A stretch of DNA of 64,000 nt from Spirochaetales bacterium (lineage in GTDB: Bacteria; Spirochaetota; Spirochaetia; SZUA-6; DRHE01). A model generated the notes under the pieces. It did not search any database, was not told the origin of the DNA, and was given only the letters and a program-made list of their open reading frames with translations. This document shows, in pieces, positions 1 through 64,000 of the stretch (position 1 is the stretch's first letter; the number at the start of each line of letters is the position of its first letter). The stretch covers positions 2,436-66,435 of the forward strand of contig JAUWZD010000002.1 in assembly GCA_030615505.1 (NCBI GenBank). Reading direction: 5' to 3'. The translations under genes and the position numbers were made by a program.

Positions 1-545
1 CCAATGTAGAAACCATATTTCAGGTGGGGAACACATCCCTGGCCATGGCCGGGGAACTGGTGACGGATATTAAAAAACTCGATGTGATGAGCAGCCTGGC
101 CGATAAGCTACGGCAAAGCCACTGCATGTTTGCATCTTCCAATACTTTTAAGAAAACCTATATTCTGGAGATTTCATACTGGACCGAAGGCATGCCGATC
201 TCTCTGTATAGAAGATTCCTCAAAAAGTATGGTTTTCCCGACCTGCAGCCGGCTGGCGGTACGCCTGAAATCATTCGCACAGTTAAGCGGGATATTGATG
301 ACCTCGGAAGAATGGGCCTCACCACCATTCCGGATATCGGGCGAAAGGTGCAAGTGGACATGGAAGGCTGCACAGCTTGCATGAATTGCGTGAAAGAATG
401 TCCTGAAAACGCCATCACCGTCATCGCAGAAGCTGATCCCGCAACGGTTGTGCTGGACCAATCCTTATGCAGCGGTGTGGCATGCAGGCGCTGTGAGAGA
501 TCTTGTCCTGAAAAGAGTTTTAAGCTCATCAGCTTTTTTTTGTGA
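1..545 (+). CDS. 4Fe-4S dicluster ferredoxin-domain protein. It is probably 5'-partial, because the frame is open to the window start and the track start at 24 is a GTG.
   Basis: Two CxxCxxCxxxCP motifs (CTACMNCVKECP and CSGVACRRCERSCP). No in-frame stop between nt 3 and 24. Confidence 0.5.
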   Translation, partial: NVETIFQVGNTSLAMAGELVTDIKKLDVMSSLADKLRQSHCMFASSNTFKKTYILEISYWTEGMPISLYRRFLKKYGFPDLQPAGGTPEIIRTVKRDIDDLGRMGLTTIPDIGRKVQVDMEGCTACMNCVKECPENAITVIAEADPATVVLDQSLCSGVACRRCERSCPEKSFKLISFFL

Positions 546-563
546 AGTAAACGGGGAATCACC

Positions 564-1352
564 ATGGGGAATCACCATATGGGAGTACTCGGTATTCTTA
601 CCTGCGAAATATTGGAACTCGAATTTGCCCATCTGCTTGTTACAGATAACGAACTGTCCCGGATTACAATTCTGGAAGATATCCGATCCTTCCGCTTGAT
701 CGAGGCGCTGGAATCAAAAAAGGTCAAGAAATTAAGACGAATCCCTCATATTAATAGTTTTTCTCCTGATCATTCAGAGCAGCCGGAGGTGCTTGTACGC
801 GTATTGGAACTGGCGCTTCACCGAACAAGGAAAAGATTGCAGGAAGGATTGGTCAATGCGGCCCGCGAGATGAGTCACCATGTGGATGCATTGCTTCTCG
901 GGTATGGTTTGTGCGGTAACGCACTTGAAAACCCGGGCGAGCTGCTTGATGTTGACCTGCCCGTCTTTATCCCCATGGACAGGGATCATCCTGTGGATGA
1001 CTGTGTCGGTCTGCTCCTCGGGGGACGGGACTGTTACTATGCGGAACAATGCAAAACCCCCGGAACATTTTTTATGATACCGGGATGGACGTACCATTGG
1101 AAGACAATATTCGGCCGAGACTGCAGCGATATGGATCCGGACATGGCAAAGCTCCTGTTGGCCAATTACGAGCGATCTCTTCTGGTTTTAACGCCTGTGG
1201 TGTCCAAAGATGAAATGAAAAAAAATGTGGAAGAATTCAACAAACTGTTTGGCTTACGGAGCGAAGCGCGTGAAGGAACGATGGAAATTTTAAATGAAAC
1301 CTGGAAAGACGCCAAAGCGTTTCTGAAGACTAAAATGGGGAATAGATTATGA
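564..1352 (+). CDS. Hypothetical protein, tentatively DUF1638-like.
   Basis: 262-aa ORF. The N-terminal [14 protein letters not shown] motif resembles DUF1638 (tentative, from memory). Its 3' end overlaps the start of the next gene by 4 nt. Confidence 0.4.
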
Positions 1353-4300
1353 AAATATCGAAACAGGGCCTGGCATCGCTGCAATGTATTCATGAGGGCG
1401 CCAATTCCCTCATTTACCGTCAGGACACAAGCGAGTACGGGAAACCAGTCATTATTAAACTCCTGAAACACGACTATCCTACATCTGAGCAGATTGTTCT
1501 GTTCAGCAATGAGTACGAATTAACGAAAGACCTCAGCATCCCGGGAATTCGCAAAGCATACGACACAGGCAGGATTGATGGCACACCTGCCCTCGTGTTG
1601 GACTATGTTGAAGGTGAGACCATCCGGGAAGCATTTGTTAAGCAGCGCAAGGGCCTGGCAGAGATGCTCACGGTAACAATCTCAATCGCGCAGGCATTGG
1701 GGGAAATCCATTACCACAACATCATTCACAAAGACATCAATAGCCGTAACATTCTGGTCAATCTCGAACAGCAGACAGCCACTATTATTGATTTCGGCAT
1801 GGCGTCGCAGGTCGATCTCAAGACCCGCTATATAGGGGATTTTGAAGTGTTGGGAGGGACTCTTCACTATATGTCGCCCGAGCAGACCGGCAGAATGAAT
1901 CGGTTTATCGATTATCGCACCGACCTCTATTCTCTGGGCGTTGTACTGTACGAGATGCTCACAGGGAAATTACCGTTTGACACAACTGATGTGTCGGAGC
2001 TCGTCCATTGCCACATTGCCAGACGTCCGACCCCGCTGTGCGAGATCAACTCCGACATCCCCCAGGCGATCTCGGACATTGCGATGAAACTGCTGGCAAA
2101 GAATGCTGAAGACCGCTATCAGTCTGCGTATGGCTTAAAGGCAGATTTAGAGAACTGCCTGAATCAATTAAGAAAAACAGGCACGATCGAAGGCTTTGAA
2201 TTAGCAAAAGAGGATTTTTCAGGGAGATTTCAGATTCCTCAGAAACTGTATGGCAGAGAACAGGAAATTCAAACCCTGATACAGGCATTTGAATGGGTGA
2301 ATAGAGGCACAAGTGAAATTCTTTTGGTATCGGGCTATCCAGGTGTGGGGAAATCTTCAATAGTCATGGAAATTCAAAAAATTGTCACGGAAAAGCAGGG
2401 ATGTTTCATCTCGGGGAAGCACGATCAATATCAGCAGAATACCCCCTATTATGGCTTGATTCAGGCGTTTACCGATCTTGTCAACATGATGCTGACGGAA
2501 AGTGACGAGCGATTTGCCCAATGGAAAGCAAAGATCGTGAAGGCGGTCGGGGAAAACGGACAGTTGTTGATTGAGGTGATTCCAAGTTTAGAATTGATTA
2601 TCGGCAGGCAGCCGCCTGTTCAGGAACTGGACCCCACAAAGGCACAACATCGCTTTCATTATGTGTTTCAAAACTTTGTTAAAGCCATTTCTCAAAAAGA
2701 ACATCCGCTGGTGTTATTTATCGATAATTTACAGTGGGCGGATGTTGCCTCTTTAGATTTCTTGAAATTGTTGATGAGCGGCGTAGAAAATCAGTATTTA
2801 TTGTTCATAGGCGCATATCGGGATAATGAGGTCGGGAAATCCCATCCGTTAATGATGACGGTCGAAGATATGAAAAAGAAAAAGGCTATTATCAACACGA
2901 TTCATTTGGCAAATCTTTCTCATGACACACTGAACCTTTTGATCTCGGACACTTTACAATGCGAACCGTCTTATGCGCAATCATTATCGGAACTGGTATA
3001 TGAAAAAACAGGTGGGAATACATTTTTTGCTATTGAATTTTTGAAATCGTTATATGAGGAAGGCTTGCTGACCTTTCATTTTGATATGCATAGATGGAAA
3101 TGGGATATTACTCAAATTCGGGAAAAGAATATTCCAGACGATGTGGCCGTGTTAATGATCCATAAAATCGAAAAATTACCTGAGGACACTCGAAAAATAC
3201 TGACACTGGCCGCATGTATAGGGCACAGGTTTGATCTGAAAATGCTGGCCGCCATTGCGGAACAATCGCTAAAAGATACATTTGACAATCTATGGAAGGC
3301 CGTTGAAGAGGGATTGGTACTGCCTTTGGATGATAATTATAAAATAATGGCGGCGCTTCCGAATGGACAACAATCGGGAGTAAAAAGCCATTTCGAATTT
3401 TTGCATAACAGAACCCGACAAACCTTCTATGCGCTGATTCGCAAAAAACAGAGAAAAACGATTTCTCTTACGATTGGGAGATTATGCTTACAGGATACGG
3501 AAGAGACTGATTTGGAAGAAAACATATTTGATATTGTGAATCAGTTCAATGAGGGGTTTCAATACATCAAAGATGAACAGGAGAAACTCAAGTTAGCAGA
3601 ATTAAATCTCATAGCCGGACGCAAAGCGAAGAACGCAACGGCATATAAGACGGCTATCTGGTATTTAAGTATGGGGATAGGACTGCTGCCGCCAAGAGAT
3701 AAATGGGAGGCTCAATATGACCTGGCGCTCAGCCTGTATATGGAAGCCGTGGAAGCCGAATACTTAATGACTACCTTTGAACGGGCGGAACTACTCTCCA
3801 AAGAAGTTCTCCAACATGCCAGAGGTCTCCTGGAGAAAATCAAAATTTATGATCTCCAGATCTTGTTTTACACAGCCCAAAACAAAAATGACAAAGCCAT
3901 AGAGTCTGCGCTGGAAGCCCTGGAGATGCTGGACGTCTCTCTGCCCACCGAACCGGAGGAGATAAATGTTTATGCTGAAAAGTTGCAGGAAGAATTGTCT
4001 GAAAAAGTCGACCGGATCGATGATTTAGCCGACTTGCCGGTAATGAAGGAGCCGTATCAATTGGCAGCGATGCGGATCTTGATGAATATGGCTGCTCCGG
4101 CTCATCAGGCGAATCCCGGATTGTTGCCGGCGATTATCTTCAAAATGGTTCTCATGTCCGTCAAATATGGGAATTCGCCCCTGGCAGCTTTTGCCTATGG
4201 TTGGTATGCCGCATTTTTATGCGGAGCATACGGTGACATCGAGAAGGGGCATCAGTTTGGACAACTGTCGGTGAAAGTGCTGGAGCAGTTTAACGCCACA

Positions 4301-7300
4301 GAACTCAAAGCTAAAGTTATCTTTCTGTTTAACGTTTCTGTAAGACACTGGAAAGAACATGCCGGCGAAACGATAAAACCTTTGCAGAAAGTACATCAAA
4401 GTGGGGTTGAAACAGGAGATTTGGAGTATGGGTATTATGGGGCTGCCCACTATTGCGGCTATTTGTTTTGTATCGGAGAATCCCTGGAACTTATTCGTCA
4501 GAAGCAGGCGGAATATCTGGAGACAACAAAAAGGTTTCGACTGGAGTTTCATAGTTATTTCATCAAGATATGGGCACAAATGGTTTTGAATCTCCTGGGC
4601 AGGTCCGCGGACCCGTGCCGGTTGACAGGGGAACTGCTTGATGAATCGGAAATGCTGCCGGTTTGGATAGAGCAAAACAATCTTACCCTGGTTTTTTGCG
4701 CTTCTTGCTGCCGGACAATCTTGCTGTACTTGTTTAAAAACTATGCTGAGGCGATCGAATCGGCCCGTTTGGGGGAAGAATACGAAAAAGGCGGAGAAGG
4801 ATTTATTTATCTTCCTGAGCACAAGTTTTACTATGCCCTGGCGCTTTTGGCTCACTATCCCGAGGTCGAACCCGGGACGAAGAAACAATATCTGGATATA
4901 GTGGCCTCGATTCAAGAAAAAATGAAACAATGGGCATGCCATGCCCCCATGAATTTTCAGCATAAATACGACCTGATCGAGGCAGAGAGAGGCCGGATAT
5001 CAGGTGAAACCCTCAAAGCAATGGAACATTACGGCCGGGCTATAAAAGGCGCCCGGGAACATGAATATATTCAGGAAGAGGCACTGGCGTATGAACGCGA
5101 AGCAGAGTTTTATCTTGCTTTGGGCAGAGAGGAATTTGCCCAGCTCTGCATAACCAAAGCCCTGGATGGCTACCGACTTTGGGGCGCAACACGCAAAGTT
5201 GACGATTTGGAAGCACAGTACAGGCATCTAATGCTGACAACTCTCACCCCGACCATGACTATACCAGAAAGTAAAGGAATGAGTTCCACTTCCACATCCG
5301 GAGTATCCGCTTCATTAGATACGGCAGCCATTATAAAAGCATCCCACATGCTCTCCCAGGAAATCCATTTGGAACGACTGCTTGACAAAATGATACACAT
5401 CGTCATTGAAAGTGCAGGCGCGGAAAAAGGCATTTTGATTGAGAACAGGAACTACAGGCTGATAATACAGGCAAAAGGCAAAGTCGGGCAGGAACAGGTC
5501 GAAACGATGCAGGAAATCCCCATCGAACAGAGCGGAGAAATTCCCCTCTCAGTTGTAAATTACGTAGCACGAACGCAAACGCCTGTCGTTTTGAATGATG
5601 CCTGTCATGACAACTCCTACGCCGCCGACAGATACATCCTAATCCATCAACCCAAATCGCTGCTGTGTCTGCCGATTGTCCATCAGGGAAAACTCTCAGC
5701 GCTGTTGTATTTGGAGAACAATCTGACAACAGACGCCTTTACTCCGGATCGTTTGGAATTATTGAGGACACTGTCCTCACAGGCAGCAATTTCAATAGTT
5801 AATGCCGACCTTTATGTCAGGTTGGAGGAAAAAATCAGGGCGCACAGGAAGGCTGAAAAGGAGTTAAAAAAGCACCGGGATCGCCTTGAAGAACTGGTGA
5901 AAGCGCGTACAAGAAATCTTGAAGCTGCCAACAAAGAACTCAATAAGGCCAAAGAAGAGGCCGAAACCGCCACCCAGGCAAAGAGCGAATTCCTGGCCAG
6001 CATGAGCCATGAGCTGCGTACCCCTCTCAATGCCATTATCGGCTTTTCGGAAATCCTCGGGGAAAAAACTTTTGGCGAACTGAATGAGAAACAGGCAAAA
6101 TACGTCAACCATGTCCTCACAAGCGGCCGCCACCTGCTCCAACTGATCAGCGACATCCTGGATCTTTCCAAGGTGGAAGCGGGCAAGATGGAACTTGAAC
6201 CATCCAGGGTGAACATAAAGGGTCTTCTTGAAAACAGTCTCGTCATGATCAAGGAAAAGGCTATGAAGCATAGCCTCAGGCTCGACCTGCACATCTCTGA
6301 GGAGCTAATGGATCTCGAGATATCGGTAGATGAGCGTAAACTCAAGCAGATTATGTTCAACCTGCTTTCCAATGCTGCCAAGTTCACCCCTGACGGCGGA
6401 GAAATCCACATCACTGCCCAATCAACAATCAACAATCATCAATCATCAATCCAGATCAGCGTAGCCGATACCGGCATCGGCATCAAACCCGAAGATCAGG
6501 AACGAATCTTTGGCGAGTTCGAGCAGGCGGACTCAACCTATGCCCGCGAGCAGGAAGGGACCGGCCTGGGCCTGGCGCTGACCCGCAAACTGGTCGAGCT
6601 GCACGGCGGTGGCATTTGGGTGGAAAGTAAAGGCGAGGGCAAAGGCAGCACCTTCACCTTTGTGATTCCTATTGAGGCTTTGGAGCGGGAGGGCGAGGTC
6701 TCCATCGAGCCGGAAGAACCTTTACCTTCCCGACCAGACGTGGACGATTCCCGGCCCCTGGTCCTGGTGGTGGAAGACGACCGCCAGGCGAGTGAGCTGA
6801 TCAGTCTTTATCTATCCGAAGCAGGCTATAGGGTGGCCCACGCCTTTGATGGGGAGCAGGCGATTAAAATAGCGCGGGAACTGAGACCTTATGCGATCAC
6901 CCTGGACATTATTCTGCCGAAGAAAGACGGCTGGGAGGTGCTGGCAGAGCTGAAATCCCTGCCTGAGGTGAAAGATATCCCTGTAGTCATCGTGTCAACA
7001 GTAGAAAAGCGACCGTTTGGCCTCAATTTGGGGGCCGTTGAATACTTTGTTAAGCCAGTGAACAAGGAGCAGTTAATCGAGGCCGTGCGCAAGATCGGGG
7101 CCGTGACTGTGGTTGTGGTTGACGACGAGCCCCAGACCGTTGAACTGTTGACCGACATGCTCCAGGCCGAGGGATTCACTGTGCTTCAGGCATATGGTGG
7201 TCAACAGGGCGTAGATCTTGCCATTGAGAAGCACCCCGACCTCATTATTGTTGACCTGATGATGCCTGAGGTGAGCGGGTTCGACGTGGTGGAGCAATTG

Positions 7301-7486
7301 CGGGCGCACCCTGAAGTTATGGAGATTCCGATCATGATTTACACCTCCAAAGATCTCACCGCAGAGGATCGACAACGGCTCAACAGTCACGTACAGGCGA
7401 TCGCCTCCAAGTCGGCTTCGGGCAAGAAGGACTTACTTCGGGCGCTTGAGAGGCTGGGAAAGAGGAAGGGCGGAAAATCAAATTGA
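1349..7486 (+). CDS. Giant multidomain signalling protein: Ser/Thr protein kinase, P-loop NTPase (AAA/NB-ARC-like) with a helical repeat region, GAF, coiled coil, HisKA, HATPase_c and two REC domains.
   Basis: Kinase motifs [16 protein letters not shown] and HYMSPEQ. Walker A motif [12 protein letters not shown]-like block around aa 1300–1460. H-box [18 protein letters not shown]. HATPase N/G boxes ([24 protein letters not shown]). Two receiver domains with [11 protein letters not shown] and [11 protein letters not shown]. Confidence 0.85.
6419..6453 (+). repeat. Heptanucleotide tandem repeat, in frame inside the HATPase domain: CAATCAA x2, CAATCAT x2, CAATCCA.
   Basis: Read directly from the sequence. 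It encodes the [11 protein letters not shown] linker between the N and G1 boxes. Confidence 0.6.
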
Positions 7487-7498
7487 CGAGGTTGTGAA

Positions 7499-7882
7499 AT
7501 GGCAAGCGAAAAGATACTGATCGTCGAGGACAATCCCATGAACATGGAACTGGCAACGGACCTGCTGGAAGCGGCAGGTTACGTCGTCATCCAGGCCGGG
7601 ACGGCTAAGGAGTGTATAGAGCTGGCGAGAGCCGAATTCCCCGACCTCATTCTCATGGACATCGGCCTGCCGGGCATGGACGGACTGGAGGCAACCGGGG
7701 TTCTGAAACAAGACCCTGCGACAAAAGATATTCCCGTCATTGCCCTGACGGCTCACGTGATGAAGGGAGATGAAGAAAGAGCGCTGGCGGCCGGCTGTGC
7801 CGGCTACATCACGAAGCCCATCGACACGAGTGAATTTCCCAAGGCGGTGGCTCGGTTCATTGAGTCTGCCGGGGTTCCATAA
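7499..7882 (+). CDS. Single-domain response regulator (CheY-like receiver).
   Basis: ILIVEDNPMNMEL, DLILMDIGLPGMDGLEA and ITKPID motifs. Confidence 0.85.
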   Translation: MASEKILIVEDNPMNMELATDLLEAAGYVVIQAGTAKECIELARAEFPDLILMDIGLPGMDGLEATGVLKQDPATKDIPVIALTAHVMKGDEERALAAGCAGYITKPIDTSEFPKAVARFIESAGVP

Positions 7883-7898
7883 AAGGAGGCACGTATTA

Positions 7899-10310
7899 AT
7901 GAAAATCCTTATTGTAGATGACATAAAAGCGAACCTCGAGCTGCTGGAAGCCAGGCTGGAGGGGAGCGGCTACGAAGTTGCATCTGCCAGGAACGGGGCA
8001 GAGGCACTGGAGAGCTTAAAAAGGGACTCCATTGACATGATCATCTCTGACATCCTCATGCCCAAGATGGACGGCTACCAGCTGTGCAGGGAGTGTAAGA
8101 GAGACGACACGCTAAGAAATATACCTTTCGTATTCTACACCGCTAATTACACAAACAAGAAGGACGAGGAGTTTGCTTTGAGCCTGGGTGCTGAGAGATT
8201 TATTGTGAAGCCAATGGAACATAAGCGCTTTATGGAGACAATCGAGGATACATTAAAGAATCACAAAAAAGGCCTCATGCCCTCTCCTGAAATGCCGGTA
8301 GAAAAAGAAGAGGCTGACTTCTTGAAGGAGCATAGCGAGCGGCTGATCAAGAAACTTGATCAGAAGGTATTCCAACTGGAGGAGACCGAAAGGACACTTC
8401 AGAATCGTACGTATGATCTTAAAGAGCGGGTCAAGGAGCTTGATTGCCTCTATAGTATTTCTAAACTTGCTGAGGAGGAGGGCATTTCGTTAGAGAAGAT
8501 AACTCAAGGGGTTGTTAATCTCATTCCCCCAGCATGGCAGTATCCGGAGATCACTTGTGCACGAGCAATTTTAGAGGGCCAAGAATTCAGAACGGGAAAT
8601 TTCAAAGAAACCGTCTGGAAGCAGGCAAGCGACATCAAAGTTCATGGCAAGTGGATCGGAACTGTGGAGGTCTATTACCTAGAAGAAAAGCCAGAAATAG
8701 ATGAGGGGCCTTTTCTGAAAGAGGAAAAAGCACTGATCATCGACATTGCCGAGCGATTGGGGAGAATTATCGAGCGAAAGCGGGCGGAGGAGTTGTTGAG
8801 GGAAAGCGAGGAAAAGTTCAGGGAGTTGTTCGATGGCAGCACCGACGCCATTTTTATCGCCAACCCCGAGACGAGGAAGTTGGTTGACTGCAACAAACAG
8901 GCCCAAAAGATCACCGGGTACTCAAGAGAAGAAATCCTTTCTATGAGAGCAGACCAGCTCCATCCCAAAGACAAGGTCAAAAAGACGATGGAAGGCTTCA
9001 AGAAACATGTCGCTGGCGAGTTTTTATTTGTCGAATCAGAAGTCCTGACCAAGGACAAGAAAAGAGTCCCGGTCAGCATCAGTTACTCTCTACTCGAAAT
9101 CGCCAGCGAGAAATATCTCCAGTGCATTTTCAGGGACATTACCGAGAGTAAGCAGGCAGAGCAAAAAATACAGGAATACTCTCAAAACTTGGAACGTATG
9201 GTGGAAGAGAGAACCAAAGAACTTAACCGAGCCCTTTATGACACAGAAGCGGCACGGGACAGGATAGATGGTATCCTCAAGTCTATTGGTGACGGCCTGA
9301 TCGTCACCGATATGTATAACAGGATTATTTTGATGAACCTTGCTGCTGAAGATCTGCTGCGTGTACGCTTTAGTGAGGCGATTGATCGATCCATCGATTT
9401 TACCATCAAGGATAAAACCCTTAGGGATCGAATCAAAACAACCCTGGATAAAAAGAAGGGAGGATATGAGTTTGATTTTGAACTGCCGGGAGAGGATACC
9501 AAGCATCCCCGTATTATGCGTGCCAGGACATCGGTGATTGATGATAAGACCGGTAAGCATACCGGTAGTATAACCATTATCCATGATGTGTCCTACGAGC
9601 GCGAGGTGGACAGAATGAAGACAGAGTTCCTCTCAACAGTAGCCCATGAATTAAGAACCCCTCTCACCTCCATCCAGGGTTTCTCAGAGATTCTCTTAAC
9701 GCGGGATGGTATCAAAGAGGAAGAGAAAGAAGAGTGTCTCTCCTACATCAACAAACAATCGGTAAATCTGGCCACTCTTATCAACGATCTTTTGGATATC
9801 TCCCGTATTGAATCCGGTAAGGTATTTACTCTGAACAAGACTCCCTGCAATATTGCCGATATCATCAAATACACAATTCCCTATTTTCAGACACTGTCTC
9901 CAAAACACAGCTTTGAGGTGGTCTTGCCAGAAGAATCCGTGGAATTGATGGTGGATAAGGAAAAGATGGGGCAGGTGTTAGAGAACCTTCTGAGCAATGC
10001 GGTAAAGTATTCTCCCGAAGGCGGCTCTATTTCCGTGTCGGCAAAAAGGATTGAGGAATTGGAAGGAGACGAAAAACAATCCGCAATCGAGATCAGCGTA
10101 GCTGATACGGGCATGGGGATGAGCCCTGAGCAGGTGGAGAAGATATTTGATAAATTCTACCGTGCAGATGCCTCCAACACTGCCATTCCAGGTACTGGTC
10201 TGGGCATGAACATTGTCCAGTGCATTGTGGAGACCCATGGGGGCAAGGTTTGGGTGGGGAGTGAGCTGGGGAAAGGAACAACGGTTAAATTTACAATACC
10301 AACAAAATGA
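7899..10310 (+). CDS. Hybrid sensor histidine kinase (REC, coiled coil, GAF/PAS-like, PAS, HisKA, HATPase_c).
   Basis: Start chosen at ATG 7899, which has an AAAGGAGG SD, rather than the upstream 7770 start that overlaps the preceding gene. REC (MIISDILMPKMDGYQ), PAS (FDGSTDAIFIANPETRKLVDCN), H-box VAHELRTPLTSIQGFSEILL, and HATPase (DTGMGMSPEQ, GTGLGMNIV). Confidence 0.85.
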   Translation: MKILIVDDIKANLELLEARLEGSGYEVASARNGAEALESLKRDSIDMIISDILMPKMDGYQLCRECKRDDTLRNIPFVFYTANYTNKKDEEFALSLGAERFIVKPMEHKRFMETIEDTLKNHKKGLMPSPEMPVEKEEADFLKEHSERLIKKLDQKVFQLEETERTLQNRTYDLKERVKELDCLYSISKLAEEEGISLEKITQGVVNLIPPAWQYPEITCARAILEGQEFRTGNFKETVWKQASDIKVHGKWIGTVEVYYLEEKPEIDEGPFLKEEKALIIDIAERLGRIIERKRAEELLRESEEKFRELFDGSTDAIFIANPETRKLVDCNKQAQKITGYSREEILSMRADQLHPKDKVKKTMEGFKKHVAGEFLFVESEVLTKDKKRVPVSISYSLLEIASEKYLQCIFRDITESKQAEQKIQEYSQNLERMVEERTKELNRALYDTEAARDRIDGILKSIGDGLIVTDMYNRIILMNLAAEDLLRVRFSEAIDRSIDFTIKDKTLRDRIKTTLDKKKGGYEFDFELPGEDTKHPRIMRARTSVIDDKTGKHTGSITIIHDVSYEREVDRMKTEFLSTVAHELRTPLTSIQGFSEILLTRDGIKEEEKEECLSYINKQSVNLATLINDLLDISRIESGKVFTLNKTPCNIADIIKYTIPYFQTLSPKHSFEVVLPEESVELMVDKEKMGQVLENLLSNAVKYSPEGGSISVSAKRIEELEGDEKQSAIEISVADTGMGMSPEQVEKIFDKFYRADASNTAIPGTGLGMNIVQCIVETHGGKVWVGSELGKGTTVKFTIPTK

Positions 10311-10386
10311 TTTTGGATTGCAGGTTATGGATCACATCGCAAATCTAATATCTGAGAGATAGAAATGAAAAGGAGGAATCGTAAGG

Positions 10387-10752
10387 ATGAAAAAGATTCT
10401 CGTAGTAGATGACCAGCCAGAGGTTAGGAAGCTGGTGGAGATGACCCTCAAGGTTGAGGATTACCAGGTTCTCCAGGCTAAAAGCGGGGAGGAAGCCGTT
10501 GAGATTGGTAAGGCGGAAAAACCTGACCTGATCATCATGGACATCATGATGCCAGGTGATATACATGGACTTGAGGCCACCCGTATTCTAAAAGATGACC
10601 CGGAAACCAAAGAATGCACTATCATTATGTTGACAGCCAAAGGCCAGGAGGCTGACAAGGAAGAGGGGTTTAAAGCAGGAGCAGATGACTATTTTACTAA
10701 ACCCTTCAGCCCTTTGGAATTGATAAGGAAGGTGGAAGAGGTTCTGGAGTAG
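10387..10752 (+). CDS. Single-domain response regulator (CheY-like receiver).
   Basis: KILVVDDQPEVRKL, DLIIMDIMMPGDIHGLEA and FTKPFSPLEL motifs. Confidence 0.85.
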   Translation: MKKILVVDDQPEVRKLVEMTLKVEDYQVLQAKSGEEAVEIGKAEKPDLIIMDIMMPGDIHGLEATRILKDDPETKECTIIMLTAKGQEADKEEGFKAGADDYFTKPFSPLELIRKVEEVLE

Positions 10753-10793
10753 TTGAAACTCGAAACTTGATACTGGAAATTGCGATGTATACT

Positions 10794-10820
10794 ATCGAGC
10801 ATCGAGCATCAAGCATCCAA
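10794..10820 (+). repeat. Heptanucleotide tandem repeat (ATCGAGC x2, ATCAAGC, ATCCAA) in the leader of the HD-GYP gene.
   Basis: Read directly. It lies between the REC stop (10752) and the best start of the HD-GYP gene (ATG 10839, SD GGGGAG). Confidence 0.6.
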
Positions 10821-10838
10821 TATCCAGGGGAGATTTTC

Positions 10839-11639
10839 ATGGAAATAAATGACTTTCCGAAAGATTCTTCTAATTCGAATCAATTAGAAAAATATGCAAA
10901 GGATCTCGCCGAAGTTTGCAAATCTGAAAAGGAAAAAAGAAAAGAGCTTGAAGCTGCAAATCAGCAACTTGTGAAATATGCCGATGACCTGAACAAGACC
11001 ATCTTAGAACTAAAGGGCAGCCAACAAGAACTACAGAAAGCCTACCTTGACACTATTCACCGTCTTGTGCTTGCGGCTGAATATAAAGATGAAGACACGG
11101 GCGACCATATCATGCGCATGAGTCGTTACAGTGCCTTGATTGCTGAAAAACTTGGTCTGTCGGCCAACGAGGTTCAAAATATACTCTATGCTGCCTCCAT
11201 GCATGATGTGGGAAAAATCGGCATACCGGATAGCATTTTAATGAAGCCGGGCAAATTGACAGACGAAGAATTCGGAACCATGAAAACCCATAGCGTAATA
11301 GGGGCAAATATCCTGGCGTATTCAAAGGCTGAGATCCTCAAACTTGCAGAGCAGATAGCCATTTCCCATCATGAAAAATGGAATGGTAAGGGATATCCGC
11401 AGGGCCTTGGCGGTGATAATATTCCTCTCGCAGTCAGGATTGTTGGCCTGGCAGATGTCTTTGACGCTCTTACTTCCAAACGTCCTTACAAAGATCCTTT
11501 TCCTGTAGAAGTTGCGATCGATATTATTAAGAAAGAGCGTGGTGAACATTTTGACCCAGATGTGGTAGATGTTTTTTTGGAAAATATAGATGAAATCGTA
11601 AAAATCAAAGAAGAAGTGGATTCAACAGAAGTTGTGTAA
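10839..11639 (+). CDS. HD-GYP domain phosphodiesterase (c-di-GMP hydrolase family).
   Basis: HDVGKIGIPDSIL and HHEKWNGKGYPQGL motifs. An N-terminal coiled coil. The track start at 10767 is a TTG; ATG 10839 has a good SD. Confidence 0.8.
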   Translation: MEINDFPKDSSNSNQLEKYAKDLAEVCKSEKEKRKELEAANQQLVKYADDLNKTILELKGSQQELQKAYLDTIHRLVLAAEYKDEDTGDHIMRMSRYSALIAEKLGLSANEVQNILYAASMHDVGKIGIPDSILMKPGKLTDEEFGTMKTHSVIGANILAYSKAEILKLAEQIAISHHEKWNGKGYPQGLGGDNIPLAVRIVGLADVFDALTSKRPYKDPFPVEVAIDIIKKERGEHFDPDVVDVFLENIDEIVKIKEEVDSTEVV

Positions 11640-12211
11640 ATGAATAATAAATCCGGGAAAAGAGAATTTAATCGTTTTCCAATTGGACTAGGGGACGTCC
11701 ATTTGTAATTAAATAACTGTAAGACGAGAGTAAGGGATTGGGGCGTAATGTTAAAAATAGAGGTCGGTGATCTACAATTTTGTCGGATGGGGTCAGATCC
11801 GCTGTATAGAAAATGATCCAGACATACCTGAGGCAGTATTGATGATTGTCGATTGAAAAACAAAGAAGGTTTTTGTTTTAAGGAAATATGGTACTTTGTG
11901 GGATGGTTTTAAACAGACTATGGAAAACGCCTATAAATATCTCTTCGGTGCAAGAAGCGGATCAGTTCGAATGTGTCACCTGACAACTTGAGGCCGAGCC
12001 GATAATCTCCGATCCTTAAGCGGTAGTAGCTGGGAAAACCTGCAATCTTTTTGACTCCTTTTAGTCCTGCCGGGGAGTCTAACCTTTTCGATCCGGCAAG
12101 GGAAATAAGCCGATCCCCAGCCGTAAAAAACCGGGGATCGGCTCGCGCTGCAATACTTAAAAGAGCTTGTACACGGCGTCGTTGGACATGTCGAAAAGCC
12201 CGGTATCATCT

Positions 12212-12909
12212 TCATAGGCCTTCGAACGGCTGTCTGGAGAAACAACGATCGTGGGTTGGAACCCCTCCATGACCTTCGATCAGTCTATCGACAAGTTGTT
12301 CCTCCCCGCCCCAGCCGCGGATAACTTTTTCGGGCGGCGCCACATCTCTCTGGGTGTTGTATGGCCTATTCTCCAGGCCCCAGCGAAGGTACATCTCAGA
12401 TCCGAGAATCGACAGCGCCCGGGTAGCCTCCACCACCAGGACCTGGGACAGGGCACCCCCTTTGAGAACCCGGGCGGGGTAGATATCTCCCACCTTTCTC
12501 TGAGGATACAAGTCCAACCCTGATTCTCCGTCGGTAAACAGAAGAGTGACAATTCAAAAGGGGTCCATCCTGATGACGCTCCTGCATACCCCAGCCAGTC
12601 CGTCTATCCCCGTGCGAAAATCTACCGCTTCCACCGCCAGCAGAATCCGCATCTGCGGCGTGATCTGTATCAACGCCTTCGATCCAACAACGGCGGTAAA
12701 GCCTCAACCCGCTGCTTCAACCTCGTGTAGTCCAGGACCAGTGTCTGCGCAATATCGCTGATGGAGTGCCGCTCCGACAACTCGGCCGCCGCCTGCCACA
12801 AGCGCTGCGGTATTCGCGAACCCCTTTTTCTGACGCTGCACCAGCTTTGGAACTCCTTCAACACTTCCGCCGGTGTCCGCCGTCCGTCCGGCAAATTCTC
12901 CTGTTTCAT
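12212..12909 (-). other. GC-rich (~60%) degenerate foreign fragment with short ORFs, including one transposase-like HTH. Unassigned mobile-element remnant.
   Basis: Local GC is clearly higher than the flanks. The ORF 12670..12909 (RRTPAEVLKEF...ISDIAQTL) looks like a transposase N-terminal HTH. A perfect 11-bp inverted repeat lies at 12108–12143. No intact gene. Confidence 0.25.
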
Positions 12910-13112
12910 CAGCCATCCTCCTCGTGATCTTTGGATAGCCTATGCTACACCCTCCGGCTGCGATTTCCACGCACGCTCACCGAAAGGACACGATGAATTG
13001 ACCTTGGCATCACGGTATTCCAAAAGCAGAATGACACCTCCCGCCGTAATAAGTATATGTGGGCTCAAAAGCTCAAATAAACCAAACGCTTACAGAACCT
13101 CTATCTTCCTAA

Positions 13113-13783
13113 TATACCCATATACCAAGAGGGCAAAATGTCCTGCAAACGGTATTCAAAGAACATTTTGATGATTTCAGAGAAGTGTATGATGAGAAAT
13201 ATTCAAAAGCATACGGCAAATATCGTATTGATAGAATTAAAGAAGTTGTAGAAGAATTCATAAAATTCGGAGACTATAAAGAAGGTCTTGCTAGAATAAA
13301 ATCCACAGGATGAAACCATGTACCAACCCTGACTGCGGTCATCCACAGGATGCCCGCTGGGTGCCCGCAGGGTGAAACCAAAACCATGATTATTTTGTTC
13401 CCCTATCCTGCAAGGGATTCTATCTATGTCCGTCTTGTCATCAGAAAAGAACCCTCTTGTTTGCAGAACAGATCACACAAGAAGCTCTCTTAAGGCTTCC
13501 GCACAGACAGTGGGTTTTTTGTATTCCCAAGTGCCTTCGAGTGTTTTTCAAGCATGACAGAATGCTGTTCTCCGATATATCCAGGTTGATCTTTCAGATG
13601 CTCCAATCCTACTATGATAAGGTTTTAGCTAATTCTATCCAAACCGGCGGCACCCTGGACGGATCATCCGGATGGGCACATGACATCGAGCAACCCCGCA
13701 CGTACTACGAGAACTCATGCGTTTACTTGAAGTCCTTGTGTCGGGCAGTTCCCTGTGTAAAGCTCATTCAAATGATTGTTTGA
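13113..13783 (+). pseudogene. IS91-family (rolling-circle, HUH Y2) transposase N-terminal fragment. It has no start codon, is interrupted by two repeat-element insertions, and is truncated after the zinc-binding/N-terminal domain.
   Basis: Translation gives FKEHFDDFREVYDEKYSKAYGKYRIDRIKEVVEEFIKFGDYKEGLARIK, then [insert] CTNPDCGH [insert] DYFVPLSCKGFYLCPSCHQKRTLLFAEQITQEALLRLPHRQWVFCIPKCLRVFF. This matches the conserved IS91-family N-terminus (GF-RvrC-CG-SCK-CPSC...HRHWVFTlP). Confidence 0.7.
13302..13386 (+). repeat. Repeat-element copy A. A 17-bp short form (13302–13318) and a 45-bp long form (13342–13386) flank 23 bp of transposase coding sequence.
   Basis: TCCACAGGATGAAACCA, and TCCACAGGATG CCCGCTGGGTG CCCGCAGGGTG AAACCAAAACCA. 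Deleting both restores the transposase reading frame. Confidence 0.7.
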
Positions 13784-13945
13784 AGGGAGCAGAACATGGG
13801 CAAGCAATTCGAACTGTTCGAAGCGGAGGAGAGACATTGGATCGACAGACTGTGGCAGTCGATGCCGCCGAAAGCACGGGGCGAGGTAATCGGAATTAGT
13901 ATCATCTTCTTGACGTATGTGGGATCACCGGTACTCTGATAGCCG

Positions 13946-15213
13946 ATGAGGAAGGTTCCACAGGAGAAATGGCATACGCTTTTGAAAGATCATCACGAGG
14001 GCTATATCTCATGGGAGCAGTTTGAAATAAACCGAAAACGCATCGGGTCGAACGGGCGGCCAGGAAAGGGCCCAGGAGCACCACGGGAGGGGGATGGACT
14101 TCTGCAAGGGATCATTCTCTGCGGACGCTGTGGAAGAAGGATGAGAATCGCTTACGGAAAAGGCTCCAGGCCGACCCATTATAGCTGCGCACAAGCGCGC
14201 AAGCAAACAGGTGCTCCGGTGTGTCAGAGTTTTGGAGCACGCCGGCTGGAGCAAGCAGTGGAAGGACTCTTGTTGGATTGCCTGTCACCGCTGGGCGTAG
14301 AGGCTATGCTGGAAGCGGCGAAGGTGTATACCGAGGATAACGAGGTGGAACGGACCCGATGGAAACAAAACATCGAGAGAGCACACTACGAGATGAATCT
14401 CGCTCGCCGGCAGTATGATGCGGTGGATCCAGAGAATCGGCTTGCCGGAAGGTCCCGACCTTGGGGTTGCTCGGGAGCTGGAAAGACGGTATGAAAAGGC
14501 ACTTAGAGCCATAGAAGAGATTGAGTCGGAAGCGTATTGCCCGATGTCTGATCGAGAACGTAGTGGTAACCTCACCGCGAGAAGGCACAATGCTTATAGC
14601 CCAGGTGCACTGGAAAGGCGGCGAGGTTACAAAGCTCGATGTACTCAAGGGCAAGAGTGGCATTCACCGTTATGTGTCGCCTCTTGAACTCGTTGAGTTA
14701 ATACGTACGCTGGCAACTGAGTTTTCAGACATCCAGATCGCACGCATTTTGCACCGCAAGAGACTGAAGACACCAAAGGGTCGGCCTTTCATGGCTTACC
14801 ATGTAGCCAACGTGCGAAATAAATATAACATTCCTAAGGGTCTACGGGTGCCACTACGAGGGGAAGACGTCTATACGGCAGAAAAAGCAGCAGAACTGTT
14901 GGGTGCCTGTCGAAGTACAATTATCCGGTGGTTAGAAGTTGGCTTGCTACGCGGTTCACAATTGACATCTGGAGCTCCGTGGCGTATCGTAGTAACCAAA
15001 GAGGACATCGAAAGGCTAAAACCGAATGAGGTTGGTGAAGGTAGGTATCCGCTTAAGGGAGCGGCTTCGGCCTTAGGGGTGAGCCAGCAGACCGTTTTGC
15101 AAAAGGTTAAGTCGGGAGAGCTTGAAGCCATTCGAGTGCGAACAGGCAGGCGTGTAGGCTGGAGAATTCGTTTACCCATAAGCATTTACGACAATCAACC
15201 AGCCTTGTTTTAA
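13946..15213 (+). pseudogene. Large serine recombinase, C-terminal two-thirds, split over three frames by frameshifts. The catalytic resolvase domain is absent.
   Basis: Recombinase domain and zinc beta-ribbon (LLQGIILCGRCGRRMRIAY...YSC). A coiled coil in frame 0 (ELERRYEKALRAIEEIE). A C-terminal segment in frame 1 with two excisionase-type HTH motifs. Frames 2, 0 and 1 meet at about 14415–14687. Confidence 0.65.
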
Positions 15214-15232
15214 TGGTTTTATGATTTTGTAT

Positions 15233-15586
15233 CTAAAAGGCTTTTTCCTTAAAATCTCTAAATGTTATTATCTCGATCCTTTTAAACGGATTTAAAACAA
15301 GTAAATCTTTATCACCTGTTATTATATAATCAGCTCCTCCATTTACGGCAGTTTCTAAAATAAAATTATCCTTAACATCTCGACACGCATTTACTCTTTG
15401 CTTTATTTCAACTTTAATACTCCACCTTTGCAGCAAGCGTAACAGAACTAAACGTCTTCTTTTAATAATATATTGTTGAAGTTTAGGCCTTGTAATTACT
15501 CTGAATAATTCGTTAAGCTGCTTCCGGGATGTTAATATTAGCAGATCTTTACTTTCTATTGCATTTTCGAACTCTACTACCTTCAC
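15233..15586 (-). CDS. PIN-domain toxin-like protein (PIN_3-like). It is N-terminally short and may lack the first catalytic Asp.
   Basis: C-terminal DNFILETAVNGGADYIITGDKDLLVLNPF matches the PIN_3 consensus. GTG start, with an in-frame stop 5 codons upstream. Confidence 0.5.
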   Translation of the reverse strand: MKVVEFENAIESKDLLILTSRKQLNELFRVITRPKLQQYIIKRRRLVLLRLLQRWSIKVEIKQRVNACRDVKDNFILETAVNGGADYIITGDKDLLVLNPFKRIEIITFRDFKEKAF

Positions 15587-15800
15587 GATACATCTTCTCT
15601 CTTACTGCTTCAACTTCTTCTGTTATCTCTTCAAATGTAACAGGAATATCTTTTAATTCTTCCTTGACCCTGCTCCACTGGGCAAATAATGTTTTATCAT
15701 CCAGATACTCTGCTAATTTCTCCTGTTCATCAAACGGGAGCTGGTCAATAATATTTTTCACCTGATTAAAATCCAAGTCTATTTTCAAATTGACAGACAT
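15549..15800 (-). CDS. Putative antitoxin partner of the PIN protein.
   Basis: 83-aa acidic ORF directly upstream, overlapping the toxin start by 38 nt. No family recognised. Confidence 0.35.
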   Translation of the reverse strand: MSVNLKIDLDFNQVKNIIDQLPFDEQEKLAEYLDDKTLFAQWSRVKEELKDIPVTFEEITEEVEAVREKMYREGSRVRKCNRK

Positions 15801-15945
15801 ATGTTTCTCCTTCTTCTGTTAATATACAGTATTTATTGTTCTTTTTCTATTCCTTTGCTTTCCTGCCTGATTTAACTGTCAAGAGGCTAGTACTTTTAGG
15901 GAGCGCTTTCAGATAGATAGGTGATGAGGATATTCCCACTCCGCC

Positions 15946-18285
15946 TTAAAACACCTTCTCTAAGACTTCTTCCATACGGTTCACGGGGTGAAACTGAATC
16001 CCCTTTTTTATATGTCCAGGTATCTCTTCAAGATCCTTCTCATTCTGACCGGGAATAATGATCTCCTTAATATTATTTCTCTTTGCAGCTATTACTTTTT
16101 CTTTTAATCCGCCTATGGGGAGAACCTGTCCGACCAAAGACAGCTCTCCTGTCATGGCCAGGGATTTTTTGATCTTCTTTTTTCTTACTAAAGAGAGCAG
16201 ACAGGAAGCCATGGTGATTCCGGCTGAAGGGCCGTCCTTAGGGGTCGCACCGGCGGGGACGTGAAGATGTATCTGATTGTTCTCAAAAAACTCGTGTTTT
16301 ACGCCGAAGTCTTCTGCAATATGCCGTACATAGGTGTAGGCAATATTAGCGGATTCCTGCATGACATTTCCAAGCTGACCGGTTAATCGAAAGCCTTCCT
16401 TTCCGGGATTGGCCACTGCCTCCACAATAAGAATCTCGCCTCCCATTTGAGTCCATGCCAATCCAATGGCCATACCTGGCCTGGTTATCTTTTTAATCCC
16501 CTCTTCAAAAAAGATTGGTTTCCCGAGATATTTTTCCAATTCCTCCTTGGTGATGATTAGCGGTAAAGAGATATTTTCCAATATCACCTGCTTAGCTACT
16601 TTACGATGAATTTTATCCAAAGCCTTTTCATAATTACGAAGACCCGCTTCCCGTGCATATCCTTCCGCTATTTGGAGCAAAGCCGGTTTTTCATATTTTA
16701 TATCAGATCTTTTAATGCCGGTACGCCCTAAGGATTTTGGAATGAGGTATTTTTTTGCAATCGTCATCTTTTCTGAGTTTATATATCCCGAGAGGCGGAT
16801 CACTTCCATGCGGTCTAAAAGCGGGGCCGGTATGGTGTCCACTGTATTTGCCGTGGTCAGGAACAGGATATGGGAGATATCAAAGGGAAGATCCAGGTAA
16901 TGATCACGGAAGGCTACATTCTGTTCGGGATCCAGGACTTCAAGGAGAGCGGATGAGGGATCGCCCTGAAAAGAAACTCCCAGTTTATCGATCTCGTCGA
17001 TCATAAAAACAGGATTCTTCACCTTTACAATTTTCAGGCCCTGGATAATTTTTCCCGGCATGGCCCCAACGTAGGTTCTCCTGTGGCCTTTAATCTCGGC
17101 CTCATCTCTCATTCCTCCCACTGAGAACCGGAAGAATTTTCTGCCTAAGGCCCGAGATATGGATTTCCCCACTGAGGTTTTGCCCACTCCCGGAGGTCCC
17201 ACTAAACAGACAATGGAGCCCTTGGTGTCTTTCTTGAGCTTTCTTACAGCAAGGTATTCTAAAATTCGTTCCTTAACATCTTCAAGCCCATAATGATCCG
17301 CCTCCAGTATTTTTTGAGCCCGTTTCATGTCGATGGCTTCTGGTTTTGGATTATTCCAGGGGAGAGAGATGATGGTTTCTAAGTAATTTCTGGTAACTAT
17401 GAATTCCGATGAGTTTGCATCCATTAAGGAAAACTTCTCCAGTTCCTGCTCAACCTGCTCTGCCACCTCTTTCTCCAGTTTAAGCTTGCTGACTGCTTCC
17501 TTGAACCTTAAATATTCACTGCTCTTAGAATCAACAGGCATACCTAGTTCGGATTTTATTGCCTTGAGCTCTTCTTTAAGGAAATATTCCCTCTGGCTCT
17601 TGGTAATTTTCTCCTGGATCTGTTTCTGGATCTTCTTCTGAATGCTAAGAAGCTCCTGTTCTTTCTTGATAAAAATTAACGCCCTCATCATGCGCTCGTG
17701 CACGTCTACAAGCTCTAGAATCTTCTGCTGTTCCATTCTGTCAATATTAAGTATTGAGGTGATGAAATCGGCTATTTTTCCCGGGTGGTCGATGTTCACC
17801 ATATTCAGGCGCATCTCTTCTGAAAAGAGGGGATTATTTTCCGAAATCTGTTTCATTTCGCTTATCAGGGATCGAGTAAGGGCCCGGACTTCATCTGTCT
17901 CAACATTCTCGTCTTCCAGATAGTTTACGGCTACGCCTATGGGATTTTCCTTATGTATAAACTTCTTGATACTGAAGCGCTTCAGTGTCGAAATAAAGAG
18001 ATTGACCCCGCCGTCCGGCAGGTTTATCTTCTTAATAATCTTAACAGCTGTGCCGATTGTGAATAGATCATCCCCTGACGGGTTTTCAACCTCTGGAGAA
18101 CGGGTAAGAACAAGACCGATAAAGCCGTCGCTGGATATTGATTTTTCCACTATCTTCACATCATCTTCAGTTAGGATCATAAGTGGCATGAAAATACCGG
18201 GGAAAATGGGCTTTCCCGTGATTGGAATTATATATAATTTATTTGGAAGCACCTGGGATGTGGGCACAATCTGTTTGTCAGGCAT
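15946..18285 (-). CDS. lon: ATP-dependent protease Lon.
   Basis: LON N-terminal domain, AAA+ Walker A GPPGVGKTS, and S16 protease Ser in PKDGPSAGITMASCLLSL. Confidence 0.95.
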   Translation of the reverse strand: MPDKQIVPTSQVLPNKLYIIPITGKPIFPGIFMPLMILTEDDVKIVEKSISSDGFIGLVLTRSPEVENPSGDDLFTIGTAVKIIKKINLPDGGVNLFISTLKRFSIKKFIHKENPIGVAVNYLEDENVETDEVRALTRSLISEMKQISENNPLFSEEMRLNMVNIDHPGKIADFITSILNIDRMEQQKILELVDVHERMMRALIFIKKEQELLSIQKKIQKQIQEKITKSQREYFLKEELKAIKSELGMPVDSKSSEYLRFKEAVSKLKLEKEVAEQVEQELEKFSLMDANSSEFIVTRNYLETIISLPWNNPKPEAIDMKRAQKILEADHYGLEDVKERILEYLAVRKLKKDTKGSIVCLVGPPGVGKTSVGKSISRALGRKFFRFSVGGMRDEAEIKGHRRTYVGAMPGKIIQGLKIVKVKNPVFMIDEIDKLGVSFQGDPSSALLEVLDPEQNVAFRDHYLDLPFDISHILFLTTANTVDTIPAPLLDRMEVIRLSGYINSEKMTIAKKYLIPKSLGRTGIKRSDIKYEKPALLQIAEGYAREAGLRNYEKALDKIHRKVAKQVILENISLPLIITKEELEKYLGKPIFFEEGIKKITRPGMAIGLAWTQMGGEILIVEAVANPGKEGFRLTGQLGNVMQESANIAYTYVRHIAEDFGVKHEFFENNQIHLHVPAGATPKDGPSAGITMASCLLSLVRKKKIKKSLAMTGELSLVGQVLPIGGLKEKVIAAKRNNIKEIIIPGQNEKDLEEIPGHIKKGIQFHPVNRMEEVLEKVF

Positions 18286-18312
18286 ATTTTACCTCTTATC
18301 TTTGTAATAGAA

Positions 18313-18339
18313 ATTATAATCCTCCCGGGCAGATGTCAA
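18313..18339 (-). promoter_or_regulatory. Sigma70-like promoter candidate for lon.
   Basis: Minus strand has TTGACA, a 15-nt spacer, then TATAAT about 25 nt upstream of the lon ATG, with SD AAGAGG. Confidence 0.4.
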
Positions 18340-18431
18340 GTTAATATGTTTCGGACAATTGCGGTCTTAGACTGCGATTGGATGGAGCATATTGCTTTGC
18401 CTGGGCTTTCTAAACTATTATACTAAAAGCG

Positions 18432-19187
18432 ATGTTCAGGAATTCCACCACTTTAGCTATAGTGCTCCGTAAGGTCCGAATCGGGGAGATTCATAAAAGA
18501 TTGACAATGCTGACCCCGGAAGCAGGCATGATCAGTGCCATGGCTCACGGCGCCTGTAAGATCAAAAGCCGCTTCAGAACCCTGTCGGAACCTTTTGGCT
18601 ATTTAAGAGTCTATCTTTACCATGATCCTGTAAAAGATCAGTATAAAATTACTGATATGGAGAGCATCGATCCGTTTGAGAGTATTCGAAAGAGTATTGT
18701 TAAGATTTATACTGCTTCTCTGTGGGCTGAGGTTGTTTTAAAAGCTTTTGGCGGTGGAGAAAGCTCAGGCAGCCTTTTCCGCCTATTTTCAAGCTCACTT
18801 AAAGCCTTGAATGAATCCCGTGAGGGAAAGGAGATAATGGTATCGATACAGTTTCTCTTTAGATTTCTATGCTTAATGGGATTCAGCCCGGTGCTTGAGA
18901 CCTGCAGTCAGTGTGCCTCGGCTTTTAAAACCAATGAACCAAGCTTCTTTTCCAGCCGGGATTTATCTTTTCTCTGTTCTCGCTGTGCCAGGCTTAAATC
19001 CATTATACTGCCTGCAGGAGGACGGCGATATTTGGCCAAAACCTCCACCCATTCCCTGGGCAAAGCGCTCAAGGTAGGATTGGAAGATGATTCGGTACGT
19101 GCTTTGAAAGAGGTGCTATATCAGCTCGTACAGGGCGTTTTAGAAGTGAATCTCAACTCCATTAAATCAGGCTCGGGTATTCTATGA
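18432..19187 (+). CDS. recO: DNA repair protein RecO.
   Basis: N-terminal OB-fold region (LTPEAGMISAMAHGACKIKSRF, LSEPFGYLRV) and a C-terminal zinc finger CSQC...CSRC. Confidence 0.65.
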   Translation: MFRNSTTLAIVLRKVRIGEIHKRLTMLTPEAGMISAMAHGACKIKSRFRTLSEPFGYLRVYLYHDPVKDQYKITDMESIDPFESIRKSIVKIYTASLWAEVVLKAFGGGESSGSLFRLFSSSLKALNESREGKEIMVSIQFLFRFLCLMGFSPVLETCSQCASAFKTNEPSFFSSRDLSFLCSRCARLKSIILPAGGRRYLAKTSTHSLGKALKVGLEDDSVRALKEVLYQLVQGVLEVNLNSIKSGSGIL

Positions 19188-19735
19188 GAGTTTTTGCCGC
19201 ACTGCCGATTCCTGAAGCAGTAATCAGCGCCCTCACCGGGGTTGCTGGGACTCTTAAAAAACATTATCATCGTTTGAAAGTGATAAAGCCACAGGGTATT
19301 CATATTACTCTTCTCTTTTTCGGGGAATTAAGTGAAGAACGGATACAGCCGATTATGGAGATCATGGAAAGCCCTGATTTGCATATTGAGAGGATTAAGG
19401 CATCTTTAGGCCCTATAGGCTGTTTCCCTGTGCGGGGAAATCCCAGGGTGATCTACTGCCGTATCGAGGCGGGAAAGGATCAAATTACCGCTTTTTATGG
19501 AAAATTCTATGCTATGGTAAAAAAGTTGAGTGGCCACTATATTAATAATGAGAAGGATTTCATTCCACACATTACCCTGGCCAGAAACAAGTATGAAAGG
19601 ATAGATGCCGGGGTATTCAAGCATCTGCCTGAATTGAAGCAGTCATTCACTATTGACAGCTTTGTTCTCTTTCAATCTATCCTCAAGCCCCAGGGTGCTG
19701 AGTATAGGCCTTTGAAGACCGTGAAATTCCGTTAG
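19184..19735 (+). CDS. thpR: RNA 2',3'-cyclic phosphodiesterase (2H phosphoesterase, LigT/ThpR).
   Basis: Two H-x-T-x motifs (HITLLF and HITLAR). Confidence 0.8.
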   Translation: MRVFAALPIPEAVISALTGVAGTLKKHYHRLKVIKPQGIHITLLFFGELSEERIQPIMEIMESPDLHIERIKASLGPIGCFPVRGNPRVIYCRIEAGKDQITAFYGKFYAMVKKLSGHYINNEKDFIPHITLARNKYERIDAGVFKHLPELKQSFTIDSFVLFQSILKPQGAEYRPLKTVKFR

Positions 19736-19743
19736 GGGCCAGC

Positions 19744-21054
19744 ATGAGAGCTGTGGATCTTATAATGAAGAAGAGAGACGGGAAGGAGCTGTCCAGGCAA
19801 GAGATCGATTTCCTTATTCAGGGTTATGTGAGAGAAGAGATACCTGATTACCAGGTTTCGAGTTTTGCCATGGCCGTTTTTTTTAATGGTATGAGCTTTA
19901 AAGAAACCGGCTATTTAACCCGGGCCATGATTGATTCAGGGGATGTGATAGACCTTTCAAAATTAAATGGAGCTCTGGTGGATAAGCATTCTACCGGTGG
20001 GGTGGGTGATAAGGTCTCTCTGATTCTGGCGCCTTTAGCCGCTGCCTGCGGGCTTATGGTTCCAATGATGAGCGGTAGAGCTTTGGGCCATACCGGGGGT
20101 ACCCTGGATAAGCTCGAATCCATTCCGGGCTACCGGACGGACCTTTCCGTAGATTCTTTCATCATGGGCCTTGAGAAGGTAGGTTTCGCTATGACCGGTC
20201 AGAGCGAGAAGGTGGTGCCGGCAGACCGGAAGATGTATGTACTAAGGGATGTTACAGCTACGGTGGAATCCATTCCCCTTATCACTGCCAGCATTATGTC
20301 TAAGAAGTTTGCCGAGGGGGCGGAGGCTTTTGTTTTCGATGTGAAATGCGGAACCGGAGCTTTTATGAAGAGCATTGAGGATGCTGAAACCCTGGCAGTC
20401 TCTTTGGTCAATACGGGAAAGAGCCTGGACAGGCGCATCAGCGCAGTAATCAGTGATATGAACCAGCCCCTGGGACTCACAGTCGGCAATTTTTTAGAGG
20501 TACGCGAGGCGATTGAATGTCTTAACGGCAGGGGACCGAAAGATCTGATGGATCTCACCCTCCGCTTAACCGGCCACATGCTGCTTTTAAGCGGAATTGC
20601 CTGTAATATTGGATCTGCTGAAGAATTGTGCCGCGTGAAGATAGAAGACGGCTCTGCATGGCAGAAGTTTCTGGATAATGTGGAACTTCAGGGCGGAGAT
20701 CCTGAAATTGTCCTGAATCCGGAAAAAGGACCCAAAGCCGGCCGTGTGGTTTCGCTGTCAGCGCGGGAAGAGGGCTATGTGGAGCGGGTCGATGCATATC
20801 TGGTAGGCCTGGCCGCGGGGCTGCTGGGCTCAAGCCGGGCCAGGAAGGAAGACCCTGTACTGCCGGAGGTAGGGGTAGAGCTTGTAAAAATACAGGGAGA
20901 TTCAGTTAAATTCGGGGATGAGCTTTGCCTTATTCACGGCAGGGATCCCGATAAGATACGGGAAGCTGAAAAGCTTCTAAACAAGGCCTATAAGCTGTCT
21001 GATGAGAAGATATTGCCCTCAAAACGGGTTATGAAAGAAATTGTAAATCAATGA
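19744..21054 (+). CDS. Pyrimidine-nucleoside (thymidine) phosphorylase family protein.
   Basis: DKHSTGGVGDK motif and glycosyltransferase family 3 organisation. Confidence 0.85.
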   Translation: MRAVDLIMKKRDGKELSRQEIDFLIQGYVREEIPDYQVSSFAMAVFFNGMSFKETGYLTRAMIDSGDVIDLSKLNGALVDKHSTGGVGDKVSLILAPLAAACGLMVPMMSGRALGHTGGTLDKLESIPGYRTDLSVDSFIMGLEKVGFAMTGQSEKVVPADRKMYVLRDVTATVESIPLITASIMSKKFAEGAEAFVFDVKCGTGAFMKSIEDAETLAVSLVNTGKSLDRRISAVISDMNQPLGLTVGNFLEVREAIECLNGRGPKDLMDLTLRLTGHMLLLSGIACNIGSAEELCRVKIEDGSAWQKFLDNVELQGGDPEIVLNPEKGPKAGRVVSLSAREEGYVERVDAYLVGLAAGLLGSSRARKEDPVLPEVGVELVKIQGDSVKFGDELCLIHGRDPDKIREAEKLLNKAYKLSDEKILPSKRVMKEIVNQ

Positions 21055-23171
21055 TATGGGAAAAAATTGAAACAGACCCCGATGAAGTAAGGGAGATCGC
21101 CAGACAGAACGATCTTGACCTGATCTCCTCATCCATACTGATTAGAAGGAATTTAACGGACAGCCGTTCCCTACGTTTCCTGCTCGAGGATGATCTGCTT
21201 CTCCTTCACAATCCCTTTTTGTTCCGGGATATGGAGAAGGCGGTAAACCGTGTAAACCGCGCCATAGATCGGAAAGAGAAGATTATGGTTTTCGGCGACA
21301 GGGATGTAGACGGCATTACATCAACCGTTTTACTGGTCCAGCTCATAAGGGATTTAAGCGGCAGGGTTGAGTGGAAGCTTCCCGGGGAGAATGAAGACTA
21401 TGGGCTCACTCGCCAGGTAATTGAGGATTCGTCTGCCTCTGCCTGCAGCCTGATAATTACAGTAGATTGTGGAATCTCAAATATCGATGAAATAGCCTTA
21501 GCCAGGGAAAGAGGAATAGATACAGTGGTCATAGATCATCATATTCCACAGGATACGCTTCCTGAGGCCGCGGCAATAATAAATCCGAAACAGGCGGGAA
21601 GTACCTACCCGTTCAGAGATCTTGCAGGATGCGCTGTGGCTGCGAAATTTGCCTGGGCTGTGGTTTTCTCAAGCACGCCAATGTACGGCAAACCTGTGTG
21701 GCTTTTAAATATTAAACCGGACAACGAAACCTATTCTGTAGAAGCTGTAAAACTTGTGAACCTGGTGGAAAGAGAGCGCCTGGTTTTAAGTCTGCTTCCC
21801 GAACTTTCAAGCTCGCAGAAAAAACGGCTTTTACCCCTGATGTCGGCAGATGATATTGTAGTTTATGACTCAGCCGGCATGAGGAAACTTATAGACAGAA
21901 TAGGATTAGGTGCTGAGAACCTGAAGCTTACGGATATTCGTCCAATGGTAGGAAAATTCTTTCCGGATTTAGAGGGTAAGAGCCTGCTTAAAATCAAGAG
22001 CCTGATAAGGCCGGCCCAATATGGAAGCCGGGGCTCCGGTGAGCTTGATATGCTGATCAGCCTCCATAATACTGTTATACTGAAACAGGAAAATGCTCTC
22101 CTATCAAAGCAGAATTATTTTATGGATCTGGCGGCCTTAGGTACCCTGGCCGATTTGATGCCCTTAGCTGATGAGAATAGAATCATCGTGAAGAGGGGAT
22201 TGGAAGTTTTAAATCAGATGGGACGCCACGGCCTGCGCGAACTCATTATAAAACAGAGGCTTTACGGAAAGAGAATTACTACCACGGATGTTACCTGGCA
22301 GATTACACCGGTGCTTAATGCCGCCGGAAGGATGGGTGAGCCGGAAAAAGCAGCCTCTCTACTGCTCTCAAATGATCCACATGAGGTTGAAGAACTGGTG
22401 GATTATATTCTCGATCTGAATAGAAAACGAAAATATCTGGGAGATAATGTCTGGAAAAGATGTTTTACCCGGTTCAAAGAGAGCCTCGATAAGGCTGATG
22501 GGAAGTTTATCCTGGTCTATGATCATTCAATTCCAAGAGGAATAACCGGGATCCTGGCCTCCAGATTAATTAATTATTTCAAAGTTCCGGCCATAGCCAT
22601 TGCCGTAAGCCATGATAAAGCTGTCGGTTCTCTTCGCAGTCCGTACTCGCTAGAAGGATTTCTAGATCATTATGCCGATCTTTTTCTAAATTACGGCGGT
22701 CATGATTGCGCGGCAGGTTTCAGCCTGGCCAGTTCCATTATTCCCGAATTTGAATCGAGATTTTACAGGATGATAAGGGAACTTAATCCTCCCGATCATA
22801 GTGGAGAAAAATTGATCATCGATGCTGAGGTGCCTCCCGACTACCTCAATCCAAATTTAATCAGTGTTGTAGAGCTTTTTGAGCCTTACGGAGAAGGCAG
22901 CCCTGTCCTAATTTTCTTGACCCGGCAAGTTAGGATTGAAGCACTGGATATCATCGGTAAAAGCGGTATGTCCCACCTGAAGCTGCTTATCGGAGCCGGG
23001 AAATACAGATGGCCGGCAATTTACTGGAACGCGGCGGAAAGAGCCGGAAAGGATTTTACGGTTCACGACACTGTAGATATCGCATACCGACTGGCAAGAA
23101 ACTATTTTCAGAATACAGAAACCCTTCAGCTTACTATTTTAGATCTGAAACCATCCACAGGATGCCCATAG
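21051..23171 (+). CDS. recJ: Single-stranded-DNA-specific exonuclease RecJ. Its last 6 codons are supplied by repeat element B.
   Basis: DHH motifs (FGDRDVDGITS, VVIDHH) and DHHA1 (GGHDCAAGF). Confidence 0.9.
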   Translation: MIWEKIETDPDEVREIARQNDLDLISSSILIRRNLTDSRSLRFLLEDDLLLLHNPFLFRDMEKAVNRVNRAIDRKEKIMVFGDRDVDGITSTVLLVQLIRDLSGRVEWKLPGENEDYGLTRQVIEDSSASACSLIITVDCGISNIDEIALARERGIDTVVIDHHIPQDTLPEAAAIINPKQAGSTYPFRDLAGCAVAAKFAWAVVFSSTPMYGKPVWLLNIKPDNETYSVEAVKLVNLVERERLVLSLLPELSSSQKKRLLPLMSADDIVVYDSAGMRKLIDRIGLGAENLKLTDIRPMVGKFFPDLEGKSLLKIKSLIRPAQYGSRGSGELDMLISLHNTVILKQENALLSKQNYFMDLAALGTLADLMPLADENRIIVKRGLEVLNQMGRHGLRELIIKQRLYGKRITTTDVTWQITPVLNAAGRMGEPEKAASLLLSNDPHEVEELVDYILDLNRKRKYLGDNVWKRCFTRFKESLDKADGKFILVYDHSIPRGITGILASRLINYFKVPAIAIAVSHDKAVGSLRSPYSLEGFLDHYADLFLNYGGHDCAAGFSLASSIIPEFESRFYRMIRELNPPDHSGEKLIIDAEVPPDYLNPNLISVVELFEPYGEGSPVLIFLTRQVRIEALDIIGKSGMSHLKLLIGAGKYRWPAIYWNAAERAGKDFTVHDTVDIAYRLARNYFQNTETLQLTILDLKPSTGCP

Positions 23172-23221
23172 GGTGCCCACAGGGTGAAACCAAAACCAAA
23201 ACCATCCACAGGATGAAACCA
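23154..23221 (+). repeat. Repeat-element copy B: a 51-bp long form plus a 17-bp short form in tandem, inserted between recJ and the M23 peptidase gene.
   Basis: TCCACAGGATG CCCATAGGGTG CCCACAGGGTG AAACCAAAACCAAAACCA, then TCCACAGGATGAAACCA, then TG. Confidence 0.75.
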
Positions 23222-24300
23222 TGAGATCATCCCTGATTCTTCTACTGCTGTATCTTTCCTTCCATCTTCCGGCAGAGATCCTCTGCCTCAGTCCGGAAGA
23301 GGATTCATACTGTTACGTTTCACCGGAAGCGGATTACCTTTGGGCTGAAGGAAAACTGATGCCCAGGCAGGGGTTGTTCTCCTATTTTTCGGGGCAAGGT
23401 TCACACTTGCTTCCTGAAGTTATTTATTCTGAAGAATTTGACCGGGGGAATATACTCTGCGGATTTATTATTATCGATTGTGTTATTGAACATTTTTCCG
23501 TAGAGCTTGAGGATCAGGATGGAAATCCTATAGCAGAAGCTGGAGGATTTAAAATAGGTAATAGACAGGGATTTGAAGTTTGGTGCTTTCTATTGGGTAT
23601 CCCGAGTGATCTGACAGGGGGAATTTACAGGCTTACAATAATGGGAGGGCAGGGGAATCGTCATTTCCGTTACCTGGGAGCAGTAAAGGTAGGAGCTAAA
23701 CAGTACGCTTTTGAGCGGATTTTACTGGATAAGGGTCTTGAGGATCTGGTGTCAAAACCTGATGTGCGAAAAGTGAAAGAGGCCAGAAATTTAAGGGAAC
23801 TTCTTTTATCCTTTCGTTCTGATGCCTTCTATCATACCGGATCCTTTATACTGCCGGTTTCAGGAGCCAGGATAAGCTCCAATTTTGCTGCCAGGCGTAA
23901 ATATCAGTTTATGGGAGGAGGATTCTCTTCTGTTCATAATGGAATTGATCTGGCAGCGCCGCAGGGAACACCGGTTATGGCCTGCGGCTCCGGTAAGGTT
24001 GTTTTTGCAGGCTACAGGATCATGAGCGGTAATACCGTGGTGCTTGAACATCTACCCGGAGTATATACCCTGTACTTTCATCTACTGGATCTGAAGGTCA
24101 GGGACGGCGATATGGTGAAAAGCGGCGGGATCTTAGGAAGTATCGGCATGACCGGCCTGGCAACAGGACCCCATCTCCACTGGGAGTTGCGAGTTTCCGG
24201 TGTTGCAGTGGACCCCGGAGCCGTCCTTCAGTCCGGCCTTATTGACAAAACTGCCGTTTCAGGTATCATTAAAGAGATTATTTTAGAAGGAAGGAGGTGA
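23221..24300 (+). CDS. M23 family metallopeptidase (LytM domain), secreted.
   Basis: N-terminal signal peptide. [14 protein letters not shown] (HxxxD) and HLHWE (HxH) motifs. Confidence 0.85.
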
Positions 24301-24515
24301 TTTATATAGCTGCAATTACTGTAGGAGAAGATGAAGTTCTTGATAAGGCAATTAAGCGCTTCAAGCGAATGATTGAGAAAGAAGGCGTTATAAGAGAGTG
24401 GAAGAGAAGAGAGTTTTTCGAAAAGCCTTCTACAATTCGAAATAGAAAAAGAAAAGCTTTAGAGAGAAAGCGCTTAAAAAAAATGCGTAAAATCCATTCT
24501 TTTAAAAGATATTGA
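24297..24515 (+). CDS. rpsU: 30S ribosomal protein S21.
   Basis: [18 protein letters not shown]...[17 protein letters not shown] matches S21. GTG start overlaps the peptidase stop. Confidence 0.8.
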
Positions 24516-24525
24516 TTGAGTGCAT

Positions 24526-24554
24526 AAAGAGGTCTTTTAAAGACCTCTTTTTTA
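24526..24554. terminator. Rho-independent terminator between the convergent rpsU and ABC-ATPase genes.
   Basis: 11-bp perfect stem AAAGAGGTCTT / AAGACCTCTTT with loop TTAA, followed by a T-run. Confidence 0.6.
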
Positions 24555-25283
24555 TAGAATATGATCCAAAAATTTCCTGGTTCTTTCCTTCAGGGGATTG
24601 TTAAACAGCACTTCAGGGGGAGCAGTTTCTATTATTTCGCCGTTATCCATGAATACCACTTTATTTGCTGCTGCCCTGGCAAAGCCCATTTCATGAGAGA
24701 CTACCAGCATGGTCATGCCGTCCTCTGCAAGATCGAGCATGACATCTAAAACCTCTTTGATCATTTCCGGGTCTAAAGCCGATGTAGGTTCATCAAAGAG
24801 CATTACCTTGGGGTTCATGGCCAAGGCACGGGCAATTGCAACCCGCTGCTGCTGCCCTCCGGAGAGCTGATCCGGATAGGTTACTATTTTATCCAGTAAG
24901 CCGACCCGCTTTAAAAGCTTTCGTGCAGCCTCATTTGCTTCTTCTTCAGACATTTTCTTTACAATGCGGGGGGCCATGGTGATATTCTTCAAGGCATTCA
25001 GGTGGGGGAAGAGGTTGAAGGACTGGAATACCATCCCCACCTCTTCTCTGATCCTGCGTATATTGGCTTGAGGATCGGATACGCACTCATCATCAATCCA
25101 TATCTCCCCGGATGTGAGATTCTCAAGCCGGTTTATACAGCGGAGCAGGGTGCTTTTACCGCTGCCCGAGGGGCCGATCACCAGCACGACTTCCCCCTTT
25201 TTCACTATTATATTGGCATTGCGAACGGCTTCAAGCTTGCCGAAGCTCTTGTTTGCATTGATTATTCTAACCCTATCCTTCAC
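24552..25283 (-). CDS. Polar amino-acid ABC transporter ATP-binding protein.
   Basis: Walker [14 protein letters not shown], signature [15 protein letters not shown], Walker [12 protein letters not shown]. Confidence 0.9.
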
Positions 25284-26058
25284 GTTTTTGTAACCTTTCC
25301 TCCATTATCCCGACGAGTTTTGAGAAGAAGAGAGTAAGGATAAGATATACCAAAGCTACGACCGTATAGGTTTCAAAATAGTAGAAGGTTTTGGAAGCGA
25401 ATTCTCTGCCTCTTCTTAGAAGATCAGAAACAGCAAGGATGGATACTAAGGAGGAATCTTTAAGCAGGGCAATAAATTCGTTTCCCACAGGCGGAAGAAC
25501 TACTTTAACGGTTTGGGGCAGTATGATCCTTCTCATGGCCTGCATCCTGGACATTCCAAGTGCTAATGCTGCTTCCATCTGGCCCTTTGGAATGGACTGA
25601 ATTCCTGCCCGGAATATTTCACCGAGGTAGGCCCCGTAACAGACAGTCATGGCCGTGATGGCTGCTATCAGCCGGGGCACCCGGATGAGCTTTCCCATTG
25701 CGTAGTAGATGTAAAAGAGCTGTACTAAAAGGGGAATCCCGCGGATGATTTCAACATAAATGGTAGCGATTTTATTGACTACTTTATTGCGGGAGATTCT
25801 ACCCAGGCCGGTAAAAAGGCCCACGATGAGGGAAAAGATTATGGAGAGTACGGTTACCTGGAAGGTCCGCAAGATACCATCGGGCAGAAAGTAGATAATC
25901 TGCCGGTATGGTTCCGATCTGATTAGTGGGAGGATGATGAGCAGGCCCAGGGCCCCGAAAAAGGAGATCCGCCAGGCACTTAGGCCTGCCTTTTCCCCCT
26001 TTTCCGGGATAAGGGCCCCGTCCGAGACATCAATTTTAATTTTTTTTATCTCAGCCAC
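25273..26058 (-). CDS. Polar amino-acid ABC transporter permease.
   Basis: Multi-TM protein with the EAA-like loop typical of His/Gln/Glu-family permeases. Lies in an operon with the ATPase. Confidence 0.85.
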
Positions 26059-26810
26059 TTTTCTTCAATTTCAGTGTAGGTGGGTGTGTTCAGGACCTTT
26101 TTAAGGCCCCGATTTATGGCTTCCAGCACCTCAGTGTTTCCCTTTTTAACGACAATGCCGTAGTACTCATCGGTGAAGGGTTTGCCGACGATCTTCAGCT
26201 TTCCCTTATAATTCTCATTCTGAAGTGCAAAATCGGCGGCCACGGGGGTGTCGGCCACGCATCCATCGATCCTTCCGTTGACCAGGTCCATAAAGGCGAG
26301 TCCTATCTCATCATAGGTCTTCAGATCTACTCCGGAAACCTCTTCAATGGCAAACGAGCCTGTAGTGCCGATCTGGGCGCCTACGGATTTACCCTTCATG
26401 TCTTCCAGCGTCTCCACCCCCTCGCTTTCGGTACGGACAATCAGAACCTGACCGGCGTTGATATACGGGTCAGAGAAATCCATGGTTTTCTTTCTTTCCT
26501 CCGTGATGGTTACTGAGGACATGACAGCATCGTATTGTCCGGCAGGAAGTCCGGCAAAGATGCCGTCCCAGGCTGTGTTCTTAAACTCCATCGTGAAACC
26601 GCCCGCTTCAGCGATGGCATTCATTAGATCAATATCGAAGCCCACAATTTCCTTGTTCTCATCTACCATCTCCATGGGGGGCCATGTAGCATCCGTGGCA
26701 ACTACAATATGGAGCTTTTCAACCTTTTCTTCTTTCTTAGCACATCCTGTCATGAGCAGTCCGGCCACTGCGGCCAGGATAACAAATAAAAGAATCGTCT
26801 TTTTCAGCAT
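26046..26810 (-). CDS. Amino-acid ABC transporter substrate-binding lipoprotein (family 3 SBP).
   Basis: Signal peptide with lipobox (LMTGC). SBP_bac_3-like sequence. Confidence 0.85.
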   Translation of the reverse strand: MLKKTILLFVILAAVAGLLMTGCAKKEEKVEKLHIVVATDATWPPMEMVDENKEIVGFDIDLMNAIAEAGGFTMEFKNTAWDGIFAGLPAGQYDAVMSSVTITEERKKTMDFSDPYINAGQVLIVRTESEGVETLEDMKGKSVGAQIGTTGSFAIEEVSGVDLKTYDEIGLAFMDLVNGRIDGCVADTPVAADFALQNENYKGKLKIVGKPFTDEYYGIVVKKGNTEVLEAINRGLKKVLNTPTYTEIEEKWLR

Positions 26811-26880
26811 AGAAGCCTCCTTATTAAATATAAATAATATATTAGATCATAATAGAATTGAGGTCATTGTCAAGTCAATC

Positions 26881-26940
26881 TACAGGGTGCCCACAGGATG
26901 CCCGCAGGGTGCCCACAGGGTGAAACCAAAACCAAAACCA
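26881..26940 (+). repeat. Repeat-element copy C (60 bp) in the divergent intergenic region upstream of modA.
   Basis: TACAGGGTG CCCACAGGATG CCCGCAGGGTG CCCACAGGGTG AAACCAAAACCAAAACCA, then TGG. Confidence 0.75.
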
Positions 26941-27003
26941 TGGAAAGTTTAAAAGAATTGCAACTCAGTTGCATAAATTTATTTTAACAGATATACTCAA
27001 ATT

Positions 27004-27744
27004 ATGAAGGATAGAATAATAATACGCAGTTTTGCCTGGTTATTAGCTTTAATGTTGTCCATCTCCACTATACAGCCCCTTCAGGCCGATGCCGATGTAG
27101 TGGCCGTTGCAGCGGGTATTGCTCCCTGCGTGGAGGAGGTTATGCAGGCCTTCATTGATCAGGGCGGAGAACAATTGCAGATGGTAAAGGGAGCCTGCGG
27201 CCCCCTGGCACGACAGATGGCGGCAGGAGCACCTTACGACCTGCTGCTTGCATCGGAGCCGCGCTGGCCGAACTGGCTGAAAGAAAAGGGTGTACTCCCC
27301 AATCTAATCGTTTTTGCCATAGGACAACTTACGTTATGGCACGATAAGGCTGCTCCTCCTGAGCTGGCTATCCTTAAGGGGTCGCTGGTAGCTGTGCCGG
27401 AACCGGAGACAACAGCCTACGGAATGCTGGCAAAGGAATACCTGATCCGGGAAGGACTGTGGAGAGATGCCCTGGAAGGCAAGAGAATAATCTTCTTAGG
27501 AAGCGCTCCCCAGGCAGTGCTGGCGGTTCGCCATGGAGCTGCTGCAGCTGCCTTCATTCCCCACAGTATGGCAATAAAAGCAAAGGGAAGCTGCCTGATT
27601 ATCCCTGGAGCAGTAATAGATCAGGTGGGGGGACTTCCACTGAAAGCTGGAAAAAGCGCTGGAGATTTCTGGTCCTTCTGCCGTTCCCGCAAAGCTGAGC
27701 CCATATGGCGCAGGTGGGGCTTTAAACCGGTGCAGGTTGAGTGA
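27004..27744 (+). CDS. modA: Molybdate/tungstate ABC transporter substrate-binding protein.
   Basis: Signal peptide, ModA-like length and motifs, and context with modB and modC. Confidence 0.75.
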   Translation: MKDRIIIRSFAWLLALMLSISTIQPLQADADVVAVAAGIAPCVEEVMQAFIDQGGEQLQMVKGACGPLARQMAAGAPYDLLLASEPRWPNWLKEKGVLPNLIVFAIGQLTLWHDKAAPPELAILKGSLVAVPEPETTAYGMLAKEYLIREGLWRDALEGKRIIFLGSAPQAVLAVRHGAAAAAFIPHSMAIKAKGSCLIIPGAVIDQVGGLPLKAGKSAGDFWSFCRSRKAEPIWRRWGFKPVQVE

Positions 27745-27750
27745 GGCTAA

Positions 27751-28395
27751 ATGAAACAGGCTCTAATCATAAGTCTAAAGGTGCTGGCCGTGGATATGCC
27801 CCTGCTGTTTCTACTCGGTACTGCCATTGGATGGATTTTGGCTAAGAAGCGCTTTAAAGGCAGGGAAATTCTCTCCCTGCTTGTACTGCTTCCTGTCGCC
27901 CTTCCACCATCTGTTCTGGGCCTCTACCTGCTTATGTTCATAGGGCATGTACCTTTTCTAAAGCATCTGGGATTGCTGTTCTCCTTTCCTGCCGCCGCAC
28001 TGGCGGCTTTGGTGCCTGCGCTTCCAATCATGATTCAGGCAGCTCGTTCCGGCTTTGCATCTGTGCCTGAGGAGCTTGAGGATGCAGCCAGAACTCTGGG
28101 CGACGGTGAGTGGCGTGTTTTCCGGCGGGTAACACTATTGCTCAGCCGGCGTTCCCTCGTGGCGGGACTGGCTTTAGCCTCAGCACGAACCTTAGGAGAT
28201 TTCGGTATTACACTCATGATTGCAGGCAACATCCCCGGCAGAACACAGACACTGCCGCTATATATATTCAGCCAGATGGAAGCGTTGGAATTTGCCAAAG
28301 CCAACCTGGCAGCAGCCTTGCTGGTTGTCGTGGGAATTGTGAGTCTGGCCTTGGTAAAACGCATGGAGGAGGGCAGGTATGAGCGCCTGGTTTGA
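27751..28395 (+). CDS. modB: Molybdate ABC transporter permease.
   Basis: 5-TM CysT/ModB-type permease of 214 aa. Confidence 0.8.
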   Translation: MKQALIISLKVLAVDMPLLFLLGTAIGWILAKKRFKGREILSLLVLLPVALPPSVLGLYLLMFIGHVPFLKHLGLLFSFPAAALAALVPALPIMIQAARSGFASVPEELEDAARTLGDGEWRVFRRVTLLLSRRSLVAGLALASARTLGDFGITLMIAGNIPGRTQTLPLYIFSQMEALEFAKANLAAALLVVVGIVSLALVKRMEEGRYERLV

Positions 28396-29494
28396 AGCAT
28401 CCCTGGACCATCAGGTAGGGGAATTCAGGCTTCAGATAGACCTCTTTCTGGAAAGAGAAATTGGAGTGCTATTCGGTCCCAGCGGCTCAGGGAAAAGCCT
28501 CACTCTGAGATTGCTTGCCGGACTCGACACCCCTAAACGCGGGCAGGTGCATCTGGGAGGACGACAGCTTCTTGAGGTGCCGGGCGGCATTATTCAGCCC
28601 CCCCGGCAGAGGAGGATCGGGCTGGTATTTCAGCAGCTTGCCCTCTTCCCTCACTTGAATGCACTGGAGAACGTGGCCTACGGACTTTCCGGGAGCAGAC
28701 GGTATGACATCGCACGGGAATGGCTGGCCAGGGTAGATCTTAAGGGCATGGACCAGCGCTATCCGGCACAGCTCTCGGGTGGACAGAAACAGAGGGTGGC
28801 TCTGGCCCGGGCGCTGGCGCCGGAACCGGATCTGCTGCTCCTGGATGAGCCTTTCAATACCTTAGACAGCCCCTTAAGAAGAAGCCTGCGAAGGGAATTA
28901 AAGCGTCTTCACCGGGAGACAGGAGTACCCCTGCTCTATGTTACTCATTACATTGAGGATGTCTGCTCTATGGGAGGCCGTATATTTTTCCTCAAAGATG
29001 GACAGCTTACAGGAAACATCAATGTAGACCAGCTATGGAACACCAGCTCTCAAGTCGGGGCCTGGCATGCCCTGGGCTGGGGGAATCTGCTCCACGGTGA
29101 GGTATGCCGGAGGGAGGGGGGCACATGGTTCGTATGGGGGGAGGGTGCCCTGGAGCTGCCCGCATCTGTACAGATCATGGGACCTGTATCGGTCTTTATT
29201 CCCCCGAATCATGTAAAGATTCTATACCAGGATATTCCGGTGGATCCGCAGCTTGTCCCGAACGTGATGCATGGGCGTGTGGTGGAGAGAGTCTCAATAG
29301 GAAGCACTACAAGCCTCTATGTAGCTGCTGCAGGATTGCAGTGGCAGTTGGAATTTCCCATTAAATCCTATGATCGTCTCGACCTGAAGGAGGGAGCTGA
29401 TGTGCGCATTGCAGTGAGGCCGGGATCTATTTCCCTTCTTGAGCATGACAGAGGAGGATCTGAATATGAAAATACGAATACTGCCCCTGGATGA
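28379..29494 (+). CDS. modC: Molybdate ABC transporter ATP-binding protein with a C-terminal TOBE domain.
   Basis: Walker [13 protein letters not shown], signature LSGGQKQRVALARAL, and a C-terminal Mo-binding beta domain. Confidence 0.85.
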   Translation: MSAWFEASLDHQVGEFRLQIDLFLEREIGVLFGPSGSGKSLTLRLLAGLDTPKRGQVHLGGRQLLEVPGGIIQPPRQRRIGLVFQQLALFPHLNALENVAYGLSGSRRYDIAREWLARVDLKGMDQRYPAQLSGGQKQRVALARALAPEPDLLLLDEPFNTLDSPLRRSLRRELKRLHRETGVPLLYVTHYIEDVCSMGGRIFFLKDGQLTGNINVDQLWNTSSQVGAWHALGWGNLLHGEVCRREGGTWFVWGEGALELPASVQIMGPVSVFIPPNHVKILYQDIPVDPQLVPNVMHGRVVERVSIGSTTSLYVAAAGLQWQLEFPIKSYDRLDLKEGADVRIAVRPGSISLLEHDRGGSEYENTNTAPG

Positions 29495-30488
29495 GGCACT
29501 GGGGCTTCGCCTCTCCCATGACCTCACCCAGATCGTCCCGGAAACAGGTTACAAGGGGCCCCGCTTTAAGAAGGGGCATGTTGTAACAGAGGAGGACGTA
29601 CCCACCCTGCGCACCATGGGCCGGGAGCACCTCTCCATTATAGAGATTAGCGAGGATGAAGTACACGAGGATGAGGCGGCACTGAGGCTCTCTGAAGTGC
29701 TGGCGGGAGAAGGTATGGAAGTAAAGGGTCCCAGTGAAGGCAAATGTGTTTTAGTTGCCTGTAGAGACGGCCTGCTTATATTTGATGAAGATATGGTCAA
29801 CCGGGTGAATGATGATCCTGAGTGGATTCTCGCCACACTTCCACCAAAGGTGCCGGTACACAAGGGGGAGCAGGTGGCGGCCTTCCGCATACGTCCTCTG
29901 GTTGTGCAGGAAGAGCAGGTGGCACGGGCTGAGAAAGCGGGCAGGAGCATTAACGTTCTCCCCTTCCTTCCTTTGAAAGTGGGACTTGTAACCACCGGCA
30001 GGGAGATTGCCGATGGACGCATTAAGGACACATTCCGGCCCAGGATGGAACGCAAGGCGGAGCGCTTCGGAGGAACATTGCTGGGACAGAGGATCGTGGC
30101 GGATGATAAGGATGAAATCTGCCGCAGCATTTCAACTTTCTTAGAAGAAGGCGCAGAACTGATTATTTGCACAGGAGGTATGAGTGTTGATGCTGACGAT
30201 CTTACACCTGCTGCGATCAGTGACGTATCTGATAAGGTGCTTTTCCATGGGGTTCCCTCCCTGCCGGGTTCTATGCTCATGCTTGGTGTAAAGGGAAGGG
30301 CGGCTATAGTAGGAGCCCCGGCTTGTGTCGTACATGACGAATGGACCACCCTTGACCTGCTTCTCCAGCAGCTCTTTGCAGGCCTAATACCGGCCATAAG
30401 AGAAATACGAAGATGGGGAGTCGGCGGGCTCTGCCGCCGCTGTGAAGTCTGTATCTATCCGAACTGTGCTTTTGCCCAACGCCCATGA
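29439..30488 (+). CDS. MoeA-like molybdopterin-binding protein (MoeA_N plus MoCF_biosynth domain) with a Cys-rich C-terminus in place of MoeA_C.
   Basis: LVTTGREIADGRIKD and ICTGGMSVD motifs. C-terminal CRRCEVCIYPNC. Likely start at ATG about 29466 (MKIRILPLDEAL). Confidence 0.6.
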   Translation: MSMTEEDLNMKIRILPLDEALGLRLSHDLTQIVPETGYKGPRFKKGHVVTEEDVPTLRTMGREHLSIIEISEDEVHEDEAALRLSEVLAGEGMEVKGPSEGKCVLVACRDGLLIFDEDMVNRVNDDPEWILATLPPKVPVHKGEQVAAFRIRPLVVQEEQVARAEKAGRSINVLPFLPLKVGLVTTGREIADGRIKDTFRPRMERKAERFGGTLLGQRIVADDKDEICRSISTFLEEGAELIICTGGMSVDADDLTPAAISDVSDKVLFHGVPSLPGSMLMLGVKGRAAIVGAPACVVHDEWTTLDLLLQQLFAGLIPAIREIRRWGVGGLCRRCEVCIYPNCAFAQRP

Positions 30489-30919
30489 CAGCAGAAGAAA
30501 TCCTTACAAAGGCCGGCGTGCGCCCCACTCATGTGCGGGATGCGGTTCTGAAGCGCCTCTATGAAGCAGGATGCCCGCTCTCACATGGAGAGATTGCAGC
30601 GCACCCGGGAATGAAGCGTTATGACCGGGTAACAATCTATCGCACTCTTTATACTCTTGAGGGAGCAGGGCTGGTTCACACCGTGCAGGGAATAGACGGG
30701 GCCTGGCGCTTCTGTGCACATCCTCCGGACCGTACAGGATGCCCCGGAAATCATCCACACTTTCTCTGCCTTAAGTGTGGGAAGATGCAATGCCTCACAG
30801 GGCAGCGCCTCCCCTGGGTAGAAGTGCCCGAAAGAGTTAGGGTAAAGGGAAAACAGTTGGTGATCTACGGGATCTGCACGGCCTGTGGTACGGCAGAGGA
30901 AAGGAATAAAAACAAATGA
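30485..30919 (+). CDS. Fur-family transcriptional regulator embedded in the Mo cluster.
   Basis: Winged-helix N-terminus (RPTHVRDAVLKRL), HPHFLCLKCG and CTACG metal-site motifs. Confidence 0.75.
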   Translation: MTAEEILTKAGVRPTHVRDAVLKRLYEAGCPLSHGEIAAHPGMKRYDRVTIYRTLYTLEGAGLVHTVQGIDGAWRFCAHPPDRTGCPGNHPHFLCLKCGKMQCLTGQRLPWVEVPERVRVKGKQLVIYGICTACGTAEERNKNK

Positions 30920-31668
30920 CTATACTAAAGAAAGCGCAGAAACTATTTATTCAGGTTCTTATGAAGAAAAATATTTCTTTAGATGAACATATAGCCGCAG
31001 AACCCCTCGGGGTAGAGGAAGCATTAGGTGATCCGTCTCCGTATAAGGACTTTGCCTTACAGAGGGGAGTGGAGAAGCTCGTTGAGGTGAAATACAGGGA
31101 GGCTCGAGGACAGGCATTCACCTCATGCCCCCTTCGATGGAAGGGAACTTTAGGGGAGGTCCTGGATCTTCCCCTTGAGAGTGACAGGGAAAGAGCTCTC
31201 CTTGTAGCATCGATGAACGCAGTGGGGCGCTGTCTGGATCTGGCGGATAAAACTGTACACTGTAAGGATGATGGACCGGAGCGCTGCGGCAAAAAGATGG
31301 CTGCGGAACTGGTGGAGAAGTATGGTATGGACCAGGTTATTGGGATTGTCGGTTATCAACCGGCCCTGCTGAAAAACATAGTAAGCCGATTCGGGCCGGA
31401 GAAAGTCCGTACAGCAGACCTCAACCCCGAAAATATTGGCAAAGTGGCCTGCGGTGTGCCGATTTGGGACGGCGAAAAAGATCTTGACCGTATTGCAGAA
31501 GAATGCTCCCTGTGCATGGCAACAGGTTCCTCTCTTTCAAACAACACATTAGACAGAATTTTGGAGGCTTTCTGCAGAAAAGATAAAAAAGTGATCTTTT
31601 ACGGCACTACAATTGCGTTTCCCGCTGTCCTTTTGGGTCTTGACCGGCTCTGCTTCGAATCGAAATGA
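30916..31668 (+). CDS. Hypothetical Rossmann-like protein, possibly DUF364/DUF4213 (putative metal chelation).
   Basis: GIVGYQP glycine-rich motif. Context with Mo genes. Family assignment is tentative. Confidence 0.35.
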   Translation: MTILKKAQKLFIQVLMKKNISLDEHIAAEPLGVEEALGDPSPYKDFALQRGVEKLVEVKYREARGQAFTSCPLRWKGTLGEVLDLPLESDRERALLVASMNAVGRCLDLADKTVHCKDDGPERCGKKMAAELVEKYGMDQVIGIVGYQPALLKNIVSRFGPEKVRTADLNPENIGKVACGVPIWDGEKDLDRIAEECSLCMATGSSLSNNTLDRILEAFCRKDKKVIFYGTTIAFPAVLLGLDRLCFESK

Positions 31669-31779
31669 TACCCTTGAGGCCCGCCGTTGGCATTTTAAGG
31701 GATTGAAATTGCTATTTGCAGAATATACAGCAAAATTTTACCTGGTAAAGCGGCCTGAACAGGCAAGGCAGGGAGCTTC

Positions 31780-32577
31780 ATGTTAGACAGATTTGACAGG
31801 GAAATAAATTATCTTCGTATATCTGTAACTGACAAATGTAATCTGCGCTGTGTGTACTGTATGCCGGAAGAGGGTGTTCCGCTGCACCGGCATGATGATT
31901 TTTTAAGTCTCGAAGAAATTACGCAAACGGTTAAGGCGGGTGTCAAGCTGGGTCTTACCAGGATCCGCTTAACCGGTGGCGAACCCCTGGTTAAGCGGGG
32001 TATCGTGGATCTGGTCGGAATGATAAAAGGTGTTAAAGGTGTTGAGAGCCTTGCCATGACCAGCAACGGTACTTTAGTAGAAAGGATGGCGGGAGAATTG
32101 AAGAGGGCGGGCTTGGATAGTATGAATATTTCACTGGATACGCTGGATCCGGCACGCTACCGGAAGATCACCCGTATCGGCGATATTCAATCTGCCTTGC
32201 GAGGGATAGAAGCCGCGCTTAAGGCAAGATTCCCGCTCAAGCTCAATATGGTCGTATTAAATGATACTGGTGCTGAAGAGGTAAGGCAGATGAAGCGCTT
32301 CTGTGCTCAAAAAGGGATCAAACTCCAATTGATCAATCACTATTCTCTGACTGAGGAGAAGATGAATAATTACCGGTATGACCGTCCCCCCGATTGTGCC
32401 AACTGCAATCGTATCCGCATGCTGGCCGATTGTAAACTGAAGCCCTGCCTCCACTCCAATATAGAGATAAAACTGGATTTAAATAATATCGAATCTTCTC
32501 TAATCAAAGCTATCGAGTATAAACCTGAAAGAGGATCTGTCTGTTTAAACAGGCAAATTGTTGAGATTGGAGGCTAA
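31780..32577 (+). CDS. moaA: GTP 3',8-cyclase MoaA (radical SAM), short form.
   Basis: CNLRCVYCMPEEG radical-SAM cluster and a C-terminal CANCNRIRMLADCKLKPC cluster. 265 aa. Confidence 0.85.
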   Translation: MLDRFDREINYLRISVTDKCNLRCVYCMPEEGVPLHRHDDFLSLEEITQTVKAGVKLGLTRIRLTGGEPLVKRGIVDLVGMIKGVKGVESLAMTSNGTLVERMAGELKRAGLDSMNISLDTLDPARYRKITRIGDIQSALRGIEAALKARFPLKLNMVVLNDTGAEEVRQMKRFCAQKGIKLQLINHYSLTEEKMNNYRYDRPPDCANCNRIRMLADCKLKPCLHSNIEIKLDLNNIESSLIKAIEYKPERGSVCLNRQIVEIGG

Positions 32578-32581
32578 AATC

Positions 32582-33034
32582 ATGAAATTTAGCCATCTGG
32601 ATGAAGAGGGTAGGGCCGTTATGGTGGATGTTTCCCATAAACCTAAAGTAAGGCGAGAGGCTACTGCTTTCGGTAGAGTGTACCTCAGACCGGAAACGAT
32701 TCAACTGATCAGAAAGAGCCTTATTAAGAAGGGAGATGTTCTAACTGTAGCCAGGATTGCTGCCATAAGCGGAGCCAAAAGAACGGCAGACCTGATCCCC
32801 CTCTGCCATAATATTACAATCGATCAGGTTGATATCGATTTTACGGTTGCGGAGGAGGCAGTTGAGATACGGAGTTATGCAGTTTGTACCGATAAAACGG
32901 GAATTGAAATGGAAGCGCTTACAGCTGTCTCCATAGCGGCCTTAACGATCTATGATATGTGTAAAGCTGTTGACAGATCTATTAAGATATCAGATATCCG
33001 GCTGCTGGAAAAAACCAAAGATGAGCCAATTTGA
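32582..33034 (+). CDS. moaC: Cyclic pyranopterin monophosphate synthase MoaC.
   Basis: MoaC family sequence (LIPLCHNI). Start at ATG 32582 with a GGAGG SD, directly after the moaA stop. Confidence 0.85.
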   Translation: MKFSHLDEEGRAVMVDVSHKPKVRREATAFGRVYLRPETIQLIRKSLIKKGDVLTVARIAAISGAKRTADLIPLCHNITIDQVDIDFTVAEEAVEIRSYAVCTDKTGIEMEALTAVSIAALTIYDMCKAVDRSIKISDIRLLEKTKDEPI

Positions 33035-33074
33035 GGTCCTTTATGCTCTTAACCCATAAGATTTTATTATTTTG

Positions 33075-33087
33075 TCCACAGGATGAA
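33075..33087 (+). repeat. Partial (13-nt) copy of the repeat-element 5' end (TCCACAGGATGAA) upstream of the MOSC gene.
   Basis: Exact 13-mer shared with copies A and B. Confidence 0.4.
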
Positions 33088-33107
33088 GACACATAAATTT
33101 TAGTCAA

Positions 33108-33569
33108 GTGCAGACTAAAGGCCGCGCTGTGAAACATGAATTTAAAATCCTATCGATTAATATCTCTGCCTGTAAGGGTGAACGGAAAAAGCCTGTAGAT
33201 AGAGTCAAGATTAAAGAAAATTGCGGAATTGAGGGGGACGCCCATGCCGGTACCTGGCACCGTCAAATCTCCCTGCTGGCAAACGAGGATATCGAGCTGA
33301 TGCGTCAAAGAGGAATCGAGTTGAACTATGGTGATTTTGCAGAGAATATCACCAGCGAAGGTGTTGATCTCAGTTCTCTGCCCATCGGAACAAAACTCTA
33401 TCTCGGCAATACGATTATGGAAGTAACCCAGATCGGCAAGGAATGCCGTCACGGCTGTACCATCTATCAGGCATTAGGAGACTGCGTTATGCCTCATAAA
33501 GGCATTTTTGCCAGAGTGTTAAAAGGAGGCGAAATCTCAAGTGAAACTTATTGTTATTACGATCTCTGA
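33108..33569 (+). CDS. MOSC domain-containing protein.
   Basis: GDAHAGTWHRQISLL and the beta-barrel MOSC pattern. 153 aa. Confidence 0.7.
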   Translation: MQTKGRAVKHEFKILSINISACKGERKKPVDRVKIKENCGIEGDAHAGTWHRQISLLANEDIELMRQRGIELNYGDFAENITSEGVDLSSLPIGTKLYLGNTIMEVTQIGKECRHGCTIYQALGDCVMPHKGIFARVLKGGEISSETYCYYDL

Positions 33570-34008
33570 CCGTGCCGCAAAGGGGATCTATCAGGATCTA
33601 TCCGGCCCGGAAATTGAAGGAATTATCAGGAAAAGCTTTCCGAACTCAAGAATTACTAAAGAGATCGTGCCGGATAAAAAAGAGGCCATCCTGGCTGCTT
33701 TTACTAAATACGCCGGAGCCGATTATATTCTGACAGCCGGGGGTACGGGCATCTCCCCTCGGGATATTACACCTGAAGTAACCGAGCAGTACTGCGACAG
33801 GGCTCTTCCGGGTATTGCCGAAATCCTGAGGGCGGAATCTTACAAAAAAACTAAAAATGCCATGCTGTCCAGGGGCTATGCCGGCTTGAAGGGAAATACC
33901 ATTATTGTCAACTTCCCGGGATCAGTTAAAGCGGTCCGGCTCTGCACTAAAACCCTGGTGCCGATCATGGAGCATGGACTTAAGATGCTGCGAGGCGAGG
34001 GACACTGA
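33541..34008 (+). CDS. moaB: Molybdenum cofactor biosynthesis protein MoaB/MogA family.
   Basis: ILTAGGTGISPRDITPE motif, MoCF_biosynth fold. Confidence 0.8.
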   Translation: MKLIVITISDRAAKGIYQDLSGPEIEGIIRKSFPNSRITKEIVPDKKEAILAAFTKYAGADYILTAGGTGISPRDITPEVTEQYCDRALPGIAEILRAESYKKTKNAMLSRGYAGLKGNTIIVNFPGSVKAVRLCTKTLVPIMEHGLKMLRGEGH

Positions 34009-34087
34009 AAGAAATTTCACGCAGGGATCGCGGAGTCCGCAGGGAGCTTGACACTTTATAAGCATTTTGGTATATTCCGTTTGGCAA

Positions 34088-34160
34088 CGCAGGGTAGAGC
34101 AGTTGGAAGCTCGTCGGGCTCATAACCCGGAGGTCGCAGGTTCGAGTCCTGCCCCTGCTA
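34088..34160 (+). tRNA. tRNA-Met (anticodon CAT) with initiator-type features.
   Basis: The cloverleaf folds by hand: acceptor CGCAGGG/CCCTGCT with an unpaired C1·U72, D-arm GAGC/GCTC, anticodon stem with three G:C pairs next to the loop CTCATAA, and T-arm GCAGG-TTCGAGT-CCTGC. It is close to E. coli tRNA-fMet. No CCA is encoded. Confidence 0.85.
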
Positions 34161-34255
34161 TGTGTAAATCTATATAATATATAGACTTATAAACCACAAA
34201 ATAATTGATGTAACCAGTATTGACACATTTTTAAAACGGTGATAAGCTCTTCTCC

Positions 34256-35431
34256 GTGCCTCGATATAAGGAGCCGTTTTCTCTCTATCCCAGAAAAACA
34301 AAAAAGGGCGTTGCCGTCTGGTATTATCGAACTTACGATAAGGATGGCGAGCGTACTTATGGCCGATCTACCGGCGAATCTTCAAAGACTCTTGCCCGAC
34401 AATATTGTCAGTCTCTGATTTCCAAAGGCAGATTGATTCCTCAGAAATCACCTACGCTCGCAGAGTGGACAGAGAAAAGGCGATGGTGGATATGGGGAGA
34501 GTGTCTGTATATCAAGGGTCGGCTTGCTCGCTCAGATGTGGATAGACCGGGAATTACTCATCGTTATTGCGATTTGAATTATCAAGTTATGATGAAGAAA
34601 ATTCTATCGATTCATGGAGACAAGCAGCTTGACTCTATTATGCCCGAGGATTGTGAAAAACTATTATTCTCTTGGGCAAATCAGGGAGTCAGTTATAAGA
34701 CTGCAAATAATTGGGCTTCAGTATATCGGGTTATGATGGGCGAGGCAGCCAGATTAAGGATGATAGACGAAAATCCCTGGAAGCGAGTGCTTTCATTATC
34801 TTCCAGCACAAAGAGGCGGGGGATTCTCACGATGGCCGAAGCCCGAACGCTTCTGAATCCGGCGACAATAAACGAAGTGTGGGACAAACACCATATGTAT
34901 TATTGCATCAACCTGATTGCATCTCTCACAGCGATGAGACAGGGGGAGATCCTCGCACTGAGGAAAGAAGATGTGTTCTCCGATCATTTGCATATCAGGC
35001 ATTCATGGTCTGCAAAATATGAGTTGGGGAAAACTAAGACAAAAGAAATTGGCGATGCGCCGATCCCCGGATTTCTGTATCGAGAAATTGAAAAGTATCT
35101 GGAATATGATGGTTATATTTTCAGCTTCAATGGGGGGAAGAGGCCAGCTACAGGGAACCGTGTAACCGAATGGCTATATCGTGCCATGAGAAATATCGGG
35201 ATTTCAGAGCATGAGAGGGTGGAGCGGAATTTAACCTTCCATAGTTGGCGTCATTTTTTCAATACGTATCTGCGGAGCCGGGGCGTGCCAGATTCGCAAA
35301 TAAGGAAAGTTACCCGGCATAAAACCGAAGAAATGACAGAGCATTATACAGAATTCGGATTGGAACATTATAAAGAAACATACGATGCTCAGGATGGATT
35401 CGGGGAATTGATACAGGAGGAAAAAGGATGA
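34256..35431 (+). CDS. Tyrosine-type phage integrase.
   Basis: C-terminal catalytic R...HSWRHFFNTYL...Y pattern and an N-terminal arm-binding region (KKGVAVWYYR). Confidence 0.85.
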   Translation: MPRYKEPFSLYPRKTKKGVAVWYYRTYDKDGERTYGRSTGESSKTLARQYCQSLISKGRLIPQKSPTLAEWTEKRRWWIWGECLYIKGRLARSDVDRPGITHRYCDLNYQVMMKKILSIHGDKQLDSIMPEDCEKLLFSWANQGVSYKTANNWASVYRVMMGEAARLRMIDENPWKRVLSLSSSTKRRGILTMAEARTLLNPATINEVWDKHHMYYCINLIASLTAMRQGEILALRKEDVFSDHLHIRHSWSAKYELGKTKTKEIGDAPIPGFLYREIEKYLEYDGYIFSFNGGKRPATGNRVTEWLYRAMRNIGISEHERVERNLTFHSWRHFFNTYLRSRGVPDSQIRKVTRHKTEEMTEHYTEFGLEHYKETYDAQDGFGELIQEEKG

Positions 35432-35595
35432 AAGAAAATAATATCGCTGGATTGCGCAGAAGGACGAAAATAACCTGTCCCAAATGTGGCAGATTTCTCC
35501 ATACTCACGATGAGAGGGATGGGATATGTCCTGTTTGTGAAAAGGAGAAATATGACGGGCTAAAGGGACTCGGCGCAGTGGAGGAAAAACCATGA
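35428..35595 (+). CDS. Small zinc-ribbon protein (55 aa), not in the ORF track.
   Basis: CPKCG...CPVCEK. ATG overlaps the integrase stop (ATGA), and its own stop overlaps the next ATG. Confidence 0.4.
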   Translation: MKENNIAGLRRRTKITCPKCGRFLHTHDERDGICPVCEKEKYDGLKGLGAVEEKP

Positions 35596-35846
35596 AAGAA
35601 TATCAGACCAGATTTGACGGTCGATATATCGGACTGAGGGCGGGAAAAGATACTGATGGTTGTGGCGATGTTGCACAGATGGTATCCGTAGCAAAAACGA
35701 CAGTAACCTATTATTCTGTCAGTGATGGATCATTCAAGACCGCAAAGGCAATGATGAAATGTGATGCTTGCGGGAAAGATGATCTTGAAACTGATTATAA
35801 TTATTGCCCGAACTGTGGGCTGAAATTTGAGAAGAAAGGTAAATAA
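35592..35846 (+). CDS. Small zinc-ribbon protein (84 aa).
   Basis: DGCGD...CDACG...CPNCG. Confidence 0.45.
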   Translation: MKEYQTRFDGRYIGLRAGKDTDGCGDVAQMVSVAKTTVTYYSVSDGSFKTAKAMMKCDACGKDDLETDYNYCPNCGLKFEKKGK

Positions 35847-35868
35847 GAGGCAAGTAAATTACAAATTC

Positions 35869-36144
35869 TCACGGTTCTGTCAAGTCTATCGTTTCATAAG
35901 TCTGTCTTATCCGATCCACATCAACCATATATTCAACGAGCTGCAGCCAGAAATCAAGAGGCATGTATATCAAGCCATTCTGCATATATAACTGCCCCGT
36001 AGAATCAGGCGGAACAGGCCATTCAATCTGAATCGGGATCGGCTCGACCTCTACGGGCAAGCTCGGACATGATAGAAAGAGAAGCGTCAAACTTATCAGC
36101 ATCAGAACCGGAACGTAGCTTCTTTTTTTTCTTTGCCGTTTCAT
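35869..36144 (-). CDS. Outer-membrane lipoprotein, o-spanin-like (Rz1-like).
   Basis: Lipobox LLFLSC, Pro-rich mature part, and a 122-nt out-of-frame overlap with the upstream TM/coiled-coil gene. Confidence 0.5.
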   Translation of the reverse strand: MKRQRKKRSYVPVLMLISLTLLFLSCPSLPVEVEPIPIQIEWPVPPDSTGQLYMQNGLIYMPLDFWLQLVEYMVDVDRIRQTYETIDLTEP

Positions 36145-36334
36145 TGTAAATTTCCTCCATACGCTTGATTATGTGGCCTCGGCGGTCTATTTCTTTAGCG
36201 AATTTATTAGCCCGTGCTTTTTCTCTTTTCGCTTTCTTGCGGAACTTCCAGGCAGCATATAGAGCTAGGCCAGCGACGCCGGTTGTGATGATCGAATACA
36301 AGATCATGATGTACCTCCTGCGATCCAGTGCCAT
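36023..36334 (-). CDS. i-spanin-like protein (N-terminal TM plus charged helical domain).
   Basis: One TM (IMILYSIITTGVAGLALYAAW) followed by a Lys/Arg/Glu-rich helix. Overlaps the lipoprotein gene. Confidence 0.45.
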   Translation of the reverse strand: MALDRRRYIMILYSIITTGVAGLALYAAWKFRKKAKREKARANKFAKEIDRRGHIIKRMEEIYNETAKKKKKLRSGSDADKFDASLSIMSELARRGRADPDSD

Positions 36335-36855
36335 TGGTCTACAAAGTCTCTGTTGTGGATTTCTACCTTGAGTTTGACGGCCTGGAGCATGTAATAATAG
36401 TCGGTGAGATTAGCAGCCACATAATCGAATAGAATCGTGTCGGCAGCATCCAGGATGTAGATATGCCATGGTTCAGGCGTCCAGGGTGATTCAAGAACGG
36501 TTATGCTTACGCTTGCCTGTCCTTCTGCCTCGCCGTCTGAGATAATAATCTGCACGGCGTATACTGTTTCGATTTCCGGGGATTTGGAGAAGAGAAACGC
36601 TGATTCAGTTTCTCCTAGTTGCTCTATCCCGTCTATAGACCACTGGTATGAATGCATATCGCCTACATCTGGATCGTCAACCTCGGCTGTGAGAAGATGA
36701 TTCTGGCCGTTTTCGATTATCGTATCGCCGCCAAGTATTATTACCGTCGGTGCTATGTTCGGCGCCTCTTCAGTTTTTTCTAATTCGGGTGCGGTTGTTT
36801 GAGCACACGCCATGAGAAACAGAAAAATTATCAGGATCGGTAATAATAGTCTCAT
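36304..36855 (-). CDS. Lipoprotein with an Ig-like/beta-sandwich domain.
   Basis: Signal peptide with lipobox LMAC. No family assigned. Confidence 0.5.
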   Translation of the reverse strand: MRLLLPILIIFLFLMACAQTTAPELEKTEEAPNIAPTVIILGGDTIIENGQNHLLTAEVDDPDVGDMHSYQWSIDGIEQLGETESAFLFSKSPEIETVYAVQIIISDGEAEGQASVSITVLESPWTPEPWHIYILDAADTILFDYVAANLTDYYYMLQAVKLKVEIHNRDFVDQWHWIAGGTS

Positions 36856-37085
36856 GGTGTCGCCTCCACTATCCGCTCCTCCTGGATTTCGTAGAGATCG
36901 TCAGGATGGTCTCTATTGTGAAGTTCGCAGGTAAGCCGTGCACGATAGAGAAAGTCTGCATAATGTTTCGCATCCTTGATGGTCTCAGTCTGTGTATGAC
37001 TCGCTCCCTTGATGCGGATTCGGGAGGGGAGCATTTGCTCCGTTATTTCCTCCAGCTTGAAAACCGGTACGAATTGTTTTGCCAT
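36852..37085 (-). CDS. Hypothetical small phage protein.
   Basis: The track ORF 36852..37226 overlaps the tail fiber gene. The internal ATG at about 37085 (MAKQFVPVFKLEE) avoids that overlap. Confidence 0.3.
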   Translation of the reverse strand: MAKQFVPVFKLEEITEQMLPSRIRIKGASHTQTETIKDAKHYADFLYRARLTCELHNRDHPDDLYEIQEERIVEATP

Positions 37086-37095
37086 ATTAGCCTCC

Positions 37096-38133
37096 TTAAC
37101 TTGCCTTATATTCCCGGCCCCAAATATACATGTGCCCCACCAGCGCCCGTGGATCGTTGGTCTTGCCGGTGCGTGGCGTGCCGTTGACGCCGTCGGTGAT
37201 GGGATCTTGAACATGATTTTCATCAAAACTTACGCTTCCTACACCTCTGGATGAAGTTTCTGTGATTTGGGGATAACTTCCAGCTACATGTCTTTTTAAA
37301 TCATGCCAGTGCCCCTGCCCCCGGTCTCTCCGTCTCATCCCCGCAATACACTCGCCGTCGGCATCGTTCGCCGCTACCATCACGCCACCAGGTCGTTCGA
37401 ATACCCGTGCGGTCGTGCTGCTGCCGGGTATACGATGCTGATAGAATTCTGCTATTGCAGTTACGCCCCCTGAGCCGTCGGATGCGGTTACGGGGAATGT
37501 GATTGTACGTGCTGAAGGATCAATTCCGCTGAGAGCATACTCCCCTGCGGGAATATTGCCGATTGCATCCGGCAGAGTAACGCTGCGATAACCATTGAAA
37601 TCGCCATGAACCAGGTTGTCTTCGGTATAATCGGAGAGTAGAGCTTTCTCAGCCGTCTGATCTGCGAATGTCAGCGTGCCGACATTTGAAGATACAGCCC
37701 AATTGATTACATCAAACTGGTATTTTTCGCCTGTGATGCCTTCATTGTAGATTGCTCGGAGAGTCCGCAGATCCGGTACTAAGTCGGACCAGTTTGCTAC
37801 GGCAATATCATGGTCTCCGTCGTCGAGACAGAGTGCAGGAAAATAATCTTCCGGGCTGTCCTTGTTGAATGCTGCTGGAGCTTTATACTTGTTGAGGAAA
37901 AACAATTCCCCAAGAGGCTTACCATGCGCTATCGCAAGTCCTTTGATCGCCGCCAATACGTACTTGTTCGTTCCCGCAGCCTCGGCAATAGAAAGCTCAT
38001 CCTCGATGCCCCGTAGTTCATCCTGCACATCGTTACCCCAATTTGCCGTGTGATACGTCCCTGTGGGGTTCGTTACTGGGTCGTAATCTTTGAAAGTATA
38101 GTTTACGTGGCCTGGGCCAGCGATTTTTCTCAT
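37096..38133 (-). CDS. Tail fiber protein.
   Basis: Position after the baseplate genes, Gly/Thr-rich beta sequence, and a C-terminal collar-like region. Confidence 0.6.
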   Translation of the reverse strand: MRKIAGPGHVNYTFKDYDPVTNPTGTYHTANWGNDVQDELRGIEDELSIAEAAGTNKYVLAAIKGLAIAHGKPLGELFFLNKYKAPAAFNKDSPEDYFPALCLDDGDHDIAVANWSDLVPDLRTLRAIYNEGITGEKYQFDVINWAVSSNVGTLTFADQTAEKALLSDYTEDNLVHGDFNGYRSVTLPDAIGNIPAGEYALSGIDPSARTITFPVTASDGSGGVTAIAEFYQHRIPGSSTTARVFERPGGVMVAANDADGECIAGMRRRDRGQGHWHDLKRHVAGSYPQITETSSRGVGSVSFDENHVQDPITDGVNGTPRTGKTNDPRALVGHMYIWGREYKAS

Positions 38134-38765
38134 TCTTGTCCCCTTCCTACCTGCATGAGACCGACCATTCCCAGGCCGACTTCGCTGGTAGCTGTTTGAT
38201 TTCTGATAGTAATTTCAAATACCGGCTCCATTTCTTTCGGCATAATCCTATCGAGTAGATTTTCAAGCCCCCGCAAATCTATAGCGTCGTTCACTTCACC
38301 GGCAACCCGGTAATAATGCACGGGAAATGTGCCGTCTGTAGACGGACTTGCCAGCCAGGACGGATAGCCTTGCACCTGCATATCGCCTACCATGCCAAGA
38401 CCGACCATATTCTCAGGATTAACGTCGGTTTCGATAAGATGCACATCAGGATAAGCTTTCTGAATCTGCGCTTCAAGATAGTCCTTGTTTTGCCCGCCTA
38501 GCGATGTGTACGCCTGATCTGCCCGAGCCTGTCTGTTTGCAAGCGTCTGCGTAGGATCGTATTTCAGGCCAAACGCCTCAAACCATTCAGGAAGCGTATC
38601 ATCTGCCGTACCTGGTAGCGATTCTGTCAGTATGCCCAGAAAAAATGTCCGGATACGTGCGAATGACATGGCGAGTGCTTCTACCAGGTCGCCTAGTGCG
38701 CCTGTAAGCGTCCAGGCGTGACCGGGCGGGAATAATCGGCGTAAGACTCGATTCATTAGACCCAT
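38130..38765 (-). CDS. Phage tail protein, DUF2313 / Mu gp48 / P2 gpI-like.
   Basis: N-terminal LRRLFPPGHAW motif typical of DUF2313 (YmfQ). Confidence 0.6.
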   Translation of the reverse strand: MGLMNRVLRRLFPPGHAWTLTGALGDLVEALAMSFARIRTFFLGILTESLPGTADDTLPEWFEAFGLKYDPTQTLANRQARADQAYTSLGGQNKDYLEAQIQKAYPDVHLIETDVNPENMVGLGMVGDMQVQGYPSWLASPSTDGTFPVHYYRVAGEVNDAIDLRGLENLLDRIMPKEMEPVFEITIRNQTATSEVGLGMVGLMQVGRGQE

Positions 38766-39853
38766 GTCAAATCCCTCAATACCGATAGCTCATGATCCTG
38801 GAGCGTGTAGGATGTGATTGGGCTTCCGCCTGCATTTTTCAGGGTAACGGTCAATATCTTTGCTCCGGCTGCGATTGCAATAAAATAGATTTCACCTGCC
38901 GAAACAACATTTATTGGATTAACTTCATCCTCGTATTGCTGGGGTCTGCGAGCATACATGTAGGCGGTTATAACTGTCTCAATATTCGCTTTTGTAATTG
39001 CATCGTTCGGAGATAGATCGGCTATATCGACATCAAAATCAAGCTCCGTCATTGCGAGTGCCAATACTGTGGCACCGAACGGTTTCCGTTTTGTTTCGTT
39101 GAGATAGTCTTCTACTTCGGTTAGTTTTCCGCTGCTCGGGATCCTATTTGCTAGGTCTGGATCGTCTGTCAACGGATACACGTTCACAAATCCTGGAGTC
39201 GGCCTGAAAGCATATGCCTCTGCAATCCCAGCAACCTTAATTGCCCAACCGATATAATCGGATGCAGCCCCACCCTGGGGCTTATCTTTTTCCCGTTGCA
39301 TTATCCGCTTGCGGAAGTTCTCGATGCTCTCTTGATCCTCGCCGGTGGTAATCGTGCCTGTTACGGTCGCCTCATCGTCTATGCCTGCAATCGGTGAGGC
39401 GATTTTCAGGGTATCGTCAACGAGCAGATTCCCAGCGTCGCCTGCGGTCAGACATTCATTTGTGATCGTAGCCACGCCCGCCGTAATTACGACCGTCTCT
39501 TGCTGCTGATAGACCAGACCGTTATCATCGCCGATCCAGAGGGTGCCCCCGGGGATCTGGATGTCGTCATCGCCGGTCGCCTGGGCCGTGTGCTTGGCCC
39601 TAACTGCCGGGGAACGCGAGAGGCCGTACTGTGCGCCTCGCCTGATAAGTGCCTCTTCATCGGCAGTAGCCGCGAAAATCTGTTTATAGCACCACAGGCC
39701 GACGCGGTAGGCGAGGGTCTGGATACCGGCGAGAGCTTTGGCGAGTATGCGTATGAAGTTTTTCGGCAACCAGGGCACGGTAATGCCGAGCTTGCCTTCG
39801 ATATCGCTGATAATCTGATCTTTGATTTCTTTCGTTGTGGGGATTGTTACCAC
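38756..39853 (-). CDS. Baseplate J-like protein (Mu gp47 / P2 gpJ family).
   Basis: Size, position and Baseplate_J-like sequence. Confidence 0.7.
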   Translation of the reverse strand: MVTIPTTKEIKDQIISDIEGKLGITVPWLPKNFIRILAKALAGIQTLAYRVGLWCYKQIFAATADEEALIRRGAQYGLSRSPAVRAKHTAQATGDDDIQIPGGTLWIGDDNGLVYQQQETVVITAGVATITNECLTAGDAGNLLVDDTLKIASPIAGIDDEATVTGTITTGEDQESIENFRKRIMQREKDKPQGGAASDYIGWAIKVAGIAEAYAFRPTPGFVNVYPLTDDPDLANRIPSSGKLTEVEDYLNETKRKPFGATVLALAMTELDFDVDIADLSPNDAITKANIETVITAYMYARRPQQYEDEVNPINVVSAGEIYFIAIAAGAKILTVTLKNAGGSPITSYTLQDHELSVLRDLTWV

Positions 39854-39965
39854 TATTTACGCCTCTTTTTCCGATTCTTTTTCTTTTTTGTGTAGAAGCT
39901 TTTGGGATGTTTTCCGTAATCCCTTCTCGATTTTTTAACTCCATAGCCAGATAAAAATACCGGCA

Positions 39966-40412
39966 TTATGCCACCCCCATGCTAACTCGCTGATTTTCCC
40001 AATTAATCTGATAGCGGAACTCCGCCACGGTCCCGTCCGGCTGGTAGATTCTCACAACGAGACCAAGAAAACCGGTGCGGGGGATAGACGCCTCCGCCTC
40101 AATCTTTGCTGCGATGCCCTGCCGTTTCATCCAAGCAAGTGCCTGCAGAGCGTATTCCTCGGCATCAAGGCGGGTCTGATTGTCCAAGTTCCGAGAGAAT
40201 AGCGATTCAAGTTTGCTCTCGCATTTCTCATCCCTCTCGGATATGGCATTAACCCAATAGTCGCCTGAGAAAAGAGAGATATAGGCGGCGGTCTCAAGGC
40301 CGTCGTCCATAACCGTCTGCCCTTTTTCGATTGTGATTTGCCCGCCGTCGTCGGTCGGGATAAGCTTCACGTCGCCGTCGTAGTTCATTCCTTTTTCCTT
40401 GGCCTCGGCCAT
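39966..40412 (-). CDS. Baseplate wedge protein gp46/GPW/gp25-like.
   Basis: About 148 aa. LETAAYISLF fits the GP46 family. Confidence 0.6.
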   Translation of the reverse strand: MAEAKEKGMNYDGDVKLIPTDDGGQITIEKGQTVMDDGLETAAYISLFSGDYWVNAISERDEKCESKLESLFSRNLDNQTRLDAEEYALQALAWMKRQGIAAKIEAEASIPRTGFLGLVVRIYQPDGTVAEFRYQINWENQRVSMGVA

Positions 40413-40512
40413 TCAATTTTAAAATGCTCTTCGCATCGTAGGCAAATAAAATCAGCAACATTAGGATTGTCCATTTTGTGACCGAATAATTTACAAATCA
40501 ATTTTTTCATCT

Positions 40513-41031
40513 TCATCCTCCAGTCCTCACTGTCTGCGTTTCCGCAGCCGATATATCCAGGGTAAGTGCCCCTACCGTCCCGCCCCCATCAAGTTTCGTG
40601 CCGAAGGTCGTATTGATAGCCGTTACAAGTGCCTGTAAAGCGGTATTTAAAGCGGCGTAGGTTACGAGTTTCTTGCTATCGCCGTTCAGGTCGATATTGC
40701 CGTCGCCATCCAGGTCGATCCTGGCCTTGACGGTTTTGCCGTCGGGAGTCGTGGAGTAGATCGTTGTCTCGCCCTCGGCTACCTGGATATCGAGTTCGTA
40801 ATTGTGGGTAGCGACAATAACGCCATAGCGACGGGACCCTCCAAGCGGGATAAATATACCCCTTGCACCCCCTGGAGGCGCAGAGTAGATGCCGGGCTGC
40901 TGATAGAGTTCAGGTGTAATCACGTCGCCCTTTGTTGCTTCAGCCTGGCATATCACAGCATCGCCGGGAGCGTTGCCCTTCCTGCCGATCTTGGAGGATG
41001 CAATTTTGACGAGTCGATCCATTAATCCCAC
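40513..41031 (-). CDS. Baseplate assembly protein V / spike (Mu gp45-like).
   Basis: 172 aa with an OB-fold N-terminus and a C-terminal Gly-rich beta-helix region. Confidence 0.6.
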   Translation of the reverse strand: MGLMDRLVKIASSKIGRKGNAPGDAVICQAEATKGDVITPELYQQPGIYSAPPGGARGIFIPLGGSRRYGVIVATHNYELDIQVAEGETTIYSTTPDGKTVKARIDLDGDGNIDLNGDSKKLVTYAALNTALQALVTAINTTFGTKLDGGGTVGALTLDISAAETQTVRTGG

Positions 41032-42272
41032 GGATATGCCTCCGGCATTTCGATTGTATAGGTTTCCGGCAACGCCAAGCGCAGATCGGCTACACGTCCC
41101 TGAACCTCATCAATACGAAGCGTTAAACCGGCCACCGTGAACGGGGATTCTCGGTAGATCATTAAAGAAGGGGCGTATAGCGTAATCGGATCGGTCTTAT
41201 TCCAGAGGGACCGGTCCGGAGTCCGCCAACCGGAGACGGTAACATTCAGTCCGACCGAATCAGCAAGCGCCATCGTGCGCCGCCACTTGGCTGCTGTCTC
41301 GGCGTTCTTGCCGTCTGCATCAATACCGATCTCGACTTTGGGACGATAGCAGGGTATTCCCATATCTTCAGCTTGGCCGATATAGGAGGGATTCCCGTCT
41401 TGCTGTAAAAGCACTTTGTATCGAGAAAATCGCTTCGTGCCGTCATAGACAGCCGAGCCGCCGATGAAAGGTGATTCTCCCTCGATGATAGCAGCTACTG
41501 GGCTGCCGGCAGGATTTGATTTCCTTATGATGAGCTTATCCCCGGAATCCGAGGAAGGCAGCATTCCCTTTCCCTGAGCGAGTCGATTAATAAATTCATA
41601 TATTTTTTGTCCTGGTTCAGTCCTGGTCTCCTGGATCGCATCGGTATCGCCGTCGGGCATTTCTACGATGATCCCGAAAAGCTCGCATAACCATCTTGCG
41701 ATTCCGCCAAGAGTTTGCCCTCTGAATTCATGACCCGATCCTTCGATACAATTGTCAACCAAAAATCCTGTCAAAGAGCGCCCCTGTACTGTGATTGTTA
41801 TGTCATCCTTTGAAAATGTAGGTTCGATTTTTTCAACATAGCCTTTCAGGATTTTTTCTTTGCCGATATAGAGTTTACAGGGCTGATAGCCAAATGGCCT
41901 GAACCGCTCCCGCATCTCTTTTCGGGTAGGATCGAAAGGAGCTACAAGGGCAAATGCATCATCACAGATGTCTATTGATCGATCTATCGTAACCCCCTCC
42001 CAGCCGGAAAATAGCTGGCCGGCTACGGCAAGAGAAACCTCGTCTTGATCTATCTCGCCGGATAACTCGAATTCAGGACGTGTTTCATCTGGCAGATCGG
42101 GAATAATCGCAATTTCACCCGGATGTATGAGATTAGGACGGCCACTGCGGAAATTGGAAGCTCGCCAAATGCCGTACCATTTTGATTGATCGCCATATTT
42201 CTTGGCTGCGATTTTCGGGAGGGTATCGCCTTTTACAACCGTATAGCGTTCAGACATAATACGCCACCTCAC
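41022..42272 (-). CDS. Baseplate hub protein (P2 gpD / Mu P-like) with an N-terminal LysM domain (X-D fusion).
   Basis: LysM (YTVVKGDTLPKIAAKKYGD...HPGEIAIIP) followed by a late-control-D-like body. Confidence 0.65.
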   Translation of the reverse strand: MRWRIMSERYTVVKGDTLPKIAAKKYGDQSKWYGIWRASNFRSGRPNLIHPGEIAIIPDLPDETRPEFELSGEIDQDEVSLAVAGQLFSGWEGVTIDRSIDICDDAFALVAPFDPTRKEMRERFRPFGYQPCKLYIGKEKILKGYVEKIEPTFSKDDITITVQGRSLTGFLVDNCIEGSGHEFRGQTLGGIARWLCELFGIIVEMPDGDTDAIQETRTEPGQKIYEFINRLAQGKGMLPSSDSGDKLIIRKSNPAGSPVAAIIEGESPFIGGSAVYDGTKRFSRYKVLLQQDGNPSYIGQAEDMGIPCYRPKVEIGIDADGKNAETAAKWRRTMALADSVGLNVTVSGWRTPDRSLWNKTDPITLYAPSLMIYRESPFTVAGLTLRIDEVQGRVADLRLALPETYTIEMPEAYPWD

Positions 42273-43467
42273 GGCCTCGTGGGATCATGAAAATCTCATC
42301 TCCCTGCAGGCGGTTTTGTTCGATGAATTCATCGAGGTGGTCGATGTCGTCATAGAGTTCATATATCAGGTCAAGCGGCGTACGGTCTCCCTCGAGCGTG
42401 ATCCGCCTCTCGGCTTTCAGGGAGAAGGACTTCTCTAATAGCATGGCTGCAGCTCGAGCAAGAATATCTCTGAGCCAGGCCATAATATCCGCAGGCGCAG
42501 AATAACCGGGAATAGTCCCCTCCACCGATTCAATCAGCTCAATAGCAGATGAGATTGCATCCCATAACGCCTCACATGCCAGTACTGCCTCAGAGCGGCT
42601 TGCAAAACTACCTGTCAGCGTTGATTCTGCCATGCCGGCGAGTATGCCAACCGTCTGAAGCGTTCTTGTAGCTGCCTGCGATTTTGTCTCGGGCGCCACA
42701 TAGCCTGCCAGGCTTTCCAGCATTGTTTTGTAACCGGCGATCTTTGAAGTGATTTTCGTTACCATCCGCCCCGGCACGCGGAATAGCTGTACGAATGAAT
42801 AGCCGAGGGTGATGGGGTCGAGAATGAGCTGATCCATCGTGCTCTCGAATTCGCTTACCCTACGATTGATTTCCTCAGATAGTTCTTCATTTGCAGCGAT
42901 TATGCCGGAGATGTTCTCAGAAAAATCGTTCAAAGAGTCTTTTAGTGATTTTTTCGAGACAGCGCTATCGGCTGCACTCTCAGGATCGAATTGTTTGCCG
43001 AACGCCTCACCTGTAGCCTCTCCCGTAGAATCGAGAGAATCCTCTATAGACGCTTCGGTCTGAACGATGGTTGTCGGGTAGGCTACCTCGCCGACTCGCA
43101 CAAACTCGATCTCGAATCGAGCTCGCCCCATTCCGTCTACAAAAGATTCGCCCTGAGTGTGGGTGAGGGAGAGGACAGATACGTCGCCCCATCGTGGGTG
43201 TTGGAGAATGGCAGGGCCTTTTTCGGCGAGTGCATTCCAGAATGAATCGGCTACCTGGTCATAATCTGCGCCTGTGAAAAATAGCTCGATAGCAAAGCGG
43301 TTTGCCAGATTGCCTAGATCCTGGACATTCGGATCATCTTGCTGAGGGAATTCATGCACAGTTGCTTTTTTCCCGCCTGCACGTTTTAGGTCGTTAAAAT
43401 TGAATTCGAATTCAGAGCCGGAAGGCGAGACATATTTTGCTGTGCGGAGACGATCAAGATAGCTCAT
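42250..43467 (-). CDS. Mu-like DNA circulation protein (DNA_circ_N family).
   Basis: N-terminal W..L..ASFRGV..F-like region: YVSPSGSEFEFNFNDLKRAGGKKATVHEFPQQDDPNVQDLG. Confidence 0.65.
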   Translation of the reverse strand: MSYLDRLRTAKYVSPSGSEFEFNFNDLKRAGGKKATVHEFPQQDDPNVQDLGNLANRFAIELFFTGADYDQVADSFWNALAEKGPAILQHPRWGDVSVLSLTHTQGESFVDGMGRARFEIEFVRVGEVAYPTTIVQTEASIEDSLDSTGEATGEAFGKQFDPESAADSAVSKKSLKDSLNDFSENISGIIAANEELSEEINRRVSEFESTMDQLILDPITLGYSFVQLFRVPGRMVTKITSKIAGYKTMLESLAGYVAPETKSQAATRTLQTVGILAGMAESTLTGSFASRSEAVLACEALWDAISSAIELIESVEGTIPGYSAPADIMAWLRDILARAAAMLLEKSFSLKAERRITLEGDRTPLDLIYELYDDIDHLDEFIEQNRLQGDEIFMIPRGREVAYYV

Positions 43468-43469
43468 TG

Positions 43470-44885
43470 CTATCGACCTCCTGCATAGCCACGGGGAAGA
43501 TTGATATTCGGAGCTGTCACTCCTTGACCATGAGTTCGTGCTCGTGCAGTAGTACCCGGAGGAGCATTAGGGATATTAATATCTACGGTTACATTTACGG
43601 GCTCTTTTTCGCGCTGTAAAGCTTCTATTGCCCCACTTAGGCCAAGCCAATCGGCTGGTTTTCCAGCTCTTGATTCTTTCGTGACAGGAGCCGATATTTC
43701 TCCTTTAACTCCAAATACATTTCCCATACCAAAAGGATTTCTTGCGAATGCTTCAACATCACGTTTGAAATAATCCAGGAAGCCATGTTTTGCTATATCC
43801 TTTTGTACCTGCGGCCATACTCTTATTAAATCTACAAGTGCTTTAACAAATAATGCAATTGCAGCGGCCATCGCTAAATATGGATTTGCGTTCATAACTA
43901 AATTGAGAGCTGCCTGCGCAACTGACCAAGCTTTAACAGCTACAGCAATTCCCAAAACCCATGGCCCCCATTTTTTTATAATTGGCCAGAGTTCTTTAAT
44001 TATTTCCCATGCTCTCTGTAATTTAGGAACTAGTTTCCTAAATCCTTCTTTTATTTTGTATATGTATTCATTGAATTTCTGTTTGATAATTTCTTTATTC
44101 GCCGCCCACCAGGCTGTAATTTTATCGATAATAGGTATGATCGCTGGAAGCAATTTTTCCATAATCATGATTTTGACGCCCCAGAGACTTGCTTTCAAAT
44201 CTGTCATTGAATCTACGAATTCCTCAGCATTTTTAGCAGCTACATCTGACAATATGCCACCATATTTGCGGGCTTCCTCTCGCAGGGCTTCAATAGCCTC
44301 TGTCCCGCCTTCGGCAAGAATCAGCATATTTTTCCCGGATCGCCCAAATGCAGCATTGGCAAGAGCAGCTTTTTCCATTTGATTCGGGAGCTTTTCGATT
44401 TCTTTGACTAGAAGAGCAAATGCTTGCTCAGAATTATCAACAAGCTTCAATTGCTCTAGTAATGCTGGATTTGTTTTATTTAGAAGGGTCGTTAGCGTTC
44501 CTGTTCCTGCTCTGGCTTCACCGACGTTTTTATTCATCTTCTGTAAGGATTTTGTGAAATCTTCAGTTGTGATTCCCTGTCGTTCGGCTGCAAATTGTAA
44601 TTCTTGCAAAGCTTCGGCAGTTAAACCGATCTGTCGAGCTGTTTTCGATATCTCATCACCTTTCTTGGCAAAGTCATTAATGACTTTGCCTATCATTCCG
44701 GTTGTTAGTGCGATTGCAACGCCGGTAATAAGCCTACGCATATTTCTCAAGCCTTTGTTCATCCCACCGAAACCACGCTGAGCGGACTTAGAGAATCCTG
44801 TAACGGATTTCTTCATCTGCTTTGTCGGGCCTGTGATCCGATCTATAGCCTGAAATATGCTTGAGATTTTAAATTTACTTGCCAC
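43470..44885 (-). CDS. Tail tape measure protein (GTG start).
   Basis: Coiled-coil N-terminus, hydrophobic segments, and position after the chaperone gene. Confidence 0.7.
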   Translation of the reverse strand: MASKFKISSIFQAIDRITGPTKQMKKSVTGFSKSAQRGFGGMNKGLRNMRRLITGVAIALTTGMIGKVINDFAKKGDEISKTARQIGLTAEALQELQFAAERQGITTEDFTKSLQKMNKNVGEARAGTGTLTTLLNKTNPALLEQLKLVDNSEQAFALLVKEIEKLPNQMEKAALANAAFGRSGKNMLILAEGGTEAIEALREEARKYGGILSDVAAKNAEEFVDSMTDLKASLWGVKIMIMEKLLPAIIPIIDKITAWWAANKEIIKQKFNEYIYKIKEGFRKLVPKLQRAWEIIKELWPIIKKWGPWVLGIAVAVKAWSVAQAALNLVMNANPYLAMAAAIALFVKALVDLIRVWPQVQKDIAKHGFLDYFKRDVEAFARNPFGMGNVFGVKGEISAPVTKESRAGKPADWLGLSGAIEALQREKEPVNVTVDINIPNAPPGTTARARTHGQGVTAPNINLPRGYAGGR

Positions 44886-45063
44886 GTTTTATACCCATTA
44901 TTTTCGCTTGTAGTTCAATTTCCTCTTCGGATAACCAGCGGCATCCTTCATTCCAGAAGTGAAGTTCCGATAGTTTCATCTGCCAGATATTCTCCCTCCC
45001 AAATCTACCGGCGACCGACCAAATTACTTGATTTATCTCCGCCGCCGGAATTAGGCGAAAAAA
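44875..45063 (-). other. -1 programmed frameshift extension of the tail assembly chaperone (slippery TTTTTTC at 45057–45063, 59-codon extension ending at the tape-measure start).
   Basis: Minus strand reads acT TTT TTC gcc TAA. The -1 frame stays open for 59 codons to a TAA at 44875–44877, which overlaps the tape-measure GTG. Confidence 0.45.
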
Positions 45064-45434
45064 GTGAATACTCCTCCAGTGAGAGTCAGGTCTTTTTGCT
45101 TAAGTCGGTCGAGTACGCCGAGAGGATGGCCGGTAATGGAAGAAAGCAGCCGAAGCACTGATTCAAAATCATCTTTGGCCTTGTCGGCATCCCTGAGTTG
45201 CCGGGCGTCTGGTTCTTCGAGCTTGAGGAAGGTTATTGTCTCCCCATTTTCGAGTCGGATCGGTTTGCGGAGCTGGATTGTAAATATCTCGGCTTTTTTA
45301 TCGAAAATGATTCGACCGTCCATAAGGGCACGTACAATAGATTCTCGGGTCCCGAGATCAAGCGTAACCCTGAAGAGTTCAGACCATCCCTCAACCTCTT
45401 TCTCCGCAGCTTCCCTGCAAATTTTATCAGCCAT
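45051..45434 (-). CDS. Tail assembly chaperone (P2 gpE / lambda gpG-like position).
   Basis: Small acidic protein between the tube and tape-measure genes, ending in a slippery heptamer. Confidence 0.55.
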   Translation of the reverse strand: MADKICREAAEKEVEGWSELFRVTLDLGTRESIVRALMDGRIIFDKKAEIFTIQLRKPIRLENGETITFLKLEEPDARQLRDADKAKDDFESVLRLLSSITGHPLGVLDRLKQKDLTLTGGVFTFFA

Positions 45435-45443
45435 ATCAGCTCC

Positions 45444-45830
45444 TTATATCTGTTCGAATTTAGCGCCACGCATTTCAAGGGTGAGCGTGCCGTCTCCTGT
45501 GGCTTTGGCAACATCCCCTATCGGGATTAATGAGCCAGAGTATGTGATCCCGCTTGCTAGTGTGATCGTAATTGGAACCAATTTGCCTGCATCGACAATC
45601 TCCTGGATATATTCCAGGTCTTGTCGGCTATCATCTATCGAGACCGGGCAATCTGAGAATCCGGCCACTTTCCGGCGCTGTGTAATGTGCATTGAACCAT
45701 TGCCGTTGATCCCAACCTCATCGGCAAAGCCACCGAGATCAATGTTGACGTTGGCATCCTCGCCTTTTACATCGAGCTCACGGCCCTTAACCATGAATTG
45801 TCGTATATCACCTGCACGTACTATTGACAT
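45444..45830 (-). CDS. Tail tube protein.
   Basis: 128 aa, directly downstream of the sheath gene. Confidence 0.6.
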   Translation of the reverse strand: MSIVRAGDIRQFMVKGRELDVKGEDANVNIDLGGFADEVGINGNGSMHITQRRKVAGFSDCPVSIDDSRQDLEYIQEIVDAGKLVPITITLASGITYSGSLIPIGDVAKATGDGTLTLEMRGAKFEQI

Positions 45831-45841
45831 GTATTACCTCC

Positions 45842-47338
45842 TTAACTCAGCGATGTGAAGCTCCAGGAGAGCTTGACCGCTATTATTTTTAGACCGACCG
45901 CCATATCGTCCGGCACCTGTATGTTGATACGTTCCGGATTCCCCGGACCGATTTCGCAGACGATCCCAGCTACAACGGCATCCCGATTTTTTGTGAGCGC
46001 TTTTGGAACCCAGAGCTCATCGATGAGTTTGATCGCATACGCTTTCACGGTTTTGGGCCTGATCGCATAATCGACATCGGTTACAGCAGCATCGTCTACG
46101 ACAACGCCGCTAACAAAGGGCTCGGAGTTGAAAATCGTATCGATTGAATAGATTTTCGCCTGGATGTTGGCGATCCTCTCGGTTGCCCGCATAGAAGAGT
46201 CATCCTCTTCAAGATCATTTTTTGTGCGGGTGGTAATCAGGTCTTCGATGCGTACTTTGCCGTCGCTGGATACTTTGAACGTCGAGCCACCTGCCTTGAC
46301 AACCTGGTCTCTCTGTCCATAAGTCCACAGTGCCCCCGTACCAGGCAAAATGCTCGGGAGCGTGAGAGCACGGTATGGCCTGCCCGGATTTGCCTGGGCT
46401 CGCCTGGCAGCTACGCCTATCAATGCCGATGCGATTTCAAGCGGCATATTTGGACTATCTTCAACCGGAAACGGGGTTGTCCATGCGGAATTACGATCAT
46501 CTAACCAAGTCAGGAAATTGGACCGAGTATCGACATATCCACAGACGCCTGCAAATTGTCGTTTTACAGCCGGGTCGTTTCTGTCATTTCCGGCAGCCTC
46601 CAGCACATCGAGAAGCGTATCATCGTTGTAGGGATAATCGGTCCAGGTGTACCAAGTGTCGCCGAAATTCTCGAACGGGTTGGTGCCCGATGCGAAAGTA
46701 GGATCGGTGGCGCCGTTGCTCATGGCGACAATTGCGATTGTTACTCCGGCAGGTTCGTTAATATCATCTCCAACGCCCAGATCGAGCTTGATCGAGATGT
46801 CGTTTCCGGTCGTTCCCTTCCATTTTGCCGTCAGGGTGACGACACCGGTGGCAGCCGCGCCTGTTGCCGGCAGATTTGGGTTTGCCGTGATCGCTGCGGC
46901 GATAAGGGTGGCAATTTCGTCCACAGTCTTTACGCCCGATACGCCCACGGCCACGCGTTTACCGGCGATATACAGAGCTATAGTCCCGGAGCCTGTTGAC
47001 GGAGTGGATACCGTAATCGTACCGTTGTTGGCCGCCGTTCCGGCTCCTGCATCTGGCACTGGAAACGCCGTAACGGGCACAGTGCCCTTACCCTTCCAGA
47101 GGGCCTCGATCATGATTGCCAGCATCGAGCCAGGGCCGTATAGAGTCTTTGCCTCGGCTACAGACGAGATTAATCGGGGCAGATAGTCATCCGGTGTTTT
47201 ACCGGAATTATATTGCCCAATTGCAGCAATTTTCTGCGGTATTATAATATCGCCGAATGAACGCTTCTCGTATTCCTGTTCGATGAATACGTTGGATGCA
47301 GCCGCATCGGCAGGAACATAATCAAATGATACTCCCAT
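45842..47338 (-). CDS. Contractile tail sheath protein.
   Basis: 498 aa, the first gene of the tail module. Confidence 0.65.
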   Translation of the reverse strand: MGVSFDYVPADAAASNVFIEQEYEKRSFGDIIIPQKIAAIGQYNSGKTPDDYLPRLISSVAEAKTLYGPGSMLAIMIEALWKGKGTVPVTAFPVPDAGAGTAANNGTITVSTPSTGSGTIALYIAGKRVAVGVSGVKTVDEIATLIAAAITANPNLPATGAAATGVVTLTAKWKGTTGNDISIKLDLGVGDDINEPAGVTIAIVAMSNGATDPTFASGTNPFENFGDTWYTWTDYPYNDDTLLDVLEAAGNDRNDPAVKRQFAGVCGYVDTRSNFLTWLDDRNSAWTTPFPVEDSPNMPLEIASALIGVAARRAQANPGRPYRALTLPSILPGTGALWTYGQRDQVVKAGGSTFKVSSDGKVRIEDLITTRTKNDLEEDDSSMRATERIANIQAKIYSIDTIFNSEPFVSGVVVDDAAVTDVDYAIRPKTVKAYAIKLIDELWVPKALTKNRDAVVAGIVCEIGPGNPERINIQVPDDMAVGLKIIAVKLSWSFTSLS

Positions 47339-47347
47339 ATTTTCCTC

Positions 47348-47941
47348 CTATGTATATGTATAAAGCGTTTTCCAGAGCTCCTTGAGGCTGTCCTCGATGC
47401 TCAGTTCTGCCAGAGCGACGAAAGCCTGATCCTCCGGCTGCCAGGCATATTCGACATCAAATGTCCAGCGTCCCCCGATGATCTGTTCCTCCGGCATTTT
47501 TGAATCGGTCTGAAACAGGCTGAATCGGGGCCAGCCTTTGCGGGCGATAGTACCGGCGGGGAAACCGAAGTCGGCGTTGACCAGCTTGTAGAGCGCATGT
47601 TTGGTCTGTTGTGCCAGATACTTCAGCCGGACATAAGCGATTTCATCGGAGGCGATTGGCGTCTCCCCTACCTGTTCAGTGCCCTTGGCAATCAGATCAA
47701 CGTTGTATGTCGCTGATTCCTGCTCATATGTTTTCGAGCCGGGATCCTCCGGGTTCAGATCGGATATCCATACATTGACGAGCGGTTTTGCCAATTTCCC
47801 AATTGGCCGACTCCTTCCCTGGGACACATCAAATCCGACCAGGGGATCTATCGCTGCTTGTTTGTTGGAAAAGTCCTTAAGAACCTGGACGATTTTAGTT
47901 TCGATTTGATCGAATAATCCGAGTGCGATTATCTCTGCCAT
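47348..47941 (-). CDS. Hypothetical neck / tail-completion protein.
   Basis: Assigned by position only. Confidence 0.35.
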   Translation of the reverse strand: MAEIIALGLFDQIETKIVQVLKDFSNKQAAIDPLVGFDVSQGRSRPIGKLAKPLVNVWISDLNPEDPGSKTYEQESATYNVDLIAKGTEQVGETPIASDEIAYVRLKYLAQQTKHALYKLVNADFGFPAGTIARKGWPRFSLFQTDSKMPEEQIIGGRWTFDVEYAWQPEDQAFVALAELSIEDSLKELWKTLYTYT

Positions 47942-48289
47942 TTATACCCTCGCCAATACGGTGAGCCTTCCAGACGTATAATCCGGCATCGGAGCCTGAC
48001 AATAGCCAACGAAAGCGGCGCCAGTAATATCGGTGCTCTCCACTTTCCAGCCTTCCTCCGGTATGATCCCTTCAAGCGAACTAAGCCGAACCGTGAACGC
48101 TGCCGTGCTGCCTCGGACCATGAGACCGGTCTCGGGGTCAACCTCGACTGAAATCCGGGTGAATTGACCTTTCACGGTCTTGGTTTGCAGCTCATCGGGG
48201 CTTGTGAACGTGATCTCGACCCCGAATCCCGCTACATCATCCTCCAGGAGGATGGCGTTATCGGCCTCGGCCTGTTCCCGCAGATTCAT
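47942..48289 (-). CDS. Putative head-tail connector protein.
   Basis: Assigned by position only. Confidence 0.35.
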   Translation of the reverse strand: MNLREQAEADNAILLEDDVAGFGVEITFTSPDELQTKTVKGQFTRISVEVDPETGLMVRGSTAAFTVRLSSLEGIIPEEGWKVESTDITGAAFVGYCQAPMPDYTSGRLTVLARV

Positions 48290-48471
48290 TTTTTCTTTGA
48301 CCTCGGCTCCGCAGGCGGATCCATGTCCACGATTGTGCCGGATTCAAGAGCTTCCTTGATTCCAGCTTTTCCCCATGCAGTGAGAATCTCATCCGGCACA
48401 GGTCTGCCCGCTTTCCAGCTCTGGCCGCCACGATAAAGCGTACGGCCTTTCCCGACTATGTATTGAGGCAT
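48286..48471 (-). CDS. Hypothetical small phage protein.
   Basis: 61-aa ORF coupled to its neighbours. Confidence 0.25.
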   Translation of the reverse strand: MPQYIVGKGRTLYRGGQSWKAGRPVPDEILTAWGKAGIKEALESGTIVDMDPPAEPRSKKK

Positions 48472-48474
48472 AGG

Positions 48475-48858
48475 CTATTTCTCCGCCTGAGCCAGTTCGA
48501 TAGCTTCGACAAGTTCTTTTTCTTTCATCTTGTCGGGCTTCTTGATGCCGAGTTCGGCGGCAATCTTGAGAAGTTCTTTGCGCTGGTCTTTGGCGGACTT
48601 GGCCCTCTTTTTTGCGTCGGCTTCAGCTTTGGCCTTTTTCTCGGCAGCCGCTTCTTTTTCCGCCTCGGCCTTCAGCTCTTCCTCTGTCGGACCATGCTTC
48701 TTCCTGTAGATCCGCTCATCAATGATCGAGCCCTCCTTCAGGAGCACTTTGACATCCTTCGGCTCAAGGCCGAGTTCTTCGGCAGGGAATTCCTTCCCCG
48801 CCGTATACAATAGTCCGCCATGGGTTATGGCGAGATCTTCATTTACATAAAATTTCAC
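48475..48858 (-). CDS. Hypothetical phage protein with a Lys/Glu/Ala-rich C-terminus (Rho_N/SAP-like tail).
   Basis: KELLKIAAELGIKKPDKMKEKELVEAI. Confidence 0.3.
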   Translation of the reverse strand: MKFYVNEDLAITHGGLLYTAGKEFPAEELGLEPKDVKVLLKEGSIIDERIYRKKHGPTEEELKAEAEKEAAAEKKAKAEADAKKRAKSAKDQRKELLKIAAELGIKKPDKMKEKELVEAIELAQAEK

Positions 48859-48871
48859 GTTGCGCCTCCTC

Positions 48872-49948
48872 TTAATCCACGTTGTAGAGATCGCCGAATG
48901 TATCGATAGCAGTCGGGATCATTACGGGTGCGGACTGCACGCCAGCCATGAGTGCAGCAGGTGGTTTCTCGTATGCAAATGGCGTGATTTGGCCTGGCTG
49001 GAATTCCGGTACCATCGGCATACCGAGGCGTCTGTATTCTTCCTGGAATTGAGGAAGGATTTCCACAGCGCCGAACGCTTTGACCAGGCGGGCAGCACGA
49101 TTGAGCATAATCATGCTGTCGGTGGTGACATATGGAGTAGCGACAGGCGGAACTGCCGTAGTTTCGTAAAACTCATCATAGATGTAGATGTCGAACACAT
49201 ACTGCCCGATAGTCAGCCTGCCCCAGAGCTTTGCGCCCTGTACCACGTCTCCAGGTGCGAGTCTGCCGGGTTCGACGTATCTGGTATTGAGATACGCAAG
49301 CACTTTGTCGTTGCCGATGAAAACCGTGAATGCGGTTGCTCCGAAAATGAGTGTATCCGGCTTCATTTTCCCGTCATGGAAAACAACATCGGCCAGGGCC
49401 TGGATGTCGGCGATGGGAGTGCCTGTCGTGGGCGCCCATTTTGTACCCGGTGTTACGTGGTGGGTGGCCTTCTTCTTGAAATCAAGGCTGTCGGAATTGA
49501 CCAGAGTAATTTTCCCGGTGAGAAATGCCTGAGCCGCTTGATATTCCATGGCACGCCTGATTTTCAGAGCCTGTTTTGCCTGTATTTTCGCGGCATGATA
49601 AGCGAGCGCCTGCATACGGTCTACGGGCTGGAATGGATCGAATCCGGGGAGCCGTTTGTTGAGCATGGCTGCGGTAATAGCAGCTTCCTCCCAGTATAAC
49701 GGCACCTGGTATTCGTGGGCCGTGAACCGATTTGATTCGTTTTTATTTCCAGCAGCCCCGCCGCGAGTCACGTCAACGGCGAGCTCCCTGCTATCCCGGA
49801 TCACGTCAACATCGATTTTTTCCGTTTCCGACAGATACAGTTCGGAGGGATTTTTCCCGAACAGATTTGAGAGAAACATCGGTGGCTGCGCAAGTATACT
49901 TTCGTCATAGGCAGCCATCATGTAGTGCTTGAAAAGTTTATCAGCCAT
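48872..49948 (-). CDS. Major capsid protein (lambda gpE-like).
   Basis: 358 aa, position after the protease/scaffold and D-like genes. Fold assignment is tentative. Confidence 0.6.
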   Translation of the reverse strand: MADKLFKHYMMAAYDESILAQPPMFLSNLFGKNPSELYLSETEKIDVDVIRDSRELAVDVTRGGAAGNKNESNRFTAHEYQVPLYWEEAAITAAMLNKRLPGFDPFQPVDRMQALAYHAAKIQAKQALKIRRAMEYQAAQAFLTGKITLVNSDSLDFKKKATHHVTPGTKWAPTTGTPIADIQALADVVFHDGKMKPDTLIFGATAFTVFIGNDKVLAYLNTRYVEPGRLAPGDVVQGAKLWGRLTIGQYVFDIYIYDEFYETTAVPPVATPYVTTDSMIMLNRAARLVKAFGAVEILPQFQEEYRRLGMPMVPEFQPGQITPFAYEKPPAALMAGVQSAPVMIPTAIDTFGDLYNVD

Positions 49949-49962
49949 AAGATTTTCCTCCT

Positions 49963-50649
49963 TTAGCTGTTATCATAATTTTCGAGAATACTACCGGTCT
50001 GGGTTATAATCCCGACCGCCCGCAGATGATCGTAGTACGATTTATCGCGGACACGTGTTGCGAGCGTTTCCGATCCCTGGAAAACCATCATCGTGGCGCT
50101 TATCAAGCAAGGACCAAGCACATCACAATCTACGTCTGCCGCAAGCGCATCAATCTCACGAGGAGCGATGTACTGCGGGATCTCTGAGCCATCAACTGAA
50201 GTTGTTACAGTCTCTTTGAGCTTGAGCGAGCCTGCCGCGACCGTGATGACAAAATAATCATCTACTGCGAAGTCCGTTGAGCCGTCGGTGATTTTGAAGG
50301 TAATGCCTGCGCCGGTGAAAACGATGACACCCCCTGCGCCTGCCGCGATAGTAATGTCATGAGCAATGAGCTTGCCGTTCGGATCGACGAGTTTGAAAAC
50401 TCCGCTGTTTATGATTGCCTCAATACAGGTTAGTCTGCAATCACCTACAATTGCAGGGCCACCTGCAGCGAGAGCCAGCTCAGTACACGTCCCGTTTCCG
50501 GTTCCAACTACTGCTGCTGCGGTTACGGCGCCTAGTGTTATCTCTCCAAGTGGCGAACCTTTTGCGATTTTAGCGCCTGCATCCTGCAGGATGGTTTTCA
50601 GTAATTTGTACGCTCCGCCAATTACTAGCGGTCTATTATCAAGATCCAT
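49963..50649 (-). CDS. Putative head decoration protein (gpD-like position), Gly/Ala-rich.
   Basis: Assigned by position between the protease and capsid genes. Confidence 0.35.
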   Translation of the reverse strand: MDLDNRPLVIGGAYKLLKTILQDAGAKIAKGSPLGEITLGAVTAAAVVGTGNGTCTELALAAGGPAIVGDCRLTCIEAIINSGVFKLVDPNGKLIAHDITIAAGAGGVIVFTGAGITFKITDGSTDFAVDDYFVITVAAGSLKLKETVTTSVDGSEIPQYIAPREIDALAADVDCDVLGPCLISATMMVFQGSETLATRVRDKSYYDHLRAVGIITQTGSILENYDNS

Positions 50650-50659
50650 AATTTCCTCC

Positions 50660-51910
50660 TTAGCCTATTTTCCGAATCTTTTTGCGGAAGGCGTCGAGCT
50701 GGACCTTGTCTGGCTCTTCTTCCTCTCCAGTCTCCCCGCTGCCGGTTTTCGTGGTACCGGTAGCGACATCACCTGGAGTATCGTCGCCTGCCTGGCCCTT
50801 CCCATCTTTTCCTGCCTGAGCCGCTTTTCGGATAGCTCCCTCAATGAGCGGATGAGCCTCTTCCATCGATTTGCCGGAGATGATTGCCTCGGCTACAACT
50901 TCCTTACATTCGGGTACGTTCTCCGCCCATGACATGAACTGCGTTACCCGCTTGTGTTCCTCAGATATCCCCGTCTCACGGCCTTTTTTGAGTACCTCCG
51001 CATACAGGCCGGGATTCTCTGCCCTAAATTCTTCAAGAGTCATAAGTTTGACCCCCTTATTTTTTGTTTTAGTCGCTCCTGGAGCGGCTTCATCCGGGGC
51101 AACGCCCTCGGTTTCTCCAATGTCCTGTTTTGATATTCCCTGTATTTTGTCGATCATGCCTACATTTTTCGCATCTTCAGCTACGAGAACCGCACCTCTA
51201 CCATAATCAGAGTTAACTTTCTCAGACGTTGTTTTGCGCCCCTCGGCTACACGAGAAGCGAAGACTCCATGAAGATCGTCCAATTCTTTCTGCCAGACCT
51301 TCTCGCCTTTTTTCGTAAGCGGTTCATATGCAGCTTTCTTTTCCGGTGCATCTGTCGAGGCTATGAGTACACGATCAAGCCCCTGCTCTTTGAAATACCG
51401 GGTGGGATCGAGGAAATCTATTATTACGCCGATGCTGCCGAACATTGCTACCGGGCTTGTGGCGGTGATTTTATCCGCTTGTGAAGCGATCCAATACGCA
51501 GCGGAAGCAGCAAGATTATCGATCCTCGCTTCAGTCGGTTTGTCGGCGCTTCCAACTGCCTGAGCGGATACATCTACGCCGTCTAAATATCCGCCCGGCG
51601 AATTGACATCCAGGACAATTTTTTCAACCTGCGGATCTGTATCCGCCTGGCCAAGTGCCTCGGCAATCTGATCATAAGTGAGTTTTGTGGCGGTCCCGAG
51701 GATCATGTCGATCCAACTGATTTTTCGGGTAAGTACACCGGAGACGGGGATATGTGCCTCGCCATTAACGACATTGTATAGTTTTGGTTTATCTGGCTTA
51801 TCTTTTTCTTCCAGAAGATCAAAAAGAGTTTCAATATTAACGATTGACAGGGCTTGTTCTTGGCGCTTGATATAATCAATAAGAAAGGTTTTTTCTAAGA
51901 GATATTTCAC
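50660..51910 (-). CDS. Head maturation protease (S49 / lambda gpC-like) fused to a scaffold-like C-terminus.
   Basis: VNSPGGYLDG S49 motif. The C-terminal half is acidic and helical. Confidence 0.7.
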   Translation of the reverse strand: MKYLLEKTFLIDYIKRQEQALSIVNIETLFDLLEEKDKPDKPKLYNVVNGEAHIPVSGVLTRKISWIDMILGTATKLTYDQIAEALGQADTDPQVEKIVLDVNSPGGYLDGVDVSAQAVGSADKPTEARIDNLAASAAYWIASQADKITATSPVAMFGSIGVIIDFLDPTRYFKEQGLDRVLIASTDAPEKKAAYEPLTKKGEKVWQKELDDLHGVFASRVAEGRKTTSEKVNSDYGRGAVLVAEDAKNVGMIDKIQGISKQDIGETEGVAPDEAAPGATKTKNKGVKLMTLEEFRAENPGLYAEVLKKGRETGISEEHKRVTQFMSWAENVPECKEVVAEAIISGKSMEEAHPLIEGAIRKAAQAGKDGKGQAGDDTPGDVATGTTKTGSGETGEEEEPDKVQLDAFRKKIRKIG

Positions 51911-52158
51911 TTTCCGCCTCCGTTCTTAGAGCCAAACTTCTCTATCACGCCAACACCCAGGAGTCCTGCGCCTGCATATATCAGTGTCTTGCCAGCCGCC
52001 AGTGCAGTATGGGGATCGGCGACTATTCTGGAAAGAGAAACGACGCCGACTATGCCGAGAAAAACCCCTCCAGCACCTATCAGAATTGTCCCGATCAGGC
52101 GCTTGCTACTTTTATTTCCTTGAGAATCATAAAAAAAGCCTGTTTTAATTTCATTCAT
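51907..52158 (-). CDS. Small two-TM membrane protein (holin-like).
   Basis: Gly-zipper TM segments GAGGVFLGIVGVV and AGAGLLGVGV. Confidence 0.4.
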   Translation of the reverse strand: MNEIKTGFFYDSQGNKSSKRLIGTILIGAGGVFLGIVGVVSLSRIVADPHTALAAGKTLIYAGAGLLGVGVIEKFGSKNGGGK

Positions 52159-52759
52159 ATTTCAGTTCCTTGTAGATAATTGCAAATTTTTTTACGTTCC
52201 GATCGAATTCGTCGATATCCAGACGTCTATTGAATCCATTCCCGTCTGCGAATCTGTCGGGCCAGGAGTCATTGAAAATAATCTCATCGGTTTTATTATC
52301 GTAGGCAACGACAGCGATAAAATGACCGGGTTCCACAAGGCAGATCTGGGCTGCGCATCCGAGCTTCAAATATGCGGCCAGTTTTCTAAAACTGCTAAGC
52401 CAAACGAATGTGCCATCGGCGTTGAAAACCTGTTTGACAGCAAACGGATACAATTGAGGGATTCGGTTGCCGGGGAATGAAACCGGGTCAACGTCATGGC
52501 GGATTTTTTCAAGCTCCTCATAATTCCGGGGATCGTTGAAAAAATCCATAAGAACCTCTTCGGGTTGCGGCTTATACGGCCCCGGACAATAGATTTTCAG
52601 GTTGTAGCCAAAGGCAGCTAGGCAATTTACGGCAGCCGTTGGTCCGCAGGATTCGAGCCAGCCTTCTCCCTTTCGCTTTTTGAGGAGCTGTTCGGTGGGA
52701 TTGTTAGTTTGACAATAATATTTGTCGGGATCCGCCCAAAATTTAGCCCCGTGAATCAT
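52151..52759 (-). CDS. Papain-fold cysteine peptidase (Peptidase_C39_2-like). No signal peptide.
   Basis: Catalytic Cys in ESCGPTAAVNCLAAFGY, His in PGHFIAVVAYD, and Asn/Asp in IIFNDSW. Confidence 0.5.
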   Translation of the reverse strand: MIHGAKFWADPDKYYCQTNNPTEQLLKKRKGEGWLESCGPTAAVNCLAAFGYNLKIYCPGPYKPQPEEVLMDFFNDPRNYEELEKIRHDVDPVSFPGNRIPQLYPFAVKQVFNADGTFVWLSSFRKLAAYLKLGCAAQICLVEPGHFIAVVAYDNKTDEIIFNDSWPDRFADGNGFNRRLDIDEFDRNVKKFAIIYKELKYE

Positions 52760-52995
52760 TTAGTTACCAGCTCCTTAATCTCTTTTACATCGTCCGAAAT
52801 ATTATCCAGTTTCGTTTCAATCACCGCTTGCTGAACTGAAAGTATTCTGATCTGTCCCTCATGGCTTTTGATGTCATTCCGCATATCACGAGTGGGGATC
52901 GTAGCCATGGTTATAATGATGCCGCCGAAAAATATACAGACTGCAATTATCACCGCTACCCATTTCGCGGTCGAGCTCTTGTAATTCAATCCCAT
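52756..52995 (-). CDS. Small membrane protein with an N-terminal TM and a periplasmic coiled coil.
   Basis: WVAVIIAVCIFFGGIIITMA is the TM, followed by a heptad-rich helix. Confidence 0.4.
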   Translation of the reverse strand: MGLNYKSSTAKWVAVIIAVCIFFGGIIITMATIPTRDMRNDIKSHEGQIRILSVQQAVIETKLDNISDDVKEIKELVTK

Positions 52996-53005
52996 TCAGA
53001 CCCCC

Positions 53006-54703
53006 TCATCGCAATTCCTCTATTACCATTTCCGCAACTTCCTCTTTCGCTTCTTCTTTATCGCCGTCTCCATTTTCCCCTGAAGGCAGTATTGCTGGAG
53101 CCAGCGATTTCTTCGCTTCGGTCAGTTCTGGATTTTCAACTTTTAGACGTTCGATGTTTTCGGAGAATTCCGATCCGTTATAGATCCTCGCTTCCCGTTC
53201 TCCAGTTGTATGTCCGAGACCAGTTCTGAGTTGGACAGCCTTGACCTCTTTAAGCGGATCAATTGAGGGCTTGCTGATTCCAGTCCAAGAGCAATTGAGC
53301 CAGGCACGGCGGGTAACAGCGGTTTTCCATCCAAGCGCTTTAATCCGATTTGATTCAATCTCTCCACCCATCCAAGCTTCCAGTAGAGGATTGAGAATAT
53401 CTGCCCCGATATTGACTCGGTATATGGCGATATCGTTCCAAAATAGGATCAGAGTCGCACGGGAAGCGGAATAATTTTGATTGAATGACATTTCCACACA
53501 TTCATCCGGGATTCCGATTGATGCGGAGAGACCCGATTTTATGGATTTGACAAACGTATCACGATTTGCGCTGGGACGTTTTGTGTCGATTTCACTGATT
53601 TTCTCGCCTGGCCCAAGATTCTGGATTATAAGACCGGGCTTATGAATTACGCCGGTTGTAGGCGGGTTGATCTGCGTAGATTCAAATAATTCTGCGCCGG
53701 TATTCCTTAGCCGGATGCCATCAAAAGGTCTTGAAGAAGCTTTCCCTTCCGACGGCTCAATATAAGCTGCGATACAAGCGTTGATTATCATCGACTCGAT
53801 TTCTGCGACATCGGCGTCGGTAAGTTTTTGCAACTCATGGATCATGTTTGCCAGTATGGGAATTCCCCGTACCTGGCCGACGGAATCAATGAGAGGCGAA
53901 TGGATCATGAAAAGTTTCCCGGATTTAGGGCCTTTTCGGATTACGCGGGTTGGTTTTCCAGTTTCCTCATCGTGGACATAATAGGCGATTTCCTCACCCG
54001 TTTTGCTGATTTCGATACCGTCAACAATTTTGTTACCACGAAGTTTCGCAGCTTTGAGCATTTCGGAGCTGCCGGGAGTATATATTTGATCAGGCTGAAA
54101 AAATTGAACATAGAGTGGATTCATGCGGGAATTATCAGATGAATAATGAAGGCGTAAAAATGTTTCGCCGTCTCGGAGTCTGTTAAGAAATTCAAAAGTT
54201 TCAAGTTGATAGAGCGTCATACGACCCGAGGCACTCGGCTCTTTCGAGTTTGCCCAGAGGTGGTACCGAGACTCAGTGTTACGAATCCAGACTCGCTTTT
54301 CTTCTTCAGATGCCTTCAGCCAGCAGATTTCCCAGATCGGCGCAGATTCCAGCTTCAGCCCGGTATTGACGGTATTGTCTACGAGCCTACCTATAAGTGC
54401 TCGGCCATGTACGCTTTCCCAATATGCGATGCGAGACCGCCGGCGTAATTTTTCATGATCGAGATTCCAGCCGGAAGGATAACCAAGTGCGCCTGGATAT
54501 TTCCCGCCTGAAAATGTCGAGGTCAATCCGCTCTGGCCTGTCCAAGAAGACATGGCTATAGCGGAGTGTCGGAATAATCGGCGGAGAGATGCCCGCCCTA
54601 GATCGATTTGCGTGCCGGGAAACTCTCGATCCAGTTCCTGAATTGCAGTGGCATAATCTCGGTCAACGGATTTTCTTCGGCGGAATAGATTGAGCAATTT
54701 CAT
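53006..54703 (-). CDS. Portal protein (lambda gpB family).
   Basis: 565 aa, directly downstream of TerL and gpW. Phage_portal_2-like. Confidence 0.75.
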   Translation of the reverse strand: MKLLNLFRRRKSVDRDYATAIQELDREFPGTQIDLGRASLRRLFRHSAIAMSSWTGQSGLTSTFSGGKYPGALGYPSGWNLDHEKLRRRSRIAYWESVHGRALIGRLVDNTVNTGLKLESAPIWEICWLKASEEEKRVWIRNTESRYHLWANSKEPSASGRMTLYQLETFEFLNRLRDGETFLRLHYSSDNSRMNPLYVQFFQPDQIYTPGSSEMLKAAKLRGNKIVDGIEISKTGEEIAYYVHDEETGKPTRVIRKGPKSGKLFMIHSPLIDSVGQVRGIPILANMIHELQKLTDADVAEIESMIINACIAAYIEPSEGKASSRPFDGIRLRNTGAELFESTQINPPTTGVIHKPGLIIQNLGPGEKISEIDTKRPSANRDTFVKSIKSGLSASIGIPDECVEMSFNQNYSASRATLILFWNDIAIYRVNIGADILNPLLEAWMGGEIESNRIKALGWKTAVTRRAWLNCSWTGISKPSIDPLKEVKAVQLRTGLGHTTGEREARIYNGSEFSENIERLKVENPELTEAKKSLAPAILPSGENGDGDKEEAKEEVAEMVIEELR

Positions 54704-54945
54704 CCATGCCTCCGAAACTGCACGGCAAGTATGCCGGTATCCCCGGATTCCTCGGCGAGAGCTTTTTCATATTTCTGTTCCCAAAAAGATAGTAAACGAA
54801 TGAGATCTGAAAGATCTGCACGGGTTACGGACTGGATGCCTTGACCTGTGTCGAGTTTGTATGATTGGCCTAATTGGACAGTTTCTATAGCCGTTTCAAG
54901 TGCTGTGATTTTTGCTTTGATTTCCGTAGACGTGCGGAGGCTCAT
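54700..54945 (-). CDS. Head-tail joining protein gpW-like.
   Basis: 81 aa between the terminase and portal genes. Confidence 0.35.
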   Translation of the reverse strand: MSLRTSTEIKAKITALETAIETVQLGQSYKLDTGQGIQSVTRADLSDLIRLLSFWEQKYEKALAEESGDTGILAVQFRRHG

Positions 54946-55106
54946 ACAGAACCTCCGAAGGCGGAAGAATCACGAGGCCAGTTATCACTTTGTTTCGGGT
55001 TGGCTTCATCGGGGGTCATCACTCCCCGGACGGGACGCTGGGCTGTAGGTATGCCAACGCTCGCCATGATAGGTTATGAAAAAATATACATATTAGAAAA
55101 AAAGTG

Positions 55107-56969
55107 TCAAGTATGTTCTTGAAAACCTTTTTCTGCCCATTGCCAGAAAAGTTCCCAGGAGAATTCCTTGTCTCCAAACGTCATTTCCCAGCGCTTGACG
55201 GCAAAATAACGGAGAGCACCCATAGCATAGACTCGGCAATCATGAGCGTGATTATCCCGTCCGTGTTTCAAATGCCAGGCATAATGAGGTTTGCCGAATT
55301 TGTCTTTTTCGGAGAATTTCTCTTCAGCAGTGAGCTGCCGGAAGTATTTTTCCCCGTACTCGCCAGGGAAATGACAATATCCGTATGGATAATCCTGCCC
55401 GGGTTCGGGGACGCCCTTGGCAAGATAGGAATATAATTCCTGCTTCAGCGAATCCGTATACAAATCGATTCGTTTCACTTGGTGGCCCCTATCTGTCAGG
55501 CTTTTCTCTATGAAAAGTTGGGCCTTCTGTCCTACTCTCGCATCGCCCATGATCGGGAAAACCCCATCCACGAACTGATCGCAGAATTCATATACTGTCG
55601 GCGTATTATATCCAGCATCAATAAATGCCATTTTGCTTTCCAAATCCGCATGTTTGGATAGTAATATGTTTTTCAGTTTTTGCCAGACCTCGCCCTCGAT
55701 TTTTTCTGTCTGGCCTTCAAGAATGAGATGGTTTACGCTCCAGCTCTCTTTGTCTTTCCCCCAAGCTAGCAGCTCTACTACGATGTTGTCGGCATGTACG
55801 TCCACACCGACAGTAAGAAAAAATGCCTTGCCAGGGCAAGTGCCAGTCGAATAACCTTCGCGCCGGAGCATGATCCGCTCATACCGGGGAGCTATGCCCT
55901 TTTCTATCCAGGTTTCGCCGAATACGGTATTAACGAAAACTCGGAGCATGGGCGGATCATCTTTGACTGTGATCCATTCCTGGCAGATTGATTCCCAGGA
56001 GCGCATACCTACCGGGGAATAGAAAGAGGCAAGATGATAGCTGCGATAATTCGGCTCCGTCGGAATTACCGTCGGGCGCCATTCGCCAAAACCAAGAAAC
56101 TCGGTTTTATCTGAGTTTTTCATTTCTCGATTACACTTATCGCACTCATAAAATACAGCCGGCCAGATAAGCCTTCCCATCTCATCTTGTTTGTAATGCA
56201 TGTGATCCCATTTTAGCACCTGGAATGTTCCGCACTTCAAGCAGGGAATATTATAATATCGTTGATCGCCTTTCAGAAATGCTTGCTTGATCCGGCTCGT
56301 CTGTTCAATCAATGGGGTTGAGATATCGAGGATTTTTCGAATGCTTTCAAAAGCATCCGTTCGCCGATCAGTCAATTTGATCGGATCTCCTTCTTTTGAG
56401 ACTTCCTGCGGGTAGGCATCTATCTCGTCTCGCAGCATATATCTAATCGAGATCATGCGGAGCTTGCCCCCGCTGTTCGGACCGACGGCCAGGAGGAAGC
56501 CGCCCGCAAATTCCTTTTTTGATTTTGTATCACCGGTTTTTTTGGAATGTTTTTTTTCCGATTGTGAAAATATTTTTCGGGACAATCCCGCAGACTCGAT
56601 CATCCTGTCAACTCGCAGCTCGATGCTCTGCTCGGCAACGGTTTTGTCTGCCGACAAGAACATCGTAGGCCCAGGAACTGCATCAATAATATAGCCGAGT
56701 ACGTTTTCCAGGATGCCAACCGTGAATCCGAGTTGAGCGCCCTTCATGATGGCAACATGCTGAATCGGCGAGGATTCCGAAAAACAATCGGCGATCTCCC
56801 GAAGATACGGTGTCACTTCCCACCGGAAAGGCCCCGGCATTGGGCTTATACCAACTGGCAGGAATCGTTTCTGTTCCGCCCACTCGGAAACTTTGAGGCG
56901 CGTATCTACCCTGAATCCTTCGGCTATGAGATGGTCGATCCAGATAGTTTCATCAAGCTCGCTCTGCAT
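55107..56969 (-). CDS. Terminase large subunit (lambda GpA family).
   Basis: N-terminal GpA-type ATPase region and C-terminal nuclease. 620 aa. Confidence 0.85.
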   Translation of the reverse strand: MQSELDETIWIDHLIAEGFRVDTRLKVSEWAEQKRFLPVGISPMPGPFRWEVTPYLREIADCFSESSPIQHVAIMKGAQLGFTVGILENVLGYIIDAVPGPTMFLSADKTVAEQSIELRVDRMIESAGLSRKIFSQSEKKHSKKTGDTKSKKEFAGGFLLAVGPNSGGKLRMISIRYMLRDEIDAYPQEVSKEGDPIKLTDRRTDAFESIRKILDISTPLIEQTSRIKQAFLKGDQRYYNIPCLKCGTFQVLKWDHMHYKQDEMGRLIWPAVFYECDKCNREMKNSDKTEFLGFGEWRPTVIPTEPNYRSYHLASFYSPVGMRSWESICQEWITVKDDPPMLRVFVNTVFGETWIEKGIAPRYERIMLRREGYSTGTCPGKAFFLTVGVDVHADNIVVELLAWGKDKESWSVNHLILEGQTEKIEGEVWQKLKNILLSKHADLESKMAFIDAGYNTPTVYEFCDQFVDGVFPIMGDARVGQKAQLFIEKSLTDRGHQVKRIDLYTDSLKQELYSYLAKGVPEPGQDYPYGYCHFPGEYGEKYFRQLTAEEKFSEKDKFGKPHYAWHLKHGRDNHAHDCRVYAMGALRYFAVKRWEMTFGDKEFSWELFWQWAEKGFQEHT

Positions 56970-57513
56970 CTGAGATTTCCTTTAAGAACTTTCGCAAGTC
57001 GGAGTCCATGGATTCGCTGATCTCACGGGCAAGTTGCTGAGAGTCTATTTTATCAAGAACTTTATGAATTGCTTTTGCCTTGCTGAGCTTTTCAATATGC
57101 CGGATCAGGATCGAGGCAAGAGTGTGCGCATGTCGGGCGGGTAAGGTCATCATGTGAGATTTTATGAGGGTCAATTTCGGGAGGAGCCTTTTTTGAAGAT
57201 TTTCTTTTGAGATAAGATCTCCCTCTTTTTCCTTGAATTTCAGTTCTTTGAGCTTGTAATCAATCTGCTTATTGGCAGCGAGAAGCTTCTGATATGTATT
57301 ATCTTTGACCTGATTCTTGCCCGCACCCATACCGCGGCTTTGATGGTCCTTCTCAGGGTGTCGATTCTGCGCCCAGGCTATGCTCTGAGAGGCCCAATCT
57401 ATCTTGCCGGAGGGTGTTTTAATGATGCGGCCTGTACCGATAGCCTTGTTTACGACTTGGCGGGAGACTCCCATGCGGCGGGCGAATTCGCTTTGAGAAA
57501 TTAATTCGGGCAT
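56953..57513 (-). CDS. Putative terminase small subunit (N-terminal HTH).
   Basis: ISQSEFARRMGVSRQVVNKAIGTGRI HTH, and position directly upstream of TerL. Confidence 0.5.
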   Translation of the reverse strand: MPELISQSEFARRMGVSRQVVNKAIGTGRIIKTPSGKIDWASQSIAWAQNRHPEKDHQSRGMGAGKNQVKDNTYQKLLAANKQIDYKLKELKFKEKEGDLISKENLQKRLLPKLTLIKSHMMTLPARHAHTLASILIRHIEKLSKAKAIHKVLDKIDSQQLAREISESMDSDLRKFLKEISDAERA

Positions 57514-58182
57514 TTAGACCTCTGGGAAGAGCAAAATAACGTCTTTGAGGAATTTCTCAATCCGTTTTTGTTTTCTCCGGTTGATAATGTTGATTATTTT
57601 TCCGGCGATGATAGGACTGACCGATTCTGAAATATCGCCGATTTGGACAAAGGTCTTATCCGGTTTTTCTATTACTTCCGGCTCTGTTTCTTCTTCAGGA
57701 TCATCAATCAGAATATCCTCGATATTTATGTCTGGCAATTCCAAGTCATCAACATTGATTTCCAGGCCGTCTATGAATTCATGTAGACCTTCCAGGTCAA
57801 TTGTGCCGTATTTGCTATTCAGGCGGAGAAGTTTCTGCTTGGCATCATCAATATCTTTAGCATCCACTCTGCAGGCAGGGAATCGAGGGAGCTGTCCTCC
57901 GAGTTGGCTGAATATCTGTAGGGCTATCAGGCGACCATGGCCGTCGAGTACATAGCGGTGGCCGTCCAGATAGGCGTAGAAGAAGGGGAAGGAAAAACCA
58001 TAGTCCCGAATGCTGCGCAAGATTTTGATAATATCGCTTTCGGTGCGGGTTTTAAGCTCGCTCTGGAAATCCTCGAAATAATCGAGAGGAAGATTTTCAT
58101 TACCGTTGCATTCGATGCGTATTTGGAATGGGAACTCCTGATCTGAGAGCTCGTTGACAATTGCGCCGAGATTTAGATCCAT
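57514..58182 (-). CDS. ParB-like nuclease domain protein, first gene of the late operon.
   Basis: YVLDGHGRLIAL ParB/sulfiredoxin-fold motif. Confidence 0.6.
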   Translation of the reverse strand: MDLNLGAIVNELSDQEFPFQIRIECNGNENLPLDYFEDFQSELKTRTESDIIKILRSIRDYGFSFPFFYAYLDGHRYVLDGHGRLIALQIFSQLGGQLPRFPACRVDAKDIDDAKQKLLRLNSKYGTIDLEGLHEFIDGLEINVDDLELPDINIEDILIDDPEEETEPEVIEKPDKTFVQIGDISESVSPIIAGKIINIINRRKQKRIEKFLKDVILLFPEV

Positions 58183-58190
58183 AGTGCCTC

Positions 58191-58237
58191 CTGTATAAAA
58201 AACTATACAGGGGGAGGCGGTTTGTCAACCTTGTCAA
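58191..58237 (-). promoter_or_regulatory. Late-operon promoter/operator: a perfect palindrome CTGTATA-N6-TATACAG (58191–58210) overlapping a -10-like TATAGT and abutting the SD. Two TTGTCAAC direct repeats supply TTGACA -35 hexamers.
   Basis: Minus strand reads TTGACAaggTTGACA-15nt-TATAGT...TATACAGGAGGcactATG. Confidence 0.4.
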
Positions 58238-58368
58238 CTCGAAAAAAAAAGTTATCAGTTTACACGCTCAATACTACTCACGTTTACCCTCTGATTCTAC
58301 AAGATCGAGCACAGTACCTTAATCTATTAGCAATTATCATGCCATGCTCCGGGGAACGGGATGCATGC

Positions 58369-58402
58369 GGGGGGAATTTAGGGGGAATTTAGGGGGAATA
58401 TT
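58369..58402. repeat. Three direct repeats of GGGGGAATTTA (11-bp period) about 190 bp upstream of the late operon.
   Basis: Read directly: GGGGGGAATTTAGGGGGAATTTAGGGGGAATATTT. Confidence 0.5.
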
Positions 58403-58844
58403 TCAGCTATAAAAAAGGCAGCCATATAAGCTGCCCAACCGACTTACGTCAGGGAGTCGTAAATATATATTAATTCACGGAATCCATAGTATCAAGTGTT
58501 CTTTTAGCACCGCTCATTATCGCCTAAAAGTATCGCAATAAATACCGCTGAGACGAGCATGAAGGGGTCTACAAGCGACTTTGTTAGCCAAATGGTACTT
58601 GGACACCATCTTTGCCTCATAATATCACATCGCTACAAATGTAAATCCTTATATTATCAGTAAATAAATATCTACTATTTCACCCCTCTCACACCGCCGT
58701 TATTTGCCTCTTTTCCCCGATTCTGCTATACTAATCTCATGGCTAAATTCAGAAAACAATTAGGCAAAAGCAGAGTACAAAAAGGTGGCAATAACGGAAC
58801 GCCAGTAAATCCAAAGCCACAGGCTTTGCGTCCTAAACCTCCTC

Positions 58845-59501
58845 TTGAAGATGGTAAAACACATGGCTAAATCCATATTCAGTATCACCACCGATGTGAA
58901 GAAATACACAAAGCAAATGAACCGGGTCAACAAGGAGCTGCTGCCGAAGGCGATAGGTAATACAATGAATCGTGCTTGCAACGCATCTCATAGCCGGAGC
59001 ATACGGAATATTAAAAGCGATCTTATTCTCCGTAATCAATACACCGAACGATCCATGATCCTCTGGAAATCGAAATACAAGCCTGGCCGGAGCATCGACC
59101 GTATCAGTGCTACTACTGGCTCTAAATCTCCTTACCTCCCGCTCCAGGAAACAGGCGGAGTTGTGAGAGCAAAAAAGAGCAAGATCCCTGTCCCCACCCT
59201 GGCGGGCAGGCGAGGCAAGTGGAGAAAGCCGATCCCGCCAAGCTTGCGGATGAACCGGATGGGAGCGATAGGCACTGAAGGCTCTAAGTTCTTTTTTATG
59301 AAAAGCCCAGGCGGGAAAAAGGGGATTTTCTATCGTAAGTCAAAAAAGAAGATCGTCAAAGTAAGGGATATTTCCAGGCGGAGCTATCGGATCAAGGCTA
59401 CTCGTTGGCATAGTGAGGCAGTAAAGAAATTCGGCAATAAGCGTATTATGGGCCAGCTATTTGTCCAGGAGGCTAAGAGGCAGTTGGCGAAGGTGAGTTA
59501 G
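58845..59501 (+). CDS. Hypothetical very basic phage protein.
   Basis: 218-aa ORF, Lys/Arg-rich. Start uncertain (TTG at 58845, ATG at 58851 or 58866). Confidence 0.35.
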   Translation: MKMVKHMAKSIFSITTDVKKYTKQMNRVNKELLPKAIGNTMNRACNASHSRSIRNIKSDLILRNQYTERSMILWKSKYKPGRSIDRISATTGSKSPYLPLQETGGVVRAKKSKIPVPTLAGRRGKWRKPIPPSLRMNRMGAIGTEGSKFFFMKSPGGKKGIFYRKSKKKIVKVRDISRRSYRIKATRWHSEAVKKFGNKRIMGQLFVQEAKRQLAKVS

Positions 59502-59527
59502 GGGTGATTTTGCGAAGATACAGAAAA

Positions 59528-59842
59528 TCAGGTTATCGCCATGAGAGCGATGGTCCCGCCAAGAACAATCAGCATGATGTGTAAAATCGTGTATATCAAG
59601 GCCAACGGGATTTGTTTGGCGATCTCCTCTTTTTTTCTACGCTTGATCAACTCAATGAAGGTGTGAATATGATACAATGCTCCCAAAACACCCGCAATAA
59701 AGATAGTGATCTTCGCGGTACAAGCTAATCTGGGTGGAATTTCCCCTCCGAATCTAAACAGCGCGGAAATGCCAAAATATAGCAATAGAGATAGATAAGT
59801 GGTTCTTATTTGAACACCCTTCATAAACTGTATCTGATCCAT
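59528..59842 (-). CDS. Small polytopic membrane protein (accessory gene).
   Basis: Three or four TM helices. ATG 59842 has a GGAGG SD. Low-GC block. Confidence 0.45.
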   Translation of the reverse strand: MDQIQFMKGVQIRTTYLSLLLYFGISALFRFGGEIPPRLACTAKITIFIAGVLGALYHIHTFIELIKRRKKEEIAKQIPLALIYTILHIMLIVLGGTIALMAIT

Positions 59843-59895
59843 AGCGACCTCCAGCTTCAAGTATTTGACCCCTTCAGACACGGCTGGGGAGGGGT

Positions 59896-60258
59896 TTACC
59901 AAGTAAGTTTTTCTTGGCTAGCTTCTAATTGTTCTCTATACATCATAAAAATAGTCGAATAATTGCACATGCCAATTGAGCAATATGTCTCAATTACATT
60001 ATCTAATAATTTTCTGTTTTTCGCTTTCATCAATTTCTTAAATGCCTCAAGCTCTTCCTTTTCCATCATCCGTAATATTAACGGATCACCCATGCCGATA
60101 GCAGTATAGGTTTTTTTAACGTTCTCCTGAATAAAGGCGATAACTTCCTGTTTTTCTTTATCCGTTCCCTTGAAATCTAATGGATGAATAAAATCATCAG
60201 CAAATAGAGGCGCACAAACAAAAAATATAACAGTCAAGATAAATGCTTTTTTCTTCAT
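59896..60258 (-). CDS. Small secreted protein (accessory gene).
   Basis: Signal peptide MKKKAFILTVIFFVCAPLFA, SD AGGAGG. Low GC. Confidence 0.45.
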   Translation of the reverse strand: MKKKAFILTVIFFVCAPLFADDFIHPLDFKGTDKEKQEVIAFIQENVKKTYTAIGMGDPLILRMMEKEELEAFKKLMKAKNRKLLDNVIETYCSIGMCNYSTIFMMYREQLEASQEKLTW

Positions 60259-60293
60259 CTTTCCTATCCTCCTAGTTCCAACAAGGTAAAAAG

Positions 60294-60842
60294 TTAATTT
60301 AGCTTAAATTCAATCCAATGATTAACTATATAATCATCGCTTATATTCATTTCATGGGTGATCCACATTTCCGGGAACCATTTACCTACTATTAGCGTGC
60401 TGAAAGGAGCAAAGATAAGCTTTTTCTCTCCTTCATGAATTACATAATATGGGTCAAATTTCCTCTCGCCAATATTACTTTGAACATTATAGTCTTTGAC
60501 TAATTGATCGTTTATTTTCTTGAAATCCTCCCTATATTTAGCTTCGTCTCTGTATTCTCTAGAATCAAAAAACCAGTCAATATATACGAGTTCTTTATGC
60601 TGATTAAAATTAAAAACGACTTCAACATTTTCTTCAGCATAGTGCAAGCCTTTATATCGAAACTCGAAAGCATAAGGATGTTCTATTTCCTTGGTAGGCT
60701 CTCCATATTTCTCTTTTACATCTTCCAGAAACATATTCCAGTCAATTTCAAAAGGAAGCGTTAATTTTGATTCTGCAAAGACAAAGACAGCTATAAAAAG
60801 CAATAGAACGGTAATTGCGAAAGTGCCGATTATCTTTTTCAT
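60294..60842 (-). CDS. Secreted protein (accessory gene).
   Basis: Signal peptide MKKIIGTFAITVLLLFIAVFVFA, AGGAGG SD at ATG 60842. About 35% GC. Confidence 0.45.
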   Translation of the reverse strand: MKKIIGTFAITVLLLFIAVFVFAESKLTLPFEIDWNMFLEDVKEKYGEPTKEIEHPYAFEFRYKGLHYAEENVEVVFNFNQHKELVYIDWFFDSREYRDEAKYREDFKKINDQLVKDYNVQSNIGERKFDPYYVIHEGEKKLIFAPFSTLIVGKWFPEMWITHEMNISDDYIVNHWIEFKLN

Positions 60843-60956
60843 ATTTGCCTCCTGGTTCCAATATATCATTTCAAGTATTTTACATCCAGATAATTTTTAC
60901 AAGCAAAAAAATCAAAGATTATGCAGCCGGAGGCCGATTTTCGATATAAAGGGATT

Positions 60957-61325
60957 CTATGAATGAACCTGGTCAGTATTCTCTTTTTCTCTCCTAGCCT
61001 GTTCTGCCATCGATTTAAGTATTTCTCGAATAGCATTTAATTTGACATCGTTCAAGACCTTGAGATCTTCCACAATATCGGCGGGTGGAAGCCATTGAGC
61101 TTTTTTCCAAATTACCAAACTTTCAACAGTTGTTTCGAGAACTTTAGCAATCATGACGGCTCTATCCGCAGGAGGGAATCTATCCTCTGAAATCCAATTT
61201 GAAACTGTAGAAGATGCTAGATTTTCGCCAAATTTAAGAGCAATTGCTGCCCGAAGAGAAGCCCAACTATCATATCCCAATTCTTCCATCCTTTTTTCAA
61301 CTTTACCCCAGAAAAGGTTAATCAT
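60957..61325 (-). CDS. XRE-family HTH protein, putative prophage repressor.
   Basis: HTH ASSTVSNWISEDRFPPADRAVMIAKVL. Divergent from the early genes. Confidence 0.55.
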   Translation of the reverse strand: MINLFWGKVEKRMEELGYDSWASLRAAIALKFGENLASSTVSNWISEDRFPPADRAVMIAKVLETTVESLVIWKKAQWLPPADIVEDLKVLNDVKLNAIREILKSMAEQARREKENTDQVHS

Positions 61326-61412
61326 AATTTATTTATCGTAAATACGAGTAAAAAACGTAAATATTTTTATTTTACTATTGCATTATCTCGCAAACAGGAG
61401 TATAATCAGCTC

Positions 61413-61604
61413 ATGAAACGATCAAATGCTCCTAAACACGAGAATAAAAAACATCCTTTGACGGTGAACCTACCATTTACGGAAGAACAAGAGCGACTTT
61501 TCAATGAATATTGCCATAAATATCAAAAAATCAAAGGCCGTTTTGTTATAAGTCTTATTTTACAGGAAATCGAAAAAGAAGCTCTTGAGAGCGTGAAGAT
61601 ATAA
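61413..61604 (+). CDS. Small early protein (Cro-like position).
   Basis: 63 aa, the first gene divergent from the repressor. Confidence 0.3.
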   Translation: MKRSNAPKHENKKHPLTVNLPFTEEQERLFNEYCHKYQKIKGRFVISLILQEIEKEALESVKI

Positions 61605-61615
61605 GGAGCCAGTCC

Positions 61616-62113
61616 ATGAAGAATCCCATTGACTGTCCTACATTCCGAACATGCAATGCGATGCTTTGTCCCTTAGATGATGAAATCGAATATCGTTATT
61701 GGTATCCAGGAGAGAGTATTTGTTCTTACCAAGCTGCTAACAAGGGACTTGATTGGATTAGACGACAACGAGCCATTTCTAAAAAGGCAAAAAATAACGA
61801 AACCTGTTTTACCCTAAAGATGCTGAAGCGACATTGTAAGATTTGTAAGGGCATAGTTGGTATCAATCTTGAAAATGACCGAGAAACAGAGGAAAGACAG
61901 TGGCTTAAAAAACATCCAGAAATACGCAAAATGTCTGCTAAGGAAAAGACTAAAATAGCAGAACGTATGAATCTTGCGAGACACCGGAAAATATTGGCGT
62001 ATTCCGCTCAAAAAGAGGCTAAACGTGGGGCTTTAAATACCCCCGATGGAAAAAAGGTCTCTGGATACCCTAAACAAAAAGAACTATGGGAAATAACACG
62101 TACAGGCAAATAA
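61616..62113 (+). CDS. Hypothetical Cys-rich early protein.
   Basis: N-terminal CPTFRTCNAMLCP and CKICKG motifs. Basic C-terminus. Confidence 0.35.
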   Translation: MKNPIDCPTFRTCNAMLCPLDDEIEYRYWYPGESICSYQAANKGLDWIRRQRAISKKAKNNETCFTLKMLKRHCKICKGIVGINLENDRETEERQWLKKHPEIRKMSAKEKTKIAERMNLARHRKILAYSAQKEAKRGALNTPDGKKVSGYPKQKELWEITRTGK

Positions 62114-62125
62114 AGGAGCCAGCCC

Positions 62126-62713
62126 ATGCAGGACATGACGATTAAGCAGATAGCGGAGATATGCCAGGTAGACCAAAGAACAGTCCAATTATGGGCTAAT
62201 AAAGCGGGCGAAAATATTTCGTCCATCAAAGAAAGAATTTCGTCCAGTACATCAACATATCCAGCAAATTATACTCTTGACGAAACTCTTGCCATCATTC
62301 GAGCTGGTGGCCGTTCTACCTTAGCCGATCTCTTGGCCGAGAATGCTCAGCGATCGCAACCCTTGATCGGCGATACTCTAAGGGAACTAATTCCAGCAAT
62401 AACCGCAGCAATGACGGCTGCCATGGCACCACTAATCCGGGAACTACGGACGCCACAGGCTCCATCTCAGATGCGTCCGGGACAATTGGCTCTACTACCA
62501 GCGACCCCGCCATCCGGCGAATATTACACAATCAAAGCTTATGGTTCGATGCACGGTGTACATGTCAACAATACCAACGCCGTGATGCTTGGGCGTGAGG
62601 CTTCTAAGATTTCTCGTCAACGCAATATCGAAATTCGCAGAGTCCCTCACGAGGAATGGGGCGAAATCAATAGCTATCATATTTCAGTGCTCAAAGAAGT
62701 TTTCACGGTGTGA
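62126..62713 (+). CDS. HTH-domain early protein (possible antirepressor or regulatory protein).
   Basis: N-terminal IKQIAEICQVDQRTVQLWANKAG HTH. Confidence 0.4.
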   Translation: MQDMTIKQIAEICQVDQRTVQLWANKAGENISSIKERISSSTSTYPANYTLDETLAIIRAGGRSTLADLLAENAQRSQPLIGDTLRELIPAITAAMTAAMAPLIRELRTPQAPSQMRPGQLALLPATPPSGEYYTIKAYGSMHGVHVNNTNAVMLGREASKISRQRNIEIRRVPHEEWGEINSYHISVLKEVFTV

Positions 62714-62759
62714 AAAGCGCAAGCGTTGCTTGCAGTAAAAAATATAAGGAGGCACAAGT

Positions 62760-63002
62760 ATGAACGCAAAAGAATTAGCGGAGAAGAAAGCAGAGAGTAT
62801 TTCTAGGACTACAAAAATAATCGGTGAGATGCTCGATTCAGTTGGGGCCGAAGTCCAGAATTTTGAATGGGAGCTGTCCACCGTGGACGGAATTCATCAA
62901 TTCTTGACTATTAGAATTCTCTCACTACCACGCCCATACAAAGAAACAGGGACTCCCGATAAATGGCCATTTGGATTGAAAGACGAACCTGAGTTGAAAT
63001 AG
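62760..63002 (+). CDS. Hypothetical early protein.
   Basis: 80 aa, with an AAGGAGG SD. Confidence 0.35.
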   Translation: MNAKELAEKKAESISRTTKIIGEMLDSVGAEVQNFEWELSTVDGIHQFLTIRILSLPRPYKETGTPDKWPFGLKDEPELK

Positions 63003-63006
63003 TGCT

Positions 63007-63186
63007 CTATTCGTTCTTTAATTCCCCGGATTCAATATATTTCAAGAATTTTGTCGCTAAAGATTTAAGTTGTTCAAAGTCAAAAGCAATTCTTGGGCCT
63101 GTTGCATGGCCCGTTCTTATAGCTTCAATTTGCTTGAACCTTAAGGCGGCTTGCAATGCAGCAACCCGTTTTTCTTCATCTGTCAT
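63007..63186 (-). CDS. Small 59-aa protein, not in the ORF track.
   Basis: MTDEEKRVAALQAALRFKQIEAIRTGHATGPRIAFDFEQLKSLATKFLKYIESGELKNE, with an AGGAGGG SD 8 nt upstream. It competes with two overlapping plus-strand ORFs that lack an SD. Confidence 0.35.
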   Translation of the reverse strand: MTDEEKRVAALQAALRFKQIEAIRTGHATGPRIAFDFEQLKSLATKFLKYIESGELKNE

Positions 63187-63431
63187 AAAAATAGCCCTCC
63201 TTTTGGTTTTAGTTTCCCCTCCAAGTATTCTAAGCCATTTGGAGGGCTTTTACAAATTCCGGGGGATATTTGCTGTATGACCCTATCGCAGAAAAGAGCA
63301 AAAAGAGATCAAGAAATATCTTCTGCAAACAAGAGGCGTGTTGCCGACAAATTGCTATTTAGCGACATGGATCTAGAGGATGTCCATAATTATGAAGATA
63401 GAAGCGAATATAAACCAAGGAAGAGGCGGAG

Positions 63432-64000
63432 ATGAATAATATCGTGAGCCTCTCAGGAGGCAAGGACTCAACTGCGCTAGTCCACATGATGCTTGAGCGT
63501 GGAGAGCCTATTACAGATGTTGTTATGTTCGATACCGGCTGGGAATTCCCTCAAATGCACGACCATCTCAAGGAAATCGAGAGAAAGACCGGCATCACGA
63601 TTACCAGATTAAAGCCTGAAAAACCATTCACATATTTTCTGCTTGAACATCCGGTCAAGATCAGGAAAGGTCCCGAGAAAGGACAGATTAATAGAATCGG
63701 CAACGGCTGGCCTTCTCCTTTCCGTCGATGGTGTACAAGGATCAAGGTTGATACCATCGAGAAATACATCTCCAGATATAAAAATCCTGTCCAGCTCATC
63801 GGCTACGCTTACGAAGAAATGCATCGAATAAAATTCAATAGCAAATACCCGAAGCGATACCCGCTGATTGAATTGAAAATCACAGAAGATGATGCTCTGA
63901 AATATTGCCGGGAGCTCGGATATACCTGGGGCGGATTATACGATCATTTCAAGCGGGTGAGCTGCTTTTGCTGCCCGTTGCAAGGACTCAAGAATCTCAG
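63432..64000 (+). CDS. PAPS reductase / PP-loop ATP pyrophosphatase family protein (3' partial, runs off the window).
   Basis: SLSGGKDS PP-loop. Open frame to nt 64000. C-terminal CFCCP. Confidence 0.75.
   Translation, partial: MNNIVSLSGGKDSTALVHMMLERGEPITDVVMFDTGWEFPQMHDHLKEIERKTGITITRLKPEKPFTYFLLEHPVKIRKGPEKGQINRIGNGWPSPFRRWCTRIKVDTIEKYISRYKNPVQLIGYAYEEMHRIKFNSKYPKRYPLIELKITEDDALKYCRELGYTWGGLYDHFKRVSCFCCPLQGLKNL

Follow-up and report, generated by a model that had tools for sequence, protein, structure and literature searches.

Probable lysogeny-module cargo beside the repressor of a myovirus-like spirochaetal prophage includes a member of an unnamed, mostly non-phage protein family

Three small genes, here called A, B and C, come directly after the CI-type repressor of a prophage in the 64,000-nt stretch of Spirochaetales DNA that we analysed in full (the window), and they probably represent accessory cargo of the lysogeny module acting in the cell envelope. 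The prophage is myovirus-like and is integrated at tRNA-Met. According to the mechanism we favour, the block would be horizontally acquired, moron-type cargo whose three genes are most likely transcribed together with the repressor in the lysogen. The products would be directed to the envelope, with A exported or anchored by its N-terminus, B periplasmic and C in the inner membrane, and the benefit to the lysogen would most likely be exerted in the periplasm or membrane. Accessory genes next to the repressor of a prophage are well known to supply exclusion, defence and conversion functions, and the block itself is ordinary in this respect.

The genes on both sides supported the placement of the block inside a prophage, as proposed in the first-pass annotation. 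On one side, tRNA-Met and an integrase gene at 34.1-35.4 kb were followed by terminase, portal, capsid, sheath, tape measure and baseplate genes; the other side carried the repressor and early genes. The repressor passed the gathering score of Pfam PF07022 (Phage_CI_repr, E 2.9e-5, 24.8 bits against a cut-off of 22), matched the transcriptional regulator/repressor families phrog_8, 2967, 4 and 3037 of PHROGs, and was divergent from the plus-strand early genes beginning at 61413. The first of these, orf63, matched no family in Pfam or PHROGs; its position suggests a cro-side role as part of the same low-GC immunity segment. The block had also been described as lying between a late-operon control region and the repressor, which was accurate for the repressor side, but the other side adjoins ORF218, and the non-coding control region lies beyond this gene at 58183-58844. 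ORF218 matched the minor tail protein family phrog_4688 over its full length (E 4e-16) and the tail completion/Neck1 family phrog_27 (E 0.002). The block was thus located outside the conserved morphogenetic and replication modules, where moron cargo is expected. An Rfam scan of 58-62 kb returned no RNA family.

Table 1. Features of the block and its surroundings, in window coordinates.
Feature	Coordinates	Strand	Description
ORF218	58845..59501	plus	structural (minor tail / neck-type); converges on gene C; left edge of the cargo slot
Gene C	59842-59528	minus	104 aa; ATG, SD GGAGG 5 nt upstream
Gene B	60258-59896	minus	120 aa; SD AGGAGG
Gene A	60842-60294	minus	182 aa; ATG after AGGAGG 5 nt upstream
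Spacer repressor-A	60843..60956	minus	114 nt; no convincing terminator or promoter
CI-type phage repressor	60957..61325	minus	122 aa; first gene of the leftward lysogeny transcription unit
orf63	61413..61604	plus	first gene of the divergent rightward early operon; cro position; GC 0.339

The ORF list and the sequence agreed with the earlier call of three co-directional minus-strand ORFs, and the strong Shine-Dalgarno (SD) sequences that it had assigned to all three genes were present (Table 1). A 191-aa form of A (start 60869) and a 124-aa TTG form of C (start 59902) were rejected as lacking an SD. Gene A showed strong GC1>GC2 periodicity (GC1/2/3 of 0.45/0.22/0.32), GC1 in B was far above GC2 (0.38 versus 0.26), and none of 2000 shuffles of the region produced a stop-free run of at least 182 codons. 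A run of at least 104 codons was found in 9% of shuffles of the 1.4-kb region, and the length of C alone is therefore not significant; what speaks for C as a gene is the SD together with the hydrophobic segments and the place that it has in the operon. Searches of 5.8e9 proteins with A and with C returned self-matches only, as did a full phmmer scan of 1.84e9 representatives with mature A, and A had no match in Pfam, NCBIfam, PADLOC or the PDB; C was also called as a 104-aa gene on a Logan contig. Because A and C have no homologues, their standing as functional genes derives from intrinsic signals only. One or both could in principle be chance reading frames in recombination junk DNA, leaving B as the only real cargo, and the empty homology searches as well as the shuffle frequency for C would fit such an origin. 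We regard it as very improbable in view of the 182-codon run of A at 33% GC, never reached in the shuffles, the codon periodicity of the same gene, the consensus SD at correct spacing and the canonical export or transmembrane (TM) features of both A and C, and the ORF list, which contained no alternative long ORF overlapping either gene.

Transcription of the block from its own promoter, anticipated in the first-pass annotation, was not borne out. No independent promoter or terminator rose above chance around the block: such sites were at or below shuffle expectation and the folds of the flanks were unremarkable. The 114-nt spacer between the repressor and A folded at -19.1 kcal/mol (z-score +0.46 against shuffles), contained a hairpin of 5 bp only (60936-60924) with no T-run, and gave no call in a search for promoter-like sites. 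Since the spacer lacks a convincing terminator or promoter, read-through from the repressor gene is plausible and appears the more likely route of expression. Co-transcription with the repressor is further suggested by the shared strand, the short gaps (35 nt between A and B and 53 nt between B and C), the strong ribosome-binding sites and the lack of a terminator. The anatomy of a classical moron, with its own flanking promoter and terminator, is incomplete here because neither element was found. A similar arrangement is known from the lambda cI-rexA-rexB unit, where the accessory genes continue immediately downstream in the direction of the repressor, uninterrupted by a terminator, and are co-transcribed in the lysogen. 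Our block likewise continues directly from the repressor in its direction of reading, lacks an intervening terminator and includes one small polytopic inner-membrane product. In contrast to the lambda genes, with which it shares no sequence similarity, it encodes two exported products, whereas RexA is cytoplasmic, and its co-transcription is what we infer. Rex is listed among exclusion systems (PMC11436027).

Base composition supported a foreign character of the block. The GC content of A (0.328) and B (0.325) was far from the 0.49 of the structural region and phage backbone, and the lowest-GC 1-kb segment of the whole 64 kb started at 59901 (0.327, against a mean of 0.474 and a standard deviation of 0.044). 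Gene C, with GC of 0.419 and GC3 of 0.495, resembled the phage backbone, so that a backbone-unlike composition was found for two of the three genes. The low-GC tract also ran on through the repressor (0.396), orf63 (0.339) and orf165 (0.394) to ~62 kb. The original description of a low-GC block was accordingly right for A and B, which at 33% are the lowest in the window, but not for C (42%), and it drew the tract too short; since it is shared by the entire immunity segment, low GC is no distinguishing mark of the block.

The gene content of this slot was variable in the one short contig (L063) on which the synteny comparison is based. That contig carried an RHH gene, a 62-aa gene, a B homologue (77% identity), a 78-aa gene with a single TM segment and a convergent ORF218 homologue (69%); A was absent and C was replaced by the unrelated 78-aa 1-TM gene. 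Other relatives of ORF218 (55-72% identity) were found in structural operons with tail genes or were followed by convergent integrase/excisionase genes (L049-L057). Neither phage DNA similarity nor searches for related phages in IMG/VR with ORF218, the repressor and orf165 retrieved a comparable immunity region, and the relatives identified by TerL lacked this region. The notion of a coherent three-gene block did not survive the comparison, as only B recurs, the syntenic relative lacks A and has C replaced, and C has backbone-like GC. By their sequences, A and C are lineage-specific ORFans, apparently occupying a variable slot.

The two signal peptides claimed previously were recognizable in A (VFA|ES) and B (LFA|DD), each following a hydrophobic stretch. 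In A, MKK is followed by ~20 hydrophobic residues in a putative signal peptide or anchor, MKKIIGTFAITVLLLFIAVFVFA|ESK. The single-sequence AF2 model of A was unusable (pLDDT 47) and was left out of the fold search, and a relationship between A and the conserved 180-aa secreted neighbour of flavobacterial B homologues was rejected at an hhalign probability of 2.7%. For C, hydropathy analysis revealed strong segments at 38-63 and 74-104 and a weaker one at 14-31, with a KRRKKEE loop between the two strong ones. Instead of the 3-4 TM helices proposed before, this profile indicates 2-3, and C is predicted to be a small inner-membrane protein.

These features raised the question of a lysis cassette, in which C would be a class I-like holin, A and B a spanin pair or a secreted endolysin, and the block ordinary late-function DNA. 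Lambda S105, a holin, resembles C in size (104 aa) and in TM count (about 3), the N-terminal anchor of A is like that of an i-spanin, B carries a Cys in its signal peptide, and no endolysin or holin family was recognized elsewhere in the part of the prophage covered by the window. On closer comparison, the likeness to a holin/spanin cassette was lost: neither A, B nor any neighbour matched an endolysin family, C ends at its last TM segment with no charged C-terminal tail typical of holins, and B, a helical protein of 100 aa, occurs mostly outside phages, most members of its family lacking the signal-peptide Cys. The block is moreover co-directional with the repressor and convergent on a structural gene (26 nt separate C from ORF218), which places it outside the late operon, and alternative lysis candidates exist in a 79-aa TM protein and a 202-aa Peptidase_C39-like protein, both encoded after the portal gene and retained in a related phage. 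A lysis function of the block is thus highly improbable, and accessory cargo remains the preferred reading. The possibility that A, B and C are ordinary virion proteins was not supported either, since none of them matched a virion, lysis or defence family in Pfam, PHROGs, PADLOC or NCBIfam.

Gene B encodes a compact, highly conserved exported protein that has a confident structural model but no solved or annotated relative. The earlier statement that the block contained no recognizable family was correct for Pfam, NCBIfam, PHROGs and PADLOC, but B proved to have homologues in 97 sequence clusters (50-78% identity), forming a conserved family that is unnamed and mostly non-phage. A Pfam scan of 66 members produced sub-threshold noise only, such as CbiN matching signal peptides. 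The N-terminus of B starts with MKKK and a hydrophobic stretch; in the family the first ~20 residues are variable yet always hydrophobic, and conservation starts directly after them. The mature part of ~100 aa comprises two tandem helix-loop-helix repeats (TYxxIGM...MM) and a C-terminal Trp. Six Met residues (M56, M64, M65, M97, M105 and M106) were invariant or nearly so among sequences at ~50% identity, forming symmetric pairs across the two repeats, and Cys93 and Cys98 were kept or lost together (lost in 7 of 66 members). The model consisted of four helices and had no match in the PDB or BFVD. As modelled, B is probably a Sec-exported, disulfide-stapled, pseudo-symmetric four-helix protein built of two Met-rich repeats. 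The signal-peptide Cys is conserved in the clade of the window's B and absent from most other members, and in this clade B may be lipid-anchored through Cys15.

The conserved Met residues could alternatively mark B as a periplasmic binder of a soft metal (Cu(I)/Ag(I)) or a hydrophobic ligand, serving envelope stress or metal tolerance and unrelated to phages. Core positions normally exchange L, I, V and M, so that strict conservation of six Met in symmetric pairs, together with the Cys pair, hints at a function, and environmental genomes, most of them marine, carry members of the family as stand-alone cargo. Nevertheless, B had no similarity to CusF, CopC, PcoE or other metal-binding families, its neighbours were not copper or silver resistance genes, and the joint loss of the Cys pair is as expected of a structural disulfide rather than of a ligand. 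We therefore judge this explanation of B unlikely.

To place the favoured envelope cargo among known exclusion systems, we took Imm, Sp, SieA, SieB, gp15, Ltp, Cor and Llp as the comparison class. T4 Imm and Sp and P22 SieA are small periplasmic or inner-membrane exclusion proteins, and envelope-level exclusion proteins of this type (T4 Imm and Sp, P22 SieA, HK97 gp15) block DNA entry or tail lysozyme (PMC11436027, PMC10883804). Our block resembles T4 Imm and Sp in pairing a membrane protein with a periplasmic one, but it differs from these two, SieA and gp15 in having no PHROG, Pfam or structural match to them and in that B occurs mostly outside phages. Ltp of Streptococcus thermophilus phage TP-J34 is a small exported helical repeat lipoprotein encoded in the lysogeny module (PMC3952083). 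B is likewise a small exported helical repeat protein of a lysogeny module with a possible lipid anchor; unlike B, however, Ltp belongs to a Gram-positive host envelope and shows no sequence or fold match, and the lipobox of B is non-canonical (FFVC), its Cys being absent from most of the family. Searches of A, B and C against PHROGs and Pfam gave nothing below E 0.004, and searches against PADLOC-DB and NCBIfam anti-phage models nothing better than E 0.037. A tentative guess at the role of the block is protection, either from an incoming phage (superinfection exclusion at the stage of injection or of the peptidoglycan) or from a different agent that acts in the periplasm.

A related possibility is that B serves in the periplasm as an orphan immunity or inhibitor protein directed against a periplasm-acting toxin or lysozyme-type enzyme, with A and C as unrelated passengers. 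A precedent exists in T4 Sp, a periplasmic inhibitor of phage lysozyme (PMC11436027). B is small, periplasmic and stand-alone, its very high conservation across phyla suggests a conserved partner, and its neighbours in accessory islands include toxin-antitoxin, TIR and GmrSD genes. Set against this, no cognate toxin gene adjoined B in any locus examined, and B matched no known immunity or lysozyme-inhibitor family, making such a role improbable. All-against-all clustering of the neighbours in 37 loci, each fetched with 10 kb on either side, revealed no conserved partner gene of B, and exported or membrane neighbours, although frequent, were not clearly above background, so that we do not propose a two-component module.

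Mobility of B as a single gene is an integral part of the cargo reading. The GC content of B was below that of its flanks in 35 of the 37 loci, by as much as 0.35, and its carriers were environmental, mostly marine, genomes. The homologues were encountered directly after an HTH_19 CI-like gene on a viral contig (L048), between a Bro-N antirepressor gene and terminase (L030), adjoining ogr/gpD of a P2-like prophage in Pantoea, near Peptidase_M78 and HTH_17 genes (L002), and between ParA and integrase in a Prim-Pol element. Even so, phages seldom carry B, which was absent from all 50,697 phage records and present in 1 of 2.9 million IMG/VR contigs; the gene is mostly chromosomal, and its function need therefore not concern phages. 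On the cargo reading, B moves between genomes as a single-gene unit, in settings that include integron-cassette-like sites, several prophages unrelated to each other and a small element with integrase and primase; its carriers thus comprise at least three kinds of mobile element, mostly in marine bacteria. Repeated uptake of one gene by integrons and phages makes a simple, portable phenotype likely. A broader proposal, which we consider rather unlikely as a whole, is that B represents a new periplasmic family shuttled singly by integrons, prophages and small integrative elements across many phyla, and that it gives envelope protection, either as a new exclusion/inhibitor class or as a Met-lined module binding Cu, Ag or another ligand.

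The integron connection came from B homologues that, in several genomes, were promoterless single ORFs with GTTATGT 33-35 nt before the ATG and the reverse complement of this motif, ACATAAC, just after the stop. Both motifs were seen in L003/4, L007/8 and L011/12, and the downstream ACATAAC alone in L014 and L021. The integron core consensus is G|TTRRRY (PMC9892861), and in a relaxed core search each of the two motifs was one mismatch from it; a strict attC search, demanding both consensus cores and a stable fold, gave none. As in sedentary chromosomal integron cassettes, the GTTATGT and ACATAAC motifs of the homologues sit at the R' and R'' core positions; the copy in the window differs in residing in a prophage and in having no R' (GTTRRRY) or R'' (RYYYAAC) cores within 80 nt upstream or 120 nt downstream. 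Storage of defence genes has been reported for integron cassette arrays (bioRxiv 10.1101/2024.07.02.601686), and one candidate B cassette shared its array with toxin-antitoxin genes and the RT of a group II intron.

The window carries a prophage in which the integrase gene comes next after tRNA-Met, the structural genes occupy the minus strand, and the early genes lie on the plus strand to the right of the repressor and run out of the window; further on, a gene resembling PAPS reductase is present on the Logan contig L001. This arrangement therefore places the low-GC block, 59528-60869, in the lysogeny/immunity module of a myovirus-like temperate phage. The block consists of three co-directional minus-strand ORFs, A, B and C, with gaps of 35 nt (A-B) and 53 nt (B-C). 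A CI-type repressor is located 114 nt upstream on the same strand, and ORF218 converges on C, 26 nt downstream of it. The first-pass annotation had placed the block between the repressor and a late-operon control region; the Phage_CI_repr match bore out the repressor side, but the left neighbor turned out to be a structural gene, ORF218. The Shine-Dalgarno (SD) sequences claimed for all three genes were found upstream of each chosen start. A longer 191-aa reading of A and a 124-aa TTG reading of C, the latter overlapping B, were set aside, both lacking an SD.

Coordinates of the block, the prophage features and recurrent neighbors of B homologues
Feature	Coordinates	Strand	Description
Gene A	60842-60294	-	182 aa; ATG 5 nt after AGGAGG
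Gene B	60258-59896	-	120 aa; AGGAGG upstream
Gene C	59842-59528	-	104 aa; GGAGG 5 nt upstream
CI-type repressor	61325-60957	-	122 aa; Pfam Phage_CI_repr 24.8 bits, cut-off 22
ORF218	58845-59501	+	phrog_4688 'minor tail protein', E 4e-16, full length
tRNA-Met	34088-34160		
Integrase	34256-35431		next after tRNA-Met
Structural operon	~36 kb-58.2 kb	-	baseplate, tape measure, sheath, major head, protease, portal, large and small terminase, ParB-like gene
~180-aa secreted neighbor of B	L020 11606-12142; L025 3046-3618; L027 9437-9988; L028 10354-10914		
Zinc-ribbon TM neighbor of B	L013 2787-3143; L017 1820-2149; L030 10358-10693		

A stop-free run of at least 182 codons arose in none of 2000 shuffles of the local sequence, and the GC1/GC2/GC3 values of A (0.45/0.22/0.32) are typical of coding DNA. 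B is conserved across about 100 protein clusters. The length of C alone is insignificant because 9% of shuffles yielded runs of at least 104 codons; C is supported as a gene by its SD, its hydrophobic segments, a KRRKKEE loop and the absence of a competing ORF. Two of these segments are strong (38-63 and 74-104) and one is weaker (14-31), giving 2-3 TM segments instead of the 3-4 assigned before. A and C are ORFans: both returned self-hits only among 5.8e9 proteins, as did mature A when all 1.84e9 representatives were scanned with phmmer, and neither had a match in Pfam, NCBIfam, PHROG or PADLOC or among PDB sequences. An AF2 model built from the sequence of A alone had a pLDDT of 47 and was unusable.

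The composition of A (GC 0.328) and B (0.325), the lowest-GC DNA of the window, is foreign; the minimum 1-kb window, starting at 59901, reaches 0.327, compared to a window mean of 0.474 (sd 0.044) and 0.49 in the structural region. The earlier contrast of 35% with 50% GC thus holds for A and B but not for C (0.419, GC3 0.495), which resembles the backbone genes. Nor is it specific to the block, since the low-GC tract extends over the repressor (0.396) and the cro-side early genes orf63 (0.339) and orf165 (0.394). The second-lowest GC patch of the window (~15100-16200; 0.35 over 1 kb) falls within the host DNA, upstream of a 779-aa minus-strand ORF (15946-18285).

Judged from gene order, the A-C block is probably accessory and not a fixed three-gene system. 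The best evidence comes from ORF218 relatives and from L063, a 1.9-kb marine contig (sample SAMN10404973, listed in bioRxiv 10.1101/2021.10.26.465843) on which an RHH-like gene and then a 62-aa gene precede B (77% identity), which is followed by an unrelated 78-aa gene with a single TM segment and, last, by a homologue of ORF218 (69%) in convergent orientation. At this same junction, B is retained, A is absent and another gene takes the place of C. After other ORF218 relatives come either tail genes or an integrase/excisionase pair that converges on them. ORF218 itself, of neck/minor-tail type, is solitary on the plus strand, separate from the minus-strand structural operon and preceded by a 660-bp non-coding region (58183-58844). 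Its relatives are found directly after a small terminase gene (locus L055), within a head-tail operon (L056) or before a convergent integrase (L052), and this difference in placement, together with its isolation here, suggests a rearrangement at the junction.

The absence of a recognisable family, noted earlier for all three genes, stands for A and C; B belongs to a conserved unnamed family of 97 homologous clusters (49-78% identity), nearly all of them 117-122 aa long and all lacking a Pfam domain. Over the first ~20 residues the sequence varies but stays hydrophobic, mostly with an A-x-A-like end, and conservation begins directly after them, the signature of a cleaved signal peptide. A Cys inside this peptide (…FVC…) is conserved in the closest clade of the window B (70-78% identity), so lipid anchoring is possible there. 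AF2 modeling with 66 sequences (pLDDT 88.7) produced four helices (33-52, 59-76, 82-94 and 100-114). The two halves of B, 'IKxNVKxTYTxIGMGDPxTLRMMEKEEL' and 'LLDxVIxxYCxIGMCNYxTILMMYxEQ', are homologous (hhalign probability 97%, E 3e-11). Six Met residues (56, 64, 65, 97, 105, 106) are invariant or nearly so, and no variation is seen at R63, E66, K74 or the C-terminal W120. Of the 66 sequences, 58 have both Cys93 and Cys98, 7 have neither and 1 has only one of the two, a pattern compatible with a structural disulfide, which would point to a periplasmic location.

The B family spans many phyla, mainly in marine samples, with carriers such as Spirochaetaceae, many Gammaproteobacteria, Bacteroidota, Pelagibacteraceae single-cell genomes, Desulfobacterota and Verrucomicrobiota. 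No neighbor gene conserved across loci was found. The GC content of B was below that of its flanks in 35 of 37 loci, and in L010, a 73%-GC chromosome, the low-GC patch of about 400 bp is B alone. In three independent locus pairs (L003/4, L007/8 and L011/12), GTTATGT lies 33-35 nt upstream of the B ATG and its reverse complement, ACATAAC, 2-36 nt after the stop; L014 and L021 have the downstream ACATAAC only. Set against integron R'/R'' cores (consensus G|TTRRRY, PMC9892861), these flanks show the expected positions and complementarity with one mismatch, and the B homologues of these loci look like integron gene cassettes. The B flank in L003 (7960-8450) belongs to a locus with a repeat array, toxin-antitoxin genes and a group II intron reverse transcriptase (RT). 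Elsewhere, B is located directly after an HTH_19 216-aa CI-like gene (L048, the sole IMG/VR hit), between a Bro-N protein and terminase (L030), next to ogr/gpD in a Pantoea P2-like prophage, between ParA and integrase in a Prim-Pol element (L060/61), near Peptidase_M78, HTH_17 and ThsB-TIR genes (L002), and beside a T3SS translocon and IS21 on a Yersinia plasmid. None of 50,697 phage records contained B. Thus, its isolated low GC, its cassette-like and mobile-element settings and its scarcity in phages identify B as portable single-gene cargo, occasionally taken up by phages.

No promoter-like or terminator-like sites flanking the block exceeded shuffle expectation, the repressor-A spacer folded no better than shuffles (z +0.46), and no convincing terminator was found at the block ends. 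In lambda cI-rexAB, accessory genes are read through from the repressor's promoter. On this model, the simplest reading would be co-transcription of A-C with the repressor by read-through from its promoter, which would give expression in the lysogen. The A-C products carry export or membrane signals and may act in the envelope, where a protective benefit would be a guess; precedents for an exclusion role include T4 Imm (membrane) and Sp (periplasmic lysozyme inhibitor), P22 SieA, HK97 gp15 and Ltp lipoproteins (PMC11436027, PMC10883804, PMC3952083). Integron arrays that carry B-like cassettes are reportedly repositories of defence genes (bioRxiv 10.1101/2024.07.02.601686). Because B is found mostly outside phages, a phage-independent periplasmic role is about equally likely; B might, for example, bind a metal or ligand at a site lined by Met, or give immunity to a toxin or enzyme that acts in the periplasm. 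The reading of A-C as a lysis cassette fails: no endolysin family was matched, C has no charged tail, B is unlike a spanin, and the transcription unit is the wrong one. The first-pass picture was largely upheld, with corrections to four points (GC extent, C TM count, left neighbor and B family), and the block, though real, is an ordinary accessory region of a prophage in which the B family is the sole element of wider interest.

The part of the prophage inside the window yielded no recognisable classical endolysin or holin. At 52151-52995 on the minus strand, right after the portal gene, the gene of a 79-aa TM protein extends into the start of one for a 202-aa protein, whose match to Peptidase_C39_2 is borderline; both are conserved in L043, a related viral contig (72% and 61% identity), and are possible lysis or head-processing genes.

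Several B loci had further peculiarities. In L010 (9981-10380; Gammaproteobacteria MAG chromosome OZ241844.1), the 400-bp patch of 33-44% GC is exactly the B gene, with a GC-rich hairpin before it and, downstream, what we take to be a peptide-permease-like protein. The leader is almost the same in the Marinobacter and Colwellia copies (GTTATGTTTTTA...ATTAAGGAGAAAATAATG). Downstream of B in L003 (8400-13530), three copies of ~1.5-kb repeat units, including a 50-nt element (at 8400, 11224 and 12753) that contains a hairpin, adjoin the group II intron RT and several HigB/HTH toxin-antitoxin pairs, resembling an integron array invaded by attC-targeting introns. The Flavobacteriaceae homologue adjoins a conserved ~180-aa secreted protein without Pfam match (52-71% identity among four), which was rejected as a relative of A (hhalign probability 2.7%). 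In marine single-cell genomes labelled Thiothrix and Pelagibacteraceae (L035 7116-10718; L032/L033 9100-10920), B lies in runs of small secreted proteins with near-identical signal peptides (MKTKLLTICLLLFTSQVFA...; MKKLSLYIFLVLM...). A zinc-ribbon protein of ~110 aa with two TM helices is directly beside B in three unrelated genomes, and elsewhere this position is taken by a small DUF898-like (L006) or bPH_2 (L011/L012) membrane protein.
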